DNA of 64,000 nt from Ministeria vibrans ATCC 50519 (taxonomy: Eukaryota > Protista > Filasterea). Numbering within the stretch: position 1 is the stretch's first letter; every line of letters begins with the position of its first letter. The stretch spans positions 23,285 through 87,284 of the forward strand of contig CALSCP010002643.1 in the NCBI GenBank assembly GCA_943704425.1, in the 5' to 3' direction. Below, in pieces: positions 1 through 64,000 of this stretch. A program made the position numbers and the translations under genes. The notes below the pieces were generated by a model that made no database searches, was not told the origin of the DNA, and saw nothing but the letters and a program-made list of their open reading frames with translations.

Positions 1-415
1 CAGCCTAAAACGGGTGCAAGACAGATACAAAAAAGAGACAAAGTGTGTCTCAAATGAGCGATACAATCACTCACAGCTCCCACTCACCTTTGGATGTGGC
101 AACACATAGTCATAATCCGCATTGTTGCCATACACAATGGGCACTGCTCCTTGATCAATTCCGCGCCAGTACTTCTCGGTAATGTAATCGTAACACGCAG
201 AGTTTTCCATTGCAATCACAAACTTGTAGTGTTTGTACACCTTCCGATCCATTTCAGGCTTATTGTCTACACAGAGGCAAAAAAACACGTTAAAAAAAAA
301 GAGAACAAGTCAATCACTCACACACATACACACACACTCAATCTGTCACTGTGTATCTCCCTCTCTCCTGCCTAACCCTGCCTTGCTCCTCTCTCTCTCT
401 CTCTCTCCTGCCCTT

Positions 416-459
<44 letters not shown>

Positions 460-479
460 ATCACTTTGTTTCTTTCTCC

Positions 480-529
<50 letters not shown>

Positions 530-1730
530 NNNNNNNNNNNNNNNNNNNNNNNNNNNNNNNNNNNNNNNNNNNNNNNNNNNNNNNNNNNNNNNNNNNNNNN
601 NNNNNNNNNNNNNNNNNCAGGTACCCCCGCCCGCATAGCTCTTGGTGTCGTGTGGCCACTGAGGGACCCCCTATCACTTTGTTTTTTTCTCCCTCCTTTA
701 TCTCTCTATCCATCTTACTGCCCATAATAGTCATTGGCTTGCCATTCTCATCAAATCCTTCGAACCGGTCGCGGTTGTGCAGGAGTCCTCCGTACCCGTG
801 TACGTCCTTGCGCCGCTCAGCTGGCAATGCGTTCACCAATGCCGTTAAAACTCTTGCACGCCCCTACAACAGACACATATACATAGTCATGATATGCATC
901 TGTGGCCTTTCTTTGTTTGTTTCGTACGGGCGAGCGGTTGGCAATGGCATGTGCAATGAAATGACCCGGAAACTTCTTTGCGGGCGGTCCCTGATTGTAC
1001 GGAGGCGGGCAGTGACGCACCATTTGTGTGCACCAGTACTTCTCGGTGGGATGCTCCCATCCAGAGGGTGGAGTGTATCTGTGTGAGTGTCGTTTTCAGT
1101 GTCAATCGCTCTGCGTCGCTCTCCTTACGTGCACGGAAGTGATGAGTCGCGACGGGTTGTCGATGACCAGACAGGATGAAGGTCGCCAACGCCCGGTCTT
1201 GGGTGGTTCCCAGACGACTCGATAAAGTGGAAGGTGATGGGGCGGTCGCCACGCTCGGATTCGGGTGGGGGGGGCAGGAACGAGCCGTACATGCCCTCGA
1301 CAAAGAAAGCGTCGCACTGCGACTTGTCGTCGACCTTTTCGATGCTGCGCCAGTCACACTGTTTGTCGCCCCAGTCGGGGAAGTCTGTCACGCCTAGCGG
1401 GCCCCAGTACTTCTCCAGTCCCGCGTGAGGATGAAGATAGCAAATCACAGGCATTTTCGTCGTTGCTTCCCCTGCCTCGACTGGCGGCGCTGCTGGCTCG
1501 TCCGACTGCCCCTCCACCTCTTGCTCCTCCTCCACCACCTGCACAGCTGCCGCAGCGGCGGGCGACGGCGGCAGTGGGTCTGCGGGCGGTGTGACAATGT
1601 CGAGGTTACCGCCACGCAGCGCAGAGGGCGCTTGGTACGCGCACGGCGTCAGTGCAATGTATCCGATCAGTACAACAATCGTCAAGACACAGCCTGACAG
1701 GATGGAGAACGCCCATGACCGCTCACCCAT
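1..1730 (-). CDS. Alpha-1,3/4-fucosyltransferase (GT10), multi-exon, 3' end outside the window
   Basis: N-terminal TM anchor (WAFSILSGCVLTIVVLIGYIAL) and Pro-rich stem. GT10 motifs VDVHGYG-like (RKDVHGYG) and YKFVIAMENSACYDYITEKYW..GAVPIVYG (ORF 67-288). Exons are spread over ORFs 1125-1730, 817-1023, 525-839 and 67-288; an N gap lies in an intron. Confidence 0.88.
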
Positions 1731-1835
1731 TGAAAGAAAAAATTATTCACATGAGAATTGTATAATAATTGAGAATGCTTATTTGAGATTGTGATAAGAG
1801 GTAAAAAATTATTTACTTTTGTAAACTTTGTATTC

Positions 1836-2720
1836 TTATTCGTTGGTCAGTTGCTCTCGCAAGGGCACAAGAATGTCGCGCGCCAGTTCCGTCACCGATT
1901 TGTTCTTTTGGTCCGGTTCGTGTTGCAGCAGGTCAATCAACGACTGAAACAGGTCGCGGGACGTCTTCGGCTCATCGGCCGGCATGAGCTGCTCCTGCTG
2001 AAGGTGACGACGGCAGACGGCGCGGGAGAAGGCAAGCATGAAGAGCTCATGGGAAGCCCAGATGCGACGGATGTGGGCGACAATGGGCTGAGGGTCGAGT
2101 GTGACGCGACGGAGCCACTCGTTAGGAGAGGAGGAGAGGAGAATGGGCTGGCAGAGGCGCTCGGGGGGCGGGAGGAGGGTCGATGCGGCGGCAGACGGGT
2201 TGATTTCGGTAAGGGAGTCGTATGCGGTGGCAATGACAAAGACCTTGCCGGTCGCCGCAGGTGAGTGTTTCTGCAGCGCCGTCTGGACAAGCGACGAGCG
2301 CACGATGATGGTCTCGGCCAGCATGAGACACTGTGCTAGCTGGCGGTAGCCCAGCGGCGTTGCGCGGTTGAGCAGGTAGCAGTGAGAGGGCAGAGCCACA
2401 AGTACGAGCGTCGAGTCGAGCTCCGACCCGACAAGATCAATGGCACACAGTGCACAGCGGTAGAGCTCGTCGTGCATCTGTTTGCAGTGCTCCTCGTCCA
2501 CGACAATGATGAGCGAGTTGTTGTCGCCGTTGGTAGTGGCGGCAGCGGCGGCGGTGGTGGTGGTGGTGGAGGCGGTGCTGCCGAGGACGATGGAGGCCAC
2601 AGCAGGATCAAGCTCGGCCAAGGCGACAGCGGCTGTTGTTGTTGTTGTTGTGGGCACTGGTGACAGTGTCGTTCCTGCTGATGCAGCAGACGATGGTAGT
2701 GGTGGTGATGGATGGGTGGT

Positions 2721-2752
<32 letters not shown>

Positions 2753-3621
2753 TGGGGCGGGAGAGGGAGCGTAGAGAGGAGGAGGAGGAGACCGGCGAGC
2801 AGCCGTAGTCGCTGTCGACATTGGCAGCAATGTCGTGCGAGGGAGAGAGAACGAAGAGATGGCTGTGCCGCTCGACAAACGACTGTGGGTTGGGATACTC
2901 TTCGCGCGTTTGGGGATGCTGCTCGAGGATCGCCTCAAACTGCGGCGGAGAGACCAAATTCGACTTCTCGAGGGCGTCCAGAACACTGTTGACAATCACC
3001 GACTCTAATTCCGGAGAGAATTCGGGCGCGCTTGAGGCGGCGCTTGAGCCAGTCGATGTGACAGAGTCGCGGCTGCTCATCACGACCTTGCGGCAGTCTG
3101 GATCCGCGTGGCTGTGCGTGGAGGGCGCAAAAGGAACGGCGCGACGTGGCGAGCCTCTTTTCCGCTCCCGCTTGGCATCGTCGCGCGCGGGAAACAGGCC
3201 CAGGGGAAGGATATTGCCGCGCACACGCTCGACGGGGTCAACTAGTAATAAAGTGAGGCGGGGAAGATGCGAAGGGGAAAAGGGTATTTTTCGATTTGTT
3301 TGCCGCATTACCATATTTGCGAAATGAGAAACGCGCATTGAAATAAGCGAGTTCGGCTGGGGAATGCGGGAATCGGCAGAGGTTGCCGTACCTGCAGCGT
3401 CCCTCAAACCCATAGTTGCATGGCGTGAAGGACTCGACCTGTGCTATGGGGCAAGCGCGGATATTCGCACAGGGAACAATCGCCCACGACTGATCGTCGT
3501 CAATGCACACAAGCGTCACGTTCTCGACCAGCTGCGCGCGGTGCTTGGCGCCGTGCGCACAGTCGCTGGCACAGCAGTTGCATGTGGCGCATACGCTGCC
3601 AATCCAGTACGAACCAAGCAT
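1836..3621 (-). CDS. Zinc-finger (U1-like + CCCH) / winged-helix / degenerate 3'-5' exonuclease-like protein, ~571 aa, 2 exons (3621-3312, 3241-1836)
   Basis: A 70-nt GT-AG intron (3311-3242) joins ORF 3238-3651 in frame to ORF 1836-3413. CCCH finger CNYGFEGRCRYGNLCRFPHSPAEL; SFVERHSHLF winged-helix-like segment; CAIDLVG..LVALPSHCYLL resembles a DnaQ-like ExoI region. Confidence 0.6.
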
Positions 3622-3662
3622 TCTTTTGAGTTCTTTGACAAAAGCCGGCAAAAAAAAAAATT

Positions 3663-3694
<32 letters not shown>

Positions 3695-3934
3695 CAGTAA
3701 TTCGACGAGTAATTATTAAGTTTATTCAAACTCAATTAAAAACTATCGTTTACAAAAACGCCTCACATGAGAGTCACATCACAGATGAGATAGAATCAGA
3801 TGGTGAAAGATACATCAGAGAATGAGTCCCTGACTAACCCCCTGTTTACCATACCTAAAAGATCAAGAAGAGTTTCCAATACCTTGCTTCTTTTATTATA
3901 TTCCGGTTACAATACAATGTATATCTTCTCGCTT

Positions 3935-4814
3935 TCACACTTTCTTCCTCCTCCCCTTCTTCTTCTTCTTCTTCTTCTTCTTCTTCTCGCCCACCTTGTT
4001 AGACGCCTTCTTGGCCACAGTCGATGCAGTCTTCTTTCCCCTCGGTGGCTCCGGCTCCACTGTCAACGGCCCTAACAACTCCCGAATGGCTGCGTGGCCC
4101 CACGACGTCGCAACTTCCAGTGCCGCCTGCCCCCCCTTGGTGCGCTTGTTGGGATCCGCTCCATGCGCCAGCAGGAGTCGCACAAGCTCAATGTTTCCGC
4201 TCTCCGCGCCTCGAATCAATGGTGTCCCTCCGCTCCCAGAGGTCGCGTTCACTTGTGCTCCGGCCTCAATGAGCACTCGTACCACCTCCACCTGTCCCAT
4301 TTTACATCCATGGTGAAGTGCGGTCCATCCGAATGAGTCGGGCGTGTCCACTGCCGCACCGTGTCCAATCAACTCCCGCACATTCGCCACCTGAAACGAC
4401 AAAATACAGACCGATCTCAAAAAATAAACAACATGAAGAGAACCACAATGCTTTCGCACCCCATACCTGCCCCATGAGCGCAGCAAATATCAAAGGCGTG
4501 TGCTTGGCTGCTGCAGCCGACGATGTGCCGGGTTGGACTGCGTTCGCTTCCGTCGCCAGCTTCAGCTTTCGCGCGGTACTCTCGCCTGCCACACAACTCA
4601 ATGTCTCCAATGAGGTCATGAGTGTGTCCAGTCGTCCTTGGCGCGTCGACAGTGGCGCAAGTCGGCTCGGAGGGCCCGGCGACGACTCAAGCAATGAGTG
4701 TGTGACGACAGCGCGCGGACGCGTCCCCCCATCACTAGCGTGAGCTCGAGACACGCTCTTTGGTTGTTCACTCGCCACTATAGGGGGCAAAGTGCAACTT
4801 GTGGCGGTTTTCAT
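3935..4814 (-). CDS. Ankyrin-repeat protein with Lys-rich tail, 2 exons (4814-4467, 4390-3935)
   Basis: Ankyrin motifs TPLIFAALMGQ, GWTALHHGC, GGTPLIRGAESG and GQAALEVA; CAG|GTATGG donor and TTTCAG acceptor join in frame. Confidence 0.85.
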
Positions 4815-4835
4815 CAAAAAAAATCTGAATATCTC

Positions 4836-4849
4836 GTTGTCATGGAGAC
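4836..4849. promoter_or_regulatory. RFX X-box
   Basis: GTTGTCATGGAGAC matches the palindromic X-box and lies ~20 bp upstream of the ankyrin-gene ATG. Confidence 0.55.
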
Positions 4850-4901
4850 CAACTCGAAAATAATTTCACTTATGTATGAAATTTTGTAATACACTGCACA
4901 A

Positions 4902-5330
4902 GTGCTCAACTCGTGGAAGGAGATCATTTCCATTGAGGACCATGCTAATCAGTGGCTGCACGATACGGGAGTAACGGGTGACGAGAATGCCGCTGTTGTT
5001 CAACTCGCCGTCGACTGTGACAAACGTCGAGACCCAATATCGACCATTCTGACCGCTCTCTACTCTTCCGACGCTTCCGTTCGGCCCAAACAGCGCGATC
5101 GTTTTCTTGCACGCGTGCTCGTCTGGTGTGTCTTCTTTGACGAAGTGTCAGAGCTCAGCGAACTTTTGCCCACTCTCTTTGAGGAGCTCCTCTCTCGCCC
5201 TGCCCACGCTCCTCTTGTCCACGCACTGGCCCACTTGATCGCACCCGAGGCCTTGAGAATGCCCCACGGGCGCATCTGTCGCGTTCTTCTGGCGCACTTT
5301 GACCAGGCGTGTGTGGCTCGTCTCCAGTAA
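4902..5330 (+). CDS. Hypothetical helical protein or gene fragment
   Basis: GC-rich, coding-like 142-codon ORF between AT-rich spacers; start uncertain, no motif recognised. Confidence 0.35.
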   Translation: MLNSWKEIISIEDHANQWLHDTGVTGDENAAVVQLAVDCDKRRDPISTILTALYSSDASVRPKQRDRFLARVLVWCVFFDEVSELSELLPTLFEELLSRPAHAPLVHALAHLIAPEALRMPHGRICRVLLAHFDQACVARLQ

Positions 5331-5451
5331 TAGTAATATAATAGTAATGATAGTAATAGTAGTAATAATAAATAAAAAATTGAAAATCAGTAGAACACAA
5401 CATAAAATATATTATTGACGTGTAAATGTAAAACAATTGAATGAATGGTTT

Positions 5452-8400
5452 TCACATGAGATTACAGGGAGACGCGTCCGGGGGAGAGGATGACATTTGA
5501 GACACATTGAGATGATCATATAGATCTTGTGTAAGGGGGGTTGCGGAGTAGGCAACCATGAGAATGGTGCGGCGGTTGCGCAGGGCAATGGCGCCGTTGA
5601 GGAGCGCCAGTGGACGGCAGAAGCCCGGCTTGGAAGGGCTCTGCTGCCACACGATGGCCCCCGAGTCACCGTGGTATGCAAAACGACCTCCGCTATCTGT
5701 GTTAGCCTGCTCGTTGCGACGGTGAGCAGCGTGCTGGTTGGTGAACAGCATGGCCTTGCGACGAAAGCCCAGTTCGGAGTGCACAAAGGCCGAGGTGGTC
5801 TCTGGCCATGCTTCAGAGAGACCCGTTGTGGCGCCAAACTTGAAGACCGGCAGATCGCGGTTCACTTCAGGTACATTGAATGTGCTCTTGGCATCCTCAC
5901 CACCCGCATTGGCACTCTTCTCGTCAGTCGGGCTCTGATCAAAAGCACTCTCAAACACCGGCACAGGCTCATTGCCAAACTGGGTCTTCCACGGAAACGC
6001 GCGCGCGCCAAACTGCCGCTCGATCCCCACCCCCAAATAGGGGAAAAGACGCCCTGGCTGGCAACGCGCACGTTCCTTGGGCGACAGCTCAATGAGTGCA
6101 ACGCCGTGCTTGGTCGACGCCGAGATGACGCGCCCCACACAACGCCCGCCCATACGTGGATGGTACACGGCTGTCCCAATGGCAAACGACTCCCCCAGTT
6201 GGTGCAGCGTGAGCAGTGCTCCAAGACGCATTGTCGTGTTGCCCGCCTCGTCGCCTGCCGCATCGCCCCCATCCATACCGGTCGTAGCAGTAGACCCACC
6301 AGCAGCCGAAGTCGCCTGCTCCTGACTCGCCTTTGCCGCTTCCCTTTCTGCATCTTCCGCGCTGCCGTGCCAGCCAGGCTGCAACTGCACAATGGGTCCT
6401 AGTGTGCCCAGGGGACCGCCGGCCACCTGAACACGCACCCCCGTCGCCAGTTCGTCCACTTCAAGGCCAGCTGTCGACGGACACAGTGCCAGTGGCCACA
6501 TTTCCGCCTCGCACACGTCCACGCGCACACCGCGACAACCACCGCCAAAGAGCAGACGCCGCGGCAGCAAATCGTCGCCGACCGGAATTTTTCCCTTCTT
6601 GCGTACCGCCACCATGATGCAGGGTTCTTCGCTGAGACACTGGCCGCGCTCAAAGAAGAAGGGCAGCGGAAACACCGCAACCACATTGCCACTGTGCTGC
6701 CCTTCGAGCACCTGACGATTCGCCTCGATAATCTCACCCAACAGACGGTCTTCGTCGGCGCGCAAACGACGACGCGGCGGCATCCAGCTCTTAACGGGCG
6801 CTTCAGTGATGAGCGTGCGCGGCGACGCGTCTGACAGCATTCCCAGACGAATCTGTCGCATGCGCCACTGCTGCACATCCTGAGCGCGCTTCTCGTCTGT
6901 AATGGACACACGCGCCTGCAATGGTCCTGGAATGTTTCGTGCCTGTGGAGGTACACGTACACGTGCAGTACTGCTGCGACTTTCGCTGCTCAACCGTGAC
7001 CCTGCTGCCCCCTCGATGCTCTCAGCCCCACTCCCTGTGCTTCCCGTGCGCCCTTTGCGACTTTCCATTGAGCCCACACTTCCGCGACTGTGCGTGTCAC
7101 TCTCACCGTCACCACTCCACTGACTCCTACCGCCACCACTGGTCACCTTGTCGTCGTCGTTGTCGTCAAACTCCCAGGGCACAGTCGCACCCAGTGCATT
7201 GACGACGCGCACAGGCATGCACTCGTCGTGGATGCTGCGGAGACGCGCGCACGCGATGCCATCGACAAGATCCGTCTCACACACGGTTGCGCGTGCAGGG
7301 CCCAGTGTATCCAACAGCTCGTGACCCGTGTCGTGCGTCATGACCGGATGCGACATGACCAGTGACGGCAGAACCACTCGCAGTGGGTCCAGGTGCGCGG
7401 CGTCGTCGTGCGCTGCCAGCTCCGCCGACGCACGCAGACTCTCGACGAGCTTCGACATGACCTCCGTTTCGTTGCGCATCAGTGCAAGACGGTAGTGTCG
7501 TCGTGCGTTCTCTAGATCGACAATGCGCGACGCAATGCTGGCGGCGACGTCCGAGTTGGCCGCCTGAGGCCGGTGGCGGTAGCCCCAGGCGGAGAGAAAG
7601 TGAACGCCGAGCAGCGTCGGACCTGCATGGAGACCCACCACCTCGGCCGAGTGCGCGTGCAGTCGCTCAACCACACGCTCCAGACACTCCAGCGCCTCTG
7701 TGGTGCGTTCGCGATCGCCGTTGCCCACACAAGCAAGATGCACGCGTGCCATGCCGGTCTGTGCCAGTCCCCAGTCGAGACAGAAGAAGTCGTCGTGGCC
7801 GTCGAAGAAGCGCATTGCCAGTCGATAGTGCTCCAGAGCGGTATCCAGGTTGCCCTGTCGACCCCCGGCAACGCGGCTCTCAAAGAGAGCCCCCAGCACA
7901 AGATGGGACCGTGCCCAGTCCTCGGGCATCACATCGGGCTCGTACATGGCGAGTGCGCCCATGGCCCGCTCAAGTGCAAACTCGAGTGCCTTGGAGCGAC
8001 TCTCCGACGTCGGCGAGTGCGTGTCTACCGTGTCGTACTGCAGCTCAATCACCGGCACCAGTTCATCCAGTAGTTCCAATAGGTCCTAAACACCCCCGAC
8101 AAGGAAGAACATGAGTTTGCTTGTTTATGGTTGCTTGTTGCGTTTATCGCTGTCTGGTTCGTTGTTCATATGTGCGTGTTTGCTTGTTTGTTTGTTTGCT
8201 CTTTGTTTGTTTTTGACACTGCTATGCTTACGACTGCTTGATCTTCGAAAAAAGTGGAGGGGCGCTGGTGAAGGTGTTCAAGGACAAATGAGACGGCTTC
8301 GGGCAGCTCAATGTCATCGCCAGTGTCACTCGTGTCCCTGTCGTTGGCAATGCGGGGACTCAGTGAGTTGGAACTTGCGAAGGCTGCGTCCGCGGAAAGG

Positions 8401-9116
8401 GAGGAAAGGTCTCTTGCGGCGCCCCCTACTCCTCCTCCTCCCGCTGCTGCTGCTGCTGCTGCTTTTGTTGTTCCTCCTCCTGCTCTTGGTGCTGCTCCGC
8501 CTCCTCCTCCTCCTCCTCCTCCAGCTACTGTAGTTGATGTTGTTGTTGCTGCTGCTGCTGCTGTTGTTGTTGTTGTTCTTGTTGAGGCGGATGCTTCAAC
8601 AGCCGATGACGCGGCCGTCGACGAGCGGGTTGCAGCTGTGGTTGAGGCGTCGCCAACGGCGGCGGAATCGTCGTAGCGCTCGAACACTTGAGGAGCAATG
8701 GCGGCGAGACGAACGACGTCGAAGCCGACGAGTTTGAGCTTCTCTGCAAAGCTGACCTTCTCGTTGCTGATGTCGGGGCAGCGACTGAGCATCCAGGCGC
8801 GCAGCATCTTGTTTCGCGTCGCGGGGTCGACCGCTTCGTGCGACAGAGTGCGGTCGCGACCGGACGAAACAAGTTCGACGGCTGCTTCAGGCTCCAGGCC
8901 AAATTTGCTCATGGCGTCCATGGTGTCGGCTACCACATCGTCCTCGCAGCCTGTATCCTTGGCGTCGGGGGCGCTGGGTGGCTCTGGCGTCGAGGGGACC
9001 GTCCGTCCGACGGTGGAAAAGGGACCTTCGACAAAGGCGCGCGCCGTGCCAAGACGCAGCCCAAATACCTGCACGAGCTTCTCCGCTTCCACTCGCTGTC
9101 GACAAGGGGTTGTCAT
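5452..9116 (-). CDS. TPR-repeat + C-terminal trypsin-like (NAL1/Ssy5-like) serine protease protein, ~1172 aa, 2 exons (9116-8232, 8085-5452)
   Basis: Phase-0 intron 8231-8086 (GTAAGC...TTTAG) joins two ORFs. TPR PEDWARSHLVLGALFESRVAGGRQGNLDTALEHYRLA; protease motifs GTLG, LLTLHQ, VFKFGATTGLS and FAYHGDSGAIV. Confidence 0.75.
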
Positions 9117-9213
9117 GGTTCGAACTTCGAAGAAAAAATGGGGGAAAAAACTGTGTTGAAAAGAGTTAGTTAGTAAAATATAAAAAAAACCAAACCAAAT
9201 CAAAATTATTTCA

Positions 9214-10710
9214 ATGGAAAGACACTTTGAGAGATCGTTGAGCGAAGTGGTGGAGACGGAGGGGAAAGGGCGCATTTCGGTGGCACGGCGCGATCTCAAG
9301 GCAGGCGAGTGTGTATGGCTGGAGCGGGCATATGTGACGGCGGCGCGTGTTGGCGATGGTGCGCTGCGAGTGTGCACGGGCTGCGTCAAGGGCGTTGCGG
9401 CGAACGACGACAGTCTCGTGGGCTGCGACGCCTGCGGCTCGATCCACTGCACGCCTGCGTGCCGCGATGTCGATGCGCAACACGCGCGCGTCTGCGACCG
9501 CTGGGCCAAGCTGCACGGGGACTCGTTCTCGACGGGCCGCGCCGAACTGTTCCGACTCATGATCGCGTTTACGGACACTGTTGGGCAGGAGAAGGCGCCG
9601 GGCGCAGCACCGACGACGGCAGCAGGAGGAGACGGCGAACAGCCACGGGCGACGGCTCAAGACTGCGCTGGGCTGGTGGGACACGCCGAACATCTACCCG
9701 CCGATTTCGTGGCGATGATTGAGGAGCACGCCGAGTCGCTTGGCCTGAGCCCCGACCTGGAAGGCATGGATGCCGTGAAAGTGGCAGCCATGCTGAATGC
9801 AAACGCCCACGGCGACTCGACCAACACCGTCTTTGGGTTGTTTCCAGGACTCTCCATGTTTGCACACTCGTGCCGACCCAACTGCGCCTTTCGCATTTCG
9901 CAGGGCGTTGCAACGGTGCGCGTTGTCGACGATGTGCCCAAGGGCACCGAACTGTGCATCACGTACGATGCTGAATTGGCTATGCGTGGACGAAACAATC
10001 GACAAAACGCGCTGCGAACTGCGCGACACTTTGACTGTCAGTGTGTGCGCTGTGTCGACGAGGCCGCACACCCACTGCACGACGTCTTCTCGCTGTGTCA
10101 CTGTGCCAACCGCGAAGGCAAATGCGAGAGCTACGTGTGGTGTGACATTGACGACGACTCTGTCACCGAGGTGGTGTGTCCCGCGTGCAGCGCCATCCTC
10201 GATCTGTCCGTGGTGCGACAGGTGATGGAGACGGAGCTGCAAGTGTCCTGCCAGAGACTTGCGCTCTCCGTGCGCGCACGCCAGTTGAACGAAGGCGAAG
10301 GACTGCTAGACGCGACGGCGACGACAGCGCTCTGTGAAGAGATCGCAGCGAGTGGGCGACGCGCAGGTCTGCACGAGTGCCATGCGATTCTCGCCGCGTC
10401 ATATCGCCTCATGATGATTGCGTGTGTGCAAGTGCAAGCACTTGCGGTGGGAGCCAAGTGGGCGCGGCGTCTGCTTGCATGTGTCGACGCTGCACATGCG
10501 AAGCATGCCGTCGAGCGGGCCAATGTACTCAAGACGCTAGCGAGCCTGTACGCTATGCAGGCGCGCATGACAACCGCCGACACGACCATTGCACCAAAGG
10601 TCAAGGAGCCTCTCGTGCACCGACTCCTCACACGCGCAGCCGAAGCCGGAGCGCAACTCGACCAACAGCAGCGCATTTGCCTGGGCGCAGACTACCAAAA
10701 GGTTCTCTGA
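9214..10710 (+). CDS. SMYD-family SET/MYND lysine methyltransferase
   Basis: GKGRISVARRDLKAGE; MYND-like CTGC..CDAC..HCTPAC..H..C; SMFAHSCRPNC; ELCITY; post-SET FDCQCVRC; TPR-like C-terminus. Confidence 0.92.
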   Translation: MERHFERSLSEVVETEGKGRISVARRDLKAGECVWLERAYVTAARVGDGALRVCTGCVKGVAANDDSLVGCDACGSIHCTPACRDVDAQHARVCDRWAKLHGDSFSTGRAELFRLMIAFTDTVGQEKAPGAAPTTAAGGDGEQPRATAQDCAGLVGHAEHLPADFVAMIEEHAESLGLSPDLEGMDAVKVAAMLNANAHGDSTNTVFGLFPGLSMFAHSCRPNCAFRISQGVATVRVVDDVPKGTELCITYDAELAMRGRNNRQNALRTARHFDCQCVRCVDEAAHPLHDVFSLCHCANREGKCESYVWCDIDDDSVTEVVCPACSAILDLSVVRQVMETELQVSCQRLALSVRARQLNEGEGLLDATATTALCEEIAASGRRAGLHECHAILAASYRLMMIACVQVQALAVGAKWARRLLACVDAAHAKHAVERANVLKTLASLYAMQARMTTADTTIAPKVKEPLVHRLLTRAAEAGAQLDQQQRICLGADYQKVL

Positions 10711-10741
10711 TCAACGGTGAATGTGAAAGATATGTTTATAA

Positions 10742-13700
10742 TTAAAAAACGTGGAGCTTTGAGCGCGGGACATTGTGCAGATCGTGGTCCATTGTGAGGA
10801 CCACGAGGGCCGAGAAGAAGAGCCCGATGGCCGACAGGAAGTGCCATACGTCGTGCTCGTCGTAGAAGTCAAACATGACACAGTTTTGATTGCCTTGGCG
10901 ACTAAACGAGAGAGGGTATGTGTGTGGTGTGTGTGGTAAGACAAATTGCATTTTCAACTTCAAGACAAATTGCATTTTCAACTTACCTGACTTCGGGAGA
11001 AAGGTTTGTGTTTGTGAGACCTAGCGTAGAAAATGAGTGTGGAAAAAAATGGGTGTGTAAGGGAGGGGGAAGACAGACAGAAAGAGAGAAGAAGAAAGCA
11101 ACAAGAGTAGTGGGATACCTCTTGTAAAGAAGTAGAGAGAGGGAATCCAAAAGGCAATGGCCAGCAAACACCAGAGAATGGTCAGCCGGTCAATACGCTC
11201 CGAATGGATAAGTTTCATCGTAAGGTAGTAGGTGAGGTAGCACATGAGATTGACGAGAAGTACAGCGAGAAGGAAGGAAGGGAAATCGGGACGCACGACA
11301 AGACCAAAAATGATGACGGAGCCATTGAGGATTTGAAGGAGCACGAGAAACGTAAAGCGGGCGGTGTTCTGGGGGCGACGGGCGTGCAGAAGCCGGTGTA
11401 GGAGACGCGCAGGGAGGCCCTGAGAGAGTGGGGGAGGGGAGAGACAAGTCAGTGGTAGAGTGGAGAGTTCGCGTGCGCGTATGATTGCGTGTCTTTTTTT
11501 TTTTTTTTTTTTTGTGTGTGTGGGTGAGTGGGTGGAGTACGATAAAATGAGTGCGTGTGTGAGTGCATGAATGAATCAGAGTGAATTGCCAAAGCTCAAA
11601 TCATACTCGATCGAAGGACCAGGTGCCAAAGTAGTAGAGCTGAGCAGAGCAGATGAGAAGAATGACATAGGCAACAGCACACATGATCAGCCAAAAGGCC
11701 AAAGTGGCGTCGTACACACCAATGACATTGACAAAGATGACGGCTGCGAGAAACCCATAGACTTGCGAGGGGTTTCCTTGCAGGTCGGCATGTCGTTTGT
11801 GGTAGATGCTGACAAGCATAAGCACCGCAATGATGTACATGAAGGACGTGTCGAACTGAAACACCACGGCAGCAGGACACACATGGAAGCAGCCCGAGAA
11901 CACCCCCTCACACACAATGGCAAACCCAATCGCATAGTGCATTCCGTAGTGTGGTGGTAGCCCACACTCATCCGCCGGTCCATTCAGCCCATTCCGTGTG
12001 CGGTATTCCCTCACAAGCTCCTTCTGCTGCTCGTACCGTCGCTGGTAAAAGTACACTGTCCCCATAAACAGTGACCCCAAAATGCAATACCTGAAAAAAC
12101 GTTTGTTCAATAATTATTATTATTATTTTTCTCACACTGTTCCTTTCTTTTCTCTTTGTTTCTTTCTGTTCTCTTTGTTTCTTTCTTTTCTCTTTGTTTC
12201 TTTCTTTTCTCTTTGTTTCTTTCTTTTCACGTTATTTCTTTCTTTTCTCTTTGTTTCTTTCTTTTCTCTTTGTTTCTTTCTTTTCTCTTTCTTTCTTTTC
12301 TCTTTGTTTCTTTCCTTTTCTCTCTTTCTTTTCTCTTCTTTCTTTTCTCTTTTTGTTTTTTCTTTTCTCTCGCTTTCTTTCTTTCTTCTCTCTCTCTATC
12401 ACTTTCTCTCTCTCTCTCTCTCTCTTTCCTATGTACCCAATGTTTGAGAAGACGTTGTTAAAATGGTATAGAATGCCCAATGGACGAGTGCAGTAGAAGT
12501 TGTAGAAGCAAATGTTCTCATTGCCACTCTGGGAGAAGAGCTACACCAAGAGAAAAAGAAAGAAAAGAAGTAATAGAGAGAGAACAAAATGATGAAAAAA
12601 GAACAAAGTAGAAGACGTGTGAGACGTAAAACAAAAAAAAAAACAAATGTACCTTTTGGTAACCAATGACAAACTGAATGACTGGGAGAAAGTAGAACAT
12701 GGAAAGAATAACGAGATAGGTGACATAACGTTTGAGACGCTTCTCCTGAAAGAGCACTTCCTTTTGGGTGAGCTGACTGACAGTGAGAGTTGCACGGCGA
12801 CGGACAATTTGGGGGTCAGCGAGTTCAGCTTCAGAGAGGATCACGAGCTCGTCGTCGACGTGGCTTGTGGTGGGTGTGTTGATAGGTGATGAGGGTGATG
12901 CGTCTTCGGAGAGTGTCGTAGTAGAAGGTGGGGGGTGGGAGTGAGAAGAGTCGAGGAGACGCGATGCTTCGGTGGCTGTGTTGTTTTTGGTGGTCGAGGC
13001 CATTTTGTTGCCGTGGGCAAGGAGGTCTGCGGCGGCAATGACACGGCCGCTGTTGTCGTCGGTGGTGACGTATAGGGTGGTACGCTCGGTGAGATGTGCG
13101 CGCGCCAGAAGGATGACGATGAGGAAGACAAAAGCAAAGCCGGTAAAGATGAAGAAGGTGCCAAGGATGGGGCCCCAGTATTCGCTGCTGGCCATGGTGG
13201 ACTGGATGGTCACACGGAAGCTCTTGGTGATGGTGCAGTCGGTCTGGTCGGGCGACACGACAACTCCCAGGAACCATTTGCCTTCATTGAGTTGATCGGT
13301 GCTCAGGTAGAAGGCGGCCTTGGTGGTCATGGTTTGAAAGCGACCCTCGACAAAGCTGCCCTGACTCTGCTGGAAGGTCGGGCAGTTGGCAAGATGAATG
13401 GCCACGACTGCCTTGGTGTTGGGATCGTCCGACTCGATTCGCACTTCGATGGGCAAGTCGTGGGTTTCAATGCCACTCGTGGGGTCGACGGAGACGTTAA
13501 AAAAGTAGTAGGCGGGGGAGCTGGGACTGCTCACGAGTGTTTTGGTTTCCCCCACACGAATCATGACATCTTCGAGCGTCGCGTACACCTGATAGTCAGT
13601 GGGCGTGCTCGCCTTGACAGCAAGCGAAACACTTTCGTCTTGGTTGATGTCGGCAGCAAAGCAGACGGTCTGCGTGACGTTGGCGTAGGCGCACTGCGGC

Positions 13701-14166
13701 GCAGTCTGATCGTCAGTGCTGTAGCGAAACGGAAGGGCCGTTGCGTCGACTGCCGCCTGCTGCGTGAAGATGAACAGCACCGGGTTGGACAGGGAGGCCG
13801 TGGGCGCTGCCACGCTGATCTTGGGGTACTGCAATTGCGAGAGGAGAGAGGAGAAAGAGAGAGAAGTGATATGAAACGAGACTCAGTGGGATTTTTTCGT
13901 CTCTTCTCGTTTTTTTTTTTTTCCTGTATGTGTCTGTATGTGTGTGTGCTTATAGAGAGTATATGATGAGAATTGAGAGGGGTGGGTTTGGCGTGCAGGG
14001 CCGGGGATGGCGGCATGCTTACGACGGATGGAGCGGACAGCGACGTGTTAAAGGTGTACTCTTGGAACCCGCCTGGCTCTGCCGTTCCACTGATCATCTG
14101 GTTGTACGGCGCGTCATTGGCGTAGCACGCCGTCGCAAGTAGCGCCAGTGTGGTGGCGAAGATCAT
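10742..14166 (-). CDS. SIDT: SID-1 family transmembrane protein (SIDT1/2, CHUP-1-like), multi-exon
   Basis: Signal peptide and extracellular domain; [10 protein letters not shown]; [22 protein letters not shown]; [17 protein letters not shown]; [21 protein letters not shown]. Confidence 0.93.
12140..12425. repeat. Intronic pyrimidine-rich tandem repeat (~19-bp CTTTCTTTTCTCTTTGTTT)
   Basis: Visible tandem units inside a SIDT intron. Confidence 0.8.
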
Positions 14167-14586
14167 GAATATGAATAAAAAATTAGAAAAAAATTAGAAT
14201 ATCTCCTTCAATCCAATAACTGAACAGTTCTTACTTCTTAATAGCTAATATTACTTATTAGTACGTATAACTTATTGAAGCGACGTTTATTTAAGTCGCA
14301 TAATGCATATCTAGTAGTGTCTTGACTCTTGAGACTACCAACTTGAGAGACTACCAACTAGCTACTTAGAGACTACTAGTAAAATTATTCACTGATATAT
14401 TTTTAGACTATTGTCGTAGACTACAGACTACTAACCCCCAAGTAGTCCAACTATAGTTAATAATAGTTTAATTAGTTTTGGACACCTTTAGTCACTCAGC
14501 TGATCAAGATTTGGATCTCAGAGTACTCTGAGACACATTGAACATTCACAATTTCACACACATTTTTCAAAAAAAACAACAAAACA

Positions 14587-15327
14587 ATGCTGCCTGCTGA
14601 ACCCCTGTGGTGCTCACCTTGCCGGAAGATACGGGTGAACCGGTGTCTGGAACACTTTGTGCTGCAGAGCTGCGGCTGTGGCGACGTTGGCCAAGTGGAA
14701 AGTGCCCTTGTCCACAAAGCGTGCTGCTCTCGCTCGCCACGCACCGCAGCCCTGTGCTTTGGCGACGTCTCCCTTGCCTCTCCGTCCGCCTTTGTCGCCA
14801 GCAACGCCGACAGTGACTCGACGACAAAACAGAAATTTGAAAATGCCGGCATTCTTGCACGGCTTCCCACGGAGCTTATCGTAGCGATTCTCATGCAGCT
14901 GCCCTCCGGCATCGATGTTGTGCGCTTTTCGGAGACCTCTCGGCGCATGAATGCCGTGGTGCGGCTGCACGGCGAAGTCATCTTCGCGCCCATTTGCCGG
15001 CGACGCGGTCTCTGGCCTGCGCCCTCCAGCGCGCCTTCGCTCGTGCGCCTCCCGTCGTCGTGGGTTGCGCTCTACAAGAGACAGTTCAGGAGACAGCAAA
15101 AGTTCCGCTTTGCGGGCATGCTCAAGGGCACATCGGCCGCAAACGCACCGCACAACGAAAACGACCGGGCACACGACAATGCACAGGCCAGCGCAGACAA
15201 CCACGACACCGACAACGCAGACAGCAACGACAGCGACGATGACATGCTTCTCGACAACCTTGGCCAGGCGGTTCCTATGATACCCATTGACTGGGCAGCC
15301 ATGTTAGAGGATGAGTGGTCTATGTAA
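14587..15327 (+). CDS. F-box protein
   Basis: LARLPTELIVAILMQLP..DVVRFSETSRRMNAVV..IFAPICRR, then SWVALYKRQ; acidic C-terminus. Confidence 0.8.
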   Translation: MLPAEPLWCSPCRKIRVNRCLEHFVLQSCGCGDVGQVESALVHKACCSRSPRTAALCFGDVSLASPSAFVASNADSDSTTKQKFENAGILARLPTELIVAILMQLPSGIDVVRFSETSRRMNAVVRLHGEVIFAPICRRRGLWPAPSSAPSLVRLPSSWVALYKRQFRRQQKFRFAGMLKGTSAANAPHNENDRAHDNAQASADNHDTDNADSNDSDDDMLLDNLGQAVPMIPIDWAAMLEDEWSM

Positions 15328-15449
15328 CTTTTTAACTTTTGAGATTTTTCGATCAGAATTCAGATTTTGTTCATTCACCGTTCACGTTTCACTCACCCAG
15401 TGAGGCTACCCGTCCAACCCAACCGCAGACCCTCCTCTCGTTTGCTGCG

Positions 15450-16102
15450 ATGCCGCACCGCAAGCCCGGCCTGGGTCGTTTTGTGTACCGCCATCCCCAA
15501 GTCCGAAACATGAGCTGTACGCAGGAGTTCATGAAGGTCATCGACTGCTATTCCCGCTGCGGTGTTCAAGATGTGCAGTGTCGGCCCGTCATGCGAGAAC
15601 TCAATGCTTGCATCAGAACAGTATGCTCTTTTTTTTTTTTTTTCTCTTTCTGCTCTCCCCTCTCCTCTCCTCCCTTCTCTATTGGGCGTTCGTTGCACTG
15701 AAGACGCACTCGCTTGAAGTGTGCATGCATTTATCGCACAGGCAAAGCCGATGCTTTGCGTGGCCCTGCGACAGTGCGAAAATGATGAACGCCAACTCTT
15801 CATTTGTCCTTCCCCTCTCTCTCTCCTCTGTGTGCTGTCGTTCCCTCTGAATGCATGCGCGTGTGCTCTGTTTGTGTGTTTGTGTGTGCATTTGAGGCTC
15901 TGCCCGGTGAGAGAGAGCGAGAGGAAAGCTGATATGACTCGTTCTCTCTTCTTGGGACTCACTCTCTGTCTTATTACTTCTTGGTGTCTTTTCTCCTTCT
16001 GTCGCTCTGTCTCACTAAAGACTATTCTTGTTTTAGGCCAGAAAGGGCAATCCGCGCCTTCCAAAGCTCCTCAACGTCGCAATGAACGCTCCGCCCAAAT
16101 GA
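15450..16102 (+). CDS. Twin CX9C (CHCH) protein, mitoribosomal mS37/Mrp10/CHCHD1-like, 2 exons (15450-15620, 16037-16102)
   Basis: Basic N-terminus followed by CTQEFMKVIDC and CRPVMRELNAC; phase-0 GT-AG intron gives a 78-aa product. Confidence 0.7.
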
Positions 16103-16549
16103 GCAAGTGTGCCTGTACACCTCTCTCTATGGGGGGTGTTGTATTACCCTACTGTACCATTAAACCAAATCGCTTACACCAACCCTCATCAGTATTCAGT
16201 TGCCGACTAAGCTACCCAGCTTGGTTTGATCTCTCGGGAGTCGGAAGAGCGACATGCAGATCATCAATGACATAGTCACCACACGAAGACTCAGAAGAGA
16301 GCTTCAGAGTGTCAGACCGATTACCAAGCGAACTCAACATGGGAGAACGGTGGCAGGCCAGAGCCCAAAAGGCAGAAACGATTAATAGTACCAATGAGGC
16401 ATTATTGAGGTTGTGGCACTGGGCTGTTGTGAGCTGTTTGTCTGTTCAATAACTTCCCTCATAGGATTAGAGATGTCATTCGTGATTCGAGATTGAAATT
16501 TTGATCACAACACATTTTTTCTCAGAAAAGTATAGTATAGCATAAAACA

Positions 16550-18788
16550 ATGGCCTCCACATCCGACGACGTGTCCGAGAAGGTTGCTGCCTCCACCTCG
16601 ATCGACAACGACTCAGTCATGACCAAATACACTGTTGCTTGTGACATTGCCAACAGTACGACGACCCTGCACCCGCCCCCCGTCGTCGTGTGTCGCTCCT
16701 TGCCGGCTCCCCTGCCCCTCCCTCCTGCCTGCAGGCGAAGATGGGTGCCGTGTGTGAGTGGTTTTGACACTCTCTTCCCTTTTGCGTCGTTTTCTCATTG
16801 ATGCGCCGTCGTCCTGCCCCGTTGTCCCTCCCCTGTCATTTGACATGCGTGTCTCATCTGCTCTGTGCTTCAACCGGCTTGCGTCGTGTCCCCTATCCAT
16901 TTTTTCGCCCGTCGTTTTTGCTCATTTCGCGTGCGCCTTTTTTTTTTTTTTTTGCCTTCCCACCATTTTTTCTCCTTTCAACGGGGCACTGTGTGTATCG
17001 CCGTGATGGCGCCAGCACGTGCCACCGGCACTGCTGCAGTTGCGCAGTGTCCCCTGCATTGCGCAACTCGATCCTTTTTTTAATCTGTGTCTGAAACACT
17101 TTGTGTGACAGATGTCCTTGAACAGGTCTGTGCCAAGGCTGTTGAGGGCGCGCTTGTCACTGAGCTGTGTGGGCTTGGCGACCGTCTTATCGTCGAGCAG
17201 ACAGCGGCCATGTTCAACAAGAAGAAGAAGGAGGAGGGAGACAAGAAGACGCACACGATGAAGAAGGGTCAGTCACACTATATATTCTATGTGTCTCGTT
17301 TCTCATTCTGTCTCTCTCTCTCTCTCTTTTGTAGGAATTGCATTCCCCACGTGTGTCTCGGTCAACAACATTGTGTGCCACAACTCTCCAGTTGACTCTG
17401 ATCCGGCGCAGACGCTCAAGACGGGCGATGTGGTCAAGATGTACGACGTGTTGTGCATGTTGAATAGGTGTGTTTTGGCTGATTTGATTTGTCTTTTTGG
17501 TATAGTGACCTTGGAGCGCACATTGACGGGTACATTGGTGAAGTGGCGACCACGTTGGTGGTGGGAGCGACAGCAGAGGCGCCCACGACGGGCCGTGCGG
17601 CCGATGCGATGGCTGCAGCGTACCACGCCAGCGAACTGGCAACGCGTCTGTTTGCCAAGGGCAACAAGACGTACGACGTGACGGACGGCATCCAGAAGAT
17701 TGCCGAGGCATTTGACTGCAAGCCGATTGAGGGCATGCAGAGCCACCAGCTCGAGCGCAACAACGTCGCCGGCGCCAAGATGGTCATCCTCAACCCCAAC
17801 GACCAGCAGCGCAAGGAGACCAAGAGCGCCGTGTTCGAGGCAAACGAGGTCTACTGCGTCGATATTCTCGTCAGCACTGGAAACGGAAAGGTACTAAAAT
17901 ATTTTTTGTTTCACTCTCGATCACCTTCACTTTGTTTCTTTCTCAAGCCTTTCTTTTTTTCATTTCTTTCTTTTGAGAGTGAACCTTTTCTTAATTTAAA
18001 ACACAACCTCCCCTATTATTATTAATTATCATTTTTTTTTTTTTTTTTTTTGTTCCTCCCTCTCACTACCTCTTTTTTCCCTTTTTTTTCTTGTTCCTCC
18101 CTCTCACTACCTCTTTTTTCCTATTTTTCTTTCTTTTTCCTCCCTCTCACTGACTTTTCTCTTCCTCCTCTCACTATCACTTCTTTCTTTCTCTGTGCTT
18201 TAGGCCAAGATTGGGTCTTCCAAGTGCAATGTGTACCGTCGCACTGAGAAGACGTACCAGCTCAAGGTGCAGGCGGCGCGCAAGCTGTTTGCCGACGTCA
18301 CCGCCAACCACGGCCCAATGCCCTTCTCTCTTCGGTACTCCACACATTTTGTATAGTTGTTTTAATGATATCTCATTTCCATTGTTCTCTTTTGGCTCGC
18401 AGTTCGTTCAGTGAAGTGGCACGCACTCGCTTTGCCATCACGGAGCTGCTCCAAAACGACCTTCTGGAGCAGATGCACGTGTACGAGGAGCCCGAGAGCG
18501 AAGTGGTCGCGCAGTACAAGTTTGTCGTCATGATCACAGCCAATGGGCCCAAGCGTGCGTCCGACCCCAAGGCCAACCCGGCCCTCTTTGTGTCCGAGAA
18601 GAAGATTGAGGACCAGGCGATTCTCGGTACAAATGAGACAGACCCATTGAATGTAGCTTTGCTCACACAACACTTGCTACGTAGACATTCTGAACAAGTC
18701 CATCTCGAAGAAGGCCAACAAGAAGCGCAAGAAGGCCGCCGCCGCAGCAGCAGCCACCACTGAGGAGGAGGCGCCCAAGGCCGAGTAG
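16550..18788 (+). CDS. PA2G4: Proliferation-associated 2G4 / EBP1 (inactive M24 peptidase fold), multi-exon
   Basis: VMTKY..DIAN; [19 protein letters not shown]; [10 protein letters not shown]; [13 protein letters not shown]; [16 protein letters not shown]; VAQYKF; Lys-rich C-terminus. Confidence 0.95.
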
Positions 18789-19319
18789 ATGTAGTCGAGT
18801 ACACACCCCCACACATACACACACAGTTTCCGCGGAGTACGTTCCAAGTGCATTCATAAAACAGACTCTCTTCTGCACTTTTCAAGTTTCAAGTAGTATA
18901 TCCATGGGAAGTGAAAAAAGGGTTTAAAGAAAGCATACAAGTGGTGAGTGCCCCATACTATTGTGGCGCTCCATTTTGGCTTACCAACAGTTTGGCAGTA
19001 AAGCGCACAAATTTACATTCCAGTGTTTCAAACAGTCTGTTTGCCGAATCAAACCGGCCCAAGATGTGCGGTCGAAGTGTGAACACAAGTCCCGATTACA
19101 TCATGAGAGCGTTCGAGGAAGACACCCACTGGTGTTAGAAACGGTCCACTTTGGCAAACTCGAATGCTCTGGAGAAAAGATTAAAGATTGTGATGAAATG
19201 GCAAGATGCAAAAAAAATTAATGGTGTACCTTCTTCTCGGTAAAATTGGGCCATTTCACTTGTGGGCCATTGAGAAAAACGTGTTTGCTCGAGACCTCTG
19301 TCCTTGGTGGCCATCGCTC

Positions 19320-20252
19320 TTATCTCTTCCTTTTGCGTGTGCCTCTACCCCGGACACTCGCTGAGGTTGTGGTGGGCGCGCCGACGCCACTGCGGTCGGC
19401 CTTCTGCTGCGTGTGCACTGGATTGAGACGACCCTCTTCGAGTACGCCAATGCCTGCGTGGGGTGTCCAACCTGAGCGCACTAGAAGCGCAAAGGGTCGT
19501 GTACCCGGTCGTAATGATGTTCCATAGGCAGGCGTACGCATTGGTGCGGCAGCCGTCTTAAAGACGTGCCCAATAGAGCAGTGGTGGACCGAGACGGCGT
19601 CGGCGCGCATCCACACATTGCACTCGTCACAGCGAACATCCCCGGGCGCCCGCTGACGACTACTCACACCATCCAGTAGCAAATCGTCGTTGTCTTCGTC
19701 CTCCTCTTCTCTGTCCAGTGCGGCCGCCGCCGCCGCCGCATCTCGCTCGGCATCGCGCAACACCTTTGCAATGTTGGGCCACCCACGCTTCTCGGCTAAT
19801 TCGGCTGCACTCGGCAGATCGCGCTCGTCCGCAACCACGCCACGACTCAATAATCCAATAATGACATTCTGGTGACCAGCGGCCGCGGCGGTCTGGAGCG
19901 GCGTCCAGCCGTACGCGTCACGAAGCGACGCAACGGCAACGTTTGTGTGGACGTCGCACAGTTCGTCGAGCACTCGTCGGTTGCCAGTGTCGCACGCCCG
20001 AAACACACTGTCCACCGTGAGTGGCAGTTGATTCGCCGTCTTTGCGGTGGGTACGCGCACGAGCACGGGACGAGCGACGCGCACAGGGACACTTTCAACA
20101 TGCGCAGTCGACGCAACGGCAGTGCTGTTTGCGCCGCCGTCCGTCACAATGCTCATGTACTCGCGAGAAACTGTGTCTCCGTCGACACAGGACAATGCCT
20201 GATGCGCAGGTGGTGGGGCGTCCTCGTGGGCGCCCAGAACGAACCGGTCCAT
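19320..20252 (-). CDS. GPANK1: G-patch and ankyrin repeat protein
   Basis: Ankyrin RDAYGWTPLQTAAAAG; zinc finger CDEC..HHCSIGH; G-patch PFALLVRSGWTPHAGIG..EEGRLNPV..KADRSGVG. Confidence 0.88.
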   Translation of the reverse strand: MDRFVLGAHEDAPPPAHQALSCVDGDTVSREYMSIVTDGGANSTAVASTAHVESVPVRVARPVLVRVPTAKTANQLPLTVDSVFRACDTGNRRVLDELCDVHTNVAVASLRDAYGWTPLQTAAAAGHQNVIIGLLSRGVVADERDLPSAAELAEKRGWPNIAKVLRDAERDAAAAAAALDREEEDEDNDDLLLDGVSSRQRAPGDVRCDECNVWMRADAVSVHHCSIGHVFKTAAAPMRTPAYGTSLRPGTRPFALLVRSGWTPHAGIGVLEEGRLNPVHTQQKADRSGVGAPTTTSASVRGRGTRKRKR

Positions 20253-20619
20253 CAAAAAAACGAAAAAAACTGAAAGGTGTGCCTTTCTCTGACGGATCAA
20301 GCACGTCAATCCAGACAACAAAAGTATACGTACACTCACTATTCGGTGAGCTAATTGCAAATGTTTGCGTTTGCTAGTATGGCACGCTATTATTCGCTAT
20401 ATTCTCAGTGGGGCAGAATTTGGGGACTTGGCTTTGACAACACGACTGACGGGATGAAACAATGCGGATAAAAAGGAGATAAAAATATACATAATTAAAC
20501 GGTGAATCGTTGTTCATTGCTGATTCGTTGTTGACACTTGGCATTTGGCAATAAACTGTGGTCAGTGTTGTGGCTCTACTGATGTGGTTCGAACGAAGGT
20601 GCTCGGGAATCTGACTCAC

Positions 20620-21132
20620 AAAAAAATTGCAATTTTCGTTACAGTCACCCAGAGCGGAGGGGGGGGAAGTCCCCAGCCAGAACTACAACAAAAAAAAGAA
20701 GTGCAATCCCTATCCCCTGAGGTGATCGCAATGGTACGCCATACCCCCAGTGAGGCCTTATGGTTCTGACATGTTGTAACAGTTGTCTCACGGGCGAATC
20801 GATGAAAAGATTAGCAGAAGAAGATCAATTAATTCGTGATGGTTGAGTAGGTACATGTAGCACTTTGCGGAGAATCCGTATCAATGCCAACAAAAAGATC
20901 GCAGAAAGCCCCCTGCTTTTGTGCAGGGGTATCTACACTCTGTCGCGCTTGCAATCGTCGTCGGTCTAAACTTAAGACAGACGATATTGCTCGCAGACAC
21001 CCTCAAAGTGGAAAATTGAACACCAACCGAAAACGCGGTGATGATAGAAACCAATCTTTTGAAGGGGAGAGTCATGATCGACAGTCTAAAAAACAAAAGA
21101 CTGGCCTCGTTAAAGGACAACGAGGAAGATGA
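20620..21132 (+). pseudogene. Degenerate Cys-rich (RING-like?) coding remnant
   Basis: Stop-interrupted frame leading into ..LCGESV..PCFCAGVSTLCRAC..; no intact gene model. Confidence 0.25.
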
Positions 21133-21691
21133 TTATATATAATTATATGACATCAAATAAGATGATTGGTGTTGAGCTGAGCTCAACACTACATCAAACC
21201 CCAACGCGAATAGGCAGGACGCGCACTTGTATTCAGTTACAGGTGATGGGCTTTTATAATATTATTATAATAATAATAATAAAAATAAAATAAAACAAAA
21301 ATAAATTGTTTTTTTTTTGCACTTTTTTGCACTTTTTAAAAATCCAACTTTCGACCCCCAGGGTGACTTTTATTCTTGAATCTGGTTTTCGGCTTTGGCT
21401 TTTGCTGCAGTAGTAGAGGCGCTTGGAATGGGTAAGTAGATGTCTTTGGTACATACAATGTAAAATAATAGAAGTAGAACTACAGCTCCTCTTTACCATT
21501 ATTTTCACCACCACCAACATTTTTCTTAGCTGCATCACTCCGCTGTGCCTACTCGTTATGTTATATAGAAACAACACTTGTTTTAATTTCGAAACTAGCT
21601 AGGCGTGCTCGTTGGTCTTTCATGTCCACGGGTTCTTTTTTTTCTTCTTTTTTATTATTCCTCCGCTCGCGACGCTGTCCGTCTTCTTTCC

Positions 21692-21745
21692 TTTTTTTTT
21701 TTTGGAAGTCCCTAGGGCAAAAGCTTCATTGTACAAGACAGTCTA
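21692..21745 (-). mobile_element. Short poly(A)-tailed retroposon, 5'-truncated copy A
   Basis: (T)n-GGAAGTCCCTAGGGCAAAAGCTTCATTGTACAAGACAGTCTA flanked by 10-bp TSD TCTTCTTTCC (21682-21691, 21746-21755). Confidence 0.85.
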
Positions 21746-22030
21746 TCTTCTTTCCAAGTATACGTACATATATGGAGTTTTCCTCTTGTTTTTTCACTCC
21801 CGATCCACACCGCTCCGCCTCCGTCTTTATTCCGCCTTTTATAAAGACTAAGCTAGAACGTACTGGCATTGGCCGTCTGTTTGGAGAAGCTCACGGCGGA
21901 CCTTGAGCGGCGTTTGTGGAGGGAGCGGGGCCAACACAGATCGCAAGGTAAGGTGATCAGATCAGCCTATGCGACCGCGAGTGGTGCGCGGCGGTGAGTC
22001 GTGGGCTTTCCCCGACAAAGCGAAGATTTC

Positions 22031-22080
22031 GATTGTCTTGTACAACGAAGCTTTTGCCCTAGGGACTTCCAGCCAAAAAA
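22031..22080 (+). mobile_element. Same retroposon, 5'-truncated copy B
   Basis: GATTGTCTTGTACAACGAAGCTTTTGCCCTAGGGACTTCC plus A tail; 8-bp TSD AAGATTTC (22023-22030, 22081-22088). Confidence 0.85.
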
Positions 22081-22274
22081 AAGATTTCTAGTCAGGCTGT
22101 TGTGTGATATTCTACCGGCAGCGAACGTACAACACAAGAGGGGCCTTGCACAGTCGACAGCAAGCATGCTTATACGTATGGTGCGACATTTTTAATTAAA
22201 CGTTCAGGCAACCTTTCATGTATACCAAGCCAACATTCTTTAAGACTCTCAGACGATAGTACAAAACTGCGTGT

Positions 22275-22549
22275 GTTACCTTTTTCTTTCTTTTCTTTCT
22301 TTCTCTCCTTTTCCCCTTTTTGCATTTTCCTTCTTCCCTTTTTCTTCTCCCTTTTTCATGCGAGATGCTTAGTTTAAAATCAGGAGGCGTTTTCAGCTGC
22401 TGAGCGGTTTACTTGCTTGGGTGAATGGCTTTGCATGCAAGTCTCTCGGAATGTCCGCTTCGGCCCATGCGGGGGTGAAGCAGCCGCTTCGGATGGCTAG
22501 ATTGTCTTGTACAATGAAGCTTTTGCCCTAGGACTTCCAAAAAAAAAAA
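22275..22549 (+). mobile_element. Same retroposon, longest copy C (~275 bp)
   Basis: Pyrimidine-rich 5' part, ~155-bp core and poly(A); 14-bp TSD ACAAAACTGCGTGT (22261-22274, 22550-22563). The empty site is present at 23526-23539. Confidence 0.92.
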
Positions 22550-22658
22550 ACAAAACTGCGTGTCAATAGCAACCCTGTACGCCCAAGAAGACCCAAGACA
22601 CCCATCTCTCTCACCCTCCAGCCCACACTTAGGCTGTTGGGTAAGAGTTCTACAAGTT

Positions 22659-23490
22659 GTTTTTTTTTCTCTCTCTGCAACACACTCTTTAGGCAAACAA
22701 AAACACAACAAAAACAACCCATCACTCCTTCTCATGCGGAATCCAATCCAGCCGCGGAGGGGTGTCACGAAGTGCCGCAATGCGTAGTGGTTCTCTCTCA
22801 CTCTCTCACACACTCTCTCACACACTCTCTCACTCTCAGTTGTTGTCATTCATGTGAGCTTCGTCGCCCCCACTGTTGCTCGTCTTGACGCGGTTCTGGT
22901 ACCACTCCTGGGCACCTTTCACTGCTTCAGTCGTCGCCTTCTTCAGCCTCTTCCACTTGCTCCGAGGGCACTTCTGTTGGACTCCCGTCGCCCAATAGCC
23001 CGTGGCCAGTCGGGTCGCTGATTGGCCACTGATCGCCCTCAATCGCTCCGCCTCGTCCACCTCGTCCATTCGCCATCGTTGGATTTCCTCCCTCAGCTTC
23101 TTCCAGGCTTGTCCACCTCTTTGCACTTGAGTAGTCCCACCACTGCTCGTACAGCAAACCGTCGTCTTGCAAACGGAACGCCCTTGCACAGCTGTGCAAA
23201 CCACTCATCGTCTCCACCCCTCACCGTCTCACCCTGTCGTCTCAGGGCCGTCCACCTGTCTCTCCGCTCTTTCTTCTTCTTTTGTTCACACACCCTAAAG
23301 ACTAAACGTGCTTCTCGTCTCGCGCGCCCTGTGCCCACATCCGTGTCTTTGAGCACCAATGTCTGTCGGTCGACTTGCACGCATCCCAATGCCCTCGTCT
23401 TCGGACTTACAAAAAAAAAGTCGTCTCGCCGACTTGGTGTTGCACGCTCGCGTCCAGGCGTTCTCTCGTTCCTCTTCAATCATCTTCTTG
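22659..23490 (-). mobile_element. Probable 5'-truncated non-LTR retrotransposon (C-terminal ORF remnant + 3' UTR + A tail)
   Basis: Frameshifted basic/Trp-rich frames (EWFAQLCKG..RRRFAVRAVVGLL; WKKLREEI..QEWYQNR), GA-rich UTR and an A run at 22660-22668 on the minus strand. No RT motif is present. Confidence 0.45.
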
Positions 23491-24059
23491 GTATACAAGC
23501 CAACATAAGACTCTCAGACGATAGTACAAAACTGCGTGTCAATAGCAACCCTGCACGCCCAAGAAGACCCAACGCACCCATCCCTCTCACCCTCCAGCCC
23601 ACACTTAGGCTGTTGGGTAAGAGTTCTACAAGTTATTAAAAGAAAGTACAGTGCGACAGTGGAGACCACCGCGCACATCTTCGAGTGCGGTGCCCTGCCC
23701 AACTGTTAACAACTCGTGTGCGGAAGTTGAAAAGTTCGCAGGGTCAAATTGTCGCTTGCCAGAAAGTAATTTATTATAAAATTCGCAACACATATTGTGT
23801 ACGACGAAAATAATTATTTAGCATATTTCGCGTCATGAAGACATCCACACCATATTAGTCTGAAACTAATTTCATCAGGCGAAAATACATTAACTAAATA
23901 TCGGTAAAATGCAGCTTATTTTTCAAATTTACCGAAATTCGCATCTCTCCCCGGAATTTGACGAGTCATTTTTAAAAAATGAAAATCGTTCGACAAAGAA
24001 GCGACGAGTGGTCTCTAGGGGATACTACTGCTGCTTCTGGTAATTTAAATTCTTGCTTT

Positions 24060-24243
24060 ATCTTTTTCTTCCGTTCCCTTCTTTCTCTCTCAAACGTTTC
24101 CTTCCCTTTTGCACTTCGCCCTCTTTTTCTTTATGTTGTTAGTTGCAAAGCTGTTTTTATTTGCTTGGCCAAGCGAATATTCGGGTTTTCTCTCGGAATA
24201 TCCGCTTAGGCTTCTACGAGGGTGGAACAGCCGCTTGGGATGT
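24060..24243 (+). mobile_element. Diverged relative of the short retroposon, lacking the 3' end
   Basis: Pyrimidine tract then TTTATTTGCTTGG..CTCTCGGAATATCCGCTTAGG..AACAGCCGCTTGGGATG, collinear with the core of copy C. Confidence 0.65.
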
Positions 24244-24262
24244 TTTTCTTTTGAAAATAACC

Positions 24263-24404
24263 TTTTTTTTTTTGGAAGTCCTAGGGCAAAAGCTTCATTG
24301 TACAAGACAATCTAGACATCCGAAGCGGCTGCTTCACCCCCGCATGGGCCGTAGCGGACATTCCGAGAGACTTGCATGCAAAGCCATTCACCCAAGCAAG
24401 TAAA
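24263..24404 (-). mobile_element. Same retroposon, copy D
   Basis: (T)n plus 130-bp core nearly identical to copy C; no TSD found; abuts the piggyBac fragment. Confidence 0.9.
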
Positions 24405-24985
24405 TCCGAGTCCCAGACGGTGGCCGCGTTCAGCTACTACGACAAGAGTACCGTGTACATGATGACTACGTACCGGGTGTCGTTTGCGACGTCCGTTGGA
24501 TCTCGAACAAAGCGAGAACGCCCACAGGCGCTAACCGACTACAACAATTTTATGAACGGCGTCGACCGCAACGACCAGTACCGGTGGCAAAGACCGTGAT
24601 ACATGAAGTCCATGAAGTCGTGGAAGGCCGCTTTCTTCTTCCTGCTCGACCTGAGTCTCATCAATGCGTTCATTCTTTTCAAGAACCGCCCCAGCGCGGA
24701 TCCGACGCGCAGATACACATTGGCCGACTTCCGCGTCGAACTCATTGCCTACCGCACCCCAAGTGAACCAGAGCCACGTATTAGGCCTGGTTCACAGCCA
24801 GCCAACCCCCATTACCTCAATTGACGCCAGGAAACCCATCATTTGATGACCAACACCGATCTGGATGCACGCGGAATCCCTAAGACTCGACACTGTGCTC
24901 GTTCTGGATGCACCTCCAAGACCAACAAAGTGTGCGCCGAGTGCAACCGCGCTTAATGCAGCACTGCTGGACGACCATGCTTTAA
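24405..24985 (+). pseudogene. piggyBac-family (PGBD4-like) transposase, C-terminal remnant
   Basis: DKSTVYMMTT..RPQALTDYNNFMNGVDRNDQ..KSWKAAFFFLLDLSLINAFIL..LADFRVEL and Cys-rich tail CARSGCTSKTNKVCAEC; in-frame stops at 24597 and 24822. Confidence 0.88.
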
Positions 24986-25296
24986 TGCTGAGCACTGTTG
25001 GGTGACTGAAATCGACATGTTTGACTGAAAATACAATTTTGTGAGCGGTTTTTTTCCCAGGATAATTCTCCACAAATGTGGACCGAGACATGAACTTTAC
25101 GATTGTATTCAGACGTTTAACACATACTCAAGCAGCTTATGAGGCCCACTCAGGATACATCGCGCCCTCTCCTTTCTAACTTTCTACTCCCATTTTAAAT
25201 GTGGACCGGAACCAGAGAGATCGTTACAGCCGGCAGGACACGCGGGAGCCACACTTGACGCGAGGAGAAATACTCCGTCCACAGGCAAAGGGTTAG

Positions 25297-25503
25297 TAGG
25301 ACTTCCAAAAAAAAAAAAAAAAAAAAAGGAGGCGTTTTCAGCTGCTGAGCGGTTTACTTGCTTGGGTGAATGGCTTTGCATGCAAGTCTCTCGGAATGTC
25401 CGCTTCGGCCCATGCGGGGGTGAAGCAGCCACTTCGGATGGCTAGATTGTCTTGTACAATGAAGCTTTTGCCCTAGGACTTCCAAAAAAAACAAAAAAAA
25501 AAA
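25297..25503 (+). mobile_element. Same retroposon, tandem copy E (10-nt 3' stub + poly(A), then ~155-bp core + poly(A))
   Basis: TAGGACTTCC(A)n directly followed by GGAGGCGTTTTCAGC...CCCTAGGACTTCC(A)n. Confidence 0.9.
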
Positions 25504-26214
25504 CAAATGTAGCGACGGAGTACCCTCACATAACCGCGACAGGTTTTGGCAAAGAGCTCACCAACCCACACCACGTCGTTTTTCTTCTCGAAGGTACCTT
25601 CACCCTCGACCACTTCATTCCGCACGCCGGCGGGAGTCCTTTCAGGGCCACACACGGACCCCCATTCACCAAACATTTCATAGCTCGAATGAATAAAGAG
25701 AGCTGATAATTTATTTTTATCGTATCATCTGCAGAAAGAAATTCAGACAAATTCCGAGGAAACGCAATTTTTCTTGTAAAAATAAGCTGTGTTTAAGGTA
25801 TCTTACTGCATATATTTTCGCCTGATGAAACGATTTCTAAATGTGTAAATATGTATATATTACATACTGCGAAATACAATAATTAAATAATGTTTTAAAT
25901 ACGTCATATGTTGCGAAATTTACTAATAGATTTAAATACAGCGCTTCCGGGGAGACACGCGTGAGTAGCTTTTAAAGTGTGTGAGTCCCACGTGGACCCA
26001 AAAGAATGTAAAGCACTCATTTTGTAAGCAGCGGTCTCGAAATAAAAATAAACAGGTGATGGAAGACATTAGCTGTGCAAGGGGGATGCCGTGCAAGAAC
26101 GGGTGCAGCACGACGACACATCAAGGCGCTTGGTACTAACCGTCGAGAGGATCCTCCGGTTCTTTTGATTTATCCTCCGTCCCCGCCTGAAGACATTTCT
26201 GTCAACAGAGAGCT

Positions 26215-26266
26215 GTTTTTAAAAATTTTCTTGTTTTTTCCGGAAATCCTAGGGCAGAAACTTCAT
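26215..26266 (-). mobile_element. Same retroposon, degenerate copy F
   Basis: GGAAATCCTAGGGCAGAAACTTCAT with T-rich tail; 15-bp TSD TGTCAACA(G/A)AGAGCT (26200-26214, 26267-26281). Confidence 0.7.
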
Positions 26267-26385
26267 TGTCAACAAAGAGCTCCGGAGTCGTGCAGTGTAG
26301 CCGCGCTTGTAGTTTGTTTTGTGTTCCGTGCTATCAATATCACTACACGTCGCGGCATATAGTGACGCCGCTTCACGGAGGGTGG

Positions 26386-26458
26386 TTTTTTGGAAGTCCT
26401 AGGGAGCAAAAGCTCCGCAAAAGCTACTGTACAAGACAATATAATCTAACCATCCAAA
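26386..26458 (-). mobile_element. Same retroposon, copy G with internal micro-duplications
   Basis: TTTTTTGGAAGTCCTAGGGAGCAAAAGCTCCGCAAAAGCTACTGTACAAGACAAT..ATCTAACCATCCAAAG. Confidence 0.8.
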
Positions 26459-26657
26459 GTCAGCAGTGGATTTGGTTTTCAAGATCGTTTGAAGGAGAAA
26501 ATGGTTTGCTACTGACACGGAACGCGTTATTGCAGGCTCAGTGTTTTGTGTTGACGTGAATTAAGGAAAGGTTACTTGAAAGTCACTAAGATTAAATAAA
26601 CCGGATGTAATAAGAAAACTTGAGAACAAGAAAGAACATTAACTGCTTTTTTAAAAA

Positions 26658-28459
26658 TCAGTTGAACTGGACAGGGTACTTCGTTGCGCAGGCTGACACT
26701 TGAGCAAGTGTTGGATACAACATGAAGCAATGGTACGCATATCTGCTTCCTGGATCACTGACAAGGTGAATTTGTCTTGAATCTCGATAGAGCCACCACA
26801 TGGTGGACGACTGGTCGGATACAATCGCGTTGCCAATGGACAATATACACTCCCCCGTGTGTCCAATCGAGCAGCCGTACCGTTGTGAGAAAGTGTAGTC
26901 AAAAAGCCACTTGGGCGTATTGTACGCTACGAGTTGATATTCGACAGTTTCTCGTCAGTCGTCCTGCACCTTTTTTTCATCTATGATATACCGTTTGCCT
27001 GAACAACACTACTAAAATATTGAGTGTAGTCCACCAGCTTCCATTGAAAGTCACTTGTCATCACTCGAAATGCTGGATTGGTGTTAAAAACTAAGCAGAA
27101 ACATAAAAAAATAATTATTAGTAATTATTTGTCCGCACAAAATTCTTGCTGCTGCTCTCTGCATGCAAGTCTCTCGGAATGTCCGCTTCGACTCATGCGG
27201 GGGTGAAGCAGCCGCTTTGGATGGTTAGATTGTCTTGTACAATGAAGCTTTTGCCCTAGGACTTCCAAAAAAACAAACCAAATTTCTTGCTTACTGGGCG
27301 ATATCGCAGGTGCGAGTAACAGAGGCGTTGTGTTGGGGACGCTGATAGAACAGGTTGAGGCATTGTGCATGACACGGAAGTCGTCCTTGTGAAGATGTCC
27401 AAAAAATTGACCCGCTATCGTCGACGAGTATTCGTTTAAGAATCCCAGATAGGTTGCTTCATAGTCAATAACCCAAAGAGCAACAAAAGGATCTCCTTCT
27501 TTTCGAAATGGGTCGACGATGGGAGGAATGTGTCCCAGAATGTATACGGGAGTTCCCGATTGCGTTGCGGAGCTCAACTGTTCGCGAAGCCATTTCAACT
27601 GGAGTCGCGCACGATTGGAGGTATCAAGAGTCTGGGGTGCGTTGGCCGAAAACAAGTTGGTATTGAGCACAAGTAACAAAAGAGGCTGGGCGTTATCGTG
27701 CAAGACGACTGAGACCTGATAGTAGGCCCCCTCCAAGAAGGTCTCGTTCAACGCGGCCGGATCGAATGTCACTTGTTGCGACCAGGAAAACAACGGCAGC
27801 CACATCTGCAAGACGTGTTCCAGCCAAGGACTTGTTGCATTCGGAGTGACGTAGTCTTTGGGACCGTCATTGTTGCCAAACGCGGGAAAAACCGGGGTGT
27901 TTGGAAAGGAAGTTTTGAGAAGCTGTGCAACGCGGTCAACGCACAACATAACTCGCTCTCGCCCCTCTTCCTCGTCATAGCCCACAGGGAGGTTGTGAGC
28001 TGCAGAATCGCCGCTAAACAATACAAACTGACTGTTGGAGGACACTGACCTGTTGACCATCGCGCGGAGTTGACTGTCCACCAGACGTTCCGGAGCATCG
28101 CATCCTGTACGCCCAAAAGGCGCTGAATAGGGCGCGGGTTTTGATAACGGCGGGTAGTATCGGCATTCCGTTAGTTTAGAGACGGTGGCGTTGAAGAAGA
28201 GGTCAAGGTGGGCGTCGCTGAAATGGACAAAGTGAACTGCGTTGGTTGGCGACAGCGGGAGCGGAGAGGGATTCGATCCCGCGCAAGTTTTCCGATCGTT
28301 TGCCAAAATGCCAACAGCAACCACAAGTGCAACGACAACGCAGCCCGTAATGATAGCAAATGGAGCAGAGGCGTGTCGTTTACAGGGAGCTTTCAGACCT
28401 TCATCTGGTCGCTCTTCGGCAAACCCGCTTCGAAGAAGTGAATACGACTTGTCACTCAT
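26658..28459 (-). CDS. Acid sphingomyelinase-like phosphodiesterase (SMPDL3 family), 3 exons (28459-27295, 27090-26992, 26926-26658)
   Basis: Metallophosphoesterase motifs HFSDAHLD, SGDSAAH, FGNND, GHIPP and FFGHLHKD. The spliced continuation PAISPIFNTNPAFR..VDYTQY..KWLFDYTF..YG is intact. Confidence 0.92.
27151..27278 (+). mobile_element. Same retroposon, copy H, inside SMPDL3 intron 1
   Basis: ~105-bp core plus A tail; 13-bp TSD CAAA(A/T)TTCTTGCT (27138-27150, 27279-27291). Confidence 0.9.
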
Positions 28460-28883
28460 GTTCAACAGGGTCGACAACGAACGAGAGAGACTCCTCGGTG
28501 AGCGAAGCAAATTTATTGTAATTCCAAGGTTGACGAATGACCATGTCGCTTATTTTTTCGACAGATTTTCGAAATTGCGGTGAACTTCCATATCAACCTT
28601 TCTGTCAGCTCGTCAACAGAAAAAAAAAAGGAAACACAAAGCATCCACCAAGTAGACAAGTATCGAGTACGTTAAAACCAACCACGATTAGTCAACAGCG
28701 GGCTCAAAAAGTCGCAAAAGCGAGCAGGGGGATAAGTTCGCTTATTTTTGCCACCTCATTTTTCCGACATCGTTTTCGATAAATTCGACCCTTTTTAATT
28801 TTTTTAAGTTCACTTCTTTTCGTTTCCCCTTCACCTCTACCAACTAGTTATACGCACCCTGGTTTTACAAAGTAACACACAAC

Positions 28884-31800
28884 ATGGCGGACAATCACAA
28901 CAACGACGGCGACACGAATGATGATATCAACAACAACGACAACGACAACAACAACAACAATAACAATAACAACAACAACAACAACAGCAACAGCGATGGC
29001 GACATTGCTGCAACTTGGGCGCGTGACTACCCGACAGTTGTTGCTCGACTTGCCCGCGACTGCTACACCTCGGCCAGCGCTCTCATTGTCTCCGTGTCTA
29101 AGTACCGCACCTCTGGAAATCCGGCATTAGCGTCTCTTGCCGACCTTTCAAGCGCAGCCGCAAGCGTTTCTCCTCTCGTTCATCTTTACACCTACCTTGG
29201 GTTTCGCGTTGCGACAGTCACCGACAACACAGCGCGCGTCACAACGAAACGCATCTCGGAGGGACTCGCCTTCCTTCAGCAGCGCGCAAACGCGACCACA
29301 CAGGCGCATGTCACACCAATTGTTTCCGAGCGCATCTACTCTTCCAACCGCGACCTGCTTGTCGTGCACATCATGGGCCATGGAATCGGCGAAGGCGACC
29401 GATTTGGCATTGTTTTGTCGAATGCGTCCAACGATCTTGAGAGCGGCTTGACTCGTCTCTCATTTGCGGCGCTTGCGAAAGTTGTGCGTAAGAACGCAAA
29501 TTGGCAGACGAACCAATTCCTCTTTGTCTTGGACATGTGCCAAGCAGGCACGGTACTCTCACCCACACTCTCGCCTGATCTCAACATGCAGGTTGGCGAA
29601 GGATACGGCCGCCTCTCGCTTCCACGAATTATTCCAACTGCGCAAGTTTTGGCATCGAGTTGCCCCAATCAACTTGCCTACTGTCCCGATGGCAGTTTGC
29701 CAACGGTCTTTACACAACGCTTTGTTGAGGCTCTCAGCGCCCAGGAAGAGCGAAACACAGTTTTTGCCAGGCACGAGGTGTGGATCAACCTCAACATGCT
29801 CTGCCACCGAATGTCGGCGCATCAATCAACGGTAACCTTGCCCCAACGCCCCTGCTCCGGTCACCTACCCGAGTTTTTCAGCCACGACAGCTCTCTCACG
29901 GATGCCGCAGAGCGAGACACAAAACCCGGCATTATTTTCTTCAACCGAGAGTACGACCGTGACGCGGTTGTCAGCAGCCTTGCTCCCCATGACCCAAAGA
30001 GTCTTTCAGTCGTCGCGCCAAACATAGTGTGCGCCCTGCTGCTCCTGCACGCTGGCACTTGCGACGACGATGCAGTGCGCTCCATGCTCCAGCTGTCGCC
30101 CGTCGACTCTCTTTCGCCCTGGTCGCACGACGGTGTCGACTTCTTCCTTGCTCGCAAAGCCCACGTCATTGTTCTCTTGGCACACATCCAGTGCGAATCG
30201 GACATTCAGTTTGCCGGAATTGCTTCTCGCGTCATCGACGCCTGCCACCCTCACGTCGTCTTTGCTGTCTTTCCCACCGCTCCCCCGCCACCAGCATTCG
30301 CTCGCCGCACATCCGACGATTCTAATCACGATCAGCAACTCGTTGTCAAGATCATCTCCGAGTTTCCTCGCCAAGGCAACAGCGACCAGTCCCTCCGCAC
30401 GCACGGGTTGCCCTTGGCTCTGACAAAGTACATGACAGACGTCTCGTTTACCCCCTCCTTGTCACAGCACCAAATAAACTTGCTGTCGCCCCTGGACGAT
30501 CCTCCCATTTCGCCGTCAACCCAACTCAGGCGGCAGCTTGTTGACCTCACATGCGCCCCACGTGTCGCTACCAGGCCACAACACGAGAACGCGCTCGAGA
30601 AAGGCAATGCACCCGTGCTTCAAACCTTTGCGCGCGTTGCTCAATGCTCGTGTGCGCTTCCAACGTGCGATTTGTGTCGCATGGCCCTCCTTGCCGTGTG
30701 TGTTCCTCAGCACCCTCCTCGCACTCGCACTGGGTCTATGCACAAATTACTGGAGAGTGCAAGCGACACTCTGGCACTGGACGACGACACAGCGCACTCG
30801 CCTTACACGCGTTTTATGGGTGCCCTCGAATTGGTGGGTGTGGCCGCCATCGAAGATGTGCTCTGGCATCCGCAAGCGAAATGCATCTTTCCTTCCAAGC
30901 TTATTGCTTTCACTATTGTCTTCCGCGACACTACACTTGCCGAGGTGAATGCCTTGCGCGATCGCATTATGGATGAGTTGAGTGCCGTAGACAGGGCCGT
31001 CTTCAATTTTGACGCGACCACTGTCGTCTTTGTGGGCACACGAATTGGTTCAGTTCGATTTATTGTCCGTGGCACTCCCGGCCTTCTCTGGGTGCTTCAA
31101 AGTCGCTTGCACGCCACAGACGCTGCTCCCACCTGTACCATCTGCTCTCTCTCGGTCGCCAATATTGTTGTTGCAGACCATGAAGACCGGCAGCTCTTTG
31201 AGTCGCTCGGCGCTCCCATTGCGTCCGACGAGAAACCGACCGCAGATTCGACCGTCGTGTCTGCGACACACGCTGAGCGCAACGAGTCTCAATCGCAAGA
31301 GCAACTCGAAACCGTCACGCAGCGCGTCCTAAATGTTCTCTCGGAGCGCGTCGTTGCCGCGAGCGAGTTTCTCTCTTGTCACCCTCACATTGTCACAGCG
31401 GCTCTCGTGGCTCTCCTTGCTCTTACTCTTGTTCTCAACGACACTCTGGCCCGTGCCGTGTTCACCAGCATGTCCTTTATTGTCAATCACTTGGCGCACG
31501 CTCAGCTGCGCACCAATCACACCGCCGCTGCTCCCCTGCTCGCGCTTCTTGGAGGGTTGTTCTTTTTTTGGAACGTGTGGCGCTATCGCACGAAAGTGCC
31601 CTTGTCTCTCCCTGTCAACACTATTTTTGTGTTGTCGTCGTTTCTGTGGGCCGGCGACTACTGTGTGACGTGGGTTAAATGTCTTACGCTGCTCTTTTTC
31701 TTTGTCAGCTTCTTTGACTTGTACAAGAAAAAGATTGCTCTGTCGCGTGACACGCTCCCTCCCGTCCTCTATGCCGTGGGCTTCCAAATGCGTGGACTCA

Positions 31801-32654
31801 CCCCCCTATTCCACTCTCTCGCATCCAACCTCAACGTGACTGGGCACTGGGCAATTGCAGTGGATCTTCATCGCCCCCAGGCGGAGTATGCAATGATTCA
31901 CGCCACAGGTGAGATCAGTCGTGACATGCGTGTCAAGGTCGAAAAAAAACCGCTGAGCTACTTTGCGGAGCGCATTGACTCGACCAAAGCAAGGGACCCC
32001 CAAAAGCCCATTATGGCGTGCACCGCGTCACTTGTTGGCCTTGCGGACTCAGTTCCTGCCCTCCAGCGCTTTGTCAACGAGTACGACAGCAAACACGCGT
32101 TTCTCAGCGAGTCGCGCACCTGCCAGGACTTTTGCGAGTATTTTCTCTACCGCGTCTCACCCAGCAACAACACCAAATCGTACCTCATGGGCTTTTTGCG
32201 ACTCAAAGCCTACCACATGATTCCCATTTTTGTGCTCTTCCTATGCCTCTTTGGCTTGCTCGGCGACTTCGATCTGTGGTTTGTGTTCTATCTCATTTTT
32301 GACTACATGGAGTACACGCGCTACCGTGAAGAGGAGAAGAAGAAGCCGCCCAAAGTCCACGCCATCGGCTTGGCCATCACCATTACCATGCTCATCATCC
32401 TCTACAGCACGCTTGGCTTCATCCTCTACTATGACTTTGCCATGACTGCCGTCTTCTTGCTGCTGGCCGTCTTCATGACCGTCCACGAGTATCTCACCAT
32501 TCGTCCCCTCGGGATTCCCCGCTCCATCGACGCGTCTCTCCTTCAGCTCCACGACACAATTGTTCACAGCAGCATGAAGAGCGACAGCAACCTCAACATC
32601 GAGTCTCGTTGCGACATTTATCTTCCAAAGCGACTCAAAGAGAAAACCAGCTGA
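28884..32654 (+). CDS. Caspase/metacaspase-like (C14) multidomain membrane protein, 1256 aa, intronless
   Basis: SALIVSVSKY, LVVHIMGHG (His), FLFVLDMCQAG (Cys) and TVFTQRFVEAL; later a degenerate nucleoside-phosphorylase-like segment, a GSV-motif domain, TM helices and GHWAIAV..MIHA..TCQDFC. Confidence 0.8.
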   Translation: MADNHNNDGDTNDDINNNDNDNNNNNNNNNNNNNSNSDGDIAATWARDYPTVVARLARDCYTSASALIVSVSKYRTSGNPALASLADLSSAAASVSPLVHLYTYLGFRVATVTDNTARVTTKRISEGLAFLQQRANATTQAHVTPIVSERIYSSNRDLLVVHIMGHGIGEGDRFGIVLSNASNDLESGLTRLSFAALAKVVRKNANWQTNQFLFVLDMCQAGTVLSPTLSPDLNMQVGEGYGRLSLPRIIPTAQVLASSCPNQLAYCPDGSLPTVFTQRFVEALSAQEERNTVFARHEVWINLNMLCHRMSAHQSTVTLPQRPCSGHLPEFFSHDSSLTDAAERDTKPGIIFFNREYDRDAVVSSLAPHDPKSLSVVAPNIVCALLLLHAGTCDDDAVRSMLQLSPVDSLSPWSHDGVDFFLARKAHVIVLLAHIQCESDIQFAGIASRVIDACHPHVVFAVFPTAPPPPAFARRTSDDSNHDQQLVVKIISEFPRQGNSDQSLRTHGLPLALTKYMTDVSFTPSLSQHQINLLSPLDDPPISPSTQLRRQLVDLTCAPRVATRPQHENALEKGNAPVLQTFARVAQCSCALPTCDLCRMALLAVCVPQHPPRTRTGSMHKLLESASDTLALDDDTAHSPYTRFMGALELVGVAAIEDVLWHPQAKCIFPSKLIAFTIVFRDTTLAEVNALRDRIMDELSAVDRAVFNFDATTVVFVGTRIGSVRFIVRGTPGLLWVLQSRLHATDAAPTCTICSLSVANIVVADHEDRQLFESLGAPIASDEKPTADSTVVSATHAERNESQSQEQLETVTQRVLNVLSERVVAASEFLSCHPHIVTAALVALLALTLVLNDTLARAVFTSMSFIVNHLAHAQLRTNHTAAAPLLALLGGLFFFWNVWRYRTKVPLSLPVNTIFVLSSFLWAGDYCVTWVKCLTLLFFFVSFFDLYKKKIALSRDTLPPVLYAVGFQMRGLTPLFHSLASNLNVTGHWAIAVDLHRPQAEYAMIHATGEISRDMRVKVEKKPLSYFAERIDSTKARDPQKPIMACTASLVGLADSVPALQRFVNEYDSKHAFLSESRTCQDFCEYFLYRVSPSNNTKSYLMGFLRLKAYHMIPIFVLFLCLFGLLGDFDLWFVFYLIFDYMEYTRYREEEKKKPPKVHAIGLAITITMLIILYSTLGFILYYDFAMTAVFLLLAVFMTVHEYLTIRPLGIPRSIDASLLQLHDTIVHSSMKSDSNLNIESRCDIYLPKRLKEKTS

Positions 32655-33096
32655 GATTTTATATAATATTTTTCAGTTATTTTTATACAATACAATAATA
32701 ATAAATTTATTATTATTATTGTTTGGACGTGATAAATGCATAAGTAATTTAAAATTATAACATTGATATTTAGAAAACAACCATAAAAACAATAAAATCT
32801 TCTTGGGGCTACCCTATGGCAGAAGCATTATATTACACTCACACACTCACTATTACTCTTCATACACACTCACTATTACACTCTTCATTGTAGTATAATT
32901 ATGTTGAGTAAAAATTTCACTTCATATTCTATTAATAAATGGGTTGTATTCTTCTTCTCCTTCGAATAAATCTTACTGGATAGCAATTGCACTTGTGCTT
33001 TTGTTGTAGATCTGGTGAGTGATGGTGTCTTTGCTCACAATTCATAAATCGGTTGAATAATATTATTCTTTTATTCCTCTTATTAAATTGTTCACC

Positions 33097-34367
33097 ATGG
33101 CCGACAAATTTGCAATGCACAGCCAACTGGTGCACCTCCAGTCCAAATACGTGGGAACTGGCCATGCAGACACGAGTCGATTGTACGAAACCTCAAAAAA
33201 ACGCTCTTTGTGCTCTTCCCGTTCCTTCCATGCCAAGCCACACGCCCCCACTCCGTCCCCGCCTCTCTTACAACACCACCACCCCACTTTTAATCTCTCG
33301 TTTTCCCTTCCTTTCTCACAATCGTCGGTTCGATTTTTTTTCTTCACTTGTAGCGAATGGATGCTGAACCAGCGAAGAGACAGCTATGCGTCGTACATTG
33401 GCCACCACAACCTCATTGGATACATGGCTATTGTCGAGAACGAGCCCATTGCCAAGATGCGCTTTCGCTTTCAAAAGGTGCACTCACTTCCTTCTCAATC
33501 TCACTTTTCATTCTCTCTCACTTGGCTCTCTCACTTGGTTTCCTCCCTCTCTCTCACTTGGTTTCCTCTCTCTGTCTCACTTGGTTTCATTCTCTCTCCT
33601 CTCTCTGTCTCACTTGGTTTCCTCCCTCTGTCTCACTTTGTTTCCTCCCTCTGTCTCACTTGGTTTCCTCTCTCTGTCTCACTTGGTTTCATTCTCTCTC
33701 CTCTCTCTGTCTCACTTGGTTTCCTCCCTCTGTCTCACTTTNNNNNNNNTCTCACTTTGTTTCCTCCCTCTGTCTCACTTGGTTTCCTCTCTCTGTCTCA
33801 CTTGGTTTCATTCTCTCTCCTCTCTCTGTCTCACTTGGTTTCCTCCCTCTGTCTCACTTGGTTTCCTCTCTCTGTCTCACTTGGTTTCATTCTCTCTCCT
33901 CTCTCTGTCTCACTTTGTTTCCTCCCTCTGTCTCACTTGGTTTCCTCTCTCTGTCTCACTTGGTTTCATTCTCTCTCCTCTCTCTGTCTCACTTTGTTTC
34001 CTCCCTCTGTCTCACTTGGTTTCCTCTCTCTGTCTCACTTGGTTTCATTCTCTCTCCTCTCTCTGTCTCACTTGGTTTCCTCCCTCTGTCTCACTTGGTT
34101 TCCTCTCTCTGTCTCACTTGGTTTAATTCTCTCTCACTTGGTTTCATTCGGCTTGATTCTCTCTCACTTTGTTTCTCCTCTCTTTCACTTGGCTTTATTC
34201 TCTCTCTCACTTGGCTTTATTCTCTTTCTCACTTTGTGTCCTTCTCAATCATTTTGCTCCGATCACTTTGTTTTCTCGCTCTAACTCTCTCTGTCTCTCA
34301 TTAGGCAATGCTCGCACCCTGTGGTCCCCACCCGCCCAAGCCTCGTTGGGACACCAATGTTGAATAG
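33097..34367 (+). CDS. SF3B5: Splicing factor 3B subunit 5, 3 exons (33097-33182, 33354-33477, 34305-34367)
   Basis: HSQLVHLQSKYVGTGHADT; EWMLNQRRDSYASYIGH; MLAPCGPHP. Confidence 0.95.
33515..34240. repeat. Intronic minisatellite with higher-order structure (23+23+33 bp units)
   Basis: TCTCACTTGGTTTCCTC(C/T)CTCTG monomers alternate with a 33-bp variant. Confidence 0.9.
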
Positions 34368-34717
34368 ACCATATGTAAACGATCTTGTACAAACAATAGA
34401 AAGAACCTTTTGAGAAAAGCCACTCTTATAACTCTGGATCACTTTCGAATCGCAAAGACGGGTTGGGATGATTAAACGCGATAGATTCCACGTCATCTTC
34501 TCGGAGTGACACGACCTATACGAGCAGAGCAAAGTCTCTCACTGACTCTGACACTCCAAACCAGTTGGCATTTATCATTCGCAAGGGTAAAACTGGTTCA
34601 TTCGTAACAAACACTAATGATGGCAGTAAATATATTCGTATTCTGAAAGTTCTTCGTGAAAATATCATTATCAACTATCTTAAAAAACAAAAAACACACA
34701 GAAAAAAAGGAAGAGAA

Positions 34718-37394
34718 TCAGACGTAGGTACCCTGTGGATCAGAATCGTACTCTGCTGGACCACTCTGGTCGTCGTCGCCATCCGCCTCAGCAGCAGCAG
34801 CAGCAGAAGCAGAAGCAACACCGACACCGTTGTCGAGAGGCGTGGGCGACGGGTTGGCGGTGGCAGTGGCGGTGGCAGTGGCGGTGGCTGTCTCGCCAAA
34901 CTGGCGACTGGCAAGTGCGTAGTACTCGCCCTGGAGCGCCATGAGTTCGTCGTGCGTGCCCTGCTCGCTCACCTTGCCGTTGCGGATCACAATAATGCGG
35001 CTGCAGTTGCGAACGGTGCTCAGTCGATGCGCAATCATGATAGTCGTGCGTCCCACCGACGCACGGTCCAGCGCCTCCTGCACGATCGCCTCGCTCTCGC
35101 TGTCCAGTGCCGACGTACTCTCGTCAAGCAGCAGAATCTTGGGATTCTTCACGAGCGCACGAGCAATGGCAATGCGCTGCTTTTGGCCACCGGACAACTG
35201 CGCGCCCTTCTCGCCCACCTGGGTGTCGTAGCCGTCGGGCATGGACATGATGAAGTCGTGGATGTTGGCGGCGCGTGCGGCAGCGACAATGTCGTCGTGC
35301 TGCGCAAGGGGCACGCCATACCCAATGTTGTTGCCAATGGACGTGCCAAACAGCACGGGCTCCTGTGAGACAAGCGAGATTTGCGATCGCAGCCACTTGA
35401 CGTTAGCGTCGGCCGTAGCAACACCGTCAATGAGAACCTCGCCTGAGAGACAGTCGTAGAAGCGCTCGACAAGCGCAATGCAGGTACTTTTGCCGCAGCC
35501 ACTGCCGCCCACAAGGGCAACGGACTCGCCCGGTGCGACGGTGAACGACAGACCCTCGAGCACACGCGCGTCTGGACGGGTTGGGTAGCGGAAGAAGACG
35601 TTGTTAAACTCGACGTGACCGCGCGCGTTAGGCTCCTTCTCGCCCTCGTCCGTGACAGGATCAATGGTTGAGATGCGATCGAGCAGTCGGAAGACGGTCG
35701 AGGCGGCTGCCTTGGCGGCACCCACGTCAGGCGCAAACGCAAGCAGGTTGCCGGCACCCATGGCTGTGAAGATAATCGCCGAAAACACCTTCATCATGGC
35801 AAGGAAGGTAAGTTCGCCGTCGACGACGAGCTGACCGCCGTACCAGTACGCGAGCGCATACGTAAAGTAGACAAGCGAGTTGGACGCGCCGTAGGCAAGA
35901 CCCGTAAAGTGTGACTGGCGCATCGCTTTGCGGTGCGGCACGTCCAGCCTGGCCACGTAGCGCTGGAGGAAGAGTTCCTCGCGTGTGAGCGACGCCACGG
36001 TGCGCATGGCATCGAGCGCCTCGGTGAGCACCTGCGTCGACTTGCCGTACGCCGTCTGCTGCTCCGCCTGCATGCCCGTAATCATCTTCATCTGCAGTGC
36101 ACCCGCCAGCGCAATCAGGGGCACACAACCGAGCACGACCAAACACAGCTTCCACGAGGCACCGCCCGACGAGAAGGCAATGGAGAGACCGGCCACGAGC
36201 GAGACAACGCCGGACAGCACGACACCAAGACGACCTCCCGAGAGACCTTGAATGAGCGTGGCGTCAGTTGCAAGCGATGCAGTCAGCTTGCCCGACTGAT
36301 GCTTCTCTTCGTCGTAAAAAGCCATCTCTTGGCGCACCATCGAGTCAAAGGTTTGCTGGCGCACGCGCAGTGTGAGCGCCTCGCCCGCCCACGTCAACAT
36401 GTACATTTGCAGGAACATTCCAATGCCATTGGCGGTTGCCAGAACAAGGAACATGGCCGACCAGAAGTTTGCGCCCGAGCGCAGTTCGTCGCGCGGCAGC
36501 GTAAAGACGTTAAGAACCTCGGAGAAGAGCACGGCAAAGAGGGGCATGACCACACCGGAGGCGGCCGCGCCAATGGCACCCAGAATCATTTGGACGAGTT
36601 CGGGGCGGTTCATGCCGTAGATGCGCCACACCGAGACGGGGTAGATGTCGTCGGGGACCTCGGGGTCGTCTTCGTCGACGATCTCCTTGAGGAAAAAGCG
36701 GCTGCTTCCACCGCTCTTCTTCGACTTGCTGATAGCCTTGATGGCGGCAATGTTGGGAGCCGGCTCGTTGACACTTTCGAGACGCTCTTGTTCCTCGGCA
36801 AGGGCCAGTGCCGAGATGGCGTTCTCCTTCTCAAGGCGATGCGCCTCCTCGTCGACCTTGCCCGACATCTGCTGCGCATCCACGAGTGCCTTAAAGGCCC
36901 CATTATGGTCGATGAGGTCGTTCCACTTGCCCTCCTCCAGCACCTTGCCCCCACCGAGCACCACAATCTTGTCTGCGTCCTGAACCGTACTCAGACGATG
37001 CGCAATCATGACTGACGTGCGGTCTTGCTTTGCTCGGTCAATCGCGTCCTGCACCTTTTTCTCGCTCTCCGTGTCCAGCGCGCTTGTCGCCTGTGCAGAA
37101 AAAAAAGGAAGCAACGTAAATCGTGAGTAAGCGAAAAAAAAAGGGAGGAGAATCAATAAAACAATATGTTTACCTCATCAAGAAGAAGAATGCGAGGATT
37201 GCGCATGAGCGCACGGGCAATGCAGATACGTTGCTTCTGACCACCCGACACATTGGCACCGCGCTCACCGACAATCGTGTCGTACTGGTCTGGCAATGTC
37301 TTGATGGTCGTGTGGATGTTGGCCTTGCGCGCAGCAGCCTAATTATAAAGTGATAATGTATGAGAAACCAAGCGCAAAATGTGATGATGGATAA

Positions 37395-37441
<47 letters not shown>

Positions 37442-39815
37442 TAAATTATTATTAATAATATTATAATTATATTTTTTTACCTTGACGTCTTCGAGGGACG
37501 CTTCGCCGTTAGGAGACGTGATGGAGATGTTGTCCTTGATGCTGAGACCAAAGAGCGATGGTTCTTGCGACACAAGACCAAGGTTCTCGCGCAGCCAACG
37601 CACGTTGAGCGTGCGGATGTCAACGCCGTCGAGCAGCACCTGCCCCTCGTCGGGATCGTAGAAGCGCTCAAGCAGCGCAATGCACGTCGATTTGCCGCAG
37701 CCACTGCCGCCCACCAATGCCACTGTCTGGCCTGCCTCAATCACCAAGTTCAACTTGTCCAACACAGGCACATCCTTACTACAGAAAAATAAGTTGTCGT
37801 GTCACAAGACGCTCAATCCACCTCGTTTTAGTCCCGTACCGAGAAGGATAGGCAAAGGAAACATTCTTAAACTCAATGCGACCCTGGCACGACGCCGGCT
37901 TAAGACCTTCCTCGGACAGCGGATCAACAGCGCTCTCGTGCTCAATCTGCTCGTAGATGGAGTAGGCGGCACTCATGCCCTTGGCCACCTCGGCCATGGG
38001 CGGCGCTGCATTGCCCAGAGAAAAGGCCGCAAGAAGCACCGCAAAAAACACATTTAAAAGCACGCCTGAGGTAATGGCGTTGTCCAGAATCAGCACAGAG
38101 CCATACCAGAACGCAAGCGCATCCGTTCCAAACAGGAAAAAGTATGTCAGCCCTAAAATAGAAACACGAAGAGAGCGTTGTAAGAATCAAAAAGTACTGA
38201 AGCTGCAATCACATCATACCCATTCCAATGCCCTGCATAAGTCCACGTCGCTTGCCCACCACGAAGGCATCTTCAAGGTTGTTTGCATATCGCTGCGACT
38301 CCTTCGTTTCGCCCTGGAAACTCGCCACTGTCCGGACTGCACTCAACACCTCCTGAGCAACACCACCTACACAAAAATTCCACAAAAGTAACAAGTTTGA
38401 GTATCATAAAAACCATTGGTTGTTTCTGGTTATCTGACCTGCTTTGGCGTATGCTTCTTGGCTCTGAGCGGTGAGCGTGACCATCATCTTGCTGAGGAAC
38501 ATTCCGCTCATGGCAAGCAGTGGGAATGCCGCACACATGACAGCTGCAAGTCGCGCATTACGCACAAAGGCCAGCACAAAGCCAGCGACAAAGGTTGTCA
38601 GATGAATAAGGGCCATGGTGAGTTTCTCGCCACAGGCATTCTGCAGAATGAGCGAATCTGTGACCACGCGCGTGGTCAGCTCACCGCGCTTCTCCATGTC
38701 GAACCAGCCCACGTCACGACGCAGCAACGACTTGACGTACATGATGCGCATGCGGTGTGTACGACGCTCGGCAATCATCGTCAGAGGCATGGCGCCAAAG
38801 TAGCTCATCACCCACGTTCCAATTGCAAGGTACACAAACCTGTAATAAAAAGAAAGAAGAAGAAAAGAAAAAGAAAAAACAAAAACGAGGGTTAAACGAG
38901 TTTGTTTGTTTGTCAATAATTGTATTCCTACCAAAGAGTCTGTTTGAGTAGCTCCGCCTGAAACTCACTTTCCGTCTGCGTGCTGTTCTCCGACACGAAT
39001 CCCGTGAACACATCGATGGTGTTGCCAAAGACAACCGTCTACAGCACCACAGGAGGACGTGTCAGACAGGGCGGTTGGATCTCGGGACAGCTCCACATGT
39101 CACCCACACAACATATTCCGTCGGATGCGACAAACAAAACAAAGACGCACAGCCGCGAAACAAGACAACCAATGCAGCAACGATGCCCACGTATACAAGG
39201 GAACCCTCAAGGGTAGTCCGATGCGCCGCAGAGCGCGGCCATCGGGGCCAAACTGGCGGTGCACGCGCCAACAAACATTGCTCGACCAACCCCTGGTATC
39301 ATTTCGTAACAGGACGCGCCGCATTCCCCAGCCCATCCAGTATCTTACCATAAGAGGCAGGTTGGTGCCCGTGATGATCGATGCGATGATGCCGATGACG
39401 ATGACGACCTTCTCCACTGCACAGAAAGAGAGAGACACACAAAAAACACATTTGGGATCAGCCGAGCGTATTTTTTTTTGAACCGTGGCTCTTTAATGTC
39501 GCTTTTTCAGCGTCTTCTTACGGCCCGTGCTGTAGCGGAAGAGCAACGCAGAGAAGGGGACCTTCTTCTCCTCCTCCTTGTCGGCCTTGCCCGAGCCGTC
39601 AGCAGGCTTGCCCTTGTCAATCTGGGGGTGGAGATGGGGCACAGAGTGTGTGAGATGCCGACGGAAGCGCACAGCCGCAACGGACTCACCTTGGCGCCGC
39701 TGCTGTCGAGATCATCCATGCTGATGACATTGCCATCGGAGGCGATGAGCACGTCGCGTGACTGTGCGCGCGATGCCTGCGTGCGACCCGACGCTGTCGC
39801 CGTGTCTTTGCCCAT
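34718..39815 (-). CDS. ABCB1: ABCB/MDR full-size ABC transporter, multi-exon
   Basis: Two TMD-NBD halves; Walker [10 protein letters not shown] twice; signatures [13 protein letters not shown] and [13 protein letters not shown]; LLDEATSALD and [10 protein letters not shown]. Start approximate. Confidence 0.93.
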
Positions 39816-40542
39816 TGCCACGCGTCTGCTGCTGTGCTGCGGGGGGGGGGTATTCGGCAATTGGTGAGTGCGTATTGGTAGTGGGCGCGCACACGTGCAC
39901 TTTGCTGCTCGACTTACATGAATTGGGTCAAATTGAATGGATTTCTATTTGATATTTTGATTCTTGACCAACCCAGATTTTTTGAAAAACTCCCAACCAC
40001 AGTGATAAGAAAAGATAGAGATCTCGATCGGCTGGAGCGGCCAGGTTCTCCGGTTCATCTTTATTCCTTAGTCAACAAGTCGACTGGGTGTTTGGATGAA
40101 TCGGTAGTGCAGCATGAAGAGTGGTGGAAGGACGAGTTTGACTCACTTGATTTCACATCGAAAATATGATCATTATGACTTGATTTCACATCGAAAATAT
40201 GTTCATTATGATCGAGTGAGTAAAATTCGACGTTGCAATCATCCATCTTCATTTTTTAGTCAACGTTGAGCCAACTCAGCCAAGGCGGACGGGCCAACGC
40301 CACTTAATGTTTTGAATGGATGACCCAAAAGATTAGATTCCGAGTTTGACTCATTCGAGTACAATAATAATAATTATAACTATAATTATAATTATATAAA
40401 TAGTAACTTTTCACTCCATTTATTCCCTAGATAGGTTGTAAAATGTAAAATGTCATTCTCTCTAAACAATTGAACAATAAAAACTTGAAAAAGATTAACT
40501 GTTTGACTGAGTTTTCATATTTGACTGAAGCACATTACACAC

Positions 40543-42768
<2,226 letters not shown>

Positions 42769-42888
42769 GTTTTTCTTGTGAATAAAAGTGATCGGTGATG
42801 ATCATTGATTGATCAATGAGTTGAGTCGTGATCAGCGACACTGGTCGATGCTCAGTCGCTCGGCGCTTCTCACTTCAATTGTTCAACC

Positions 42889-44369
42889 ATGGCGGCGTCA
42901 GTGACCAACAACAAGACCGACTACACCGTGCTGGTGAGCGAGCCGGACCAGGAGGAGCCGATTGAGACAGTGCGCGTTCCCATCGACTTTGTGCAAATGG
43001 ACGCTCTGGTACGCGACCGCCCCTCCTCTCTCTCATGTCTGCCCTTCCGCACGCACTACATCTCCCCAAAAGTGCCCATTTCTCTCTCTTCTTTCCCCTT
43101 TTTTTTCTTCTTCTTTTTTTTTTTTTTTCGCGTCTCACTCTGTCGCGTGTAAACGAGACGGAGGCCCCCACCCGCCTCGTCTGCCGCCCCACCCTGTCTG
43201 CACGAGTCCCACACGTCTATTTCTGCTCGCCACCACAGCGTCTTCTTGATTCCTTCTGAGTGTTCTGATCCGTTTTCACTTTTTTTTTTTTTTTTTCCAT
43301 GACAGGTCGTAATGAAACTGCTGAAGCACTGCCGTGAATCGCTGCCGGACGCGTACGGCCGCCTGCGTCAGTCCACGTGTGCACTGATCGGCTGACACTG
43401 CATGGTCCTCTGTCTTGTGTAGGGTGATGGGAATGCTTCTGGGACTGTCCGTCGAGAACCGCCTGGAGATCACCAACTGCTGGCCCTTCCCGTCTGCCGA
43501 CAGCACCGTCGACGTCGAGCAGTACGAGCGCGACATCATTGCGCTGTCGAAGGAGGTCAACATGGATCATCTGCAGGTCGGCTGGTACCAGAGCACGTAC
43601 CGTGGTGCCGTCGACATGCACTCGCTTGTCGAGACACACGCCACCTACCAAAAAGTCATCGACGAGTCTGTTGTCATTCTTTACGGTAGCCCCATCGAAA
43701 CATCAATCGAGTGCCCCTCCGATTTACTCAACCATGCCCGTTAGATCCACTGAGAATATCTCAGGGCACGCTGTCTTTGCGCGCCTTCCGACTGAGCAAG
43801 GAGTTCTTCGATATGTACAGTGAGCAGACGGACGCGACCTTCACCCCTCAGGGACTGCGCGACGCTGCCATGTCGTACGACAAGGTTCTCACCGAGATTC
43901 CCATTCTCGTGCACAACCCGCTTCTTGTCAACGCAATGCTCTGCTCCGAACTTGTAAGAGAGAACCAACAAAGTCGCAAGGCAGAGAGAAGGGAGAAGGG
44001 AGAGAGAAGGGAGAAGGAAAAAGAAAGAGATAGAGAGAGAGAAGGGAGAATGAAAAAGAAAGAGATAGAGAGGAAAAGAGAGAATGAAACAAAGCGAAAA
44101 AATCTAACACAAGCTGATATTTATAGAAAATGGACGACACTGACGAACGGCTGGACGTTCCCGGCAACTCCTTCCTGGAAAAGGTACTGCAATGCGCCTT
44201 TGTGTATCGGCACTGACATTTTTTTGGTGTAGTCAATGGAGTTTCTTGTGGAAGGAATTGACGAGCTGGCAAGTGAGCAAGGCAAACTTTTCATGTTCCA
44301 GCGACAAGTGCTCAAGCAGAAGCAGCAACAGCAGGACTTTTTGCGCCGCCGAGTAAGCATACTCACTCA

Positions 44370-44407
<38 letters not shown>

Positions 44408-44693
44408 GCCCGTGTGTCTGAGTTTCTCTTTCGATCCTGCTTTCACTCACTCGCTCACACAATTGTTTTAGCGCGCCGAGAACGAACAGCGTGCAGCCAA
44501 GGGCGACGCACCGCTGCCCACGGATCCCGACAAGCTGGCGTCGACCAACCCGTTGTTCCGTCCTTTGCCTCAGCCATCGCGTCTTGATGCGCTGCTCGTG
44601 AGCCATCAGGTTGCACAGCTTGCTAGTCAAGTCAACGAGTTTGCTGCGTCGTCGTATGGTCAGATGTTTGTCATTAAGGGGCTTCAGGAGTAG
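42889..44693 (+). CDS. EIF3H: Translation initiation factor 3 subunit H, multi-exon
   Basis: VQMDAL|VVMKLLKH; GMLLGL..LEITNCWPFP; VNMDHLQVGWYQST; DPLRISQGTLSLRAFRL; RRAENEQR; PQPSRLDALL. Confidence 0.93.
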
Positions 44694-44764
44694 CCGCAAA
44701 GAGAGATATATATTATCAGGATTCGAGTGCGAGAGAAAGAAGAACAAGAGAATACAATGAATAA

Positions 44765-46396
44765 CTATCTTCGTGAGGACGATGAGACATGTTTGACGAG
44801 CGGCGGAGCGGGCGTTGCAGAGGACCAGGGAAACCAGGCTGAGCTCTGGTGGCGCTCGACGAGTGCTGCATTGACACGCTTCTTTTCTGCGCGAGTGAAG
44901 CGCAGGAGAGTGCTGAGCGCACGGACGAGATGGAGGGACTGCGAGGGAGTGTCGCCAGCGCAGATGTAGTTGAGCACAACACACTTGAGGTAGTCCATGT
45001 TGATGTCGTCGTCGGTGTCTGCGTTGTCTGCGGTCGTCGTCGTGGTGGTGGTAGTAGTGGGCGGAGGGGCGGGTGAGGGGTCCGTGAGGGGGATGTTGTG
45101 GAAGGAAGGGCTTCGGGTGTGCTCTGTGGGTGCTGCTGCTGCTGCTGCTGCTGCTGCTGGGGGTGGCGTGGGCGTTTCTGTGGTGCTACCGTTGCTGCGA
45201 AGTTCCTTCTGCAGTGTCTTGGTCAAATCGACAATGCGCTGCTGCTGCACTCGTAGTGCGCGAGTGTGCTCTTCTTGGTCTGAGATGCGCTCCGTCGCGG
45301 CCGTGTCCAGTTCGTCGCGTAGCTGTGCCACTTCGGCGTCAAGTTCCCGCACGCGGTTGCGTAGTTGTTGGATCAGGGCGAGTTGCTCTTCGTCGTCGTC
45401 ACGCTCCGTGTTGAGTGCCACAGCAAGGTCGCGCGCTAGCTGGTCAGCCTGTGCGTGCGCCTCGTCCAGGTCGCGCTGCAGCGTGTGCACTGTCTCGCGT
45501 AGTGTCGACGCGACCGCTGCCTCACCTTGTGTCTCCGTCAGTCGTGTACGCAGTCGCTCGCATTCGCCCTCGAGTCGCCGTGTTTCAGCGCTGTGGCGTG
45601 TGTTGAGTGCGTCGCGGTCGGCACTGCTCGCCGTGCTTGCGCGCGTCAGGTCCTCGCGCAGTCGGGCCATCTCATCGTCTTTGCGTTGTACCACGCGTTC
45701 AAGTTCTTCGGCGGCGGCCGCCTTGAGACGCACCGTGAGCGATTCGCGCTCCTTTGCCGTCCGTTGCATCGTCTCGACGAGCGATCGAGCCGCGGCCAAT
45801 TCGCGCGTCTTCAGATCAATCTCACGCTCCAGACGTCTCCTCTCCTCCTCAAACTCCGCCGATAAAGCCAGTGGTGATGGTGGTGCCACTGCAGGTGGTG
45901 CTGCGGTCGGCACTGCAGCAGTAGAAGCAGTGGCGGCGTCTGGCGAGGGCGTAGGTGCGTCAGCGGAAGCAACCGCCTCCAATTTCAGTTGGAGTGCCGC
46001 TCGTTCTGCGGCATCCTTGGCGCGCTCCGTCTCGTGTGAGGCGAGCACCGACGCAAGAAGGCGTTCGGCGTCGTCGGCGCGCCGTGTCTCGGCGTCCTTC
46101 TCGGCCCGGCACTGCGTGAGTTCGTCGAGTGCGCAGCGCAGTCGCTCTTCGTTGACGTCCAGCCGATCCTGCACCAGTTGGATGCGTTCGGCACGTCGAC
46201 GCACCAGCGCCACAAGCTCTTCACGCGTACCGGCCTCCTCGGGCGCCCCTCCGCGGCGAGGAGGCGAGCCAACCACAGCCGAGAGTGTCGTGTCACTCCT
46301 GGCCGTCGCTGTCGACGCCGCTGCTGCCGCTGCTGCCGCCGGTGCCGCTGCTGCCTCCCCGTCAATATTCAGGTTTTGCTTCAACGACCGAAACAT
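44765..46396 (-). CDS. GRIP-domain golgin (golgin-97/245-like)
   Basis: N-terminal MFRSLKQNL, long coiled coil and C-terminal GRIP INMDYLKCVVLNY..LSTLLRFTRAE..WF. Confidence 0.88.
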   Translation of the reverse strand: MFRSLKQNLNIDGEAAAAPAAAAAAAASTATARSDTTLSAVVGSPPRRGGAPEEAGTREELVALVRRRAERIQLVQDRLDVNEERLRCALDELTQCRAEKDAETRRADDAERLLASVLASHETERAKDAAERAALQLKLEAVASADAPTPSPDAATASTAAVPTAAPPAVAPPSPLALSAEFEEERRRLEREIDLKTRELAAARSLVETMQRTAKERESLTVRLKAAAAEELERVVQRKDDEMARLREDLTRASTASSADRDALNTRHSAETRRLEGECERLRTRLTETQGEAAVASTLRETVHTLQRDLDEAHAQADQLARDLAVALNTERDDDEEQLALIQQLRNRVRELDAEVAQLRDELDTAATERISDQEEHTRALRVQQQRIVDLTKTLQKELRSNGSTTETPTPPPAAAAAAAAAPTEHTRSPSFHNIPLTDPSPAPPPTTTTTTTTTADNADTDDDINMDYLKCVVLNYICAGDTPSQSLHLVRALSTLLRFTRAEKKRVNAALVERHQSSAWFPWSSATPAPPLVKHVSSSSRR

Positions 46397-46536
46397 GATA
46401 CAGAGCAAGGCAAATGAACCAATGGCAATTGAGTTTGGGTCTGAACCGATCATTGACGGCAATGATCAAGTTCGATAACGAATTTATCGTTTTTGAGTTC
46501 ATTTATTTCACTAATAAAATAATAATAATATTCACA

Positions 46537-48027
<1,491 letters not shown>

Positions 48028-48062
48028 TTGTGCACTGATCGTTAAGTTACACTGAACACACG

Positions 48063-48125
<63 letters not shown>

Positions 48126-48195
48126 ATTGTTTTCACCCGTATACAACCGCATTTTTTTATATCTTTATTCAGTTCACGTTCACTCTGTTTTTTTT

Positions 48196-51115
48196 TTACT
48201 GCATTGAGAGCAAATTTTTGATGATCGCTTGATGAGTAATTTTTAAGGGTAAAACGGACTCAAATTGGTCTTCAGCTGAACCAGTCGCACTTGAGCTCAT
48301 AAGCGACTCAAGACACTCGGTGAGTTCGTCCTTGGAAAACCTAAAACGCAGAAGAAGGTTAGTCATTGTCATGATAGGTGAGGGTTAGACTTGTCGAACT
48401 AGGTAGTGTGAGGGAACGTCTTGTGCCATCTGTTAATCTTACTTTTCTCCCTTTGTTTCCAATAAGCGGATAAACTCACTGCGTTCCAGTGACTCTGATC
48501 CACTCAATAATTGAAGCGCCTTTGAAATATCCTCTTCAGTCGTTCCTTCAACCGGCGAATAATTATAAAACACTTCACAAACACCTCAATCAATCAGAAT
48601 CATTACACTTTGCCTTTCTCTTTCTCTTACACATTATTGCATCATTGAAACTGACCAGCTGATCTTCTTCTCTGTCACTTTTCACTCGTTCTCGCACTTC
48701 CTTCTTCAAATCTACACAAATACATCGCATTCACAACAAAAACAATACAGATAGAGTGCAATCATAAAAAAAATTATTACCTTTGATTTGTGCGTTTGAA
48801 ATGTAAAAGCCGAGAGCACGAAAGATGTTGGGAAGAAGAGAGACAGAGAGAAGAGGGGAAATGGAATGAGGAGAGGAAGAGAGAGGAACGAGTTGGGAGT
48901 AGAAGAAGAGGAGACGGAGAGACGGAAGGAAGTGGGGCGAAGGAAGAGGGGGAAGCGACGTGGAGGAGGAGGAAGGGGGAGGAGGGAGGGCGAGGTGCCA
49001 TTGGAGGAGAGCGGAGTCGGGGCCGGCGGTGGTAAAGAGGCAGGAAGAGGTGTGAGTGAGAGCGGTAATGGGAGAGCCGTGAGCAAGGATGGCGTGGTGG
49101 TGGTGGTGGGGAGGAAGCAGATGAACGCCCAGGTGGGAGTGGATGGCAAACGCGGCGTAGGAAGGGTTGGAAGGGATGGGAGTGTGGTGGTGGATGGGGT
49201 GCGGGAGATGAGGGTGCGGGGCGCGAGTGGTGCTCAGACATGCTTTGGTGGTGCTGTCGAGGGTGCGCACTTGGTGGGTGTCGGTGGTGACCAGGAGACG
49301 CGTGCCGTCGTCGCTTGCGGTGATGGTTGTGGGAATTTCTGTGGTGCTCAGGCGGGTGCGACTGAGCAAACGCACTCCGTTGGCGACACACGACTGTGAT
49401 AAATCGTACTCCACTAAATACCGGTCTTCGCCGACAGAGACAAGTCGGGCGACGGTGGAACTGGACACAAACGTCACCGAGCGAATGGACGCGCGATGAG
49501 AGCGGTACTTGCCCACATAGCGCCATGGAAAGGTGATGTCATGGTCCAGCACAGCAACAGTCCGTTCCAGTGCGGCTGCCTCTGCCTCTTCAAGTCGCTG
49601 GTACAGTGCCACACAGCGGTCTGCGTCTGCCGTGGCCATCCACTTCCCTTCCGCACTGAAACAGATGTGAGTAATCGCCTCGCGCGACCGACGGAACTGA
49701 CTGCGTTCCGACAAATCCGACAGTGTCAGCGGATCGAGCAGCTGCAAATGACCCGTGAGCGACCCAACAGCGACTGTGGTACCCAATGGATCATACGCAA
49801 GCACAGAGACCATTAGCGGCTTCGCATTAGGCTCACTTGTGACGTGCAGTAGGCGTGTGGCCACCGTGCGACGTGCCTTGTGGTCCACCAGCTGAGCCAC
49901 CCCAGAGCGCCCCGCCACAACCACATGTTGTGGCTGGGGATGTGCGAATGGTGCGGCAGCCACTGCGTATGCGCCTGCAGAGTGGCCCTGCAGCACCACC
50001 CGCAACACTTTGTCGTTCTCGACGACACTTTCCCTCTCCTCAGGCGCATCTTCCGACGACGCAAGGCACACTGTTGCACTGCGACTCAGCATCACAAAAT
50101 CCGGCAGTGCCGTCAACTCTCTATCGCGCGACGACGCGTTGGCATCGTAACGTTTCTTGCACTGCCTTCCAAAAGACAGGTGCTGCACAGAACCCACGTC
50201 GAAGCAAGCGTATTCCTGCAGCAGCTGAAAGCGAGTGTTGAAGATGCGCACGAGTCCTTTGCTGTCGCCTGTCGCAATCACACGTGACTCTGGTACGTAG
50301 GCAACCGCAGACACCGCGGACTTGTCATGGACGCGTACGACTTTGCGCGCATAGTACGACTGAGGAGCACTCGTGTGGGTGGCCCACGCGACCAGATCGC
50401 CGTTGACCGTGCCCGTCACTGGCGTGTGCGTGTCGTGCACAAACGTGGAGCGAGTAAACCGACTCACAGCCCGCTTGAACTGCTCGGCGCGCGGTCGTTC
50501 CAGGCGCTGTACGGATGTCTTGGTGACAAAAAAGACGGCGGTCGCACTTGTGCAAATGAGCTGGGAGTCATCGGCGCCAAAGCACACTTGTGTGACGCGT
50601 GCATCGCCCTCCACCCGCGGCAACAACTCGTCCACCACCGCCTTGTCGCCCCCCTCCACATTGCTCCAGTCCCACACACGAATGCGCTGCCCTTTGCCAT
50701 CGTCGTCGGAGGCACTGCGACCGACCGACGCCACAACGGTGCCACTGGGTGACATGGCGAGCACGTCAACGCCGCCTTGGTGAGGCGCAAAGAGAGTGCG
50801 CACCGCCTTGCCTGTTGTTGCGTCCCATACAGCCAAGAGACTGTCGTCGCCGCGGTCACCGGTGGCAAGCCAGCGACGATTGGCGCTGGCGGATGTGGAA
50901 GAAATTGTGTTGACGTGCGCCTGCAGCAACACTTGCGAGTTTGTCGCAAGGTTGTGCACCACGCCGACCGTGCCGCACGCGTAGAAGATGCGCTGGTTGC
51001 CCTTGTCACCGTCTTCGTCGTTTGTTACGTTGTCCACTGTCGATGTGTATTCGTCGTCAACAAACGTATTGATGCCATACGCATGCTCGAGTCGAAGCCA
51101 AGGTTCCTCCGCCAT
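48196..51115 (-). CDS. CFAP251: WD40 cilia/flagella protein CFAP251/WDR66, multi-exon 3' end
   Basis: LLQAHVNTISS..RWLATGD..VWD; WRYVGKYRSH..RLVSVGEDRYLVEYDL; LFFYSQL; LPNIFRALGFY; degenerate EF-hand tail. Confidence 0.85.
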
Positions 51116-51195
51116 CGTACAAAGACGTGTACAGACCACAGAGGGAAAAAAACTAACAAGCAATCATGATCGGTGGGATTTGGTGTCTTCAAATC

Positions 51196-51209
51196 ATTAC
51201 CATGGCAAC
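51196..51209. promoter_or_regulatory. RFX X-box (CFAP251 side)
   Basis: ATTACCATGGCAAC in the CFAP251/SPEF2 divergent promoter. Confidence 0.65.
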
Positions 51210-51345
51210 GCGAAATAAATTAATTTCTTTCTGCTCTTTTTTCAACTGTCGCTCACCACGTCGTCTTGACGTCAACAGTTCAATATCATTGTGCCCTATT
51301 GACAACTTTGTCCCTCTTTATTCTTACAACTTTGCCCTGCGTGCC

Positions 51346-51359
51346 GTTGCCAAGGTCAC
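51346..51359. promoter_or_regulatory. RFX X-box (SPEF2 side)
   Basis: GTTGCCAAGGTCAC, 12 bp before the SPEF2 ATG. Confidence 0.55.
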
Positions 51360-51371
51360 CAGCGTCTTTTG

Positions 51372-54300
51372 ATGACTTCGATTTTGTGCACCTGGCTCAA
51401 TGAAGAGTTGAAGCTCTCAAAACCCATCGGTACAAGAAGCGTGCTCTCTACATTGCCCACATCGCTTGTCAATTTCTGTCAAGGCTGAAAAATTCATTTT
51501 TTTGGTTGTCAGAAACGGATCGCTTTGCCGAAGCATTTTGCAACGGCTACCTGCTTGGCGAGATCCTCCATCGCCATGGCCTACAGGTACGCCTGTCGTT
51601 GTTCTTTTGATTTCTTCTTCTTCTCCTGACAAATCTTTTTTTGTCTGGCAGGACAACTTGAAGGCGTTTGTGCGCGGCAACACTGTGGAAGCCAAAACAC
51701 GAAACATGACGCTGCTCGAGCCCACGCTGCGTCTGCTACACATCCCCTTTGACATTAAGACGGCTCGTGATCTCATGGAGGCGCGCTCGGGCCTTGCCAA
51801 TCGACTGGTGCAGCAGGTGTATGTTGCACTGCAGCGCATGCAAGAGCGCGGTCAGACTGCCACGTCGCTCCGCACTGCACGCGGCGATGCCAAGACGCTC
51901 AGCGACGTACACAATCACGATCGCTTTGCTCAGCTGCTGGTGCAGTCGTCGGAGCGCCAGACCGACGTGGACATGCGCGAAAAGGTCGATCGACGATTCA
52001 GTGCGGAAGCGCAACAACGACAACTGCTGCTCACCGAACGCGAGCGAGCACAACGCGAACGTGAAAAGTCCAAACGCACAGAAGAGGTGAAAAGGGCAGC
52101 AGAGCGACGGCGTGAAGCAAAACGTGCCTACGACAAGCGCATTTTGCAGCAGCAGCAGCAACAACAACAACAGTCGTTTGTGCTGCCCTCCTCCGAGTCA
52201 TTTGCGCGCTACTCCACGCGCTCCTCCACAACCACCACTCCCGCAACGACCGCTTTCTCGCGCAGTCATGGTTCAATTACCTCTCGCCGTGTCTCACAGC
52301 CCCACCAAGAAGATGGCGACAGTGAGCAAGCGGCCATCGAAGTGCACGAGAGCATTGGCGCATTTGAGGCGTCACTGCGCAAGTTTGGCATTGACCCCGA
52401 CAACAGCAACACCAACAGCACACTTGACTCCAGCGCCACTTTTACCGCTCAAAGTCCCGCGGTGCTTGAGCCACTTCCCACCATCACCACCACCACCACC
52501 GCCGCTGCCACAACAACACCACCACCACTACCAACAACAGCAGCAACAGCAGCAACAACAACAACAACAACAAAAGTTGCACCTGCGTCAAGCTCACTCG
52601 CAGCGGACGCGACAATGACTCTTGGGGGCACTGACCATGAGTACACGGACGAGTACATTGAGAGGATTCGCGAGCGCAAACGCGACGAAGAACTGGCGCG
52701 ACGAGAGCGGGAGAAGCGACGACGCAAGGCCATGGTGGACGAGCAGATGGCGGTGGCAGCGCTGGAGGAGGCGCAGCGCGAGGAGATGCTACTGGCCAAG
52801 CTCATGCGCCAGTCGATGTTTGAACGTGGGATTGCAGCGCAGCTCATGCAAACGCGACAAGAGAAGGATGCAATACGGCAGAACCGGCTATTGCGCGAAC
52901 GGCAGATTGCCGAGCGCCGTCAGCGTGAGTACGAGGAAGCGTTGGTGCGCGAGGCACAGTTGGCGGCACTGGCACGCGAGCAGCACGAGCGAGAGGTGGA
53001 ACAGGAGAGGAGCGAGTACGAGGCAGAGGTGGCACGGCAGCAGAGCGAGGAGCGCGCTCAGCACACACGCATGTGCCGTGGGATTGTGCTGGAGATGGTT
53101 GCAATGGCGCAGCGACTAGCAGAGTATCGTGTGATGGTTGGTGGGGCGCAGTTTGTCCCGTCGAAACTGCGACGCGAGTGGCACACACTGTTTGTGGCGG
53201 GTGAGTCACTCGAGTACAAGAGTGGAGAGAGTGCAGACAATACGAACCACACGGAACTATGCGACACTGCCGAGTCGCTTTTGCGCTCATTTGACTTTGA
53301 CGAGTACTGCGCTCGCAATGGCGAATGGAGCGCAAGTGCCGAGCCGAACGTTGACACTGACAATAAGTGCAGTTCGACGCTCATGCACTGTCTTCAGCAC
53401 ATGCTCGACTATGCTGTGCCCACTCCGTCACCGCCCCCTCCACCCGTCTTCCCCAACTTTCCCATTCGCGCTGCACTCACTGGCAAACCGTTTACAGGCA
53501 AGTCAGAGGCACTCAATGTGGTTGCGCCGCGTCTGCGTCTCACGGTCATCCGTGTGCTTGATCTGGTGCGCGAAGGACTCGAGGCACACGACCGACAAGA
53601 GACTCAGCCACTGGGCGACGAGGCGCGACGTGATCGTATTGCAGCTGCCGCACGGGAGGCCGAGCAACGCGTGCGTGCCCTCAAAATGCCCTCTGAAGCA
53701 GTGCTCAAGTCAGCGGTGTCTGTGGAGGTGGACCCTTGGAACCTCGAGAGCATTTTGCAGTGTGAGATGCCACCGACACGACTACCAGCAAAGGTGGAAG
53801 AGGAGCCTGCCACAACGCGCCGTTCGCTGTCGAGCCGTGGCAAGAAGACGTCGCCTATGACATCACGGAAGGGTAGCCGTGCCATGAAGCCGTCGGAGCG
53901 ACGTGCAGCTGACGAGGAGGCGGCGCGACAGCGGCTCATCGATCAGGAAGCGGCCGCGAAGAAGGAGCAACAGCGCGTGGCCGAGGAAGCGGCGCTCACG
54001 GAGGCGGTGGCTGCAGTCGAAGCGGAAGCGGCGGCGGCGGGGGAGACAGCGGCAGAGGAGGCGAGACAGATTGCAGAGCAGACGACCGTGCCAACGACAC
54101 TGGCACAGTTGGGCAGTGAGTGTGCCCAGTTACTGCGCGAAGGTCGTGAAGTGAGTGATGCACTGTTGGTGCAGCTTGTTGCTGAGCGAGTGCGCTCCCT
54201 TGGTCGCGAGGAGGCGACGTCGCTTGCAGCCGGTTGGGTTCTCGATGGATTCCCGCAGACACGCGAGCAGGCGCGTCTACTTGAAGAGACACTGTCGGGC

Positions 54301-57300
54301 TACGTCGAAGGAGGTGCACCATCGACACACGCTGACGCAAGTGTGTCATTGCCCGGTCGCGCAACGGCCGTCCGTGCCCGTCGACGACCGTTCAAGTTGG
54401 GTGAACACATTGCATTGGCTGCCGATGATGATCAAGAGATGTGCGCACTACTGGCGCGACTGCCTGTGGAAGTGGAAAATGCAGTGGAGGACGCTGATGA
54501 GACGGTACGAATGAGTGTACAGCAGCGTCACGACGAGTTGGTGGCCTATGTTGCGGCGGCGATGCATGCCTCGCGAGAACAGCTCAACGACGTCAGTGTC
54601 ACCAACGAGATGGTAGCCAGTCAGGCGGCTCAACTGCTGGTACAGGCAATTGTGGCGTACGATGAGCTTGAGGCACTTGAAGATGCGGCTGAGACGGCGC
54701 GCCGTGTGCGGTTAGGGGCGATTCAGGCAGCTGCGGAGGCGCGTGGCGCAGCCGAGCCATGGCAACCGGAACCGATTGTGAGTGGACTGGATGCGGTCGT
54801 GCTTGTCAGTGTGGACGACGAAGCGGTGCGACGTCGTGCACTGGGTCGTCGACTCGATCCACAAACGGGACATGTGTACCACTTGGAATTGGATCCGCCG
54901 GGTGTGCAGGACCAAGAGGGGACATTGGTTGCCACAGAAAGTGTCATTGGTGTGCACGATCGGCTGCAGCGCGTCAACGATGCGAATGGCGTTGGGGAGC
55001 AGTTGCGAGCACGGCTCGTGCAGTACCGACGAGAAGAATCGACATTTGAGAAGTGGTTTCGACCGTTTGAGACGCTGCGACTGGTGGATGGGGAGGCGCC
55101 TCAGACGACTGTCACAGAGCGTATTGAGGCTGAGATCAAGGGAATTGTTGAGCGCAAGCTCGAACGTGAGCGCCTCCGTCGTGATGCGGCAGCCAAGGCG
55201 CTTGAGGCGGCACGCCATTACGTGGACAATGCACTCGATACGCTCGAGGAGCGTCTGGAGCAGAGCCGCGCTGCATTTACTAAGCGGGTCTCTACAATGG
55301 CAGTTCGTCTGCAGCCACAGCTGGCAGCTGCAGCGGCCGAAGCTGCAGCAGCGGCAGCGTCACCTCGGAAGCGCAGTATCGCACGGCAACGCTCCAATAG
55401 TCGCGGCAAGAAGACGCCCGTACAAGAAGAGAAGCCGTTGGTTGTGGTGGAACATCGGGTGCTCAGCGCTATCTTTGCCGAAGGAGGACCCGGTGCGCCT
55501 GCGCCGTCGTCGCCGAGTCGTCGTCGTCGCGACTCGCCATCGCGGCGTCGTGCCTCCACGCCTACCATTGACACGACTGCAGCCGTCCGTGAGCTCCCCT
55601 TGCCGGTGCGTCGGGTGTCTACGGCACAGCGCACAGCGGAAGAACGCGAGCGCAATCGGTTTGTGGCCAACACGCACATTGATGAGCGCGAGGCACACAC
55701 ACTGTTGGTGCAATGGCAGGAGCTGGAGGACATCTATGTGGACGGCATTGCGAGCGTACTTGCGCAGATGCGACACGAGCGTGAGCGCACCTGGCGCTAC
55801 TTCCATCTGACACGCTGTAACTTCCAACGCTTCCTGGCACGCCCCGACGACAAGCAGTTGCTGGTTGACACGTGGCTTGATGAGTATGCTCGCGTGGACG
55901 AAGACATGCGTGACGACGCAGAGACCAAGGCGGAGCTACACGCGCGCATTGAAGACCTACGCGATGCGCTATGGAGTCTGTGCGACGAGCGACGGCGCGA
56001 AAGCGACGAGGAGCTGCGTGCTGTGATGCAGCATGGCTGGCTCGCGGCCCACCTGGCCATTGTGGGCACCCTCTACCTGCGTCTGGCTCAGTTTGAGGCG
56101 GATCGTTTTCAGGAGACGGCGCAACTGCTTGACGACTACTTTTGTGGTGTGGCCGAGGCACGCGAGCCACACGCACTCAGTGAGACGGTCACCATTACGG
56201 CACAGCTCGCAAGTGTGACTTTTGACGACGCGAGCGGTGTCACATCGGAGGAACAACAACAGCCCGAGAGCGCCACAGCGCCTGGGACAACACGACGAAA
56301 GCACAAGATGGGTGTAAGTGGGGCGCGAGACAGCGCAGCAGATGCCGTGGCGGTGGGCTCATCGGGAGGAGCGTTCAGCGCTGGCCCGGCAGTGTCACCA
56401 GCAGAGAGTGGGAAAGTTCAGCTGGCCCGTGTGCGCGAGGGAATCGCACAGGCACGACAAGTGGTGGAGCGACGGGCCGAGTTTGCGCGGTGGATTGGAC
56501 GGGAAATGGAGGAGAAGCAGCGGCGCAAGTTGGAGGTGTTGGAACAGCAGCAGCAACAGCAGCAGAAGAGAAAAGGATCGCGCGCAGGGTCAAGACCGCT
56601 AATGAGAGACAGAGATGAAGGAACAACGGAGGAAGTGGAAGAGGAAGAAGAGACGGAGGAGCAACGAGAGGTGAAGGAGCGGTTGAAAAGAGAGCACAGT
56701 GAGGCGATTGCGGCTGAGACGGCACGGCTTGAGGAGCAGCTGAATGTGCTCGAGCAACATGCAGTGGAGACAGTGGCACTGATGACCCGCAATGCAGCGG
56801 CGTCGTTTACACTGATGGACCAATGGCTAGGCGAACGGTTTCGCCTTGAGTGTGCGTCGGTGGCGACATTTGCAACGACGGCACGGGCTGCTGTGGAAGC
56901 AGAAGCGCCGCTTGCGCACCGTCTTGTGCTTGATGGTGCAACCTTTTACATTGACCGAGGCACTTTGGTTCATGCGCTGCCTGTCGCACCGGCGCCTGTG
57001 CCACCCATTGAGATTGTTCCAGAGTCGACGCCACTGCGCTTTTCGGTGGCTCAGCTGACTGGACTTCTTGCACAGTTGCGTCTGGTGGCCCTTTATCAGG
57101 AAGGGTCGGCGTTGGTGTCGGTGGCACAAGTGGTGCGTCTCATGGAGGCCCATGTGCGACTGGGCATTGATGCGTCGCTGCTCAGTGCCCACTGGCGCAC
57201 TCCGCCCATCACAGGCAGCGATGTCAGTAGCTTTGCGCTCTCTCTGCCGCTCGACACGACGATCCCCTTGGGTGCACTTGTGCCGTGTCATCGTGTCGTA

Positions 57301-57861
57301 GTCTTGCTCTCGCGCATTTCTGAGCGTATCTGTGAGGCGGAGGCGGAGGCGGCAGTGCGTCTTGCGAGTGCACTTGCGCAATTCCGCTCTGCTGATGCCG
57401 ATCGGATCGGTGTCGTTTCCCGTGCCACAGCCGAGGCTATTCTAAGCGACTTCCCTGTTCTCCCTGACACACAGCAGCAGCAGCAGCAGCAACAGCAACA
57501 GCCAGAGGACGGATCACTGTTTGACGTGCGCTCTGCGTGGCACTTCCTTCTTGTTGACATGTTCACAACGACGGGCAAGACTGACTACCGAGCACTTCTT
57601 CGCTCGCTCTGTCTCCATCCGTCCGACGGCGCACAGGGCCTTCAGCGCGCCGCAGAGCTTTTTTCGGAGCCAGAGCACATTGCAAGTGTGCTCATGCACG
57701 ACCAACACCCAAGTGAGAGCACAAGCGCGGTCATTGAGCAACTAGTGGTGAGTGCACAGCACACACAGACACACATGACGTGTGGGGCGCTCGTGGACTG
57801 TCTACGACTCTCTGGGTCGCCCTTGTACGCGCGTGCCTGTCGCGCGTACAAGGCAATATAA
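51372..57861 (+). CDS. SPEF2: Sperm flagellar protein 2 / CPC1-like, 3 exons (51372-51429, 51513-51586, 51652-57861)
   Basis: MTSILCTWLNEELKLS; CH-like FCNGYLLGEILH; EEMLLAKLMRQSMFERGIAAQL; adenylate-kinase-like GKPFTGKS, GWVLDGFPQT and RRLDPQTGHVYH; FLARPDDKQ..KAELH. Confidence 0.92.
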
Positions 57862-58154
57862 TCCCATTAATTTTAAATACTAATAAAGTTTGATTATGAT
57901 AAAAACAATAATAATAATAAAATAATAATAATAAGAATAATAATAAGAATAATAATAAGAATAATAATAAGAATAATAATAATAATTAGTGCACTATAAT
58001 AAACAGACTCAGATGTCGTAGACAAAATAGAGCATTAGAATGCAGGTTGGACGTTGCATGTCATGTGTGACTAACTTGATGTACACTATTGTACAGTGTA
58101 TGACAAATCTCACCACGAACATATAAAAAAAGTGAAAAAAGATAATAAGTATTA

Positions 58155-60131
58155 TTACATGTGAAAAATATATGGACCAGCATACGACTTGGTAGGAGAT
58201 CCTGTAGCATTGAAACTAGAGTTAGCATTGGAACTAGAGTCCGTCTCACTGGAAGCAGAGCAGCTGGACGAGTCATCGTCCGTATCAGCCGACTCAGAGA
58301 CAACCGAGCCCTCTGCGGTCGCGGGGAGAGTTGAAAAGGCAAACGACGGAGCAGTGCTGACCGTGTCAGAGCCCTCCAGACTTGACGTGTCGTCTTCCAG
58401 GTTGTTTTTTCGCACGCCGTTGATGGTCCAGTCGTAGTTTTGAAACTTGATGCGATGTTGGCCGGCAGAAAGAGTTGTCTGAAGCCTATAGCAAACGCAC
58501 CAGGCAGGATCAACGACACGCGAAACAAACATCTCACCATTGTAATCACATAGTCTTACTCAAAGGCGGCTTTCCTCGGCATGTGTTCAATGATCCAGGG
58601 TAGAATACGGTCGCGTCCGCCAAAGTCGGCGACGTACCAGTAGAAGAGCTTTGAGCAGCGAATCTCGGTGTCGGTGATTTCGACGCCTCCGCCCTCGAGA
58701 AAGCCCTCGGTGGCCACTTGAAGTTCGCCGTCGAGGGTGGCGCTGGCGTAAGAGCGGATGGGCGGGCAGCCCTTGGCGCCGCAGACCAGGGCAAAGTGGA
58801 TGCGAGGGTCGAGGCGCTCGAGGATGATGCGACGGCGTGGGTCGTTATGTGCGAAGCGGCGCTTGTGGAGCAGCCCTGCTTTGGGATTGCACCGCAGCAC
58901 GCCGTGCTCCATGTCGTTGAGGGAGTATTCGATGCCGCCAATGACGTATGAGGCGCGGTTGAAGAAACGCGCACGTTGAAGGGCATTTCTAGGAGCGCCA
59001 AGGACTATTTGTGCGTGAATCACAAGCGAATTGTACATGTTGAGAAAAAAGGCACAGCGTTCGTTGTGGCTCAACTGGTCGAGGGAAATGCGCTGAAGGC
59101 GCTGTGTGGCGCACACATAGCGATGGTAGAGTGGCGACTGGCCAATGCCGTCGTAGTCCACACTGCGTCCGTCTGCAGAGAGAAATTCGTCGTACAGATC
59201 GTTGACGAGGGTTCGCAGGTGTTCGGAAAGCACATGGGCGGGGGTAATATCTTCGTTGCAGACCACACTCATGTTGAGACATCCCTACAGTGTGTGCCGA
59301 GAAGAGTGTTTGTCCTCAATGCACTACGTCAAAGACACAACGTCGTACCTTCCCGAACCGCTCATGGGCAATGTAGCGATAGGCGCCGTCGTTGTGAAAC
59401 ATGTGTGGGACGTCGCCATCGAGAGGGCGAAAGAGATGCTTGTCGATGGCGCGCGAGCACAGACTGATCGCTTCAGAGATGCGCATCCGTTTCACTTTCA
59501 AAAGGTAGTTCATTGCCTCAGAGCCAAGAAAGCAGCGGTTTCGCTGCAGGAGAGAGAGGGAGAGAGAGAGACAAGCAAGAACATAAGATAAACAAGAGAG
59601 GGTCACACGGGCGGTGGTGGCGGCGGCGGGAGCGGCCCGCAAGAGGGAGTTGAAGGGAAAGCGAGAGGGGATTCCATTGTGCCGGACACGAAAGAGTACC
59701 TTTCTGAACCGACCGGGCTGCTTGCGGTCGCCGGGCGCAATGGCAGCAACAAGCTCGGCAACAGCAACGGCGTCGTAGTCTTCGCGGATGGAGGGCGTGC
59801 ATTCGACGGTGTTGAGAATGCCTTTCTCGTCGACAGTCAGCGGCAGGGGCGCCCGCTCGTCGTTGTCGCCATAGCTCTCCAAGAACGACATGAACGCGCC
59901 CGCGTCGCCCGCGACACTCTGAAGCTCGGCATTGCCGCCGATGTGGTACGAGCCGACAAAGATCTGGGGCACGGTGCTGCGGTTGGCAAGCTCAATCATT
60001 TCGTAGCGCCGTTCGGGAAGACGCTGCACGTCAATGTACTCCGCACGCACACCCAGCGCACCCAGACGCGCTTCCGTCGCCTTGCAGTACCGGCATCCCT
60101 TTGACGTGTACACCACAACGCGCGGAGGCAT
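58155..60131 (-). CDS. Glutaredoxin-DEP-DUF547 protein, multi-exon
   Basis: CRYC glutaredoxin with TVPQIFVG..IGG; DEP-like CFLGSEAMNYL; DUF547 FFLNMYNSLVIH..LNDMEHGVLR..DPRIHFALVCGAKGCPP..SKLFYWY..DF. Confidence 0.88.
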
Positions 60132-60677
60132 CCTTGTGTAACCGTTTCGTGGGGAATAACTATTACTTAGTTGTGAATTTGCGGTTTGGCAGTGTGGAAA
60201 TTATTCAGAGTGTCTTTTTACCATCTGACTCGACGATAGAGCTGCTCGTCGTCACTTTCGGCCACATATTGGATACTACTGCAGTGGGAGGACGGCCAAG
60301 CGTGTTTCGGGCGCTCTAAACAGTCTCCACGAGAGGTTTATTGTGGTTTGTAAACTCATCCCAAACCAAAAAGGAAATGATAACAAATGCAAATGGAATG
60401 GAGAAAAGCAACAAAATACAGAGGTCATGGTGGCCGAGGGTGGACCAATGGAGGCAATACTAAGCATCCGTGGCTACGGAAAAGTCAGACACTGCGCGTT
60501 TTTCGTTTACCCAATCACAAATAATCCTCTCAAAATTCAAATTTGATTTTGATTACTTTTGAGTTTTGACTTTTCACAATTCACAATTCTTTCTTCCCTC
60601 ATCGGCTTTTGATCGTCTGCATCTCAGTGCTCTGATCAAAACACCGACGAGCCCCAAAGAACCGCTCGCAACCCAAA

Positions 60678-61474
60678 ATCCGTCGCCGGTCAACCACTCC
60701 GCCGCTCGCTCGTGTCCCGTTCCCTAGCGTAAGCCTTGGCCGCCCATTCCTCCCCCATCGCATGCGTCCATGCACCTCCTTTGACTTCTCTGTCGCCGTC
60801 TGCCGCGTGTGTGCGCGTAAGCGCTCAAACTAACGATCATTCGTTTGGAGAAAAAAAATAGGGGGGAAAAAAAAAAGGGAAAACAAACCAGTGCTCGTCT
60901 GTACACGAACGCCCATGGTGCGCATCCCATTTGGTGCGGCGATGCTAATGCGATCCGTCCGGGCGCGTCTCTGAGCGTCGCGCTGGTTTCTCAGAGCGTT
61001 GCAATAAAGCACGCGATAAGACAAACTCGCCCTGTGCGTGCGCATTCCTCCTTCCTCTGGCCCTGCATCCATTGCTGTTGTGTACTCCATCTCTCCGTCG
61101 TCTTGACCAGCGTCAAATCTTCCGTCTTTTGCTCGTTTTCTTTTTTTTTTCTTTTTTTTTTCTCTTCTGCTCATCTCGTCCCATCGATGATTTTCAACCA
61201 ATGGCGGCTGGGACGAGTCCAGCCCCCTCCTACTGGGCTGTCTCATGCCATTGCCGCACTGATTGCGGCCCTGGGGATGGAGATGGTGTTGATTTCTCAC
61301 ACAATGACTTATCATATGAAAACCGCAGTGGCATGTGACTGATGATCATTTCTCTTTCCTCCTTTGCTTCTGCAGCCTCAGCTTCTGCGCAGTCGATTGG
61401 GCCTTACTCTTCAGCTTTCGCACGTCCAAGAGACTCTTGATTTCTTCTCGGAATTCGATTGGGAGCCAAGTTAG
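60678..61474 (+). promoter_or_regulatory. Non-AUG spliced regulatory uORF (uCC-type) of ODC, 49 codons: exons 60678-60728 and 61376-61474
   Basis: aaaATC start; phase-0 intron GTAAGC...TGCAG; peptide IRRRSTTPPLARVPFPS|PQLLRSRLGLTLQLSHVQETLDFFSEFDWEPS*; no AUG in the spliced leader. Confidence 0.8.
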
Positions 61475-61525
61475 CGTGACACGCAGCTCAGCAGTTCAAC
61501 ACCACCTTCAGCACACTTCGTCATC

Positions 61526-62872
61526 ATGTCAGCCCTCTGCGACCCTATTTGCTGCCCAGCTCCGACTGTGCCCTCTCCCACGATGACCCCCATCACCACC
61601 AACTCACCCACCGCCACGACGACTTCCCCTAAGACTACCTCTACCCCTTCTACGTCGGTGCCGGTGCTCTCGCTCAACGGCACCCTCTCGCAGCCGCAAC
61701 TTGCGCGTCTCTTCAACAGCAACCACGCTGACAACAACCTCGCCTACTACGTTGTTGACCTCGCTCGCATCGAGCAGCAACACGCGCGTTTCCTCGAGCT
61801 CCTTCCGCGCGTCGAGCCCTTCTACGCCGTCAAGTGCAACCCGGACATTGAGATCCTGCGTGTTCTTGCGCGTCTGGGCACTGGCTTTGACTGTGCCAGT
61901 CAGGCCGAAATCGAGCTGGTCCAGAGCAACTTTGGCATTGACGGCAGTCGCATCATCTTTGCCAACCCGTGCAAGCCGGCGTCGCACGTGCGCCATGCTC
62001 GCGCCCACGATGTTGCCATGATGACCTTTGACAACGAAGACGAACTTGACAAGATCAAGCAGCTCTACCCGGACGCCCAGCTGGTCCTGCGTGTCCTCAC
62101 CGACGACTCCTCCGCCGTGTGCAAGCTCGCCGCCAAGTTTGGTGCGAGCCCCGAACGCGTGCCGATGCTGCTGGCCCATGCACGTGCCCTGGAGCTCAAC
62201 GTCGTCGGCGTGTCCTTCCACGTCGGCTCTGGCTGTCTCGACGCCAATGCCTTTGCCGATGCTGTGGTGGTTGCTCGCCACGCCATGGACGCCGGCCGCG
62301 CGTATGGCTTTGAGATGAACCTGCTTGATGTCGGCGGTGGCTTTCCCGGCACCGACGACGACGTTCACTCGCCCGTCACCTTCCCCCTCATTGCGTCGGT
62401 GCTCTCTGCTGCCCTTGACGAGCACTTCCCCGAAGACGCTTTCCCTGGTCTCCGCATCATTGCCGAACCCGGCCGCTTCTACGTCTCCTCTTCGCACACC
62501 CTCTCCGTCTGCATCATCTCGCGCCGTCGCAACTGGAGTCCCGACGCGCCGCCACCCGCCGCTCCGTCCTCCATCATGTACTACGTGAACGACGGCGTCT
62601 ACGGCTCCATGAACTGCGTTCTCTACGACCACGCCGTTCTCGAGCCTGCGCCTCTCTTTCCCACCACCTCCGACTCCCGCCTCCCGTCGTCTGTGTGGGG
62701 TCCCACCTGTGACGGTCTCGATTGCATCACCAAGACGGCTGTGCTCCCCGAGCTCACCACCGGCGACTGGATGGTTCTCGAGAACATGGGCGCGTACACC
62801 CGTGCTGCGGGGTGCACTTTCAATGGAATGCCCCTGCCTTCCGTCTACTATGTGCGTACCGAGCTGGAGTGA
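61526..62872 (+). CDS. ODC1: Ornithine decarboxylase
   Basis: PFYAVKCN (PLP lysine), GFDCAS, IIFANPCK, KFGA, SFHVGSG, LDVGGGF, EPGR, NDGVYGS, WGPTCDGLD and MGAYT. Confidence 0.97.
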   Translation: MSALCDPICCPAPTVPSPTMTPITTNSPTATTTSPKTTSTPSTSVPVLSLNGTLSQPQLARLFNSNHADNNLAYYVVDLARIEQQHARFLELLPRVEPFYAVKCNPDIEILRVLARLGTGFDCASQAEIELVQSNFGIDGSRIIFANPCKPASHVRHARAHDVAMMTFDNEDELDKIKQLYPDAQLVLRVLTDDSSAVCKLAAKFGASPERVPMLLAHARALELNVVGVSFHVGSGCLDANAFADAVVVARHAMDAGRAYGFEMNLLDVGGGFPGTDDDVHSPVTFPLIASVLSAALDEHFPEDAFPGLRIIAEPGRFYVSSSHTLSVCIISRRRNWSPDAPPPAAPSSIMYYVNDGVYGSMNCVLYDHAVLEPAPLFPTTSDSRLPSSVWGPTCDGLDCITKTAVLPELTTGDWMVLENMGAYTRAAGCTFNGMPLPSVYYVRTELE

Positions 62873-62930
62873 AATTAAAGTGTGAAAATGAAAAACAACT
62901 TGTGCGTTTGTTTTGAGCAATGTATTTGAG

Positions 62931-63812
62931 TTACAGCGTATTTGATTTTACGGCCCATTCGCCAAATTGAAGAGTATTGGATGACGTAGTGAGGCGTGCG
63001 CAGTGGTCTGTGATGGTGAGGGACAGAAGAGAGTCTTGTGTGCGTGCGAGGGGCGCACTCAGTTCAATGTGCAGCTGCTGATGGGAGGAGGTGCCCGTCG
63101 CTCGCCCATACCACAGCGTGTAGTTGTAGAGGTCATCGCGGGTGCCGGCAAGGGCTGAGAGACTCGCTGCTTGCGCGAGAGGAGGATTGCGTGCGTCAAC
63201 AACAAGTACAAACTTGTCGGCACACACAATGAGCTGACCGCGACAGTCGCTGTCGTCACTGAGCACGAGCGTCAGCCAGCGGCCGTCAGGCGCGTCCCCC
63301 ACGCGCTCCCACACCTCCTTGTAGTCGTCGCCCACGACGCCGTACTCAAGCAGAGTGCGCTTGGCTGTGTCGACGAACGAGACCAATCCAACATCGTCGC
63401 AGCCGGTTGGAGGCTGGCAAGGACCAGAGAGAGAGAGGAAGAGAGAGAGGGGCGGGAGCGAATGAGAAAAGGGATGGGGAGAGCGCGGAGAGCGTACCTG
63501 GACGTCAAGGGACCTTCGCCAGGTCAGCGTGTCGGCGTTGGCTTCGCCGTTGGTCGTGAAAAAACACTCACCCGCAAATCCTTTCACTGTCGCTCGCCAC
63601 TCGTCCAGACGGTCCCCACCGCTTTGCTCGGCCTCCGCCTGTCCGCTGGGTAGTCTCAAGTCACAAAAGGCGCCGTCTGTTTGCAGCCAGAAGACGCGAA
63701 CGGCTGATGGGAGAGGGGTCCCAATCGGTTCTTCGACAGCGGTGCGCTCCCAAAGCCCATGGAAGCAGGCAAGTGACTCGGCGCGGACTGGGCCTGCAGG
63801 TCGACAGTCCAT
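62931..63812 (-). CDS. Hypothetical beta-rich protein (HRI1-like / bacterial-like), one probable intron ~63497-63420
   Basis: GLWER..VFWLQT..FCDLRLP..GFAG..LTWRRSLDVQ..DVG..EYG..YKEVWER. Confidence 0.55.
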   Translation of the reverse strand: MDCRPAGPVRAESLACFHGLWERTAVEEPIGTPLPSAVRVFWLQTDGAFCDLRLPSGQAEAEQSGGDRLDEWRATVKGFAGECFFTTNGEANADTLTWRRSLDVQVRSPRSPHPFSHSLPPLSLFLSLSGPCQPPTGCDDVGLVSFVDTAKRTLLEYGVVGDDYKEVWERVGDAPDGRWLTLVLSDDSDCRGQLIVCADKFVLVVDARNPPLAQAASLSALAGTRDDLYNYTLWYGRATGTSSHQQLHIELSAPLARTQDSLLSLTITDHCARLTTSSNTLQFGEWAVKSNTL

Positions 63813-63872
63813 ATTACAAAAAAAGAATAGAATATATGAATGTGTACTAAAGAAGAGTAAAGTGAAAGAGAC

Positions 63873-64000
63873 TTAAGGTCCGAGGCCTCCTGGAACAACA
63901 GCAGGCACAACACCATTGCCGGTGCGGTAGATCAAAATGTCGCCGTCGTTCGTTGCGCCGTCCCAATCACTCCAAATGCGACACACAGACAACGACTGTG
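63873..64000 (-). CDS. 3' end of an unidentified gene
   Basis: Open frame ..CRIWSDWDGATNDGDILIYRTGNGVVPAVVPGGLGP* running in from the window edge. Confidence 0.4.
   Translation of the reverse strand, partial: QSLSVCRIWSDWDGATNDGDILIYRTGNGVVPAVVPGGLGP

What the first reader, a model, noticed from the sequence alone, without database searches (positions are those of the whole stretch)
60678..61474. Hidden non-AUG, intron-split uORF ending in WEPS* upstream of ODC: polyamine-sensing uCC without the PPW motif
Seen: splicing out 60729-61375 creates a 49-codon ORF starting at ATC in aaaATCc context. It has basic RRR at the N-terminus and ends QETLDFFSEFDWEPS*, 51 nt before the ODC AUG, and the spliced leader has no AUG. 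Known: animal AZIN1 and fungal/invertebrate ODC mRNAs carry a ~50-codon AUU-initiated upstream conserved coding region. I recall it ending ..EQFDFNAEPPWEPS* (from memory; verify). It stalls ribosomes in a polyamine/eIF5A-dependent way. Inference: this is a protist homologue on a catalytically intact ODC in which the PPW elongation-stall motif is replaced by FDW. It may instead rely on the PS-stop termination stall. The ORF track misses it entirely.
Basis: partly seen in the sequence, partly recalled or inferred. Interest (0 to 1): 0.82.

Follow-up and report, generated by a model that had tools for sequence, protein, structure and literature searches.

The report
Polyamine-sensor upstream peptide before ODC gene
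The leader of this protist's ornithine decarboxylase gene encodes a start-codon-less mini-peptide whose tail (…W-E-P-S-stop) matches the polyamine-sensing upstream peptide of animal ODC/antizyme-inhibitor mRNAs but lacks their Pro-Pro stall motif. The same tail precedes the genome's AdoMetDC gene, so this sensor type probably predates animals.

Summary
Removing a GTAAGC…CAG intron (60729-61375) joins ATC 60678 to a 49-codon AUG-less ORF. It ends …LDFFSEFDWEPS-TAG, 51 nt before the AUG of a catalytically intact ODC.

The tail is not chance:
- It is the best of 1,909 stop-anchored tails in the window against four natural animal-type uCC tails (score 36; none of 5,489 own-genome background tails exceeds 25; about 2e-6 per random tail).
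- Only 7 WEPS-stop sites exist in the 29.7-Mb genome. Two lie 51 and 50 nt before the ODC and AdoMetDC start codons.
- The two tails share 11 of 22 residues, with third-codon positions scrambled and both serines in different codon families. That is selection on the peptide.

The scan had already found the AdoMetDC element on other DNA of this genome (s1-765390); I re-derived it independently.

PPW is replaced by FDW here and REW on AdoMetDC. Trichoplax (PEW) and Nematostella also lack PPW.

Not shown: splicing, use of the ATC start, polyamine response. No transcript or close relative was available. An animal-only profile does not find the tails genome-wide.

Verdict: a divergent animal-type uCC in a non-animal opisthokont. 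It probably senses polyamines through an eIF5A-dependent stall at E-P-S-stop.

The parts
60449..60677 (+). Putative 5' leader, exon-1 part upstream of the uCC start. It is ATG-free and lies just downstream of the AT-rich intergenic (promoter-like) dip.
   Evidence: ATG map. GC falls to 0.40 over 60350-60650. The in-frame TGA at 60633-60635 bounds the ORF. The transcription start is not determined.
60678..60680 (+). Proposed near-cognate start codon ATC (AUC), with A at -3.
   Evidence: It is the only plausible in-frame near-cognate codon between the upstream stop and the donor. Natural uCCs start at ATT in similar contexts, for example ggcaaaATTa in L010. Its use is inferred.
60678..60728 (+). 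uCC codons 1-17 (basic and Pro-rich N-terminal part), ending in phase 0.
   Evidence: Translation. No copy elsewhere in the genome.
60729..61375 (+). Proposed 647-nt leader intron (GTAAGC … CTGAT … pyrimidine tract … CAG).
   Evidence: 24 of 27 pyrimidines before the CAG, 14 ATGs inside against none in the flanking leader, and stops in all frames. If the intron is retained, the ATC ORF ends at 60833. Splicing has not been verified by RNA.
61376..61471 (+). uCC codons 18-49, encoded on exon 2.
   Evidence: Translation. It is a single copy in the genome by direct search.
61412..61471 (+). Conserved core of the uCC: QLS-x3-E-x-LD-x3-E-x-D-W-E-P-S.
   Evidence: 11 of 22 residues are identical to the AdoMetDC-leader tail, with synonymous scrambling. 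It is the top-scoring stop-anchored tail in the window against animal uCC tails. See alignment A1.
61472..61474 (+). uCC stop codon TAG, the proposed site of the polyamine-sensitive termination stall (P-S-stop).
   Evidence: The AdoMetDC uCC uses the same stop codon.
61475..61525 (+). 51-nt ATG-free spacer between the uCC stop and the ODC AUG. It is in frame with both and has no stop of its own.
   Evidence: The AdoMetDC spacer is 50 nt.
61526..62873 (+). Ornithine decarboxylase main ORF (448 codons plus stop, single exon).
   Evidence: Translation. Pfam PF02784 and PF00278. All catalytic and PLP-binding residues are kept. It is the only ODC copy in the genome.

Best explanation
[quoted passage not shown] It sits in the spliced, AUG-less leader of the single ODC gene of a non-animal opisthokont protist.

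Proposed working (inferred):
1. Scanning 43S complexes mostly pass the weak AUC start and initiate at the ODC AUG.
2. The few ribosomes that translate the 49-codon uCC must form the E-P and P-S bonds and then terminate at P-S-UAG. These steps depend on eIF5A, and polyamines antagonise eIF5A.
3. [quoted passage not shown]
4. Following scanning complexes queue behind the stall. Over the roughly 147-nt uCC the queue places one of them on the AUC, which raises uCC initiation.
5. This feed-forward loop shuts off ODC synthesis.

The same peptide tail on the AdoMetDC leader would put both rate-limiting polyamine enzymes under one sensor.

Shown: the ORF; its significant similarity to natural uCC tails; its peptide-level conservation with the AdoMetDC leader; the AUG-free exon leader; an intact ODC.

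Inferred: splicing, the AUC start, the stall site, and the polyamine response.
For: 1. Anatomy is exactly as described.

2. Similarity to natural uCC tails taken from ODC loci. The BLOSUM62 stop-anchored score is 36, against a maximum of 21 among the other 1,908 tails of the window and 25 among 5,489 own-genome tails. In 2e7 random tails, 40 reached 36. With about 40 stops in the three + frames of the intergenic region, that gives p of about 8e-5.

3. Only 7 true WEPS-stop sites exist in 29.7 Mb. Two lie 51 and 50 nt upstream of the ODC and AdoMetDC AUGs on the coding strand. The other five show no tail similarity.

4. The ODC and AdoMetDC tails share 11 of 22 residues and the same TAG.
- Only 3 of the 11 shared residues use the same codon.
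- Both Ser residues switch between TCN and AGY.
- Nucleotide identity by codon position is 14/13/7 of 23.
- The other two frames give 2 and 4 matches.
- The flanks are unrelated.
Together this indicates purifying selection on the peptide, not on the RNA, and not a recent duplication.

5. The AdoMetDC tail is even closer to animal tails (score 45, never reached in 2e7 random tails). For example, 10 of 16 residues are identical to L022 and to Trichoplax.

6. There are 0 ATGs in 430 nt of exonic leader (5.0 expected) against 14 in the intron.

7. At 49 codons the length fits natural and published uCCs of 40-52 codons.

8. Literature:
- uCC repression depends on the C-terminal peptide and on non-AUG initiation (PMC2811004).
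- The PS-stop uORF of HOL1 stalls termination when polyamines block eIF5A (PMC11550727).
- eIF5A is needed for termination and for many non-polyproline motifs rich in D/E, P and G (PMC5499558).
Against: - No RNA evidence exists for the intron, the transcription start or translation. The exact ODC product is not on record in the assembly collection.
- No close relative exists in the databases. ODC hits reach at most 55% identity, so orthologous-leader conservation could not be tested.
- A profile built from the four animal-type tails alone finds nothing in the genome at E<=10. The similarity is therefore significant only with stop-anchoring and the positional prior.
- The PPW motif, the mapped stall site of AZIN1, is absent.
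- Capsaspora genomic DNA (1.15 kb upstream) and cDNA-like contigs of a Capsaspora-like ODC lack any uCC. Descent from a common ancestor therefore requires losses.
- No antizyme domain was detected in the genome (inconclusive).
Confidence: 0.72

Rival explanations
1. The conserved tail is a real translated uORF, but the reader's gene model is wrong. Either transcription starts inside the proposed intron or the intron is not removed. The uORF would then begin at a near-cognate codon near or inside exon 2: TTG 61364, CTG 61370, CTG 61385 or TTG 61397. That gives a uORF of roughly 25-36 codons with no exon-1 part.
For: - The whole conserved core lies in exon 2.
- The unspliced frame is open from 61346, for 42 codons.
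- The exon-1 peptide has no detectable relative.
- The AdoMetDC uCC needs no intron.
Against: - A very strong acceptor sits exactly at the ORF junction: 24 of 27 pyrimidines plus CAG, with CTGAT 33 nt upstream.
- The only consensus-like donor in exon 1 (GTAAGC) joins in phase 0.
- The AT-rich promoter-like dip lies upstream of exon 1, not in the intron.
- 14 ATGs reach up to 61342, so a start site would have to fall within about 30 nt.
- The spliced length of 49 codons matches known uCCs.
- Putative phase-0 acceptors lie 29-33 codons before the stop in L022, Nematostella and Trichoplax as well.
Confidence: 0.2
2. The element is functional but convergent. The ribosome exit tunnel and eIF5A chemistry would select the same W-x-P-S-stop tail repeatedly. 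It would then be an analogue, not a homologue, of the animal uCC.
For: - The 2010 review argues that uCCs arose independently in four groups, and that plant AdoMetDC uORFs also end in PS-stop (PMC2811004).
- Yeast HOL1 uses PS-stop.
- Capsaspora-lineage ODC leaders lack a uCC.
- The animal-only profile fails genome-wide.
- The post-stop nucleotide block conserved among animal loci is not shared.
Against: The similarity extends well beyond PS-stop. For the AdoMetDC copy it reads Y-R-E-x-L-[DN]-x-N-x-E-x-x-W-x-P-S, with 10 of 16 residues identical to animal tails. Length is similar, and a phase-0 acceptor may lie at a similar distance from the stop.
Confidence: 0.2
3. It is a chance ORF in a 5' leader with no function.
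For: The genome is GC-rich and has long random open frames. No expression data are available.
Against: - Top-ranked tail of the window, at about 2e-6 per random tail.
- Two of the seven WEPS-stop sites in the genome lie about 50 nt before the two polyamine decarboxylase AUGs.
- The codon-position pattern shows peptide selection.
Confidence: 0.02
4. The ORF is the front of an N-terminally extended ODC isoform made by non-AUG initiation plus TAG readthrough, because the uCC is in frame with the ODC ORF.
For: The uCC, the 17 stop-free spacer codons and the ODC ATG are in one frame, interrupted only by the TAG.
Against: - The AdoMetDC copy has a 50-nt spacer and is out of frame.
- Conservation peaks at the residues immediately before the stop and includes the stop itself.
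- There is no known readthrough context.
- The spacer is not conserved.
Confidence: 0.03
5. The conservation reflects an RNA element (a structure or a protein-binding site) and not a peptide.
For: Leaders often hold structured elements. Another first-stage note proposes RNA structures in the intron.
Against: Third codon positions are essentially random between the two copies (7 of 23), and both serines use different codon families. Rfam finds nothing in the exon.
Confidence: 0.02

Closest known systems
Animal-type uCC of AZIN1 and invertebrate ODC mRNAs (Ivanov, Loughran and Atkins 2008; Ivanov et al. 2018; reviewed in PMC2811004)
   Same: - It lies in the leader of an ODC homologue.
- It has no AUG, and a near-cognate Ile-codon start with A at -3.
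- It is about 50 codons long.
- It has the C-terminal pattern L-[DN]-x-x-x-E-x-x-W-[DEN]-P-S-stop.
- It ends a short distance before the main AUG.
   Different: - The two adjacent prolines of PPW, the mapped eIF5A-dependent stall site, are replaced by F-D.
- The start is AUC, not AUU.
- The host is not an animal (ODC tree).
- The spacer is 51 nt, against 86-118 nt in the cDNA-like animal loci (L010, L006, L050).
- It lacks the post-stop nucleotide block shared by animal loci.
- The same genome also places the tail on AdoMetDC.
Trichoplax and Nematostella ODC-leader tails (recovered here: L082 stop at 4596, L001 stop at 4250)
   Same: They are natural tails lacking PPW. Trichoplax ends …E-P-E-W-D-P-S-stop and Nematostella ends …D-S-E-P-S-stop. 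Each has a putative phase-0 acceptor about 29-33 codons before the stop.
   Different: They are animal loci that carry the conserved post-stop block and a donor about 36-39 nt after the stop. Whether they have been described in print could not be checked, because the primary papers are not held.
uCC on the AdoMetDC leader of the same genome (G000:C1740, stop at 34705-34707 on the minus strand; earlier scan note s1-765390)
   Same: It has the same tail core (QLS…E-x-LD…E-x-[DE]-W-E-P-S-TAG), no AUG in the leader, a 50-nt spacer and no PPW (REW instead).
   Different: It sits on a different gene. It needs no intron. Its start codon is ambiguous: GTG gives 52 codons, ACG 46 and ATC 39. It is out of frame with the main ORF.
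PS-stop uORFs of yeast HOL1 and of plant AdoMetDC (small uORF)
   Same: They are polyamine-pathway mRNAs whose uORF ends in Pro-Ser-stop. For HOL1, polyamines impair eIF5A-dependent peptide release and cause queuing (PMC11550727).
   Different: Apart from PS-stop, no resemblance of these uORFs to the window tail is known to me, and I did not compare them here. As I recall, the plant small uORF is AUG-initiated. These are analogues in mechanism, not family members.

Membership tests
ODC/AZIN1 uCC, animal type | Located in the 5' leader of an ODC homologue and ending shortly before the main AUG | tested here: met
   The stop at 61472-61474 is 51 nt before the ODC ATG at 61526. The ODC is confirmed by Pfam and by its catalytic residues.
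ODC/AZIN1 uCC, animal type | No AUG in the uCC or leader; initiation at a conserved near-cognate codon (mostly AUU) in good context | tested here: inconclusive
   The spliced leader has no ATG. AUC with A at -3 is the only candidate in exon 1. Its use, the intron and its conservation could not be tested.
ODC/AZIN1 uCC, animal type | Conserved C-terminal peptide matching the family consensus | tested here: met
   In alignment A1, E16, W19, P21 and S22 are invariant, and L and [DN] are shared. The stop-anchored score is 36 against a background maximum of 25, about 2e-6 per tail. Caveat: the animal-only HMM is not significant genome-wide.
ODC/AZIN1 uCC, animal type | Two adjacent prolines followed by Trp (PPW) near the C-terminus (present in 'almost all' examples per PMC2811004) | tested here: not met
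   The tail has F-D-W. Trp is kept. Trichoplax (PEW) and Nematostella also lack PP, so the feature is not universal.
ODC/AZIN1 uCC, animal type | Ends in Pro-Ser-stop | tested here: met
   CCA AGT TAG at 61466-61474.
ODC/AZIN1 uCC, animal type | Length of about 40-52 codons | tested here: met
   49 codons under the spliced model. Natural examples have 40 and 50 codons, and the published one has 52. This depends on the unverified intron.
ODC/AZIN1 uCC, animal type | Polyamine- and eIF5A-dependent repression of the main ORF through ribosome stalling and queuing | not testable with these tools
   This needs reporters or ribosome profiling with and without spermidine.
PS-stop polyamine uORFs (HOL1 type) | A uORF on a polyamine-pathway mRNA with a conserved Pro-Ser-stop that impairs termination at high polyamine | tested here: inconclusive
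   PS-stop is present and is conserved between the ODC and AdoMetDC leaders. The termination stall itself is untested.

The most novel reading that the evidence does not exclude
The W-x-P-S-stop nascent peptide is an ancestral, pre-metazoan polyamine sensor. It works without polyproline, through an eIF5A-dependent stall at E-P-S-stop. In this lineage it controls both rate-limiting decarboxylases, ODC and AdoMetDC. The PPW elongation stall of animal AZIN1/ODC would then be a later reinforcement, and the leader intron about 30 codons before the stop may be a shared ancestral intron.
Probability: 0.4. Interest if true: 0.75.

Novelty: new variant of a known kind. Interest (0 to 1): 0.62.

Why it matters
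The uCC is a textbook case of a nascent peptide that lets a ribosome sense a metabolite. According to the 2010 review that I could read, it is documented for animals and three fungal groups, and its mechanism has been tied to the PPW motif.

A copy with clear peptide-level selection in a unicellular, non-animal opisthokont has three implications:
1. It moves the likely origin of the animal-type sensor before animals.
2. It offers natural PPW-less variants (FDW, REW, and PEW in Trichoplax). These separate the contribution of the polyproline elongation stall from that of the W-x-P-S-stop termination stall.
3. Together with the AdoMetDC copy, it shows one sensor peptide wired to both committed steps of polyamine synthesis.

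Each point can be tested directly with standard reporter assays. For annotation, it shows that intron-split non-AUG uORFs are missed by ORF tracks.

Tried and rejected
- **Primary papers.** PMC2481320, PMC5916843 and PMC8500938 are not held. I relied on reviews and on a figure legend.
- **Close relatives.** The ODC word search gave no hit above 55% identity. The exact ODC product is not on record, so there is no cDNA of this organism.
- **Profile search of 5.8e9 proteins** with uCC alignment A5: one candidate and no hit, because such short peptides are hardly present in that collection.
- **Animal-only tail profile (A2) against the own genome:** nothing at E<=10. The profile that includes the two protist tails (A1) finds exactly the two leaders, but that test is circular.
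- **De novo splice-site consensus.** Hexamer enrichment and an ORF-joining screen were both swamped by noise in this GC-rich genome. Only anecdotal donors (GTACGC, GTAAGA, GTGCGT) are available for comparison.
- **Other W[DEN]PS-stop sites in the genome** (five WEPS plus three WNPS/WDPS): no tail similarity and no polyamine gene downstream.
- **Antizyme Pfam domain:** no match, and the search is uninformative.
- **Capsaspora genomic DNA, Capsaspora-like cDNAs and loci L079/L080:** no uCC. The chytrid L081 gave only a weak look-alike.
- **Gumbel fit of the background scores:** a poor fit, so I ignored it in favour of simulation.
- **Joined peptide.** The joined 49-residue spliced peptide was never sent to a search tool. 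The exons were searched apart by reference, and alignments used exon 2 only.
- **Human sequence.** No human contig was fetched. The human AZIN1 peptide was only read in a paper.

Full report
**1. Observation**

Reading 60000-64000 and translating by reference confirms every coordinate in the finding.
- ATC at 60678 opens 17 codons that end in phase 0 at 60728.
- A 647-nt interval, 60729-61375, begins GTAAGC. It ends with 24 of 27 pyrimidines followed by CAG, with a CTGAT 33 nt upstream.
- Exon 2 (61376-61471) adds 32 codons ending …LDFFSEFDWEPS. TAG is at 61472-61474.
- The ODC ATG follows at 61526, so the spacer is 51 nt.
- An in-frame TGA at 60633-60635 bounds the ORF upstream. ATC is the only plausible in-frame near-cognate codon in exon 1.
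- There is no ATG from 60449 to 60761 or from 61343 to 61525. That is 0 in 430 nt against 5.0 expected from composition. The proposed intron holds 14 ATGs against 8.1 expected.

**2. The main gene**

The downstream ORF is a genuine ODC.
- It hits Pfam PF02784 and PF00278.
- It keeps K69, D88, R154, H197, S200, G235-237, E274, R277, D332, C360, D361 and Y389, in mammalian numbering. The roles of these residues come from my own knowledge of ODC structures.
- It is the only ODC in the 29.7-Mb assembly.

**3. What is known**

- uCCs occur in ODC homologues of animals and three fungal groups.
- They mostly start at AUU or other non-AUG codons.
- Almost all carry two adjacent prolines near the C-terminus.
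- In six animal phyla they end in Pro-Ser. Repression needs the C-terminal peptide (PMC2811004).
- PPW occupies residues 47-49 of the mouse Azin1 uCC (bioRxiv 10.1101/710061).
- A figure legend in PMC9648851 prints the 52-residue AZIN1 uCC ending …NAEPPWEPS.
- The HOL1 uORF uses a conserved PS-stop at which polyamines impair eIF5A-dependent release (PMC11550727).
- eIF5A is needed for termination and for many non-polyproline motifs (PMC5499558).
- The primary uCC papers are not held.

**4. Natural comparators**

A metagenome scan with the ODC protein returned 28 loci. Scanning their leaders found canonical uCC tails in three of them:
- L006: …QLDYNTEPPWDPS-stop
- L010: …KLNFNTEPPWDPS-stop
- L022: …KLNFNAEPPWNPS-stop

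L006 and L010 have ATT starts giving 40 and 50 codons.

Further comparators:
- A Logan cDNA-like contig (L050) ends …DPNAEPPWEPS-stop.
- Trichoplax (L082) has …FRDQLDINFEPEWDPS-stop, so PEW instead of PPW.
- Nematostella (L001) has …FIIDSEPS-stop, followed by the post-stop block typical of animal loci.
- Capsaspora genomic DNA (1.15 kb upstream) and four cDNA-like contigs of a Capsaspora-like ODC show no uCC.

**5. Significance**

I scored tails against the four PPW-type tails (stop-anchored, ungapped BLOSUM62, last 15 residues).
- The window tail scores 36. It is the best of 1,909 tails in all six frames of the window; the next best scores 21.
- None of 5,489 own-genome background tails exceeds 25.
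- In 2e7 random tails, 40 reach 36 and none reaches 45.
- With about 40 stops in the three forward frames of the 1.4-kb intergenic region, p is about 8e-5.
- Honest caveat: an HMM built from the four animal tails alone finds nothing in the genome at E<=10.

**6. The second copy**

I tested this independently.
- The degenerate pattern for W-E-P-S-stop has 16 matches genome-wide against 19 for the control. Only 7 are true WEPS-stop sites.
- One is ours. Another lies on the coding strand 50 nt upstream of the AdoMetDC ATG.
- The other five, and three WNPS/WDPS-stop sites, have unrelated tails.

Comparison of the two tails:
- They share 11 of 22 residues plus the TAG.
- Only 3 of the 11 shared residues use the same codon.
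- Both serines switch between TCN and AGY.
- Nucleotide identity by codon position is 14/13/7 of 23.
- The other two frames give 2 and 4 matches, and the flanks are unrelated.

This is the signature of purifying selection on a translated peptide. It is not the signature of an RNA element or of a recent duplication. The AdoMetDC tail (…YREQLDVNCEREWEPS) scores 45 against the animal tails, and 10 of its 16 residues are identical to L022 and to Trichoplax. Neither protist tail has PPW.

**7. Gene model**

Splicing is inferred from five observations:
- the strong acceptor;
- the only consensus-like donor, which joins in phase 0;
- the ATG distribution;
- the AT-rich, promoter-like dip upstream of exon 1;
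- the resulting length of 49 codons.

Putative phase-0 acceptors also lie 33, 33 and 29 codons before the stop in L022, Nematostella and Trichoplax. In Trichoplax the in-frame TAG coincides with the acceptor AG. This is suggestive of a shared intron, not proof.

The conserved core lies wholly in exon 2. The unspliced frame is open for 42 codons and contains TTG and CTG codons. A shorter uORF without exon 1 therefore remains possible.

I could not derive a genome-specific splice consensus. No transcript was retrievable.

The exons were searched apart.

**8. Who is the host?**

ODC hits reach at most 55% identity and are opisthokont-like. In a maximum-likelihood tree the window ODC falls outside a well-supported animal clade (98/95). 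It sits in an unresolved group with Capsaspora, Corallochytrium and fungi. Another note names the genome Ministeria vibrans (s1-781005). I could not verify the name.

**9. Mechanism (inferred)**

- Leaky scanning past AUC gives ODC synthesis at low polyamine.
- At high polyamine, eIF5A is inhibited. Ribosomes translating the uCC stall at E-P-S-UAG, and scanning complexes queue behind them.
- Over roughly 147 nt the queue reaches the AUC and raises uCC initiation. ODC translation falls.
- Loss of PP suggests that the stall depends more on termination, as in HOL1, than on the PPW elongation step.

**10. Verdict**

This is a divergent member of the animal-type uCC family in a non-animal opisthokont, paired with a sister copy on AdoMetDC. 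Function, start codon and splicing remain to be shown.

Noticed in passing
L006:247-285, L010:475-510, L022:2653-2690, L050:129-165, L082:4594-4630, L001:4248-4285: Animal-type ODC loci share a nucleotide block right after the uCC stop, roughly TGATATTTGCTMAAGG-GCAGGTGTTCT. The protist ODC and AdoMetDC leaders do not clearly share it. The block may be a termination or reinitiation context element.
   Followed up: partly
L022:2554-2695; L001:4149-4292; L082:4507-4635: In three animal genomic loci the uCC tail sits on a mini-exon. A putative phase-0 acceptor lies 29-33 codons before the stop, and a GT donor lies about 36-39 nt after it. The protist has the upstream acceptor at 32 codons but no downstream intron.
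   Followed up: partly
window 61283-61343 (+): A weak C/D-box snoRNA-like match (Rfam sR5, 19.8 bits, E=0.065, below gathering) lies inside the proposed leader intron, ending about 32 nt before the acceptor. If real, an intronic snoRNA would support the intron.
   Followed up: no
window 61376-61528: The uCC, the 17 stop-free spacer codons and the ODC ATG are all in one frame, separated only by the TAG. TAG readthrough would therefore give an N-terminally extended ODC. The AdoMetDC copy is out of frame, so this is probably coincidence.
   Followed up: partly
G000 whole genome: No match to the antizyme domain (PF02100) at E<=1 in a six-frame search. The control genomes were also silent, so absence is not shown. 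Whether this organism has antizyme at all is open.
   Followed up: no
L049:1-1153; L083-L086:1-200: Capsaspora ODC (genomic, 1.15 kb upstream) and cDNA-like contigs of a Capsaspora-like ODC (AT-rich leader of about 200 nt) have no uCC-like tail. The element is therefore patchy among unicellular relatives of animals.
   Followed up: yes
L081:1335-1412: The chytrid Borealophlyctis has an ORF about 1 kb upstream of ODC that ends …LNVGLTQEWSNA-stop (score 20). It is a weak look-alike of the L-[DN]-x…E-W tail without PS. It could be chance.
   Followed up: no
L043 (minus strand; reverse-complement coordinates about 1660-1700): The first coding exon of AdoMetDC ends about 32 codons after the ATG, at a GTGCGT donor. 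A T-rich stretch and a run of N (an assembly gap or withheld sequence) follow.
   Followed up: no
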